Positions 1 through 32,957 of a stretch of 32,957 nt of DNA are shown here, piece after piece; the first letter of the stretch is position 1, and the number at the start of each line of letters is the position of its first letter. Location: positions 1-32,957 of IMG/VR virus record IMGVR_UViG_3300017913_001570. One strand, written 5' to 3'. The notes under the pieces are model-generated. The model was not told the DNA's origin. It searched no databases and saw only the letters and a program-made list of their open reading frames with translations. Origin of the DNA: a virus (lineage: Duplodnaviria; Caudoviricetes). The position numbers and the translations under genes are program-made.

Positions 1-33
1 AACAAAGATACATATGTGATTGAAAATGTCTAG
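1..33 (+). CDS. 3' end of an upstream gene (partial, ...NKDTYVIENV*)
   Basis: Frame 1 is open from the window edge to TAG at 31-33 and overlaps the next ATG at 26. Confidence 0.35.
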   Translation, partial: NKDTYVIENV

Positions 34-697
34 AAAAATATTTCCAAAAGCATTCCTTATAGGATGTGACAAAGAAACCGAGTGGATGCTTGAGTGGTTC
101 CTAAAGAACTACAAATTCCACGGTAATGAAACAAAGTTAATGTTTGCCGACTTTGGTGTGAGTCCAAGGAAGGCAACTATGATCGACAACAATTCATTGT
201 TCCTCGGTCGTATGGAAATGGTAGCCAAGAATCCACAACACAGTAATTGGTTCCTGAAGCCAGAAGCAATGTGGTTTGCTCCTGTGGAAAAATGTATTTG
301 GTTGGACTTGGACATCGAGGTAAAAACAAACATAGATGATATGTTCGAGTACTTAGTGCCTGACAAACTGTGTATGGTTGAGGATAAACCTTGGACCAAA
401 CGCCGTGGTGAGGTTTGGCATAACTCTGGTGTAGTTGGGTTTATACATAAACCACGTATTCTGAAAGATTGGGCTTTAAAAACATCTGGTGGTAAACATG
501 GTCAAGTAGGAGACCAAGAGGTGTTACACTCTATGTTAAATCCAATCACAAAGATTACTTACGTGCATGATTTGCCAAACAAGTACAACGTTGTAAGGCT
601 ACAGGTAGAGCACGATGATTATAAAGGTCCTATCAGCTGTATGCACTGGACCGGTAAAAAAGGTAAGGAAAAGATTAGGGAGATGATGGATGCCTAG
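26..697 (+). CDS. GT-A fold glycosyltransferase (GT8-like)
   Basis: DxD motif WLDLDIEV, plus HNSGVV, GDQEVL, YNVVR and C-terminal MHWTGKKGK typical of GT8-like enzymes; ATG at 26 preferred over TTG at 20. Confidence 0.75.
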   Translation: MSRKIFPKAFLIGCDKETEWMLEWFLKNYKFHGNETKLMFADFGVSPRKATMIDNNSLFLGRMEMVAKNPQHSNWFLKPEAMWFAPVEKCIWLDLDIEVKTNIDDMFEYLVPDKLCMVEDKPWTKRRGEVWHNSGVVGFIHKPRILKDWALKTSGGKHGQVGDQEVLHSMLNPITKITYVHDLPNKYNVVRLQVEHDDYKGPISCMHWTGKKGKEKIREMMDA

Positions 698-1289
698 AGT
701 TGCTCATATTGTCGGAAACGGCGACATGGCTGACTTGTATAACAAGGAAACACGGAAGGGGTTAACACTTACCTGTAACCTACCTCCGTTTCCTGTTAAA
801 GCATATGCTACTGCTATTGTTGATTTTAAGTTTACCAATGCTATTGACAAAGGTGAAATAACCGTACCTGGGGAATGGATTATGGGTGTCAGACCTAAAG
901 CATACTGTGAGAGGTTCCCTGCTTTCCAGATGAGGGTTGCTTCTCAGATAAAAGAGTTCTATACAAAGAAACCAAAGTATGCAAAGAACTACACTGACTT
1001 TAACTGTGGACACTTTGCCACATATTGGGCTCTTGAAAAAGGAAAGGCTGATGTGGTGCACCTATATGGTTTTGATAGTGTTTTTGATTTTAATCTACGC
1101 TCATATTCGGACCTTATTCTAAATTCTGATCGTGGTAATATGAACAACAATAGACTAATCGAGAACTGGCGACCCATCTGGGAAGGCATGTTTGATGAGT
1201 TTAAGGATACCGAGTTTGTATTTCATCACAAGCACGATGCCATAAAAATGAATAAACCAGAAAATGTACGCATTGAAGTAAATAAATGA
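690..1289 (+). CDS. Putative sugar-nucleotide transferase (GT29 sialyltransferase-like / MAF_flag10-DUF115-like)
   Basis: N-terminal HIVGNG, then CN, IVD, NCGHFA and LYGFD motifs; overlaps the upstream GT gene. Confidence 0.5.
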   Translation: MPRVAHIVGNGDMADLYNKETRKGLTLTCNLPPFPVKAYATAIVDFKFTNAIDKGEITVPGEWIMGVRPKAYCERFPAFQMRVASQIKEFYTKKPKYAKNYTDFNCGHFATYWALEKGKADVVHLYGFDSVFDFNLRSYSDLILNSDRGNMNNNRLIENWRPIWEGMFDEFKDTEFVFHHKHDAIKMNKPENVRIEVNK

Positions 1290-1318
1290 TTTACATTTTA
1301 AATCAAATGTGATATAAT
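1290..1318 (+). promoter_or_regulatory. Early/sigma70-type promoter
   Basis: TTTACA (1290-1295), 17-nt spacer ending TGTGA, TATAAT (1313-1318). Confidence 0.8.
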
Positions 1319-1324
1319 AGTATT

Positions 1325-1744
1325 ATGATTGCAGTTGAACTAAATGGTGGGACTAACGAAGAGCGCGACCTTGCTTGTAAGGCCGTGTTCTTTGCTTTAA
1401 AGTTCCTGATGCCTAGAAAACAGAACCTAGAAATAGACCTAAACATAACAGACCTTGAAGGTGATGTTGATGGGTTCCAATGTTGTATAGATAAGGGTGA
1501 ACACGAAATAGAGATCCAACAGGGTCTTATCGAAGAGGACTTTATCACTGCAATCTTCCACGAGATGGTTCATGTTAGACAACACGAACGTGGTTTACTA
1601 AAGGACCACGGCATCCGTAAATCGTGGAAGGGTGAGGAATACCTAGGTATCTATGACACCGTTGATACCTACAAGAACCTACCTTGGGAGGAAGAGGCGT
1701 ATCGTCTACAAGAGGAGATGTACACAAAATGGATACAGATGTAA
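1325..1744 (+). CDS. Small zinc metallopeptidase-like protein (HExxH zincin)
   Basis: IFHEMVHVRQ motif and downstream PWEEEA third-ligand motif. Confidence 0.7.
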   Translation: MIAVELNGGTNEERDLACKAVFFALKFLMPRKQNLEIDLNITDLEGDVDGFQCCIDKGEHEIEIQQGLIEEDFITAIFHEMVHVRQHERGLLKDHGIRKSWKGEEYLGIYDTVDTYKNLPWEEEAYRLQEEMYTKWIQM

Positions 1745-1875
1745 ATATCTATAAAAGACAGATGCAAGAAGAAGTCAAAGAGAAATATATCTTGTATAAA
1801 AGAATTGATGAGTTAAATAAAGAAATACAGAAGCTCAAAGATCGGCTATATAAACTAGAAAATAAAAAAAAGTGA
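1729..1875 (+). CDS. Small coiled-coil hypothetical protein (48 aa)
   Basis: ATG at 1729 after GAGGAG; heptad-like Leu/Ile pattern. Confidence 0.6.
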   Translation: MDTDVNIYKRQMQEEVKEKYILYKRIDELNKEIQKLKDRLYKLENKKK

Positions 1876-1884
1876 AAAAAACAC

Positions 1885-1913
1885 TTTACATGCACAGAGT
1901 TTTATGATATAAT
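1885..1913 (+). promoter_or_regulatory. Early/sigma70-type promoter
   Basis: TTTACA (1885-1890), N17, TATAAT (1908-1913), upstream A-tracts. Confidence 0.8.
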
Positions 1914-1941
1914 AGTACTATAATAATTGAGGAGCTAAATT

Positions 1942-2256
1942 ATGGAACAGAAACTTTACGATCATATCATGGAACAACGTGCTGAAGCAGAAGCATTTAC
2001 TGCAGCTGCCCCTGGTAACTTTATGGGAATGCTTCCACATCCAGACGAATTTGTTTATTGGTCAAGCCGCGTGCCATCTGGCACAATGGCCGAGTTTGAA
2101 CGTGTTGAACTCGAAGAGTCTGCATATTACATGGCAGCGGATGCTATGAGTAAAACATATGCTCGTTCATTGGATTTCAGTAAACTGACCAATGATGAAC
2201 TAGTTAATTTTTGTGCCCAAATGGGATTGTTAATGAAAGCGGATGCTGCACAATGA
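1942..2256 (+). CDS. Hypothetical protein
   Basis: 104-aa ORF with strong SD GAGGAG, first gene after the promoter. Confidence 0.8.
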   Translation: MEQKLYDHIMEQRAEAEAFTAAAPGNFMGMLPHPDEFVYWSSRVPSGTMAEFERVELEESAYYMAADAMSKTYARSLDFSKLTNDELVNFCAQMGLLMKADAAQ

Positions 2257-2474
2257 CACCGTTTGGGTTTTTAGAGTTTGAGGTAGACGGTTGGCAATAC
2301 CGTATTGAGCATGATGATGATCCAGTGGATCGGACTCGTAAGCTCTGGCACTGTCTTGTTGATCCAGATGGTGCACATTACTACCGAGAAATTGACGAAG
2401 CAATGGGTCCATATAAAAAAGCTTCTATGCAAGAGGTGAAGGACATCATTGCACATATCAGTTTTCAGTCATAG
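2253..2474 (+). CDS. Hypothetical protein
   Basis: ATG at 2253 in ATGA overlap with the upstream stop. Confidence 0.7.
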   Translation: MTPFGFLEFEVDGWQYRIEHDDDPVDRTRKLWHCLVDPDGAHYYREIDEAMGPYKKASMQEVKDIIAHISFQS

Positions 2475-2512
2475 TCTTACATACGGTTGGACGATAGAAG
2501 ATTATGACTGGA
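2464..2512 (+). other. Long RNA stem-loop
   Basis: CAGTCATAGTCTT (2466-2478) pairs with AAGATTATGACTG (2498-2510), 13 bp with one G-U; no U-tract follows. Confidence 0.6.
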
Positions 2513-2514
2513 CC

Positions 2515-2572
2515 GGTTTTCCTGCGAGGTAGAGCAACTTAGCTCCTCTCTCATGCTCCCTCGTGGGAAACC
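2515..2572 (+). ncRNA. Candidate sRNA hairpin with anti-Shine-Dalgarno loop
   Basis: Stems 2518-2529/2559-2570 and 2532-2536/2554-2558 close the 17-nt loop ACTTAGCTCCTCTCTCA. Confidence 0.45.
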
Positions 2573-2573
2573 T

Positions 2574-2581
2574 TATAAATA
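2574..2581 (+). promoter_or_regulatory. T4-type late promoter
   Basis: Exact TATAAATA, intergenic; followed by GGAT as at 12366 and 20548. Confidence 0.75.
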
Positions 2582-2585
2582 GGAT

Positions 2586-2740
2586 AGTCTTGGACACGCA
2601 GACTTTAAAGTGAGGTGGGATTAGGTGGAAGCCCTATATAACAAAAGGAGAATGCACCCAGTACCATTAAGTATACGCTGGCTCTGCTCAATTTAAGGGT
2701 GATGCCTCAATACATCCGCGGTGGCCAACGGTTAGCCACC
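2586..2740 (+). ncRNA. Candidate structured ncRNA or long structured 5' leader
   Basis: Starts at the expected late TSS; several short helices, a GGAA tetraloop, a possible pseudoknot and terminal hairpin GGTGGC/GCCACC; no credible ORF. Confidence 0.45.
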
Positions 2741-2760
2741 AACAACCCTTGGAGAAACTA

Positions 2761-2976
2761 ATGATTGAAGGCATTTTATTTTTAGGTCTAGTTGCTTGGA
2801 CCAACGCAGATTTTTTCAACACAAAAGTTGAACACGAGGCAAACGGGTACACATATTGGGAAAAGCTAGAGCCGTGTAGAGCTCCAAGTACTGAACCAGG
2901 TGTATACTCAATGCCAATTGAAACACCAATCGGGAACAAGTATGTATGCTACAAACAGGTGAAACGCCCAGACTAA
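2761..2976 (+). CDS. Small exported or membrane-anchored hypothetical protein
   Basis: ATG at 2761 after GGAG; hydrophobic N-terminus (ILFLGLVAW); two Cys. Confidence 0.65.
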   Translation: MIEGILFLGLVAWTNADFFNTKVEHEANGYTYWEKLEPCRAPSTEPGVYSMPIETPIGNKYVCYKQVKRPD

Positions 2977-3113
2977 ACCTAGGAGATTATCTTCTTTGTA
3001 TTGGGACAGCGTGGTTAATTACACAGTCTATATTCCTTGGAAGTATATTCTGGTTTGTAATTGGCTATATGTTCTTTATCAACTATGCTGTATGGAGACG
3101 TGAAAGTGTCTGA
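2946..3113 (+). CDS. Small hydrophobic membrane protein (55 aa, below ORF-track cutoff)
   Basis: MLQTGETPRLNLGDYLLCIGTAWLITQSIFLGSIFWFVIGYMFFINYAVWRRESV*; fills the gap and overlaps both neighbours. Confidence 0.55.
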   Translation: MLQTGETPRLNLGDYLLCIGTAWLITQSIFLGSIFWFVIGYMFFINYAVWRRESV

Positions 3114-3369
3114 CGATGATTTTGATTTCGGCTTTACAGCCGTAGACGAGCACGAACTTGAAGTCGTAAAAAAGAAGCAGGATGTCATTGACCAACTAGA
3201 TGTTGGACAGAATGTCACTCAAGATAAACTTGATAAACTCTATAATGCCATCACACCTCTACTCAACAACCTAAAAGCAAACCCAGAGAAGGAATATATT
3301 CTCTGGCCTAATCGGGTTGCAAAGGTAGATCAGTTTGAAGAAAAACTGAGAAAAATTTACAATTCATAG
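3106..3369 (+). CDS. Hypothetical protein (DFGFTAVDE type)
   Basis: GTG start 8 nt after GGAG; DFDFGFTAVDEHEL and YILWPNR motifs, which I recall from T4-like phage hypotheticals. Confidence 0.7.
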   Translation: MSDDDFDFGFTAVDEHELEVVKKKQDVIDQLDVGQNVTQDKLDKLYNAITPLLNNLKANPEKEYILWPNRVAKVDQFEEKLRKIYNS

Positions 3370-3379
3370 CATTTTTTTG

Positions 3380-3408
3380 TTTACATCTTTAGTTTTTTGT
3401 GATATAAT
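3380..3408 (+). promoter_or_regulatory. Early/sigma70-type promoter
   Basis: GTTTACA, N17 ending TGTGA, TATAAT (3403-3408). Confidence 0.8.
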
Positions 3409-3437
3409 ATTTACATAATGAAAAGAGGAGTGACATT

Positions 3438-3683
3438 ATGCAGACTAAAGCAGAACGTATGGCTATGATTCGTGAAGCCTCAAAAAAGTTTACTAAAAAA
3501 CTTGAGCGTAACCAACGTGTCCGTAAGACCGAAACAGAGTCTTACTTGCCGTATGGATACCCTGCATCTAAGGGTTACGATGATGTTAATATCAATCATT
3601 GGACCGATGCTTCTAAGTATGCGGAGGAATATTATGGTGAGGCTATGCGCAACACTACTCGTTATGATAACGATTGGAACTGA
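3438..3683 (+). CDS. Hypothetical protein
   Basis: 81-aa ORF with SD GAGGAG after the promoter. Confidence 0.75.
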   Translation: MQTKAERMAMIREASKKFTKKLERNQRVRKTETESYLPYGYPASKGYDDVNINHWTDASKYAEEYYGEAMRNTTRYDNDWN

Positions 3684-3948
3684 GGCTAGTGGATATGCCG
3701 CAGAGCTTGGACAAGAGTGCAAGTATACAAGAACAATAGAGGTTGACAGACATGGTAATACCGTTGGTAACCAGACGTACCATTGCAAAACTGCTCCACG
3801 TGAAATCATTACCAAAACAGAATACAAAGAAGTTGGTACATGTGGCAAGAAGCTTCTATTCGGTTGGGACTGTGATGAATTCCAACCAGAAGGTGACGAC
3901 CTGTCGGCCGTCTTAACTACAATCTATAGTATGGGATTTTTACAATGA
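3634..3948 (+). CDS. Secreted hypothetical protein with signal peptide
   Basis: ATG at 3634 after GGAGG; MVRLCATLLVMITIGTEASGYAA signal-like N-terminus; four further Cys. Confidence 0.65.
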   Translation: MVRLCATLLVMITIGTEASGYAAELGQECKYTRTIEVDRHGNTVGNQTYHCKTAPREIITKTEYKEVGTCGKKLLFGWDCDEFQPEGDDLSAVLTTIYSMGFLQ

Positions 3949-4634
3949 AAAAATTAATTGGTGTCGGTGTGTTATTGACTTTGGCCGCTTGTGCAGATAA
4001 GGTTCCGCCTGATGCGGCTATGTCTGCAGAAGAGTTCAAATATAAAAAGGCTCAAATTGAAGATCAGATTCAGCATATGCCTGACTGGTTTACAGCTATT
4101 CCAGACGAAGAAGATGCTGTGTTTGCGGTTGGTACTGCTATTACACCTGACATGCAGTTGTCTGTTGATATTGCTACATTGTCTGCAAAGACCACATTGG
4201 CTGACCGTATTGATTCCAAGTTGCGGTCACAGATGAAAACATTCAAGGCCAAACTTGGTGCCGATGATTTTGCAAATGAACTTTCACATGAGTTCGAGCA
4301 AGCAACAATTAACATCATTGCCGATGCAGATGTTGCTGGTTATCGTGTAAAAGAAGCTTCTATGGTACCGAACGGTACACAATATCGTGCATATGTTCTG
4401 CTTGAATATACCGACAGCGAAGCATCAAAGATCATGAAGAACCGTTTTGCTCGTGACAAGATGCTTATGTCCAAACTACAGGCCGAGAGTGCATGGTCAG
4501 AACTCAATACTCGAGTTGATAAGATGAACGACGATGAACTAAAAGAAATGAGTATCATTGTTGATGCAATCTCTGATCTACCTGTGCATACTCCTGCTCC
4601 TATTCCTGAAGCACAAATCACTTTACAAAACTAA
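3945..4634 (+). CDS. Lipoprotein (LPP20-like)
   Basis: MKK-hydrophobic-LAAC lipobox; PDWF...FAVGTA and YRAYVLL motifs. Confidence 0.75.
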   Translation: MKKLIGVGVLLTLAACADKVPPDAAMSAEEFKYKKAQIEDQIQHMPDWFTAIPDEEDAVFAVGTAITPDMQLSVDIATLSAKTTLADRIDSKLRSQMKTFKAKLGADDFANELSHEFEQATINIIADADVAGYRVKEASMVPNGTQYRAYVLLEYTDSEASKIMKNRFARDKMLMSKLQAESAWSELNTRVDKMNDDELKEMSIIVDAISDLPVHTPAPIPEAQITLQN

Positions 4635-4650
4635 TAAGGTGTGATATAAT
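4622..4650 (+). promoter_or_regulatory. Early/sigma70-type promoter
   Basis: TTTACA (4622-4627), N17 ending TGTGA, TATAAT (4645-4650). Confidence 0.7.
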
Positions 4651-4821
4651 ATGACTAGGATATTTACAATTCTGATTGTTGCCGGTATTGCCTATTGTAT
4701 AGGCGCTGGTTACACGATAAAGCAGTCTATCACTGCTATCAACAAAACTCTTGATGTCACTATCGAGACTTTGGATAAATCAAATCAGATGTTAAAGGAG
4801 ATGACCGAAGATGATGCCTGA
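4651..4821 (+). CDS. Small single-TM protein (56 aa, below ORF-track cutoff)
   Basis: MTRIFTILIVAGIAYCIGAGYTIKQSITAINKTLDVTIETLDKSNQMLKEMTEDDA*; SD-like AAGGTG upstream. Confidence 0.6.
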   Translation: MTRIFTILIVAGIAYCIGAGYTIKQSITAINKTLDVTIETLDKSNQMLKEMTEDDA

Positions 4822-5005
4822 TATGACTAGTGATCGGATTACGGCCTATCGTGTATTCAAAGGTGAGATTGAAAAGATTATGTTTATGAAAAAATCACCA
4901 CCCGATAATACTAATCCGAATCATATCAGCGGGATTGAGGCCCTCGTTATAGAATATATGCGTAAGCGGATGGCCGACATGATTAGGAAAGGACACAACG
5001 AATGA
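4811..5005 (+). CDS. Hypothetical protein
   Basis: 64-aa ORF, AAGGAG upstream, overlaps both neighbours. Confidence 0.6.
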   Translation: MMPDMTSDRITAYRVFKGEIEKIMFMKKSPPDNTNPNHISGIEALVIEYMRKRMADMIRKGHNE

Positions 5006-5340
5006 CAATGCATATGATTCGTGCCCGTGTGGTACACAAGTCTAAGAAGCATAACCGCAAGCCTGGATGGGAAAAAGCCGAGGCAGAACATCAGGCCTTC
5101 TTGGACAAGATGGGAATCAAGCAAGGTGTCAAGTCCGATTATCGGTATGAAATGCCAAGCTATAAAACCGAGAATAAAATCCCTACCTCGGACTATGTCG
5201 GTAACGGTTTTAAGAAAGCCGCAAAACAATACACTGGTGATGAACTTGCCGGGATTGGTACACTACATAAAAGCAACATGGTTCCAATTCGTAAAGACTC
5301 TAATGATGCAAAAGAAATAGCTCGTATGAGGAGAGGATAA
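5002..5340 (+). CDS. Conserved basic hypothetical protein of T4-like phages
   Basis: C-terminal YTG...GIGTLHKSNMVP motif; ATGA overlap. Confidence 0.7.
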   Translation: MTMHMIRARVVHKSKKHNRKPGWEKAEAEHQAFLDKMGIKQGVKSDYRYEMPSYKTENKIPTSDYVGNGFKKAAKQYTGDELAGIGTLHKSNMVPIRKDSNDAKEIARMRRG

Positions 5341-5366
5341 TTATTGTCTCAGTACGATAAAAACAC

Positions 5367-5395
5367 TTTACAATTACTTAAAAATGTGATATAAT
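5367..5395 (+). promoter_or_regulatory. Early/sigma70-type promoter
   Basis: TTTACA (5367-5372), N17 ending TGTGA, TATAAT (5390-5395). Confidence 0.8.
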
Positions 5396-5429
5396 ATATT
5401 ATGATTCATTTTTGAGAGGAGTAAATCAT

Positions 5430-6560
5430 ATGGCATTACCTAAGAAAACACGTAAGAGAAAAGCATTACCACGTCGTGTCCGTTCAGGCGCTGGTGCTAT
5501 TCCAGTTGACAAAGGTTACGAGTCTGCCAAACAATATATCCATCTGGAAATCCAGAACAAAGACTTGGTGGATATGTTCAAGGCTTATGTCCGTAACAAC
5601 TATTCCAAAGATGAGCTTAAGGCTGTATCTGCTAACCCAGAATACAAGATGTGGAATCATACACACTATGTAACTATTGCGTGGTGGTTAACTATGGAAC
5701 ATCCACGTTGTGAAAAAGTAGAGTATTGGGAACCTAAACTCAAGAACTACATTGCAGACCTAATTAACTCTGGTCTTGCTATTCTGGCTGAGAAAAAAGC
5801 AGAAGTCAAAGAAGATGTCAAGGTTGTATCTTTGTCTCCAATGCAGAGACTACAGAACAAGATTGGCAAAACAATCATGCAAGACCTACTGGATCTAGAA
5901 GACCAGTGGATTGAAGGTGAAAAGACTACACTGGATGTCTACGGTCAGTTCCAAAAGCATGGCCTTCCAGGATCTGCCACGGCTCAAGTCCGTCAGTTAC
6001 TAGAAGGTTGGTTACTTGATTATGAAGATGCTTACCACAAGCGTTGTGAACAGGCTGTTGAGGGTTATTCACACCTTAAACGTCCAGAAATTAATCGCCG
6101 TATTAAAGCTATTCAAGATATGTTATCCGACTTGGATAAAATCAAGAATGCCGCTAAGGCAAAGAAAGCAGTTCGTATGCCTAAGACTAAGTCTGCAGAC
6201 AAACAAGTTGCTCGTGTTCAGTATAAAAAAGAGGACAACGACTACAAGTTGGTCTCTATCCCACCAATACAAATTATTGGTAAACATAGACTGTACACAT
6301 TTGATACCAAGGCTCGTGTTATCAAAGAATTTGTAACCGGCGCCGTAAATGGTTTCCAGATTAGTGGTTCAACACTTAAAGACTTTGATCAAGTCAACAG
6401 CCGTTGTACACGACTACGGAAACCAAATGAGTTTCTGCCTATTGTCCAGGGTAAAACACCTAAACAGATTGACAAAGAGTGGCAAAAACTTACCACAAAG
6501 ACCACGGTTCCAAACGGCCGTATTAACAAAGACACAATCATATTAAGGGTGATGGACTAA
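5430..6560 (+). CDS. Conserved basic hypothetical protein upstream of gp33
   Basis: ATG at 5430 after GAGAGGAG; C-terminal LRKP...NGRINKDTIIL; function not recognised. Confidence 0.8.
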   Translation: MALPKKTRKRKALPRRVRSGAGAIPVDKGYESAKQYIHLEIQNKDLVDMFKAYVRNNYSKDELKAVSANPEYKMWNHTHYVTIAWWLTMEHPRCEKVEYWEPKLKNYIADLINSGLAILAEKKAEVKEDVKVVSLSPMQRLQNKIGKTIMQDLLDLEDQWIEGEKTTLDVYGQFQKHGLPGSATAQVRQLLEGWLLDYEDAYHKRCEQAVEGYSHLKRPEINRRIKAIQDMLSDLDKIKNAAKAKKAVRMPKTKSADKQVARVQYKKEDNDYKLVSIPPIQIIGKHRLYTFDTKARVIKEFVTGAVNGFQISGSTLKDFDQVNSRCTRLRKPNEFLPIVQGKTPKQIDKEWQKLTTKTTVPNGRINKDTIILRVMD

Positions 6561-6808
6561 TGGCTGAAACCGTAGAGGAACAGTTCCTCACAAAGACAAA
6601 GTTTTCCAAGTTGATAGAAGCAACAGTGATAGATAAGTCTATAGGATACATGGAGGCCATTCTTTTGGTATGTGATAAACATAACATTGAACCCGAGGAT
6701 GTCCGCAAGTTTGTATCTCCTATCATCAAGGATAAACTTGAAGCAGAGGCCATGGGATTAAACCTATTGCCTAGAACAAATGCAATTGATTCTGCTCTTT
6801 TTGAGTAA
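6560..6808 (+). CDS. gp33: Late transcription co-activator, T4 gp33-like
   Basis: FSKLIE...YMEAIL..C....IEPE......S..IKDKLEAEAMGLNLL pattern; next to gp32. Confidence 0.85.
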   Translation: MAETVEEQFLTKTKFSKLIEATVIDKSIGYMEAILLVCDKHNIEPEDVRKFVSPIIKDKLEAEAMGLNLLPRTNAIDSALFE

Positions 6809-6814
6809 ATCGTG

Positions 6815-6822
6815 TATAAATA
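6815..6822 (+). promoter_or_regulatory. T4-type late promoter upstream of gp32
   Basis: Exact TATAAATA in the intergenic region. Confidence 0.7.
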
Positions 6823-6824
6823 TC

Positions 6825-6853
6825 TGTACATTACAGTGTACACATGTTATAAT
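6825..6853 (+). promoter_or_regulatory. Early/sigma70-type promoter upstream of gp32
   Basis: TGTACA, N17 with TG, TATAAT (6848-6853). Confidence 0.6.
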
Positions 6854-6873
6854 ACTACAGTAAAATACTACAG
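6851..6873 (+). repeat. Direct repeat AATACTACAG x2 in the gp32 leader
   Basis: Copies at 6851-6860 and 6864-6873. Confidence 0.7.
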
Positions 6874-6891
6874 CAATATAAGGACAATACG

Positions 6892-7803
6892 ATGTCATTC
6901 GAAAACTTAAAACGCAATCGCGACCAAATCTCAAAACTCGTTCAAGCTGCCGAAGCAGCAGGTGGCGGCACCAATGAAAAGAAAAACTATGGTGACGACC
7001 GTCTCTGGAAACCCACAGTAGATAAAGCAGGTAATGGTTATGCCGTACTCCGGTTCCTTCCAGCAAAAGAAGGACAAGAATTACCCTGGGTCCGTTACTG
7101 GGACCATGGATTCAAAGGACCAACCGGTTTATGGTATATCGAAAACAGCCTTACTTCTATTGGTCAACCTGACCCAGTTGGCGAGCTCAACTCCCGTTTG
7201 TGGAATTCAGGTATCGATGCAGACAAAGAAACTGCACGAAACCAAAAACGCCGACTCCATTATGTAGTTAACGCACTTGTTGTGCAAGACCCTGGTAACC
7301 CTGCGAATGAGGGTAAGGTCATGCTATACAAGTTCGGCAAGAAAATCTTTGAAAAGATTATGGATGTAATGCAACCATCTTTTGCCGATGAAACACCTGT
7401 TAATCCATTCGACTTCTGGGATGGTGCAGACTTTAAATTGAAAATCCGAAATGTTGAAGGATACCGTAATTATGATAAGTCAGAGTTTGCAAGCGCATCT
7501 GCTCTCCATGATGGAGATGAATCCAGATTGGAAGCAGTCTATAACCAACTACATGATCTCAGTGAGTTCACCGACCCCAAAAACTACAAGTCATACGACG
7601 AGCTCAAAGCCAAGTTGATGCGTGTGTTGGGTGAGGAAACCGCTTCTGTTGGTGCACCTACCATGGCGCAGACACAGATGGTTAATGAACCAGTTGCTGC
7701 CCCTGAACCTCAGATGATGGAACCCATCACTGCTGAGGAAATGAAAACTGACGATGATGACGATACAATGTCATACTTCGCCAAGTTGGCAAATGAAGAT
7801 TAA
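6892..7803 (+). CDS. gp32: Single-stranded DNA-binding protein, T4 gp32-like
   Basis: DDRLWKP..DKAGNGYAVLRFLPA, WYIENSLTSIG, YKFGKKIF, NPFDFWDGADFKLK, NYDKSEF and acidic C-terminal tail. Confidence 0.97.
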   Translation: MSFENLKRNRDQISKLVQAAEAAGGGTNEKKNYGDDRLWKPTVDKAGNGYAVLRFLPAKEGQELPWVRYWDHGFKGPTGLWYIENSLTSIGQPDPVGELNSRLWNSGIDADKETARNQKRRLHYVVNALVVQDPGNPANEGKVMLYKFGKKIFEKIMDVMQPSFADETPVNPFDFWDGADFKLKIRNVEGYRNYDKSEFASASALHDGDESRLEAVYNQLHDLSEFTDPKNYKSYDELKAKLMRVLGEETASVGAPTMAQTQMVNEPVAAPEPQMMEPITAEEMKTDDDDDTMSYFAKLANED

Positions 7804-9692
7804 TAAGTATCATGAACCGAATCGGTCGCAGAGGTCTCTGCCGCTACAATGGCATTGCGCTCTGTGGCCATTTGGATTAGTCTTCGGTCACTGGCATCTA
7901 GTGCAGTAACACCATAACCTTGAGGCACTGCACCTGTTAAACTCGGCGCCGTTTGTGCTGGTATTGATACAGGTGCGAGTGCTTCATATAAACCCTCTAC
8001 ACCTTTTCTTAAAATATCCAAATCTTCTGTTTTTAGATTTTTGAGGCCTTGGCCAAACCCTGTCTGGCGTGTACCTACCAAATTTGAAAGCCAGTTTGCA
8101 TCATCATCTTGTAATTTACCACCGTTGATCAAGATAGGCAGAATCCTCAATGCACGACCAACATCCATCATTGTCTCTGCAATTCTAGTAGCAAAGGATG
8201 TTCCCATTTCCATGTCAGCAATGTTCTTGAACGAGACAAAGAAACGGTCAAGTGATCCACTTAATCGGTCCATATTGGTAATAATTTCATTGTCAAGAGT
8301 TTTCATTGGTTCTAAACCATCGATCAAAGCTTCAATAGGTGTTCTATTTGCCGCGGCCTTATAATCTGTATTGAACAAGAAATCAACAAAACCTAAGAAA
8401 CCGTCTTGGAAAGGCTTTATTGTTTCATTAAATGTTTTCATCAGATCAGAACCAAAGAATGACATTAGTGCAGAAGATATACCCTCCAAACCTGAACCTA
8501 GGTTATCATCAAACTTAATATCCTCGAATGCCTTAATACCTTCTGCTGTGTTTGTAAGTAACTGTTTAAATCCTTTACCAGGTTCATCTCCAGTTAGTTT
8601 ACCAATTACTTTAACACCAGCATCACCTGCGGCAATGCCAGTAAAGAACGCACCAATACCTAAACCTATAGCGGCAAAACCACCAGCAACTGCAGTTTTA
8701 CCTCCAGGAAATAACCCTGCTAAAACTCCAACACCACCTAGTGCGGTTAATACATCTAGTGTCTTTTGATCGAATGCACTTACTGCCTCACCAAAATTCA
8801 TCATTACGGTCTTTATGGATTCACCGTTTGAGTTCATCCACTGAATAGATTTATCACCACCAGCAATTGCTGCAAAGAAAGCAGCAATACCAACACCGAC
8901 AGCGGCCATTCCAGCAGCCGCCTTTGCAGATTTGCCAATACCAAATACAGCACCAAATGCGGCACTACCAGCGAGTAAACCACCTACAGCTATAAGTTGA
9001 TCATTATTTAAAGCACCTATACCAGCTGCAAAATTTTCTAGGAATGTTTTTAGGCCTTCGCCAGTAGATTCCATTTCGGTTATGGCCATGTCAGCAGCAC
9101 CAAGGGCACTAAAGAAGCCAGCAATACCAATACCTACGGCACCAAGACCCACTACAATGTCACCACCACCAAGGCCTGGCATGGCTGTGAATAAAGCAGA
9201 ACCAGCAAAGAGTGCACCCATTGCTTTTAGATCTCTATCACTAAACGATGCAAGACCAGCGCCTAGGTTTACCATGAGTTTTCTAAGATTGTCACCGGTA
9301 CCAAATTTTTCCATGATACTTTCGGCACCACCTAAAGCCAAGAAGAATGCACCTAGTCCAGCACCAGCGGCTCCCATACCAACACCGAGTCCAGCAAATG
9401 CTCCACCCATGCCCGCAAAGTTCATTTGATTATTTGAACCTATAGTTTTACGGTTGTCTGTTCTACTACGGTCTATACCAACAAATTTACGACTTGTCTC
9501 ACGCTCTTTTTCAAGACGATCACCTTCAGCAGCTTTTTGTGCAATAAAATGTTTTTTCAGAAGTGTAGTCAAGACGGCAACTTCTTGTGCAACGGATAAT
9601 GTTGCAGCGTAGTTTTGGTCCGCTCGGGCCGTCTGGTCTAAATTATTAGCCTTGAGAGCCTTAATTACATCTTCTAATGTTTTTTCAGCCAT
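7800..9692 (-). CDS. Probable tail tape measure protein (functional equivalent of T4 gp29)
   Basis: 630 aa, Gly/Ala-rich helical protein with ~77-79-aa repeats, directly downstream of gp26/gp51. Confidence 0.65.
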   Translation of the reverse strand: MAEKTLEDVIKALKANNLDQTARADQNYAATLSVAQEVAVLTTLLKKHFIAQKAAEGDRLEKERETSRKFVGIDRSRTDNRKTIGSNNQMNFAGMGGAFAGLGVGMGAAGAGLGAFFLALGGAESIMEKFGTGDNLRKLMVNLGAGLASFSDRDLKAMGALFAGSALFTAMPGLGGGDIVVGLGAVGIGIAGFFSALGAADMAITEMESTGEGLKTFLENFAAGIGALNNDQLIAVGGLLAGSAAFGAVFGIGKSAKAAAGMAAVGVGIAAFFAAIAGGDKSIQWMNSNGESIKTVMMNFGEAVSAFDQKTLDVLTALGGVGVLAGLFPGGKTAVAGGFAAIGLGIGAFFTGIAAGDAGVKVIGKLTGDEPGKGFKQLLTNTAEGIKAFEDIKFDDNLGSGLEGISSALMSFFGSDLMKTFNETIKPFQDGFLGFVDFLFNTDYKAAANRTPIEALIDGLEPMKTLDNEIITNMDRLSGSLDRFFVSFKNIADMEMGTSFATRIAETMMDVGRALRILPILINGGKLQDDDANWLSNLVGTRQTGFGQGLKNLKTEDLDILRKGVEGLYEALAPVSIPAQTAPSLTGAVPQGYGVTALDASDRRLIQMATERNAIVAAETSATDSVHDTY

Positions 9693-9693
9693 T

Positions 9694-9852
9694 TTATCTA
9701 CCCATCTGTTGGTATTTTAGTTCTTCTTCTTTTATATGGTCAATCAACATATTCACATAAACTTCTTTTTCCCATGGTATCATCATGTCTATCTCATTTA
9801 AGGAGTATTTGTGATGTTGCATTAAGTCGAAGTTTGTTTTATAATGCACCAT
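9694..9852 (-). CDS. gp51: Baseplate hub assembly factor, gp51-like short ORF (not in ORF track); probably expressed as a -1 frameshift extension of gp26
   Basis: MVHYKTNFDLMQHHKYSLNEIDMMIPWEKEVYVNMLIDHIKEEE...; frame stays open upstream to the gp26 end; no SD before either Met. Confidence 0.8.
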   Translation of the reverse strand: MVHYKTNFDLMQHHKYSLNEIDMMIPWEKEVYVNMLIDHIKEEELKYQQMGR

Positions 9853-9875
9853 TAGGTTTGTATGAGATAGACATA

Positions 9876-10583
9876 TTAGAAAAAACTTTGCATACCCTCC
9901 AAAGTTAATTTGTTATCTTTACCACAGGCATCACATTTAAATTCCACATCACATTTCACTGAAGGCATGTTTTCCATGTATTCGCGAATTTGTTGAAACT
10001 GTTCTGAACTCATCTGCTCAATAAAATCCACAACCTCAGAGCGTGGAACATCTTTAACCAAAATTCTCTCATCTTCTGTACAGATAGCCTCGATTGATTC
10101 CACAATCAATCCAAAGATACGGTCTAGATTTGACCCTGTACCAACAACCGATTCATTAGATGCAATGTCGTTATATGTCGGTTGTTTCATTTCAACTGTA
10201 ATATCATCAGTCAATTTAATTTTATTTGATTTTACCTCACCATCAACCTTAATGTCATTCAGATCAATAGTCACTGGTGTTTCACCATCGCACTCACATT
10301 TTAGATTTACTTCTGTCTTTTCACCAACAGACTTACCCCTAATCTGCAAGAACATATATTCAACGTCGTATGATGTTAACTTACTAGGCTCAATTGGATC
10401 CTCAACACATGACACGATAGTGTCCAGAATTGCAGTTGCAATCTGTTTAGGGTCTTGGGATTCCATAGCAATCAGAAGAATTTTTTCCTCTTTGACCACA
10501 AACGGTCGAATACGGACTTCTTCTTTTAATGATGGAATAGTTACCGTATATTTCGGCATACTATTTAGTTTTGGTAAAGCCAT
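9876..10583 (-). CDS. gp26: Baseplate hub assembly protein, T4 gp26-like
   Basis: MALPKL..PKY...IPS, RPFVVKEEKILLIAMES, DVEYMFLQIRGKSVGE, Cys pairs, C-terminal LEGMQSFF. Confidence 0.9.
   Translation of the reverse strand: MALPKLNSMPKYTVTIPSLKEEVRIRPFVVKEEKILLIAMESQDPKQIATAILDTIVSCVEDPIEPSKLTSYDVEYMFLQIRGKSVGEKTEVNLKCECDGETPVTIDLNDIKVDGEVKSNKIKLTDDITVEMKQPTYNDIASNESVVGTGSNLDRIFGLIVESIEAICTEDERILVKDVPRSEVVDFIEQMSSEQFQQIREYMENMPSVKCDVEFKCDACGKDNKLTLEGMQSFF
9879..9900 (-). promoter_or_regulatory. Putative programmed -1 ribosomal frameshift signal
   Basis: Minus strand GGAGG-N10-T TTT TTC TAA at the last two codons of gp26. Confidence 0.6.
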
Positions 10584-10593
10584 AATTTACTCC

Positions 10594-11256
10594 TTATGAA
10601 AAAATAGACCCAAAGCCGCCACTCACTGAAATAAAGCCTTGGGTATCATTAATCGCTTTCCATTTTGTGTAGGACAACTGTACAGTAACCTGTACAAGTC
10701 CGTCGAGTTCATTGTTTAATTCAATAGCACTCACCGTAGTTGGGAATGCATTCTCAAGTTGTACCGAGTACGAAGTACCTTGCCCTACACCTATGTTGAT
10801 TCCTACTGGACCAAAGTCAAAAGACTTATTGATGATAGGTTTGCGCAGTTGGTGAATTTTTACATCACGCTGGTATTCGTTCTTGTATTTTACTAATTGT
10901 GTTTCTTCGTTGACAGTAGATGCCATCCACTTGTCAAAGTATTTCTTTACACCGTAGTCATTTAGTGCATAGAATGTCATGGTCACATCATCCACAGCAT
11001 ATCCATATGCCACTTTCTGATATTCCATACCGATTCTACGGTCGTGTGTTAATATCTGTTTGCCTGGTAAAGATGCACTTGCACATAATAGATTCAGGTC
11101 ACCACCACCCATGCTACCAGATGTAACAAGTGATGTCAGAGCGGATAATAAACTACCGCTTGCAAAGTCGGACGGTAATTCAACAAGGAACTGATTGCTT
11201 CTTGCAAAACCTAGTTTGGATGAGGCTAAACTTTTTAACTGATCAACACTGGCCAT
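10594..11256 (-). CDS. Tail tube family protein (gp19/gp54-like tube initiator)
   Basis: GFARSNQFLV, LCASASLPG, YFDKW, LENAFPTTVSAIEL...VTVQLSYTKW. Confidence 0.7.
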   Translation of the reverse strand: MASVDQLKSLASSKLGFARSNQFLVELPSDFASGSLLSALTSLVTSGSMGGGDLNLLCASASLPGKQILTHDRRIGMEYQKVAYGYAVDDVTMTFYALNDYGVKKYFDKWMASTVNEETQLVKYKNEYQRDVKIHQLRKPIINKSFDFGPVGINIGVGQGTSYSVQLENAFPTTVSAIELNNELDGLVQVTVQLSYTKWKAINDTQGFISVSGGFGSIFS

Positions 11257-11846
11257 TAAATCATCTTCCTTGAATCTCTATAAACTTGATTTGAACTACT
11301 ATTCTGCCAATCAGCAGTCGGTAAAAATGTAGCAATCTCCCACTCGGGCGCATGCACTCTTGCCAGTCTGCTTCTTACTTGAGAAAATAGATATTGTTTC
11401 ACACAAGGTTTATAGAACCTAGTCTTTGCTGTAGCGGCCAACATCTTATAGGTTACGTTGAACCTTGTTGTCTCGTCATATCTTTTATTTGTTGTGGTAT
11501 CCATTAGAGAATCCAACAACTTGGCTCTCAGTATGGGTGGCAGATAATGTAGATTCAAACCCATAAAGCCTTTTGGTGCACCACCGATGATGATAACCAA
11601 AGGAAACTTATCGTAGTATGGCAAGGTGTCCTTATGTTTTGCATCATAGAAAAACATATTCATGGAACCGATAAGAGGATTCTGCTTGTTAGCAAGAGTA
11701 ACCTCATCTTGGTTCATTAACTGGCTACGATTAATCCGACGCATATCTTGCAGTCTTTTACGGAACCATTCACGTGACTCATCGGTACGTGGATTGATTC
11801 CGGCACGAAATGCCTCATAGCCTATCTTTTGAAATAAATTTGCCAT
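11256..11846 (-). CDS. gp2: DNA end protector protein, T4 gp2-like
   Basis: MFFYDAKHKDTLPYYDKFPLV, GLNLHYLPP..RAKLLD, WEIATFLPT. Confidence 0.93.
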   Translation of the reverse strand: MANLFQKIGYEAFRAGINPRTDESREWFRKRLQDMRRINRSQLMNQDEVTLANKQNPLIGSMNMFFYDAKHKDTLPYYDKFPLVIIIGGAPKGFMGLNLHYLPPILRAKLLDSLMDTTTNKRYDETTRFNVTYKMLAATAKTRFYKPCVKQYLFSQVRSRLARVHAPEWEIATFLPTADWQNSSSNQVYRDSRKMI

Positions 11847-11851
11847 ACCAC

Positions 11852-11859
11852 TATTTATA
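11852..11859 (-). promoter_or_regulatory. T4-type late promoter for gp2
   Basis: TATAAATA on the minus strand, 5 nt before the ATG. Confidence 0.75.
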
Positions 11860-11860
11860 A

Positions 11861-12358
11861 CTATTTTTTGGATTTTTTGCGGTATGGTTTCAATGGTTTG
11901 AGAGGTTTTAACTTACCTTTTTGTTCCTTCATGATACCCATTGACTTGAGAGTATTTTCTGTCCATATCTGAAACTCCCACCCACGGTCCTTTGCATATT
12001 CATTGGCCGCTTCCCACTTGTTCATATTCTTGACATATGTCATGGCCTCACCGATATACCGTTTGGATTTATTAGGGTTCTTCGGTAACTCGGTTTCTTT
12101 TTCTGGTTTTATCTCTACAAGTATTGTCTTACCATTAGTAAAAGTAATTTTCAGATCCACAAAGTACCTGTGCATCTTTTTATCAACGTCCCATTTATAG
12201 GGTACAACTGTTTCCTCTGATGACCAATACTTGACACTTGGATTACCTTCACACCACATAAAGCATAACTTCTCCCAGTGTGATCTATATGTCACTTTGT
12301 CTGGGTCTCCCCTGTACTTGCCTAGGTTCTTTACTTTGTATTTGCCTGAATATGCCAT
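11861..12358 (-). CDS. gp4: Head completion nuclease, T4 gp4-like
   Basis: MAYSGKY...N..KYRGD, YRSHWE, WSSEE, HRYFVD, VEIKP, N..KWEAA. Confidence 0.93.
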   Translation of the reverse strand: MAYSGKYKVKNLGKYRGDPDKVTYRSHWEKLCFMWCEGNPSVKYWSSEETVVPYKWDVDKKMHRYFVDLKITFTNGKTILVEIKPEKETELPKNPNKSKRYIGEAMTYVKNMNKWEAANEYAKDRGWEFQIWTENTLKSMGIMKEQKGKLKPLKPLKPYRKKSKK

Positions 12359-12365
12359 GGAACCG

Positions 12366-12373
12366 TATAAATA
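12366..12373 (+). promoter_or_regulatory. T4-type late promoter for the baseplate operon
   Basis: Exact TATAAATA upstream of gp48. Confidence 0.8.
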
Positions 12374-12387
12374 GGATTATAAAATTC

Positions 12388-12395
12388 TATTTATT
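12388..12395 (-). promoter_or_regulatory. Probable variant late promoter (AATAAATA) for gp4
   Basis: 7/8 match to TATAAATA on the minus strand, 30 nt upstream of the gp4 ATG. Confidence 0.5.
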
Positions 12396-12407
12396 AAGGA
12401 TGATATA

Positions 12408-13637
12408 ATGACTTATGATCCAGTGGGTACGGGCCCCAAAGCCACAGATGCATACAGAGAAGCCAATCTAAAGGCTTTAAAAGAACGCAATGTGCAACAG
12501 CCACAAGTATCAACGAAAAAATACAATGCACCTGTAAGTGCGGATCAACAGATTGGACTGACAGGGCAAAGAATATCTCTCAAGTATCCACTTGATGATA
12601 ACTATCTTGCATATATTCAGTATCGTACACGTGAGGTTGTGCCTGCTGACTTAAAAGATGTACAGTCATTATATAGTAAATTCCAATCGTATACAGAATT
12701 AAAAAAGAAACAAGTTGTAGAAGCTGCAAATGAGATAAGATCTAGATTTGAAGCAAGTAGTGGTAGTACATATGATGAAGCTGGGGTAAATGTACCAATT
12801 ACCTCTACGACCGATGAGAGTCAAACAACTGAAGCACGCCAACAAGCAGCTCAATTTAAAAATCGTGGTGGTTCCGTTGGACTTTTAAATTTTAGAACAC
12901 AATATACGGATCCTGAAAACATTATCAAGTTGTATATGCCTCAAGCTTTACAGGTACACGATAATGTACAGTATGACCAAGTTGGTCTGGGACTGGCTGG
13001 GGCCGCGGCTTTAGGTGCAATTCAATCTGGGTCTGGGGTTGTAGAAGCAGCTGCCGCGGCCGCATCTGAGGCTTATAGCTCATTTACATCATTGTTTGGA
13101 CTAGGTAATAACGGTAATGCTAACATGGCCGGAGAAATCGGCAGAGTTGCAGCTGCAAGAGCAGCAGGTTCTGTTCGTGCATTAACACCTCAAGCAATAC
13201 AAGGTGCAATCGGTCTTGGTTTACAAGTAAAGGTTAACCCAAGCACTCGGTCCATATTTACTGGTGTTACTGTCAGAAACTTCTCATTCGTATATGATTT
13301 TTATCCAACATCTGCATTGGAATCACAACAAGTAAAGCAGATTATTAAAACATTTAGAAAACAGATGTATCCATTGTCCATCCCTGCTGATGCATACGAA
13401 GCAGGGTTCCCACTTGGATATAAATTTCCAAATCTGTTTGAGATAAAATTCCGTATTGCTAATCAGAACATTGACATGCCACAGCCACTTATGTGTTTCC
13501 TACGTGATGTGAGTACAACTTACAACCCAGGGAACATGACATTCCATGAGGACGGTAGTGCATCTCATATTCAGATGTCTTTGCAATTCCAAGAGTTCCG
13601 TGCACTGAATCAGCAAGATATAGACAAGGGTCATTAA
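12408..13637 (+). CDS. gp48: Baseplate tail tube cap, T4 gp48-like
   Basis: IKLYMP, NP.....F.GV..RNFSF...FYP.S..ES..V..II..FR..MYP, C.L..V...YNP, LQFQE. Confidence 0.85.
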   Translation: MTYDPVGTGPKATDAYREANLKALKERNVQQPQVSTKKYNAPVSADQQIGLTGQRISLKYPLDDNYLAYIQYRTREVVPADLKDVQSLYSKFQSYTELKKKQVVEAANEIRSRFEASSGSTYDEAGVNVPITSTTDESQTTEARQQAAQFKNRGGSVGLLNFRTQYTDPENIIKLYMPQALQVHDNVQYDQVGLGLAGAAALGAIQSGSGVVEAAAAAASEAYSSFTSLFGLGNNGNANMAGEIGRVAAARAAGSVRALTPQAIQGAIGLGLQVKVNPSTRSIFTGVTVRNFSFVYDFYPTSALESQQVKQIIKTFRKQMYPLSIPADAYEAGFPLGYKFPNLFEIKFRIANQNIDMPQPLMCFLRDVSTTYNPGNMTFHEDGSASHIQMSLQFQEFRALNQQDIDKGH

Positions 13638-13638
13638 T

Positions 13639-14391
13639 ATGTCTAACTTCTTTAATAATTTTCAAACAGTTGACTACGCATTTGGTGACGACTTCATCAA
13701 AAAAGGTGGTGGTGATCTTTACCTTGAGTTGTTCCAAGACATCAGTAGTTATGTGGACGTGGTTGATGAGATTAAAAACCAAGCACCTTTTTATGCAAAG
13801 TACTATGTGCTAGAGAATGACAGACCAGACCAAGTGTCTCAAAAAATCTACGGAACCACTGATTATCACTGGACCTTTTTTATTATGAACGACCACATTC
13901 GCCGTCAAGGGTGGCCTTTGTCGATGCAAGAGTTGGATAAAAAGGTCAAACGTGATTTTCCTCACAAGTACATCCAAACAAAATATGATTTAACTGGTGT
14001 GTTAATTCCAGGGCAGAGAGCCGTAGGTGCAATCAGCGGTGCCACTGGTGTGGTTTTAAAAAGAAACCTAGACATAGGTGTTGTGGTTATTGATTCAGAT
14101 GATCAATTCCAAGCGGCCGAAAATGTTTCTAATACATCATATACAGGTATCACTAAAGCAGTAACCGTTGATAATGCTGGATTTGAATACAATTCACCAC
14201 ATCATTATGAGGATGGTGACGGCAATCCAGTTGACATTGACCCTGCTGTAGGTCCAGGTGCACTGGTTAATGAGGTTACACACTATGACGAGTACATTAG
14301 GCAAAATGATAAATTAAAAGAGATAAATGTAATCCGTCCTGATGCAATTCAAAATGTTGTTGGGGCATATTTCGAAGCACTTAAATCATGA
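13639..14391 (+). CDS. gp53: Baseplate wedge subunit, T4 gp53-like
   Basis: MSNFFNNF..VDY, DRPDQVSQKIYG..DYHWTFFIMN, WPLS, N...K.INVIRP. Confidence 0.88.
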   Translation: MSNFFNNFQTVDYAFGDDFIKKGGGDLYLELFQDISSYVDVVDEIKNQAPFYAKYYVLENDRPDQVSQKIYGTTDYHWTFFIMNDHIRRQGWPLSMQELDKKVKRDFPHKYIQTKYDLTGVLIPGQRAVGAISGATGVVLKRNLDIGVVVIDSDDQFQAAENVSNTSYTGITKAVTVDNAGFEYNSPHHYEDGDGNPVDIDPAVGPGALVNEVTHYDEYIRQNDKLKEINVIRPDAIQNVVGAYFEALKS

Positions 14392-15758
14392 GCACTGATC
14401 AACTTAAGGTAGGCGGTCAGGAAGGTTCATCAACCTTTCAGATTGTCTCGGCAAATTTAACTTCCAGCAGATCACTATACACAGTGGATATTTCTTCTGT
14501 TGTTAGTGAACTTGCCGTCTACGAGCATCTAGACAAACCGTATGTTACTGGTTACCTAACAATAGTTGACAATGAAAAACTCATGGAAAGATTTGATTTC
14601 CAAGGGGCCGAGAAATTTGAATTTGTATTTAAGAAGTACGGTCCAGATGCCAAGAGTCTGAACAGAACATTTATAATCCAAAATGTAGAAAAACAAATTA
14701 AAACAAATGAGTTTACTCAGGTTGTCATATTTAAGATTATTGACGAAGAGGCATTTAAATCTGGACTACAGAATGTAAACAAAGCATATAACGGACAACC
14801 TTCAGATATTATCCAAAAAATATTACAAGATTATATTGGGGATGGTCAAATAGAGACATCGGTAGAAAACCGTGTGCAAGATACCATGAAGGTTATTGTT
14901 CCAAATATGACACCATTGTCTGCAATGCAATGGGTGAAAAATAGAGCCATAAACAGAAATGGATATCCGTTTTATCTGTATAAATCTGCTTTTAAATATA
15001 CAGGTAAAGCAGACTATAGGTTTGTAGACCTAGAAACAATCATAGAATCACCAGTGATAAACGAAAAACTACCTTTCAACGATGTTCAAGCTCCTGGCGC
15101 TGGCACATCTAAAGCTAGAGAGTTGGTGATTCATAAGTTGTCTGTTCCTGAACAACATGACCTATACGATATGATTGATACCGGTGTGATTGGTTCTGTA
15201 CAAAGATACTATGATGTATCCAAGGCAGATTTTGAGTCAATAGACTTTAACATAAATAATGATGTCATTGTTGATGCAATGAAACTTAATAAAAGACAAC
15301 AGAAGCCAATCATTGACGGTAAACTTGCATATGATGAGGTTGCCATATCAGATTATAAGTCTCGGTATACAGCACATATTACAGGATCAAAAGCCTATAA
15401 CAATACAAAATCTTTTGATGACGGTACAGATCCAGGTGATAACCAAAAGAAGATTAAGGCTTTGGCCATCAAGAAACTTATGGAAAAGGCACCAATCAAG
15501 ATTACGGTAGATGCTGCAGAGTTTATTAATGGTGATGACCATCTGGGTGTTGGTAATAATATCCGTATTATCACTAAGGCTAAAACAGAAAACGTAGATG
15601 AAAAGATTGATCAGAGAATGTCAGGCGATTATACTATAGTTGCTGTTAACTATGCATTCAAGGTTGGGGCAGCTAATCAGGCAAATGCAACTATACTTTG
15701 TACAAAGATAGCCGATCTGTCAACAAACACTATTACTAGATTAGGTAAAGGCGAATGA
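14388..15758 (+). CDS. Probable baseplate hub protein (gp27-like)
   Basis: Lies between gp53 and gp5; YEHL..PYVTG...IVD, VIVPNMTPL, SGDYTIV motifs. Confidence 0.6.
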   Translation: MSTDQLKVGGQEGSSTFQIVSANLTSSRSLYTVDISSVVSELAVYEHLDKPYVTGYLTIVDNEKLMERFDFQGAEKFEFVFKKYGPDAKSLNRTFIIQNVEKQIKTNEFTQVVIFKIIDEEAFKSGLQNVNKAYNGQPSDIIQKILQDYIGDGQIETSVENRVQDTMKVIVPNMTPLSAMQWVKNRAINRNGYPFYLYKSAFKYTGKADYRFVDLETIIESPVINEKLPFNDVQAPGAGTSKARELVIHKLSVPEQHDLYDMIDTGVIGSVQRYYDVSKADFESIDFNINNDVIVDAMKLNKRQQKPIIDGKLAYDEVAISDYKSRYTAHITGSKAYNNTKSFDDGTDPGDNQKKIKALAIKKLMEKAPIKITVDAAEFINGDDHLGVGNNIRIITKAKTENVDEKIDQRMSGDYTIVAVNYAFKVGAANQANATILCTKIADLSTNTITRLGKGE

Positions 15759-16663
15759 TACCAACAACCTATAGAAAATTTTATGGTGATGAAACTAGGT
15801 GGTTTGTCGGAACTGTTCTTGATATCAATGATCCTGAGCAGTTGGGTCGTGTTAAAGTCAGAATTTATGGCGTGCATCCTGATAACCCAAAAGAAGCAGG
15901 ACTTGGTGACCTACCATGGGCACCAGTTGTTGTCAGCCCATTAGAGGGTGGTAGTTCAGGTATTGGTGCCAATACAGGTATTAAACCTAGAGCACAAGTG
16001 TTTGGGATATTCCTTGACGGTAAAAACTCACAGTTACCTATGGTTATTGGTTCCATACCAAAATATGAAACACAAAGTGCTAGAAACCGAAGGCCTGTTG
16101 ATGACGATGAAACAAATGTGACGACTGAAAATAGAATACCACCTCCACAAAAACCTTTAACAACTCCAGCAATTGATGGTGAGAAACTCAGAGGTGACAC
16201 AAATGTGGAAAAGGCATTTAACTTCTTTATCAGTCCAGAAGGTGGTGGTTTCAGTCCAGAACAAACTTGCGGTATATTAGGTAACTTTGCTGTTGAAAAT
16301 GGAATCATGCTTAGAAATGATAGGGACTTTGATCCAACAATCACTGCCCTTGAAAAGGATGGTACTCGTGCATTTGGTTTGGCTCAGTGGAATGAAGCAG
16401 CAAGAGCAGGAAACCGTCTTGGTGAACTGATTAAATTCTCTCAAGAGAACGGGTACGACCATAGAACAATGTATGCACAATTATCGTTTACAAAGTATGA
16501 GTTATACAAGTATCCATATCTTGGACTTGCTGATCTAATAGAAACAGAAAGATTAAGAGATGCAACTGTAGTGTTTGAGAAAAAATATGAACGTCCAGCT
16601 GCTGGTTCCACAGAGAACCGAGTAACAGAGGCTCGTAAAATTTACCAAGAGATTGTATCATGA
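15755..16663 (+). CDS. gp5: gp5 N-terminal OB-fold fused to a phage tail lysozyme (Phage_lysozyme2-like) domain
   Basis: WFVGTV.DINDPEQLGRVKVRIYGVH...DLPWA...VFGIFLDG; then GILGNFAVEN, AFGLAQWN, QLSF..YEL, FEKKYERP. Confidence 0.85.
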   Translation: MIPTTYRKFYGDETRWFVGTVLDINDPEQLGRVKVRIYGVHPDNPKEAGLGDLPWAPVVVSPLEGGSSGIGANTGIKPRAQVFGIFLDGKNSQLPMVIGSIPKYETQSARNRRPVDDDETNVTTENRIPPPQKPLTTPAIDGEKLRGDTNVEKAFNFFISPEGGGFSPEQTCGILGNFAVENGIMLRNDRDFDPTITALEKDGTRAFGLAQWNEAARAGNRLGELIKFSQENGYDHRTMYAQLSFTKYELYKYPYLGLADLIETERLRDATVVFEKKYERPAAGSTENRVTEARKIYQEIVS

Positions 16664-18522
16664 CCACAGGTACCGTAAACAAACAACTTATTCAAAATAA
16701 AGTAAAAGAAATATCACTAGCGGCCGAAGAGTTTGCAGAGGCCCAAAAAGCACTCATTGAACAAAGAATATCTACAGAAGGTAGTACAATATCACTTAAG
16801 GTTGGTGACGAAGCCTCTGGTTTTAAGTCTATTACGGCTAAGGTTGGTAAGGATCCAGTTACCGACGGTCCTGTTATGTCGGTAATGACAAACAACATAC
16901 CTGGAGTTGACATATCAAAGAACCTTACATCAACATCTGACGTGACAGCAATTACAGGTAAAGTCGCATCCTCTGGTGTGCTAGATGAGGTTGTCATACA
17001 AGCAAATCCAAAAGCCATGAACAGCGCACTAACCGAAGTTGCTGGTGTAGCCAAAAACAAAGTAGCGGATATTGTGTCTGCAGCATCACCAATTAAAGAC
17101 AAAATCAAAGATGCAATTAATATTGAACAGACTGGTGGGTTTTCAAAAGAAGCAGGAAATAAGGCAAAGGATGCATCACGCAAAGTTAGTATAGAGTTAG
17201 GTAATCCTTTCGGTAGTGATAATCAATTTGGTTCCATTATGTCCGGTATGAGTAACTCATTGCCAAACCTTGTTTCTTTAGCATTCGGCCAAGGCGGATT
17301 TAAATCACCAACAGTTGATACAAACTTTGTTCCAACAGGTACTCAATTACTTAATAATAGAAATATTAAAGTAACACCACCTCCTATTGTGTCATCTAAC
17401 GGTATATCAAATCTATCTAATGCACTGACTAAATCAGCTGGTGGTAATCCAGATTGGAAAAAGAAGATAGAAGATGATGTGTTTAAAATCGGCCAAGATG
17501 ATGCTAAGTGGCAAGGGTGGAACTCTAGAGGCATAAGACGAGGCGGTTCATATTATTTCAGACCAATGGCCACGTATGATCATATTGAAGCCGAACTAAG
17601 ACACGCTGCAAAGAACCGAGAAATAACTACTCTAATTTTAGGTTGGACTGGTTTTGGTAATAACATGGATTTGTATGGAGTTGATTTTATCCATGAGCAG
17701 GTTAAGAAAAAAGATGTTGAAAAGTATGGGGCTGATGTAGTAAATGCTAGTCCATTCGATTATGGATTTAATGTACACGCATATCTTCACCAAAGTGGAT
17801 TAACCGTTAAATGTGTACCAATGTCACGAAGAGTTTTTTCAAAGAAGAATCCCAAGTTGCAACCGCTGTTTGATAACTGTATAGCGGTAATGATTAATGC
17901 AGGAGCCAATGTCCCACAGAAAGAAGTAAGGAAAGGTGATACAACTCAACTAAGTGCTGATACTATTACACCACGTCAGTGGGAAGTTATTGATGAGTTC
18001 ATCAGAGCATTTATAAAAGTATTTCCTGGTGGTGAAATTATTGGCCAGCGAGATTTTAACAGCGAGAAAATAGGACCTGGGTTTGATGTAAGAGCATATG
18101 TAGCAAGAAAGTTTACAAAAGACTCTACGTTTACCGAAGAAAAAATCGAGTCAATACCTAGTGCATCTGAACTTGCTGATAGAGAACCTGCTACTATTGT
18201 ACAACCACAGGTATCCCATAATAAAACACCAAACATTAATGCTACTGTGAAGAGTGCAACGGCTAGTAAAGTAGATCTAACATCCGTTGCAAGTACATTC
18301 CAAGCAGACAATAGAAGTGTTACTGACTTGATCAGACAGAAAACACAAGATGCAGAGAGCATATTAAATACTACAGGGTCTGGTATCACAAATGCCTCAA
18401 CGGCAAACCTTGATACATTGGCCGATAATAAACTAACACAGAACTTGACAAATAAATTTGAGGCTGTCAAACAAGGATTAAAATTTGACAAAATCAAGCA
18501 AGCATTTACGAGGCAATACTAA
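16660..18522 (+). CDS. Baseplate-associated protein with a degenerate Amidase_2 (T7 lysozyme/PGRP-like) domain
   Basis: ITTLILGWT...HAYLHQSG...TPRQW...FPGGEIIGQRDF...PGFDV pattern at about 17617-18114. Confidence 0.55.
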   Translation: MTTGTVNKQLIQNKVKEISLAAEEFAEAQKALIEQRISTEGSTISLKVGDEASGFKSITAKVGKDPVTDGPVMSVMTNNIPGVDISKNLTSTSDVTAITGKVASSGVLDEVVIQANPKAMNSALTEVAGVAKNKVADIVSAASPIKDKIKDAINIEQTGGFSKEAGNKAKDASRKVSIELGNPFGSDNQFGSIMSGMSNSLPNLVSLAFGQGGFKSPTVDTNFVPTGTQLLNNRNIKVTPPPIVSSNGISNLSNALTKSAGGNPDWKKKIEDDVFKIGQDDAKWQGWNSRGIRRGGSYYFRPMATYDHIEAELRHAAKNREITTLILGWTGFGNNMDLYGVDFIHEQVKKKDVEKYGADVVNASPFDYGFNVHAYLHQSGLTVKCVPMSRRVFSKKNPKLQPLFDNCIAVMINAGANVPQKEVRKGDTTQLSADTITPRQWEVIDEFIRAFIKVFPGGEIIGQRDFNSEKIGPGFDVRAYVARKFTKDSTFTEEKIESIPSASELADREPATIVQPQVSHNKTPNINATVKSATASKVDLTSVASTFQADNRSVTDLIRQKTQDAESILNTTGSGITNASTANLDTLADNKLTQNLTNKFEAVKQGLKFDKIKQAFTRQY

Positions 18523-20552
18523 TGTCCGAAGTTGACGCAGAAGATGCATTTGATGAATTTGGAGATGAAGGCAAAGACGGTTATAAAGACCCTGCTGGTA
18601 ATTTCCCCAAACGTGAATACATTAATGTAGCATCAACCAACCTAGCGGCTCGTGGTCTGAAAAGAAATGAGCTGTATATCGGTGGTGGTGATGTTGACAT
18701 GAACCTTGACCTAAGAACAAATGGGTTGTCTCAGTATCCACTGAATCAGGTACGTGAAACTGTCTCTGGACACGTAACAGAGATTGACGATACACCAGGA
18801 TCAGAGAGGATTCTCTATAAACACAGGACCGGAGCAGGTGTAGAGATGAGACCAGATGGGACAGTCATTGTTTCATCTCGGTACAATACAATTCAGATTA
18901 CAGGTAATGATCACAAAGTAATTGTGGAAGGTGATGGTGATATTCACTACAACGGTAACCTAAGACTTCATGTATCTGGTAATATGGATGTAGAGGTCGG
19001 TGGTGATTATAATCTGAGAGTACATGGTGATAAACGTGAGGACATCCGTGGCGGCGTAGAACAGAAAGTTGTTGAAAACCATGAAACAAGAATCACGGGT
19101 AACAAGTCATCTTACGTTTTGGGGACAAGCAGTGATATTGTCCTTGGTGATAATAATAGCATGGTAAAAGGTAACAACACTGAGCGTGTGCAAGGTAAAC
19201 AGGCTCAGTATGTTGGTGACGATATTATCATGACTGCACCAAACGACATCAACCTTACCTCTAAGAGTATCAACATTGCCGCTGAGGATCTGTCTGCTAT
19301 ATCAACTACAGGTATTATCGGTGGGGACAATGTAATTTATTATGCTAAAAATTACTATGGCACATCTGCGACATTTACCGCCGGCGTTACTGCACCAACA
19401 TTTACTGGTGATTTGACGGGTAAAGCCGATGATGCAAATCAGGCAGACTTTGCAACAACCGCAGGTCAGGCACCTCTTGGTCCTGCTGGTTCTCCTGGAT
19501 CAAATACAAATGTAGCAACTGACACTACGGTCCGAACAGCGGGTGGTAGTTCTATAAATGCCCCAGGTCCAACATCCGCAATTATGAGTCAATATCTAAA
19601 TCAGTCTGACCTTGGTATCCGTAATGTCAAGATTGATCAGGGTGATGCCATCCGTGATGCTATTAACAAGTCTACGGACTATGGTGGTATATCAAAAGTT
19701 GGTCTGGCAACACAGACAGTACGGTCAAAGTTAAGAGATCCAAATACGGCTCGTAATGCAGACTTTGTTGGTCGTGCAGTTGCAGAAGGTATTCTATCTG
19801 CTTCTTATGTCATGCAGAAACCAGAGAACTTTGAAATCGGTCGTGTATTTAATGCTACAGGTACCGCTAAGTTTCCACGTGGTAAAACACTCGGTAATAT
19901 AAATGTTCAACCCGAACGGATATCAAGTGAAGCAAATATCATTACAGAGCAAACTCTGATACCGAATCAGTTATACAATCCAGAACTACAGTTGAGACAG
20001 TACGGATCAATAACAGGTAAAACAAAACTTGCCCGTGGTATTACACTGTCAAAGTTTTTGGGTGGATATGCAGACCCTATCACACTTGAACATATCACAG
20101 ATGACATTGAACGGCTGAAGATTGCACGTAATCTATATGTACATGCAAACTTTATGGAAGCATGTAATGAGTTTCTTGATAAATCAAATAAACATCGTCT
20201 GATTGTGGCTGAAGGTGTCTATAAAAAAGATGATGGTGAAACACTAGATGTTGACGGATTAAACTTCCTGGCATCACGTGGTCAGGTGGTTGTTTACGAA
20301 TTAAGAGATTTAACAGGGCAGATTGACCTAGAAAAGACTTTTGACTTAGCAATTTATATCAAAGACTACTTGAACGTTGATAAACTAATTGTTGACTATG
20401 ATTCATATAATGCGGACGGATCACTTAACTGTCAGCTTGTAGTTCAGATGCCACCTTGTGGGGCAACATGGGAACTTCGATATAGAAACATACTTGAAAC
20501 AAGGTTCAATAACTATACACAAGCCAACGGCGAACTTGTAGAAATTATATAA
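18522..20552 (+). CDS. gp5: gp5 C-terminal part (beta-helix needle) with a C-terminal degenerate peptidase M15-like domain
   Basis: YPLNQVRETVSGHVTEIDDTPGSERI...HRTG..VEMRPDG followed by V-x-G 8-residue repeats. Confidence 0.8.
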   Translation: MSEVDAEDAFDEFGDEGKDGYKDPAGNFPKREYINVASTNLAARGLKRNELYIGGGDVDMNLDLRTNGLSQYPLNQVRETVSGHVTEIDDTPGSERILYKHRTGAGVEMRPDGTVIVSSRYNTIQITGNDHKVIVEGDGDIHYNGNLRLHVSGNMDVEVGGDYNLRVHGDKREDIRGGVEQKVVENHETRITGNKSSYVLGTSSDIVLGDNNSMVKGNNTERVQGKQAQYVGDDIIMTAPNDINLTSKSINIAAEDLSAISTTGIIGGDNVIYYAKNYYGTSATFTAGVTAPTFTGDLTGKADDANQADFATTAGQAPLGPAGSPGSNTNVATDTTVRTAGGSSINAPGPTSAIMSQYLNQSDLGIRNVKIDQGDAIRDAINKSTDYGGISKVGLATQTVRSKLRDPNTARNADFVGRAVAEGILSASYVMQKPENFEIGRVFNATGTAKFPRGKTLGNINVQPERISSEANIITEQTLIPNQLYNPELQLRQYGSITGKTKLARGITLSKFLGGYADPITLEHITDDIERLKIARNLYVHANFMEACNEFLDKSNKHRLIVAEGVYKKDDGETLDVDGLNFLASRGQVVVYELRDLTGQIDLEKTFDLAIYIKDYLNVDKLIVDYDSYNADGSLNCQLVVQMPPCGATWELRYRNILETRFNNYTQANGELVEII

Positions 20553-20555
20553 ATA
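20548..20555 (+). promoter_or_regulatory. T4-type late promoter
   Basis: TATAAATA overlapping the upstream stop codon, ahead of gp25. Confidence 0.75.
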
Positions 20556-20578
20556 GGATTAACTAATTAGAGGTTTTT

Positions 20579-21016
20579 ATGGCTAGAGCATATTCTATAG
20601 AAGACGCCAATCTTAGTAAATCTATCATCAGTTCTAGGACTGTAGATTTTACTGATATTGACTTGACCTTCTCACATAAGCCTTCGGGTGATATTTACAA
20701 GAAAATAGATGCTGCGGCCGTAAAACAGTCTGTAAAGAATCTACTGTTGACTACCAAAGGTGAAAAACCTTTTCAGCCTAACTTTGGCTCAAACCTCAAT
20801 AGTGCTCTGTTTGATTTGGATACTGAATATGACCCAGAGTATATTTCTGACATTATGGCAGAAGCAATAGAAAATTATGAACCAAGGGCTAGAGTGTTAT
20901 CCATTTCAGTCCAAAACAAACCAGAAAACAATTCACTAGATGCAAGTATTACGTTTCAGGTTACAAACACTCAGGAAACAGTAAGCATAGATATATCACT
21001 AGCGAGGCTTAGATAA
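20579..21016 (+). CDS. gp25: Baseplate wedge subunit, T4 gp25-like
   Basis: DIDLTF, AVKQSVKNLLLT..GEKPFQPNFGS, IENYEPRA. Confidence 0.93.
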   Translation: MARAYSIEDANLSKSIISSRTVDFTDIDLTFSHKPSGDIYKKIDAAAVKQSVKNLLLTTKGEKPFQPNFGSNLNSALFDLDTEYDPEYISDIMAEAIENYEPRARVLSISVQNKPENNSLDASITFQVTNTQETVSIDISLARLR

Positions 21017-22855
21017 ATGACCGCTACAGTTATTAAATCATCGGATCTTGATTTCGAGAATATCAAGCAATCCCTTAAAAATTATTTTAAACAGCAGAGT
21101 CAATTTGCTGACTATGATTTTGAGGCATCAGGTCTGAACAACATCTTGGATGTTCTAGCATATAATACACACGTGAACGGCCTTACTGCTAACTTTGCAA
21201 TCAATGAATCATTCTTGAATACAGCTCAACTTCGGTCCTCTGTTGTATCACATGCAGAGACACTGGGGTATGAGGTTCGGTCCATGACCACAGCCAAGGC
21301 TATCGTTAACCTAAGTGTTAACCTAGCGGGTGTGTCAGGTCGTCCACCTCAAATCCAATTACCGTCGGGTTGGACATTTACATCATCTATTGACAACGTG
21401 TCATATACATTCCGTACACTTGAAACATACTTTGCTCGTGATGATGGTACTGGTAACTATGAGTTCAAAACATCACTAGGTGCTACGGATATTCCAATTT
21501 TTGAGGGTATTGAAAAGACAAAGACATTCTATGTTGGCGAAAAGAGTGAACGGCAAATCTTTGTAATGCCAGATGAAACTATTGATACAGCAACAGCTAG
21601 TGTTCTTGTATATGATACTGCCACTGCAACAAACTACGTCACATACACACCATTGAAAAAAGCGGTAACCATTGACAAAGACACCACGGTATACACTATC
21701 CGTGAGGCTCCAAATGGATACTATGAATTGAACTTTGGTGACGGTGTATCATTCGGTAAGAAGCCAGACCCAGGTAATAAGGTTGTGGTAACATATTTGT
21801 CCACAAAAGGTCCAGCTGCAAATAACGGAACAACTTTCTCATCAAACAGCGATATCACTGTTCTTGGTCTTGACTATCCAGTAGTTGTTACAACTACAAC
21901 AGAGTCTACTGGTGGTTCCATTAAACAGTCTATCGAAAGCATCAGACAACTTGCTCCTATTGCATATGCAGCACAACAGAGACTTGTTACAGCTATCGAC
22001 TACAAAGGTATTATCCTCAGTAACTTTACTGACGTGACCGACTGTAACGTATGGTCCGGTGACCAAAACGTGCCACTTGACTACGGTGCTGTTTATGTGT
22101 CACTAAACTTCCCTGCAAACACAGCGGCATCCGTGAAAACAAAAGTAAAGGCCGATATTGTAAGCAACTTTACAAATAACTTGTCCGTTGTATCAATGAC
22201 AACTAAGTTTGTTGATCCGACAGATATGTTCTTGGAACTGAATGTAGGGTTTAACTTTGACCCTGCACTTACAGGTTTCACACTTGCTGCAACAGAGAGT
22301 TCGGTTTATAACTTTATTCTAAAATACTTCACAGATAACCTTAACAAGTTTGACAAGATATTCCGTCGCAGTAACCTACTGACAGAAATCGATGCTATTG
22401 ATACAGCTATCTTGTCAAGTAAATGTGACGTGAAGGTACAACTTCGGTTCGAACCTACTATTGGTAAAACACGCACGTTTGAACTTCAATTCCCTATGGC
22501 ACTTGAAGGCCCTGATGATATCAGTCACATTGTTACATCATCGGTCTTTGAATACCAGAATGCAATCTGTAATATCAAGAACAAGTTGAACTCTACAACA
22601 CTTCAGGTTGTTGACATTGACGGTAATGTTCTTCTTGATAATGTAGGTGAATATGTGCCAGCAAAGGGTGAGGTTAAAATTGTAGGGTTTGCCCCACAAA
22701 CATTTATCGGTGGTAATCAATTCATTAAAATTTCTGCAAAACCACTGAATCCTTCGGTTATCAAACCGCTTCGGAACTATGTTATCCGTATTGATGCCGA
22801 TGAATCGTTTACAACTGCTACACTAGATAGACAGAATACATCATTAACGGTATAA
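21017..22855 (+). CDS. gp6: Baseplate wedge subunit, T4 gp6-like
   Basis: LDFENIKQSLK, DYDFEASGL..ILDVLAYNTH, NESFLNTAQLRSSVVSHA..LGY, FGDG, QQRLVTAIDY. Confidence 0.95.
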   Translation: MTATVIKSSDLDFENIKQSLKNYFKQQSQFADYDFEASGLNNILDVLAYNTHVNGLTANFAINESFLNTAQLRSSVVSHAETLGYEVRSMTTAKAIVNLSVNLAGVSGRPPQIQLPSGWTFTSSIDNVSYTFRTLETYFARDDGTGNYEFKTSLGATDIPIFEGIEKTKTFYVGEKSERQIFVMPDETIDTATASVLVYDTATATNYVTYTPLKKAVTIDKDTTVYTIREAPNGYYELNFGDGVSFGKKPDPGNKVVVTYLSTKGPAANNGTTFSSNSDITVLGLDYPVVVTTTTESTGGSIKQSIESIRQLAPIAYAAQQRLVTAIDYKGIILSNFTDVTDCNVWSGDQNVPLDYGAVYVSLNFPANTAASVKTKVKADIVSNFTNNLSVVSMTTKFVDPTDMFLELNVGFNFDPALTGFTLAATESSVYNFILKYFTDNLNKFDKIFRRSNLLTEIDAIDTAILSSKCDVKVQLRFEPTIGKTRTFELQFPMALEGPDDISHIVTSSVFEYQNAICNIKNKLNSTTLQVVDIDGNVLLDNVGEYVPAKGEVKIVGFAPQTFIGGNQFIKISAKPLNPSVIKPLRNYVIRIDADESFTTATLDRQNTSLTV

Positions 22856-22859
22856 AAAT

Positions 22860-23909
22860 ATGGCTCATACAGGTTTTGCACAAACAGTAAGGCACTACAA
22901 CCGACACGATATTAACTTTAATAAAAGTATTGTGTCTGAAGTTCTGCCTGAAAATTTTAGAGCAGACTATCCAAATCTGATTCAGTTTCTAGAAGCATAT
23001 TTTGAGCATCTAGACAGTGCAGATAACTTCGGTGGTGTTATCGAAGAACTGCAGACAATCAGAGATATTGAAGATGCAAAACTAGAATATCTTGACCTGT
23101 TGTTTGATGAAATAGGTCTAGGTGTTTCACAGGCTACATTTACAACACCTAGAGAGGTTATCAGAAACTTTGGTAACTTCTTTAGAGTTAAAGGATCCGA
23201 ATACTCTATCCATGGGTTTTTCAGAGCATTCTTTAACGAAGAGGTAGAGATTATCCACCCTAAGGATAGTCTATTCATTGTTGGTTCATCAACGGTTGGT
23301 ACTGAAGATGCAAAGAAATTACAAGATGGTAAACTGTATCAGGTATTCTCTACACTGATTAAAGGCCCCATCCCTTTACTTGATTGGGCCGAAACATATA
23401 GACGTTTTGTACACCCTGCAGGATTTTATCTTGGTGCTGCGGTTGTTATTGAATCGGAACCTAAGGTTTCAATAGGCACTGGTACATCAATACCAGATAT
23501 CAATCCAGATATAAATGTATTCAGTACCGCTAAATTTACATTGATACCAGAAGGCGAAGTGATTGGTGCACTTTCTGGACCGTCTTCACTTGCTGGTCTA
23601 TATGATGGTGATGATTCAGATAGAATTAATCCAGATGCAAACATCTATGCGGCACAGGGTTACTATACACCTGGTTATGTGGCCGATAGTGCAAACTTTG
23701 CTTTACGTGACCGCTATAGCTTATATAGAAATCTTAATGATTATAAGACACTTACAATCACAGATGTGGAAAAATATTACAGCAGTCTGTACGAATGGGC
23801 TGGATTCTATCAGTCGTTCGATGATTATGCCGATTCTGCTAATGCTTCTGCAATTAGGTTCTCATCCACGTTCGATGACTTTAGTGCAAGGGTATATTTT
23901 AGAAAGTGA
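22860..23909 (+). CDS. gp7: Baseplate wedge initiator, gp7-like (short form)
   Basis: LPE.F..DYP..IQFLEAY, FFRVKGSEYS...FFRAFF, FVHPAGF; lies between gp6 and gp8. Confidence 0.75.
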   Translation: MAHTGFAQTVRHYNRHDINFNKSIVSEVLPENFRADYPNLIQFLEAYFEHLDSADNFGGVIEELQTIRDIEDAKLEYLDLLFDEIGLGVSQATFTTPREVIRNFGNFFRVKGSEYSIHGFFRAFFNEEVEIIHPKDSLFIVGSSTVGTEDAKKLQDGKLYQVFSTLIKGPIPLLDWAETYRRFVHPAGFYLGAAVVIESEPKVSIGTGTSIPDINPDINVFSTAKFTLIPEGEVIGALSGPSSLAGLYDGDDSDRINPDANIYAAQGYYTPGYVADSANFALRDRYSLYRNLNDYKTLTITDVEKYYSSLYEWAGFYQSFDDYADSANASAIRFSSTFDDFSARVYFRK

Positions 23910-23919
23910 CAATAACCTT

Positions 23920-23927
23920 TATAAATA
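23920..23927 (+). promoter_or_regulatory. T4-type late promoter
   Basis: Exact TATAAATA, intergenic. Confidence 0.8.
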
Positions 23928-23953
23928 GAGTTACTAGGTTTTAGGAATTAAAA

Positions 23954-25189
23954 ATGGCAAGACAAATTATTAATACAGGCACTGCCGGGAATGACGGCAC
24001 AGGTGATGACCTCCGGACCGGTGCAACCAAAATTAATGACAACTTCTCTGAAGTGTACGGCGATATCGCTGCGCTTCAGATACAAGTAGGTTCATCTGGT
24101 AGCCTAGACGGTATTGCATTCGACACACGAGCAATTGTCTTTGAAGGTGCGACTGATGATTCCAATGAGACTCGGTTACAGGTAGTTGATCCTACCTCTG
24201 ATAACACTATCACCTTGCCAGATAGTACAGGCACAGTTGCTCTCATTGATGATATCAAACGGTTGATTGATTCAGATTATATCTCGTTGCTTACAGGTAC
24301 CGCATTTGACTCTGGTTCTACATTAACCATTGTTCAGGCTAACTCAATTGATTCAGCCGATGCCATTGCAATTGTTGATTCTGCTTATGTTAATCTCAGA
24401 GTTGATACTCCTGATCTTACAGCACATGCCGGAAATATTGTACCAGCCGCAGATAGTACATATGATCTTGGTGATTCAAACTTGAAGTGGAGAGATTTGT
24501 ACTTAAGTGGTCAAACGATTCATCTTGCTGGTGAAAGACTTGGATTCGATGGAACAAACTTTACATTCTCACAGCCGGTTTCCTTAGGTGAAAATAACGT
24601 TTCCATAGATTCATCAAATGGTTTCTTTGTAGGTGGTGGATTTATTACAGGTCCTTGGAGAACAGGAAGTTATGCATCAAACAACGGTGGCGGGATGCTA
24701 CTTGGTGGTAATACTATCCAGCTTGCTACAGTTGATGAAGCCGTAACAGCAGAACTTCACACAAATCAAACAATATTTAATTTTGGATTTGACTCGACTG
24801 AGAATGTAGGAACTTTAGCGGTACCTACAGTGAATACTGCGGGTCTCACTTCAACTGCTGGACAAGCTTTATTTAGAGGTAAAGGTTCTATCTCATACCA
24901 TAAAGATTCGAATCGCTTTAACTTCTATGATGATCAAGGTTGGTTCTCAATTAAGAGAAACTTGATTGAAGCTTCAGATATTTCAACAACAGTTGATTCT
25001 GATTATGTTCAAGCACGTGCAGTTGAGCTTGACATGAGAAATTACACAGTGGCTACTGTCCCAACAGGGCAACATGGTAAGATGATATTTGTTACTGACG
25101 GAGCTTCAGGTGACCCATGTCTTGCCATATTTGACAGTGCCGCAGGTTCATATAAACGAATTGCTCTAGGCGCAGCCATTAGTACTTAA
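23954..25189 (+). CDS. Baseplate/fibre structural protein with T4 gp9/gp10-like N-terminus
   Basis: MARQIINTG..GNDGTGDDLRTG..KINDNFSEVY; fibre-type motif GNIVP..DSTYDLG....KWRDLYLS. Confidence 0.75.
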   Translation: MARQIINTGTAGNDGTGDDLRTGATKINDNFSEVYGDIAALQIQVGSSGSLDGIAFDTRAIVFEGATDDSNETRLQVVDPTSDNTITLPDSTGTVALIDDIKRLIDSDYISLLTGTAFDSGSTLTIVQANSIDSADAIAIVDSAYVNLRVDTPDLTAHAGNIVPAADSTYDLGDSNLKWRDLYLSGQTIHLAGERLGFDGTNFTFSQPVSLGENNVSIDSSNGFFVGGGFITGPWRTGSYASNNGGGMLLGGNTIQLATVDEAVTAELHTNQTIFNFGFDSTENVGTLAVPTVNTAGLTSTAGQALFRGKGSISYHKDSNRFNFYDDQGWFSIKRNLIEASDISTTVDSDYVQARAVELDMRNYTVATVPTGQHGKMIFVTDGASGDPCLAIFDSAAGSYKRIALGAAIST

Positions 25190-25202
25190 TAGGATATAGA
25201 AA

Positions 25203-26549
25203 ATGCCAGCAGTTATTACAGACACCTTGAGACGACAAATTGCTCGTGACTTCTTCGATCAATTTCAAAACCAGACAGCAAACTATTATGTTGGGATTGG
25301 TAAATCAGAGCCATGGGACTCAAATGAGACAGTCCCTACTCCTGTAAACAATCCAGAAACTATTGCTGATTTTCGTGATGTCGTACAATCTATTAAGAAA
25401 GTAAAGTCAACCTCACTTGTTGTTCCACGTAACAACTGGTCAAACGGTAACATTTACTCACAGTATGACGATCGGTCACAAGGTTATCCCACACAGCCAT
25501 ATTATGTAAAGAACGAGAACAACCAAGTCTATGTCTGTTTAGAGGCTGGTAGAAACAGACTAGGTGTTGCTCAACCTTCTACTGTTGAACCAACTGGATC
25601 AAACAACGATTCATTCCGTACAGCTGATGGTTATGTGTGGAAATTCTTATATACAATTAGTGCAGCAAAGCAAGAACAGTTTCAATCCTCAAACTTCATG
25701 CCTGTGCAGAAACAGGCTTCTACAGATTCTAACTCTACTGGTATTGAGTTAAAACAAAAAGAAGTACAGGATAGTGCAGTATCTGGCCAGATTTTGTCCG
25801 TCATCATCACAGATGCTGGTACAGGATTTACTGGTGTGCCTACAATCACGTTTACCGGTAACGGTACAGGTGCTAAGGCTATTGCCGATATTGATTCTGC
25901 AACTGGTACACTATCTCGTATCCGTATGCAAGACAGTGGACAGTTTATTACACATGGTAGTGGGTATTCCACAGCACAAGTTGCTATTAGTGGTGGTGGA
26001 GGTGCTGGTGCATCTGCTCGTGCAGTATTATCATTTAACGATTCGGGTGTAGGTTCAGATGCTCGTGTGGATCTAAAATCTGCATCAGTTATGTTCCACA
26101 CAATGCTAGAAGGTACTGACAGCGGATTCTTGTTAAACCAAGACTTCCGTCAGGTTGCACTTATTAAAGATCCACTTGATTTTAACGGCTCAAAGATTAC
26201 ATCAAATACAGCAAGCTGTTTGAAATTCATGCGTCTGTCCAGTACAGTGCAAGCATTTACAAAAGATAAGATTATTGAAGGCCAAACAACTCTAGCACAA
26301 GCCTACATTGATGATATTGACTCTGACAAGATTTACTATCACCAAACAGATACAACAGGCTTCACTGCATTCCAAGATGGTGAGATTATTGAAGAAACAA
26401 ATGGTCCTGGCCAAGGCATTATTGACTCTGCCTTAATTAACCCACCTGTGGATGCTTCTACTGGGGACATCCTATATATTGATAACAGGGCTCCAGTGTC
26501 AAGAACTACAACACAGGCTGAAGATATAAAAATTATTCTACAATTCTAA
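25203..26549 (+). CDS. gp8: Baseplate wedge subunit, T4 gp8-like
   Basis: YYVGIGKSEPW, VVPRNNW..G..Y..YDD, VYVCL, DGYVWKFLYTI, GDILYIDNR...EDIKIILQF. Confidence 0.9.
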   Translation: MPAVITDTLRRQIARDFFDQFQNQTANYYVGIGKSEPWDSNETVPTPVNNPETIADFRDVVQSIKKVKSTSLVVPRNNWSNGNIYSQYDDRSQGYPTQPYYVKNENNQVYVCLEAGRNRLGVAQPSTVEPTGSNNDSFRTADGYVWKFLYTISAAKQEQFQSSNFMPVQKQASTDSNSTGIELKQKEVQDSAVSGQILSVIITDAGTGFTGVPTITFTGNGTGAKAIADIDSATGTLSRIRMQDSGQFITHGSGYSTAQVAISGGGGAGASARAVLSFNDSGVGSDARVDLKSASVMFHTMLEGTDSGFLLNQDFRQVALIKDPLDFNGSKITSNTASCLKFMRLSSTVQAFTKDKIIEGQTTLAQAYIDDIDSDKIYYHQTDTTGFTAFQDGEIIEETNGPGQGIIDSALINPPVDASTGDILYIDNRAPVSRTTTQAEDIKIILQF

Positions 26550-26559
26550 AGGTTAGAAA

Positions 26560-29500
26560 ATGGCAACACAGTATACCGATACCCTCTTCGCAACGAAGTA
26601 TAAAGATGATTTTGCTGACAGTGATGGTTACTATCGGATTCTCTTTAACAGCGGTAGGGCTCTGCAGGCTCGTGAACTCACACAGATGCAGACGATTATC
26701 CAAAAGCAGATTGAGAGATTTGGTAATAACATATTCAAAGAAGGTGCAGTTGTAAAACCAGGCGGTCTATCAATCGACACTGGTTATGAGTTTGTAAAAC
26801 TAGACAACACATCAACTTCTACTTCTGCGGCTGTTGGAGATATTCTGACAGGTGCTACATCAGGTATTAAGGCTGAGGTCCTACAAGTTGTTGCCGCTTC
26901 TGGATCTGAACCTGTAACCTACTATGTTCGGTATGTAAACACATCTGCAGCTGCCTCATCACTGACAACACCACGTTTTACATCAGGTGAGAGTCTCGGG
27001 TCTGGTCGTATTGTACAGATTACAAATACAGCCGCTAACCCTGCTATCGGTAAAGGTACACGTGCAACCGTAGGTGAAAGTATCTACTTCACTCAAGGCT
27101 TCTTCGTATATACAGAGGCACAAACTGCTATCATTGCCAAGTATGATGATGCTCCAGATGCCAATGTCGGATTCCGTATCAAACAACAGGTGTTCAGTGT
27201 TGATGATGATAATGATTTATATGACAATCAAGGTACATCAGTAAATACAACAGCGCCTGGTGCAGACCGTTACAAGATTACACTTGAACTTGTATCGGAA
27301 GATCAAGTGGACTCAGATGAAAACTTCATCCACGTGGCCACAGTTAAAAATGGTGCCATCTTTACTGCTGTATCTGCACAGACAAACCTACAGTATAATA
27401 TCCCACGTGACATGATTGCTACACGCATTCGTGAAAACTCTGGCGATTATATTGTAAAACCATTCCGTATCTCGTTTGAAAAAGATTCAGCCTCTACACA
27501 CTTGCTTCTCAAGGCTAGTGATGGTATCGTGGTTGTGGATGGTTATCGTGCTGCTCGTTTTGCCCCAACAGATTTACGGATCAAGAAACCTGCTGAGACA
27601 TTAAAACTGGATGGTGAATTTTTACCAGTTGACTACGGTAACTATGTTGACGTGCTTGCTGATTCAGCAATCGGTGGTCCAGATATTACAACGTTTGCCA
27701 AACAGAACCTAAGAGATGCTAGAAACTATGGTGGTTCAACCATCGGTACGGCTCGTGTAAGAGCAGTGCATGAAAATGGTGCAGACCTTCGGTATCACCT
27801 CTTTGATATTCAGATGAACTCTGGTAAATCATTCCGTGATGCCAAGTCAATCGGTACAGGATCCAGTAACTACTTTAACCCATTACAAAGTGGTACAAAC
27901 ACAATCATTGAGGACCCACTGAATAACACATTGGTTTATCCTACGTTGAAAAACCGTCCACGTGTTATTGATCCACAGAATGTTGAGGTACAAATTCTTC
28001 GGTCTGGTACATCAGATGCATCTGGTAACTTTACCGTTAGTATTCCAACAAACTATGCATTGGACAACGCAGGTGACTGGTTGATCTTTACCGATGCATC
28101 AAATGGTGGTCTGCTAGATAACTCAACACTGGGTGGTTTGACAACAGGTTCTAATACCACAACAATTACAGGTCTGCCAAACAGTGCCCCTATTAAGGCA
28201 TATGTTTACGGTTCAACATCTTCACCTGTTGTTCGTGCAAAGACACTTGCAACTAATCAGACTGTTTCAACTACGGTTCAGACAGATGCAATTACAGGTG
28301 AACAGTTTGTTGACCTTGGTAAACCAGACATCTTTAAAGTACACCGTGTAAGTCTGCAAGACTCATCCGGTGCAGATGTTGCATATAAATTTACACTTGA
28401 TAATGGTCAGCGTGACAACTTCTATGGTCTAGGTCGGATGGTCCTAAATGGTGGACAGTCTGCCCCTTCTGGTAATGTCTATGTTAAATTTGACCACTTT
28501 AACCACGGTGCCGGTAACTTCTTTGCCGTTAACTCTTACACAGGTGTTGTTAACTATTCAGAAATACCTAGTTACACATATACAACTGGTAAGAAAATTA
28601 ACCTGAGAGATGCCATTGACTTCCGTCCAGTTGTTAACTCATCTGGTAACTTCACAGAAGCTAATCTGTCTTATCTTCCTCAACCTACAGACTTGATTAC
28701 ATCTGACAATACATATTATCTTGCTCGCTCATATAAATTGGTTATTGACCGTGAGGGTAATTTCCAAATTATTAACGGACAAGATGCATTTGCTCCTGCA
28801 TATCCACAGGCACCGGATGGCACATTACCTCTTTACAACTTCAGACTGAATCCAAATACCTTGGATGAAAATGATGTGTTTGTGGAGAAGATTGATCACC
28901 GTAGATACACTATGGATGACATCAACCTGCTTGAAAAGCGGATCACAAACCTAGAAGAAGTTACATCACTTAACATGCTAGAACTGCAGACAAGTAACTT
29001 TGAGGTTCTTGACTCTGCTGGTCTGAACAGAACAAAGTCTGGATTCTTTGTTGACAACTTTACAACACACCGTCTGGCTGATGTTTCTGCTCCGACTTAT
29101 CGTGCATCGATTGATCCATCAGAAGGAATCATGCGGCCGACATTCTCAGAAGATAATATCCGTATGATATTTGACTCTGATAATTCAGTGGGTGTTGTCC
29201 GTCGTGGCGATAACGTGTACCTCGAGTATGACGAAGAAACATATATCGAACAACCGTTTGCTACTAAGGCTACTGTAATTAACCCATATACAACATCGGT
29301 TTATACAGGCAACCTTAAGTTATCACCTGCATCAGATGAATGGCGTGATACAAACGTTGCATCTCGGACAGTGATTGATGGTGGTTCAAAACTTGCTACA
29401 TCCACTGCGGCTAACTGGAATAACTGGGAATGGAACTGGGGTGGTAAAGATATTGACGACCTCAAGGTTGGTGATAAAACAAATACAATTACAAAGACCA

Positions 29501-30747
29501 GTGGATCATATGTCAACAAGACTGTAAACAAAGTTGTATCCGAACAAACCGTTGAAGAGGTTATCGGAACACGTGTGTTACAGGTTGCTATGTTGCCATT
29601 CATGCGTTCACGTATTGTGTCTATTCGTGCACGGGGTCTACGTCCAAATTCAAATGTGTTCTTATTCTTTGATGGTATCAACATGTCAAGTTATGTGCGT
29701 GAGGCGGCATTCGTGCAGTACTCAACAAACACTAAGGACTATGGTAATACACTGAGGAATAAAACAACACACATTGACGGTTCTGGCGCATTGACCACAG
29801 ACCTGTCAGGTGCAGTTGATATTTCATTCATGGTACCGAATAACAGCACACACCGATTCCGTGCTGGTACACATGAAATCAAAGTTATGGATATTAGTGT
29901 AAACAGAGAAAGGTTTGCCGGTACCATTGCTCGTGCAATTTATACTGCACAGGGTTTTCTTGATACGGTACACCAAGATATTAAATCAACCCGTATACTT
30001 GAAGTTGAAGGTCAGAAAACACAAATTTACACACCAGTTGCAAACTATAACAGAAACGATGATAACGATGATAATGACTACTCAGGTAGGGGTGTCACAA
30101 TCGTTAACGGCCAAGGTAGTTCTTGGACAAACGATCCAAAGGATGATTACGGTATCGGAACATTTGGTGAGTTTGAAACCAGAAAGGATCCACTTGATCC
30201 ATTTGGTGGCGCAGGGCCTAAGATTGACCATGACCATAACGATGGTGGTAGTAACGATGGTGGTAAGATCATCTGTACTGCACTGCATCAGATGGGTCTG
30301 TTACCATATGATATCTTCGCTGCTGACCAAGAATATGGCCGCCTACTTGCAATAACACATCCGAATATTGTAACTGGTTACCATGCTTGGGCACAAGTTG
30401 TTGTTGATTGGATGAACGGTGTTGAAGATGCACCTAATGTTATGCCATGGGTCAAAGATGATGCAGAGCGGATTGAACGCACAAGGGTTTGGGCAATTAC
30501 ATGGGCACAGGCCATCGCCACACCATGGGCCATCCAAATGGCGCACGAAATGGGTATCCGTGAAAAGGGTAGCAAACTTGGTAAATTCTTAATGTATGTA
30601 GGTTATCCAATCTCATCATGGGTCGGTAAATCTGGTAAGACACCAAATGCATTTACTATGATTGCATTGTTCACATTACTCAGGGGGATTACCTTACTTG
30701 GTGGCAAACCTAAATACTTTGAAGATACGGTTACGGAGAAAAATTAA
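26560..30747 (+). CDS. Large virion structural protein, VrlC/DUF4815 family, N-terminal part, with an extra C-terminal KIICT domain
   Basis: YYRILF..GRALQARELTQMQ, APGADRYKI, LDNGQRDNFY, LRDAIDFRP, RRYTMDDI..LEKRI.NLE..TSL..LE, KSGFFVDNF, LSPASDEW, PFMRSR. Confidence 0.85.
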   Translation: MATQYTDTLFATKYKDDFADSDGYYRILFNSGRALQARELTQMQTIIQKQIERFGNNIFKEGAVVKPGGLSIDTGYEFVKLDNTSTSTSAAVGDILTGATSGIKAEVLQVVAASGSEPVTYYVRYVNTSAAASSLTTPRFTSGESLGSGRIVQITNTAANPAIGKGTRATVGESIYFTQGFFVYTEAQTAIIAKYDDAPDANVGFRIKQQVFSVDDDNDLYDNQGTSVNTTAPGADRYKITLELVSEDQVDSDENFIHVATVKNGAIFTAVSAQTNLQYNIPRDMIATRIRENSGDYIVKPFRISFEKDSASTHLLLKASDGIVVVDGYRAARFAPTDLRIKKPAETLKLDGEFLPVDYGNYVDVLADSAIGGPDITTFAKQNLRDARNYGGSTIGTARVRAVHENGADLRYHLFDIQMNSGKSFRDAKSIGTGSSNYFNPLQSGTNTIIEDPLNNTLVYPTLKNRPRVIDPQNVEVQILRSGTSDASGNFTVSIPTNYALDNAGDWLIFTDASNGGLLDNSTLGGLTTGSNTTTITGLPNSAPIKAYVYGSTSSPVVRAKTLATNQTVSTTVQTDAITGEQFVDLGKPDIFKVHRVSLQDSSGADVAYKFTLDNGQRDNFYGLGRMVLNGGQSAPSGNVYVKFDHFNHGAGNFFAVNSYTGVVNYSEIPSYTYTTGKKINLRDAIDFRPVVNSSGNFTEANLSYLPQPTDLITSDNTYYLARSYKLVIDREGNFQIINGQDAFAPAYPQAPDGTLPLYNFRLNPNTLDENDVFVEKIDHRRYTMDDINLLEKRITNLEEVTSLNMLELQTSNFEVLDSAGLNRTKSGFFVDNFTTHRLADVSAPTYRASIDPSEGIMRPTFSEDNIRMIFDSDNSVGVVRRGDNVYLEYDEETYIEQPFATKATVINPYTTSVYTGNLKLSPASDEWRDTNVASRTVIDGGSKLATSTAANWNNWEWNWGGKDIDDLKVGDKTNTITKTSGSYVNKTVNKVVSEQTVEEVIGTRVLQVAMLPFMRSRIVSIRARGLRPNSNVFLFFDGINMSSYVREAAFVQYSTNTKDYGNTLRNKTTHIDGSGALTTDLSGAVDISFMVPNNSTHRFRAGTHEIKVMDISVNRERFAGTIARAIYTAQGFLDTVHQDIKSTRILEVEGQKTQIYTPVANYNRNDDNDDNDYSGRGVTIVNGQGSSWTNDPKDDYGIGTFGEFETRKDPLDPFGGAGPKIDHDHNDGGSNDGGKIICTALHQMGLLPYDIFAADQEYGRLLAITHPNIVTGYHAWAQVVVDWMNGVEDAPNVMPWVKDDAERIERTRVWAITWAQAIATPWAIQMAHEMGIREKGSKLGKFLMYVGYPISSWVGKSGKTPNAFTMIALFTLLRGITLLGGKPKYFEDTVTEKN

Positions 30748-32334
30748 ATGTCACTAAACAGTTTAGGATATCAACAGAATAAAAATCCGATAGCCCAATC
30801 ATTTTATGTAGATGAGGCACGGGGAATATATGCAACTAAAATCAAGTTGTATTTCAAATCAACGTTTACTCCAACGGCTAACCTGCAGTTGCCTATATCA
30901 TTGCATATTCGTCCTATGCGTAACGGTATGCCTTCAGATGTAGAAATTATACCAGGTTCAACTGTGTATGTTGCACATAACCTAGTTAATACATCCACAG
31001 ACGGTACATCTGCTACGGACTTTGTATTTGATGAACCTATTTTCTTAAATGGTTTGACCGACTATGCAATCGTTGTTTATGCAGAAACTCCAGAGTATGA
31101 GATTTGGATTTCTGAGATAGATGAACAGATTGTAGGGTCTGCTTCAGCTCGTGTGAATGTAAATCCAAATCTTGGTTCTTTGTTCTATTCACAGAACGGC
31201 GCTACGTTTAGTGCAAACCAGAAGCAAGACCTGAAGTTTGACATTGTTCGTGCCAAGTTTAAGACAAATCAAACAGCAAAAGCCGTGTTGACAAATGCTT
31301 CTGTGCCACGTAAACTATTAAACACAAACTCTATCAGAGTGTTTGAAGGTGACAGTGATGTACGAGTGTTTAGCATTAACCACGGTCTACAAGTAAATGA
31401 TACTGTTTCTATTGAGGGATCAACTGCTGTAGGCGGTATTCCTGCGGCAACATTAAATGGTGACCATACAATTACCAAAATTGATGCAGGTGGATTTGAA
31501 TTTAAGGTTAACACAACCGCTGACTCTGATGAAGTAGGTGGTGGTTCAGATATACTTTCCACAAAGAATATTCCATACTCATTGGTTTGGCCAAACATGG
31601 CAACATTAAAACCAAGTGGAACAAATATGTATGCGGCATACAAAGGTACTTCAGGTAAATCATTTGCCGGAGCTGAAACACCATATACAGTAGATGCAGA
31701 TTTCACATCAATTAATCTGAACAAGAATAACTTTGCTTTGGAATATAACTATGTGATTGCTGCAGACTCTATTGCAGATGCTGAAATATCAATCGGCGCA
31801 AAGACTGCTGAGATGGAAGTCCAAATGACTTCTGATAACAACTTTGTATCACCTATGATTGACCTACAGAGATCTTCATTGACTCTTGTGGATAACATCA
31901 TTGATAACCAAGACTCTGCGGCTACATCCGGATTTAATGTACCGATTAACTTTGTTAATGAAACAGATGCAAGACGTGGTACATCTGCCGCTAAACACAT
32001 CACAAAGGTAACCACTTTGGCACAAGCGGCTGTAGGCCTCAAGGTTCTGGTTACCGCTAACAGACCAAAGCCTGCTGGGATAAAATTATACTACAGAACT
32101 GGAAATGAAAATGATATATTGGATGCAGAAGATTGGACATATATTGCCAGTACCTCAAATAACCCACCAGATGATAACCAAAACATCTTCCGTGAGTATG
32201 AGTATCTGATTGGCGGTCTTGGTGGTACCCTTGCGGCATTTACCAAATTTCAGTTAAAGATTGTTATGACTTCAACAAACTCTGCCAAGGTGCCAGTTAT
32301 TAAGGATCTAAGAGCTATAGCATTGAGTGTATAA
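30748..32334 (+). CDS. Virion structural protein, C-terminal part of a VrlC-like protein
   Basis: Begins NPIAQSFYV..GIY.TKIKLYF (DPLAQSF-like); GSLFYSQNG.TF...Q..DLKF; ends FQLKIVM.S.N...VP.IKDLRAIAL. Confidence 0.8.
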   Translation: MSLNSLGYQQNKNPIAQSFYVDEARGIYATKIKLYFKSTFTPTANLQLPISLHIRPMRNGMPSDVEIIPGSTVYVAHNLVNTSTDGTSATDFVFDEPIFLNGLTDYAIVVYAETPEYEIWISEIDEQIVGSASARVNVNPNLGSLFYSQNGATFSANQKQDLKFDIVRAKFKTNQTAKAVLTNASVPRKLLNTNSIRVFEGDSDVRVFSINHGLQVNDTVSIEGSTAVGGIPAATLNGDHTITKIDAGGFEFKVNTTADSDEVGGGSDILSTKNIPYSLVWPNMATLKPSGTNMYAAYKGTSGKSFAGAETPYTVDADFTSINLNKNNFALEYNYVIAADSIADAEISIGAKTAEMEVQMTSDNNFVSPMIDLQRSSLTLVDNIIDNQDSAATSGFNVPINFVNETDARRGTSAAKHITKVTTLAQAAVGLKVLVTANRPKPAGIKLYYRTGNENDILDAEDWTYIASTSNNPPDDNQNIFREYEYLIGGLGGTLAAFTKFQLKIVMTSTNSAKVPVIKDLRAIALSV

Positions 32335-32534
32335 TGGAATGGAAAAATGTTGAAGGCCATCCAGGCCTAGTGAAAAATGAAGATGGTGTTGTATTGAATA
32401 CTAACACAGCAGAAGTAGAGGCGGCAAGAGCCAGAAAAAAGGCTTGGAAGGATAAACAAAAAGAGTTTGATGAGTTAAAGAACGACGTGTCTGAACTCAA
32501 AGACATGATGAAACAAATCATAGAGAAGTTATAA
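32334..32534 (+). CDS. Small conserved protein following VrlC
   Basis: VEGHPGLVK...GVVLNTN plus a C-terminal coiled coil; TAATG coupling. Confidence 0.75.
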   Translation: MEWKNVEGHPGLVKNEDGVVLNTNTAEVEAARARKKAWKDKQKEFDELKNDVSELKDMMKQIIEKL

Positions 32535-32957
32535 TGGCACGTAAGGTAACCGTCAGTAAATCCAATACCATCCAAACATGGATGCAAAAAGTCAACCAGA
32601 TGTCGGATTACATCGAGGATCTGGATGACTTGGATACTACCTTTGATTCTGGTGGTAGTGGTAACGACAAAAGCATTGTTGTTGCTACAAATTATCTGTA
32701 TTCCATAATTGATACGGTCAATAACCAACTATTCGGCGGCGCTGGCAGCCCAAAACTTACAGCAAAAATTATTGCTGACTCTGGCGGCTTTAACAAGTTA
32801 CACGTAGATCAGTTATTCAACTACGATTCCGCTATGCCAGGACCGGGCATTGGTGACAGTGATTATCTGTGGTTCGGTGATTCGGTTGGTACAAGTAAGT
32901 TTGATTATAACTCTGACAGTACTTCATTTGGTACACTCACGATAACAAATCTTGAAG
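32534..32957 (+). CDS. Probable tail fibre/appendage protein (5' part, runs off the window)
   Basis: ATG at 32534 (TAATG overlap), open to the end: MARKVTVSKSNTIQTWMQKVNQMSDYIEDLDDLDTTFDSGG... Confidence 0.7.
   Translation, partial: MARKVTVSKSNTIQTWMQKVNQMSDYIEDLDDLDTTFDSGGSGNDKSIVVATNYLYSIIDTVNNQLFGGAGSPKLTAKIIADSGGFNKLHVDQLFNYDSAMPGPGIGDSDYLWFGDSVGTSKFDYNSDSTSFGTLTITNLE

Follow-up and report, generated by a model that had tools for sequence, protein, structure and literature searches.

A conserved hairpin with an anti-Shine-Dalgarno loop behind an early operon of marine T4-like phages and its possible part in early translation

The means by which lytic phages beyond the coliphage models turn off their early genes are still largely open, and one locus of a marine phage raises the question in a specific form: what is the role of a hairpin that lies behind a two-gene early operon and displays a loop complementary to the ribosome-binding site (RBS) of that operon's first gene? 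The window analyzed here, a stretch of 32,957 nucleotides, is a fragment of an uncultured marine T4-like phage. It carries the late regulator gp33 at 6560-6808 and gp32 at 6892-7803, and its gp32 is closest to those of phage C48C1, the Melnitz phages and marine cyanophages.

A hairpin behind a two-gene early operon

A promoter scan of positions 1-8000 yielded five near-identical early promoters of the sigma70 type (TTTACA-type). One of these, a promoter-like site at 1885..1913 that matches 11 of the 12 consensus positions, would drive the operon together with the hairpin, with a transcript start probably near 1920 (all features described are on the + strand unless stated otherwise). The RBS of the first gene lies at 1929..1938 and the gene itself (1942..2256) encodes a 104-aa phage protein of no assigned function; no PHROG or Pfam family matched it above the cut-off and the Atlas matches were to unnamed viral clusters only, while relatives of the protein are present in 11 viral loci. 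The second gene (2253..2474) encodes a 73-aa protein, also of no assigned function and with no PHROG or Pfam family. The hairpin follows in the intergenic stretch at 2515..2572, and a motif at 2574..2581, which we take from T4 biology to be a T4-type late promoter, begins 2 nt past its end; five further copies of this motif occur in the window. The motif lies directly 3' of the hairpin, and a late transcript initiated there would leave the hairpin out. In four seawater RNA libraries of a single study, contigs from a close relative cover the hairpin region, one of them spanning 1897-2724; such assembled contigs cannot show ends, strand, level or a single transcript, and no variation inside the hairpin was seen among them.

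The hairpin folds with 19 pairs at -24.1 kcal/mol, consistent with the stem of about 19 bp in the preliminary description, and it presents a 17-nt C/U-rich loop (2537..2553). Within the loop, 2543-2548 is a CUCCUC core that is conserved among relatives and 2539-2548 is the complement of the RBS at 1929-1938. The core is predicted to be exposed, with an unpaired probability of 0.91. The fold energy of the region 2500-2600 is only modest (z -1.76; 11 of 200 shuffles fold equally well).

We gathered related loci through the neighbouring proteins, independently of the loop, and by two pattern scans. A scan of viral contigs with a 14-nt loop pattern gave 119 loci, of which 8 fold as this hairpin, so that the bare loop is mostly a chance match. 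The fold-based scan of 289 loci gave 115 matches, 107 on the operon strand and 8 on the minus strand. After removal of minus-strand matches, matches inside a 382-aa gene, a second shorter type of hairpin and exact duplicates, and with further copies added, the final set comprised 60 representatives in 12 loop classes from syntenic loci of marine T4-like phages. An alignment of 21 non-coding copies has 96% of its stem cells paired, and 12 of 15 pairs show compensatory, two-sided changes, a level of stem covariation that none of 500 shuffles reached; slid controls dropped to 37-53% paired. The CUCCUC core is nearly invariant across the aligned copies, it is followed by U or A in the loops of the 60 representatives, and its unpaired probability exceeds 0.8 in 58 of the 60 copies, in loops of 11-25 nt (median 17). 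The G-U cells of the aligned stems outnumber the listed A-C cells (17 vs 2), which favours the + strand, albeit the + strand folds more stably in only 39 of the 60 copies.

A model built from these copies found one strong match in each of five family contigs (5/5), two of which belong to loop classes poorly or not represented in the model, and no match in the cultured or named relatives Melnitz and phage C48C1. The hairpin was detected at 63 of 237 loci of the neighbouring 87-aa gene, many of these loci being short or non-syntenic. Rfam 15 gave no match over the hairpin in positions 1-8000 of the window at E<=5 (the best nearby hit reached 14.4 bits against a cut-off of 38), and over 11 related loci it identified tRNAs only. 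Of the 87 records of annotated phages that blastn matched to 1850-2800, the 20 listed include none with a match that covers the hairpin. Searches of open-access text gave no account of the family, and the available parts of a phage sRNA review (PMC12197685, 2025) and of a motif survey (PMC2864571, 2010) describe no such element. The hairpin is a real, conserved and uncatalogued phage RNA structure.

The hairpin is not an intrinsic terminator. Its loop of 11-25 nt, a U-rich tail in only 8 of 58 copies and its absence from the terminator calls of the window led us to reject that assignment; the lack of a U-tract in the other 50 of 58 copies is itself evidence against it.

Two readings would make the conserved loop a matter of protein coding. 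According to the first, the core is a by-product of a Leu-Leu pair in a small hydrophobic protein and the window's hairpin is the relic of such a gene. In 20 of 59 relatives a hydrophobic ORF of 40-80 aa does enclose the hairpin, and its frame is the same each time. In the window, however, an in-frame stop codon just before the loop core leaves no ORF, and the clade of the window, which shares this stop, nevertheless keeps the core and the compensatory stem changes, making the RNA structure the shared feature. The stems of the coding copies, with 15-32 pairs, also go beyond coding need, and the loop-leader covariation described below persists in non-coding classes (p 0.042). We regard this origin as highly improbable overall and, judging from the sequences, as largely refuted for the window's clade. 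The second reading, put forward in the preliminary description as a possible refutation, takes the sequence for the RBS of a minus-strand mini-ORF (MLYLAGKPVQS), and a TTG does stand 5 nt after the minus-strand GAGGAG in the window. A start codon 4-9 nt after the core was found in 21 of the 60 copies, many of them TTG, against an estimated 15-17 by chance; the peptides vary in length and sequence, and the promoter scan found no minus-strand promoter between 1144 and 3322. The mini-ORF is not conserved across the 60 copies and was rejected; we give it next to no credence.

The hydrophobic ORFs that hold the hairpin, for instance the two-helix ORFs L135:2517-2693, L115:2007-2189, L103:433-576 and L116:919-1068, had no protein family above the cut-off, and several of them extend into a tRNA gene at its 5' end. 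At locus L302, two CU-loop hairpins are adjacent. The second, shorter type of hairpin, with a pyrimidine-rich loop (AUUCCUUUC core), was seen in L008 (~3647), L324 (~1387), L393 (~2830) and L302 (~4596), about 40-430 nt after the main hairpin, and its loop would complement an AAGGA-type RBS.

Behind the late promoter, a separate conserved structured element of 55 nt (2586..2640), not part of the hairpin, comprises a short stem, possibly a pseudoknot, and after these another hairpin, which shows compensatory changes. The 18-nt core of the element was found in 65 viral loci, of which 38 are distinct, and in 36 of the 65 a tRNA T-loop motif lies nearby; a Pseudomonas phage record matches the element as well, and Rfam gave no match to it. 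In many relatives a pseudoknot-like conserved RNA of about 90 nt replaces it (L003 ~3050-3140, L004 ~3140-3230, L095 ~1855-1945), suggesting that the slot behind the hairpin holds exchangeable RNA modules. A second conserved structured stretch at 2655-2745, before a 71-aa gene, is kept in many relatives; contigs from the RNA libraries hold partial look-alikes with other flanks, and Rfam gave no match.

Pairing of the loop with early leaders of the window

The preliminary description had listed four sites complementary to the loop and had taken the hairpin for a means of shutting off strong-SD early mRNAs. Its strings were all recovered where it had placed them: the loop at 2537-2553, the 10-nt match of 2539-2548 with 1929-1938, and the shorter complements at 5414-5421, 3424-3430 and 1711-1717. 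The site at 1929-1938 is the sole exact 10-nt complement of the loop in the window, and it forms the best non-self duplex with the loop among 8234 tiled 24-mers from both strands.

We scored the pairing of the loop with gene leaders by RNAduplex together with opening energies. The top three of 36 hand-listed leaders belong to the three leadered first genes behind early promoters: the gene at 1942 (-17.6 kcal/mol, 10 nt), the gene at 5430 (-16.9) and the gene at 3438 (-14.5), followed by the next leader at -12.2. The RBS at 1929..1938 would be the primary target. The RBS at 5414..5421, an 8-nt complement that ranks 2 of 36, serves the first gene behind the early promoter at 5367-5395 and is a predicted secondary target, and that at 3424..3430, a 7-nt complement that ranks 3 of 36, serves the first gene behind the early promoter at 3380-3408 and is a predicted weak secondary target; both are on other transcripts. 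Opening the loop costs only 0.5 kcal/mol and opening the 1929 site 1.9, leaving net pairing energies of -15.2 kcal/mol for 1929, -12.1 for 5414, -10.3 for 3424 and -8.7 for 1711. This last site, the weakest of the four, has no promoter ahead of it and lies inside the end of the ORF 1325-1744, 11 nt before an ATG at 1729.

In this genome alone, the reach of the match beyond the SD core is borderline: with CTCCTC fixed and the flanks shuffled, a match of at least 10 nt arises with probability 0.019 at the 1929 leader and 0.085 at one or another of the three early leaders. The case therefore rests on comparative data. In a fold of 1920-2580 restricted to nested pairs, SD-loop pairing reached 29%.

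The gp32 leader pairs poorly with the loop (-4.1 kcal/mol), as do most late leaders. In the stretches 1290-1325 and 4622-4651, two of the five early promoters stand almost directly before an ATG (genes at 1325 and 4651) that has little or no leader and lacks an SD, which suggests that these early mRNAs are leaderless.

Loop and leader among relatives

To compare loops with leaders across relatives, the cognate target was defined without reference to the loop, as the first ATG with an SD to follow the promoter motif nearest upstream. Such a target was found at 47 of the 60 loci; the other 13 had no identifiable upstream first gene and stand outside the swap test. The upstream first gene often differs between relatives, and it lies 410-1033 nt upstream of the hairpin (median 629, n=39). 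Over the 47 loci, in nine classes, loops match their cognate leaders over 8.72 nt, compared to 7.56 nt for loops of other classes and 6.80 +/- 0.15 nt for the flank-shuffle null. Permutation of the nine classes gave p 0.0015 by length and p 0.0025 by energy, and the four non-coding classes alone gave the p value of 0.042 cited above. The preliminary description had named a loop that is not conserved or not co-varying as grounds for abandoning its proposal; the core is conserved and the flanks track the early leaders.

The covariation is concentrated at the position adjoining the SD core, where 30 of 41 pairs are Watson-Crick (20.8 expected) and 37 of 41 are paired if G-U is included. The pairs there vary by class, a C, U or A of the leader being met by G, A or U of the loop. 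On the other side of the core, position -2 shows a smaller excess (8 vs 4.6), and pairing at positions +2 to +4, -1 and -3 is no higher than expected from column make-up. The loop classes are related, and the tree of the 87-aa marker is too poorly resolved to count independent changes. With so few positions and related classes, the covariation appears to rest on a handful of independent changes; we consider it real but narrow.

Set against the next early gene at 31 loci, the own-operon first gene was the better target in 21, the worse in 4 and level in 6. Among leaders of predicted gene starts from a simple ORF caller, it ranked 1 of 38 in the window, 1 of 107 in contig G001, 1 of 91 in G002 and 8 of 205 in G004, where the top six loop partners are not flagged as early. 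A comparison of early with other leaders gave p 0.11 in G002 and p 0.09 in the window. Early leaders further downstream, too, fit their own loop better than they fit foreign loops (p 0.037 and 0.003), with matches as long as 11 nt in L286 and 13 nt in L290. The TAA class is an exception to the lead of the own-operon gene, since there the downstream early leader beats the own leader (mean -2.2 nt). GAGGAG leaders occur at 33 of 45 loci with the hairpin and at 19 of 38 loci in which no hairpin was detected (p 0.04), an association that is not exclusive. As a separate observation, many cognate leaders (L277, L282, L286, L289, L295) have an additional AGAGAG block that precedes the SD by about 10-15 nt and could pair with the 3' half of the loop; it is missing from the window's own leader.

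These comparisons bear on an alternative that we think unlikely but worth weighing, namely that a protein binds the C/U-rich loop and the hairpin serves in 3' stability, processing or termination. The complementarity to the SD would then be incidental, as GAGGAG is matched by any loop rich in C and U. A protein site would account just as well for a loop that stays fixed while its stem changes; the hairpin stands at the 3' boundary of the operon next to a late promoter, a tRNA or another structured RNA; and cognate loops exceed foreign ones by only about 1 nt. A protein site does not predict, however, that the loop flanks track leaders of the same genome or that the own-operon first gene ranks first in three of four contigs, and the scarcity of U-tracts noted above speaks against the termination variant. 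We assign a lower probability still to a free anti-SD small RNA aimed mainly at strong-SD host mRNAs, which would free ribosomes and touch phage early genes as side targets. The combination of a variable stem and a fixed anti-SD loop resembles the alphaproteobacterial cuckoo RNAs (PMC4615179, as far as that source was available), non-early genes head the G004 list, and most late leaders of the window, which pair poorly, would be spared. Against this stands the covariation of the loop flanks with the phage's own early leaders.

The antisense reading therefore needs a narrower scope than the preliminary description gave it. The complementarity to early leaders and its covariation stand, whereas a general shut-off of early mRNAs with a strong SD claims too much, because two of the five early promoters feed SD-less genes, gp32 pairs poorly and in one relative the two best matches are to genes that are not early.

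Proposed action and comparison with known systems

Antisense control of early translation by the hairpin is likely, the evidence from sequence comparison being good but indirect. In its specific form we hold the proposal to be somewhat better than an even bet: an RNA made with the early transcript would pair with GAGGAG-type early leaders and damp their translation, that of its own operon first. Transcription from the 1885 promoter would yield the hairpin as the 3' part of the early operon. The loop, being exposed, would base-pair with the GAGGAG-type RBS of the operon's first gene and block ribosome loading; weaker pairing may extend to other GAGGAG-type early first genes on other transcripts. 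The pairing could take place by fold-back in cis or in trans, with an RNA that may persist, as a stable 3' piece, after the mRNA is gone. In some relatives the hairpin is followed within about 45-150 nt by a tRNA, whose processing could free the 3' end of the hairpin RNA. We infer the strand and source of this RNA, its stable 3' piece, the pairing and the repression. As infection proceeds, the pairing would damp early protein synthesis but leave gp32, the late genes and the early genes without a leader unaffected. With about 600 nt between the RBS and the hairpin, each transcript could be translated briefly before the brake forms, suggesting a timer or a negative feedback.

We also considered that the loop pairs with early leaders to the opposite effect, protecting or stabilizing the mRNA by shielding the SD from a nuclease or by joining the mRNA ends. 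T4 is reported to cut its early mRNAs in the SD GGAG (PMC3014915, PMC9409239, in the parts available), so that covering this site could alter decay, and the comparative evidence concerns complementarity, whichever sign the effect may have. Competition with 30S binding would nonetheless be expected of a helix that covers the SD, as described for icaR (PMC3868564, in part), and a search for RegB (PF10715) matched none of five related fragments (0/5; 28-84% complete), a result to be read with the failure of the control search to give a match. Protection strikes us as very unlikely.

If repression is the correct reading, a conserved phage RNA reads by base pairing the SD site that a T4 nuclease recognizes, a second solution to the same task found in uncultured marine phages, and the hairpin is a 60-nt module whose loop-to-site rule is directly testable. 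More speculatively, and here we doubt more than we believe, widespread marine T4-like phages may time the early-to-late switch through a single anti-SD hairpin RNA tuned to a private early RBS signature. Such an RNA would be the counterpart of the protein RegB and, where it is embedded in a gene for a small membrane protein, as it would be in about a third of relatives, a dual-function RNA.

Several known systems offer precedents, each compared here from the available parts of its source. In the icaR mRNA of Staphylococcus aureus, an anti-SD motif in the 3'-UTR pairs with the mRNA's own SD and blocks initiation (PMC3868564). The phage locus shares this arrangement, an anti-SD motif 3' of a gene and complementary to the SD of its own operon. 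The icaR unit, however, is a bacterial single-gene mRNA with the motif UCCCCUG and demonstrated coupling to RNase III, whereas we describe a lytic phage operon and a prediction from sequence; the phage motif sits in a conserved 17-nt hairpin loop, the first gene changes between relatives, and possible targets lie on other transcripts. OppZ and CarZ of Vibrio cholerae are 3'-UTR-derived sRNAs, products of RNase E, that inhibit translation of their own operon (PMC7398697). As with these, an RNA from the 3' end of the operon would act on its own transcript in a negative feedback; unlike these experimentally established RNase E products, the phage RNA is predicted, and its pairing region would be the SD core itself.

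The cuckoo (RSs0680/CcsR-type) RNAs of Alphaproteobacteria consist of 2-4 adjacent hairpins, each with CCUCCUCCC (PMC4615179). In these RNAs, as in the phage hairpin, an anti-SD-like loop stays fixed while the stem varies, with many compensatory changes. The phage element differs from them as a single long hairpin with a CUCCUC(U) core, genome-specific flanks and no Rfam match, and we rejected membership in the cuckoo family on both the number of hairpins (one, not 2-4) and the CCUCCUCCC motif (CUCCUC followed by U or A, not CCC). The T4 endoribonuclease RegB, which needs S1, inactivates early mRNAs at the SD GGAG (PMC3014915, PMC9409239). The job and the target proposed for the hairpin, the SD of phage early mRNAs, are the same, but RegB is a protein nuclease whereas the hairpin would be an RNA acting through base pairing. 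Fitting no catalogued family, the hairpin would work in the manner of icaR or of OppZ and CarZ, and would do the job of RegB.
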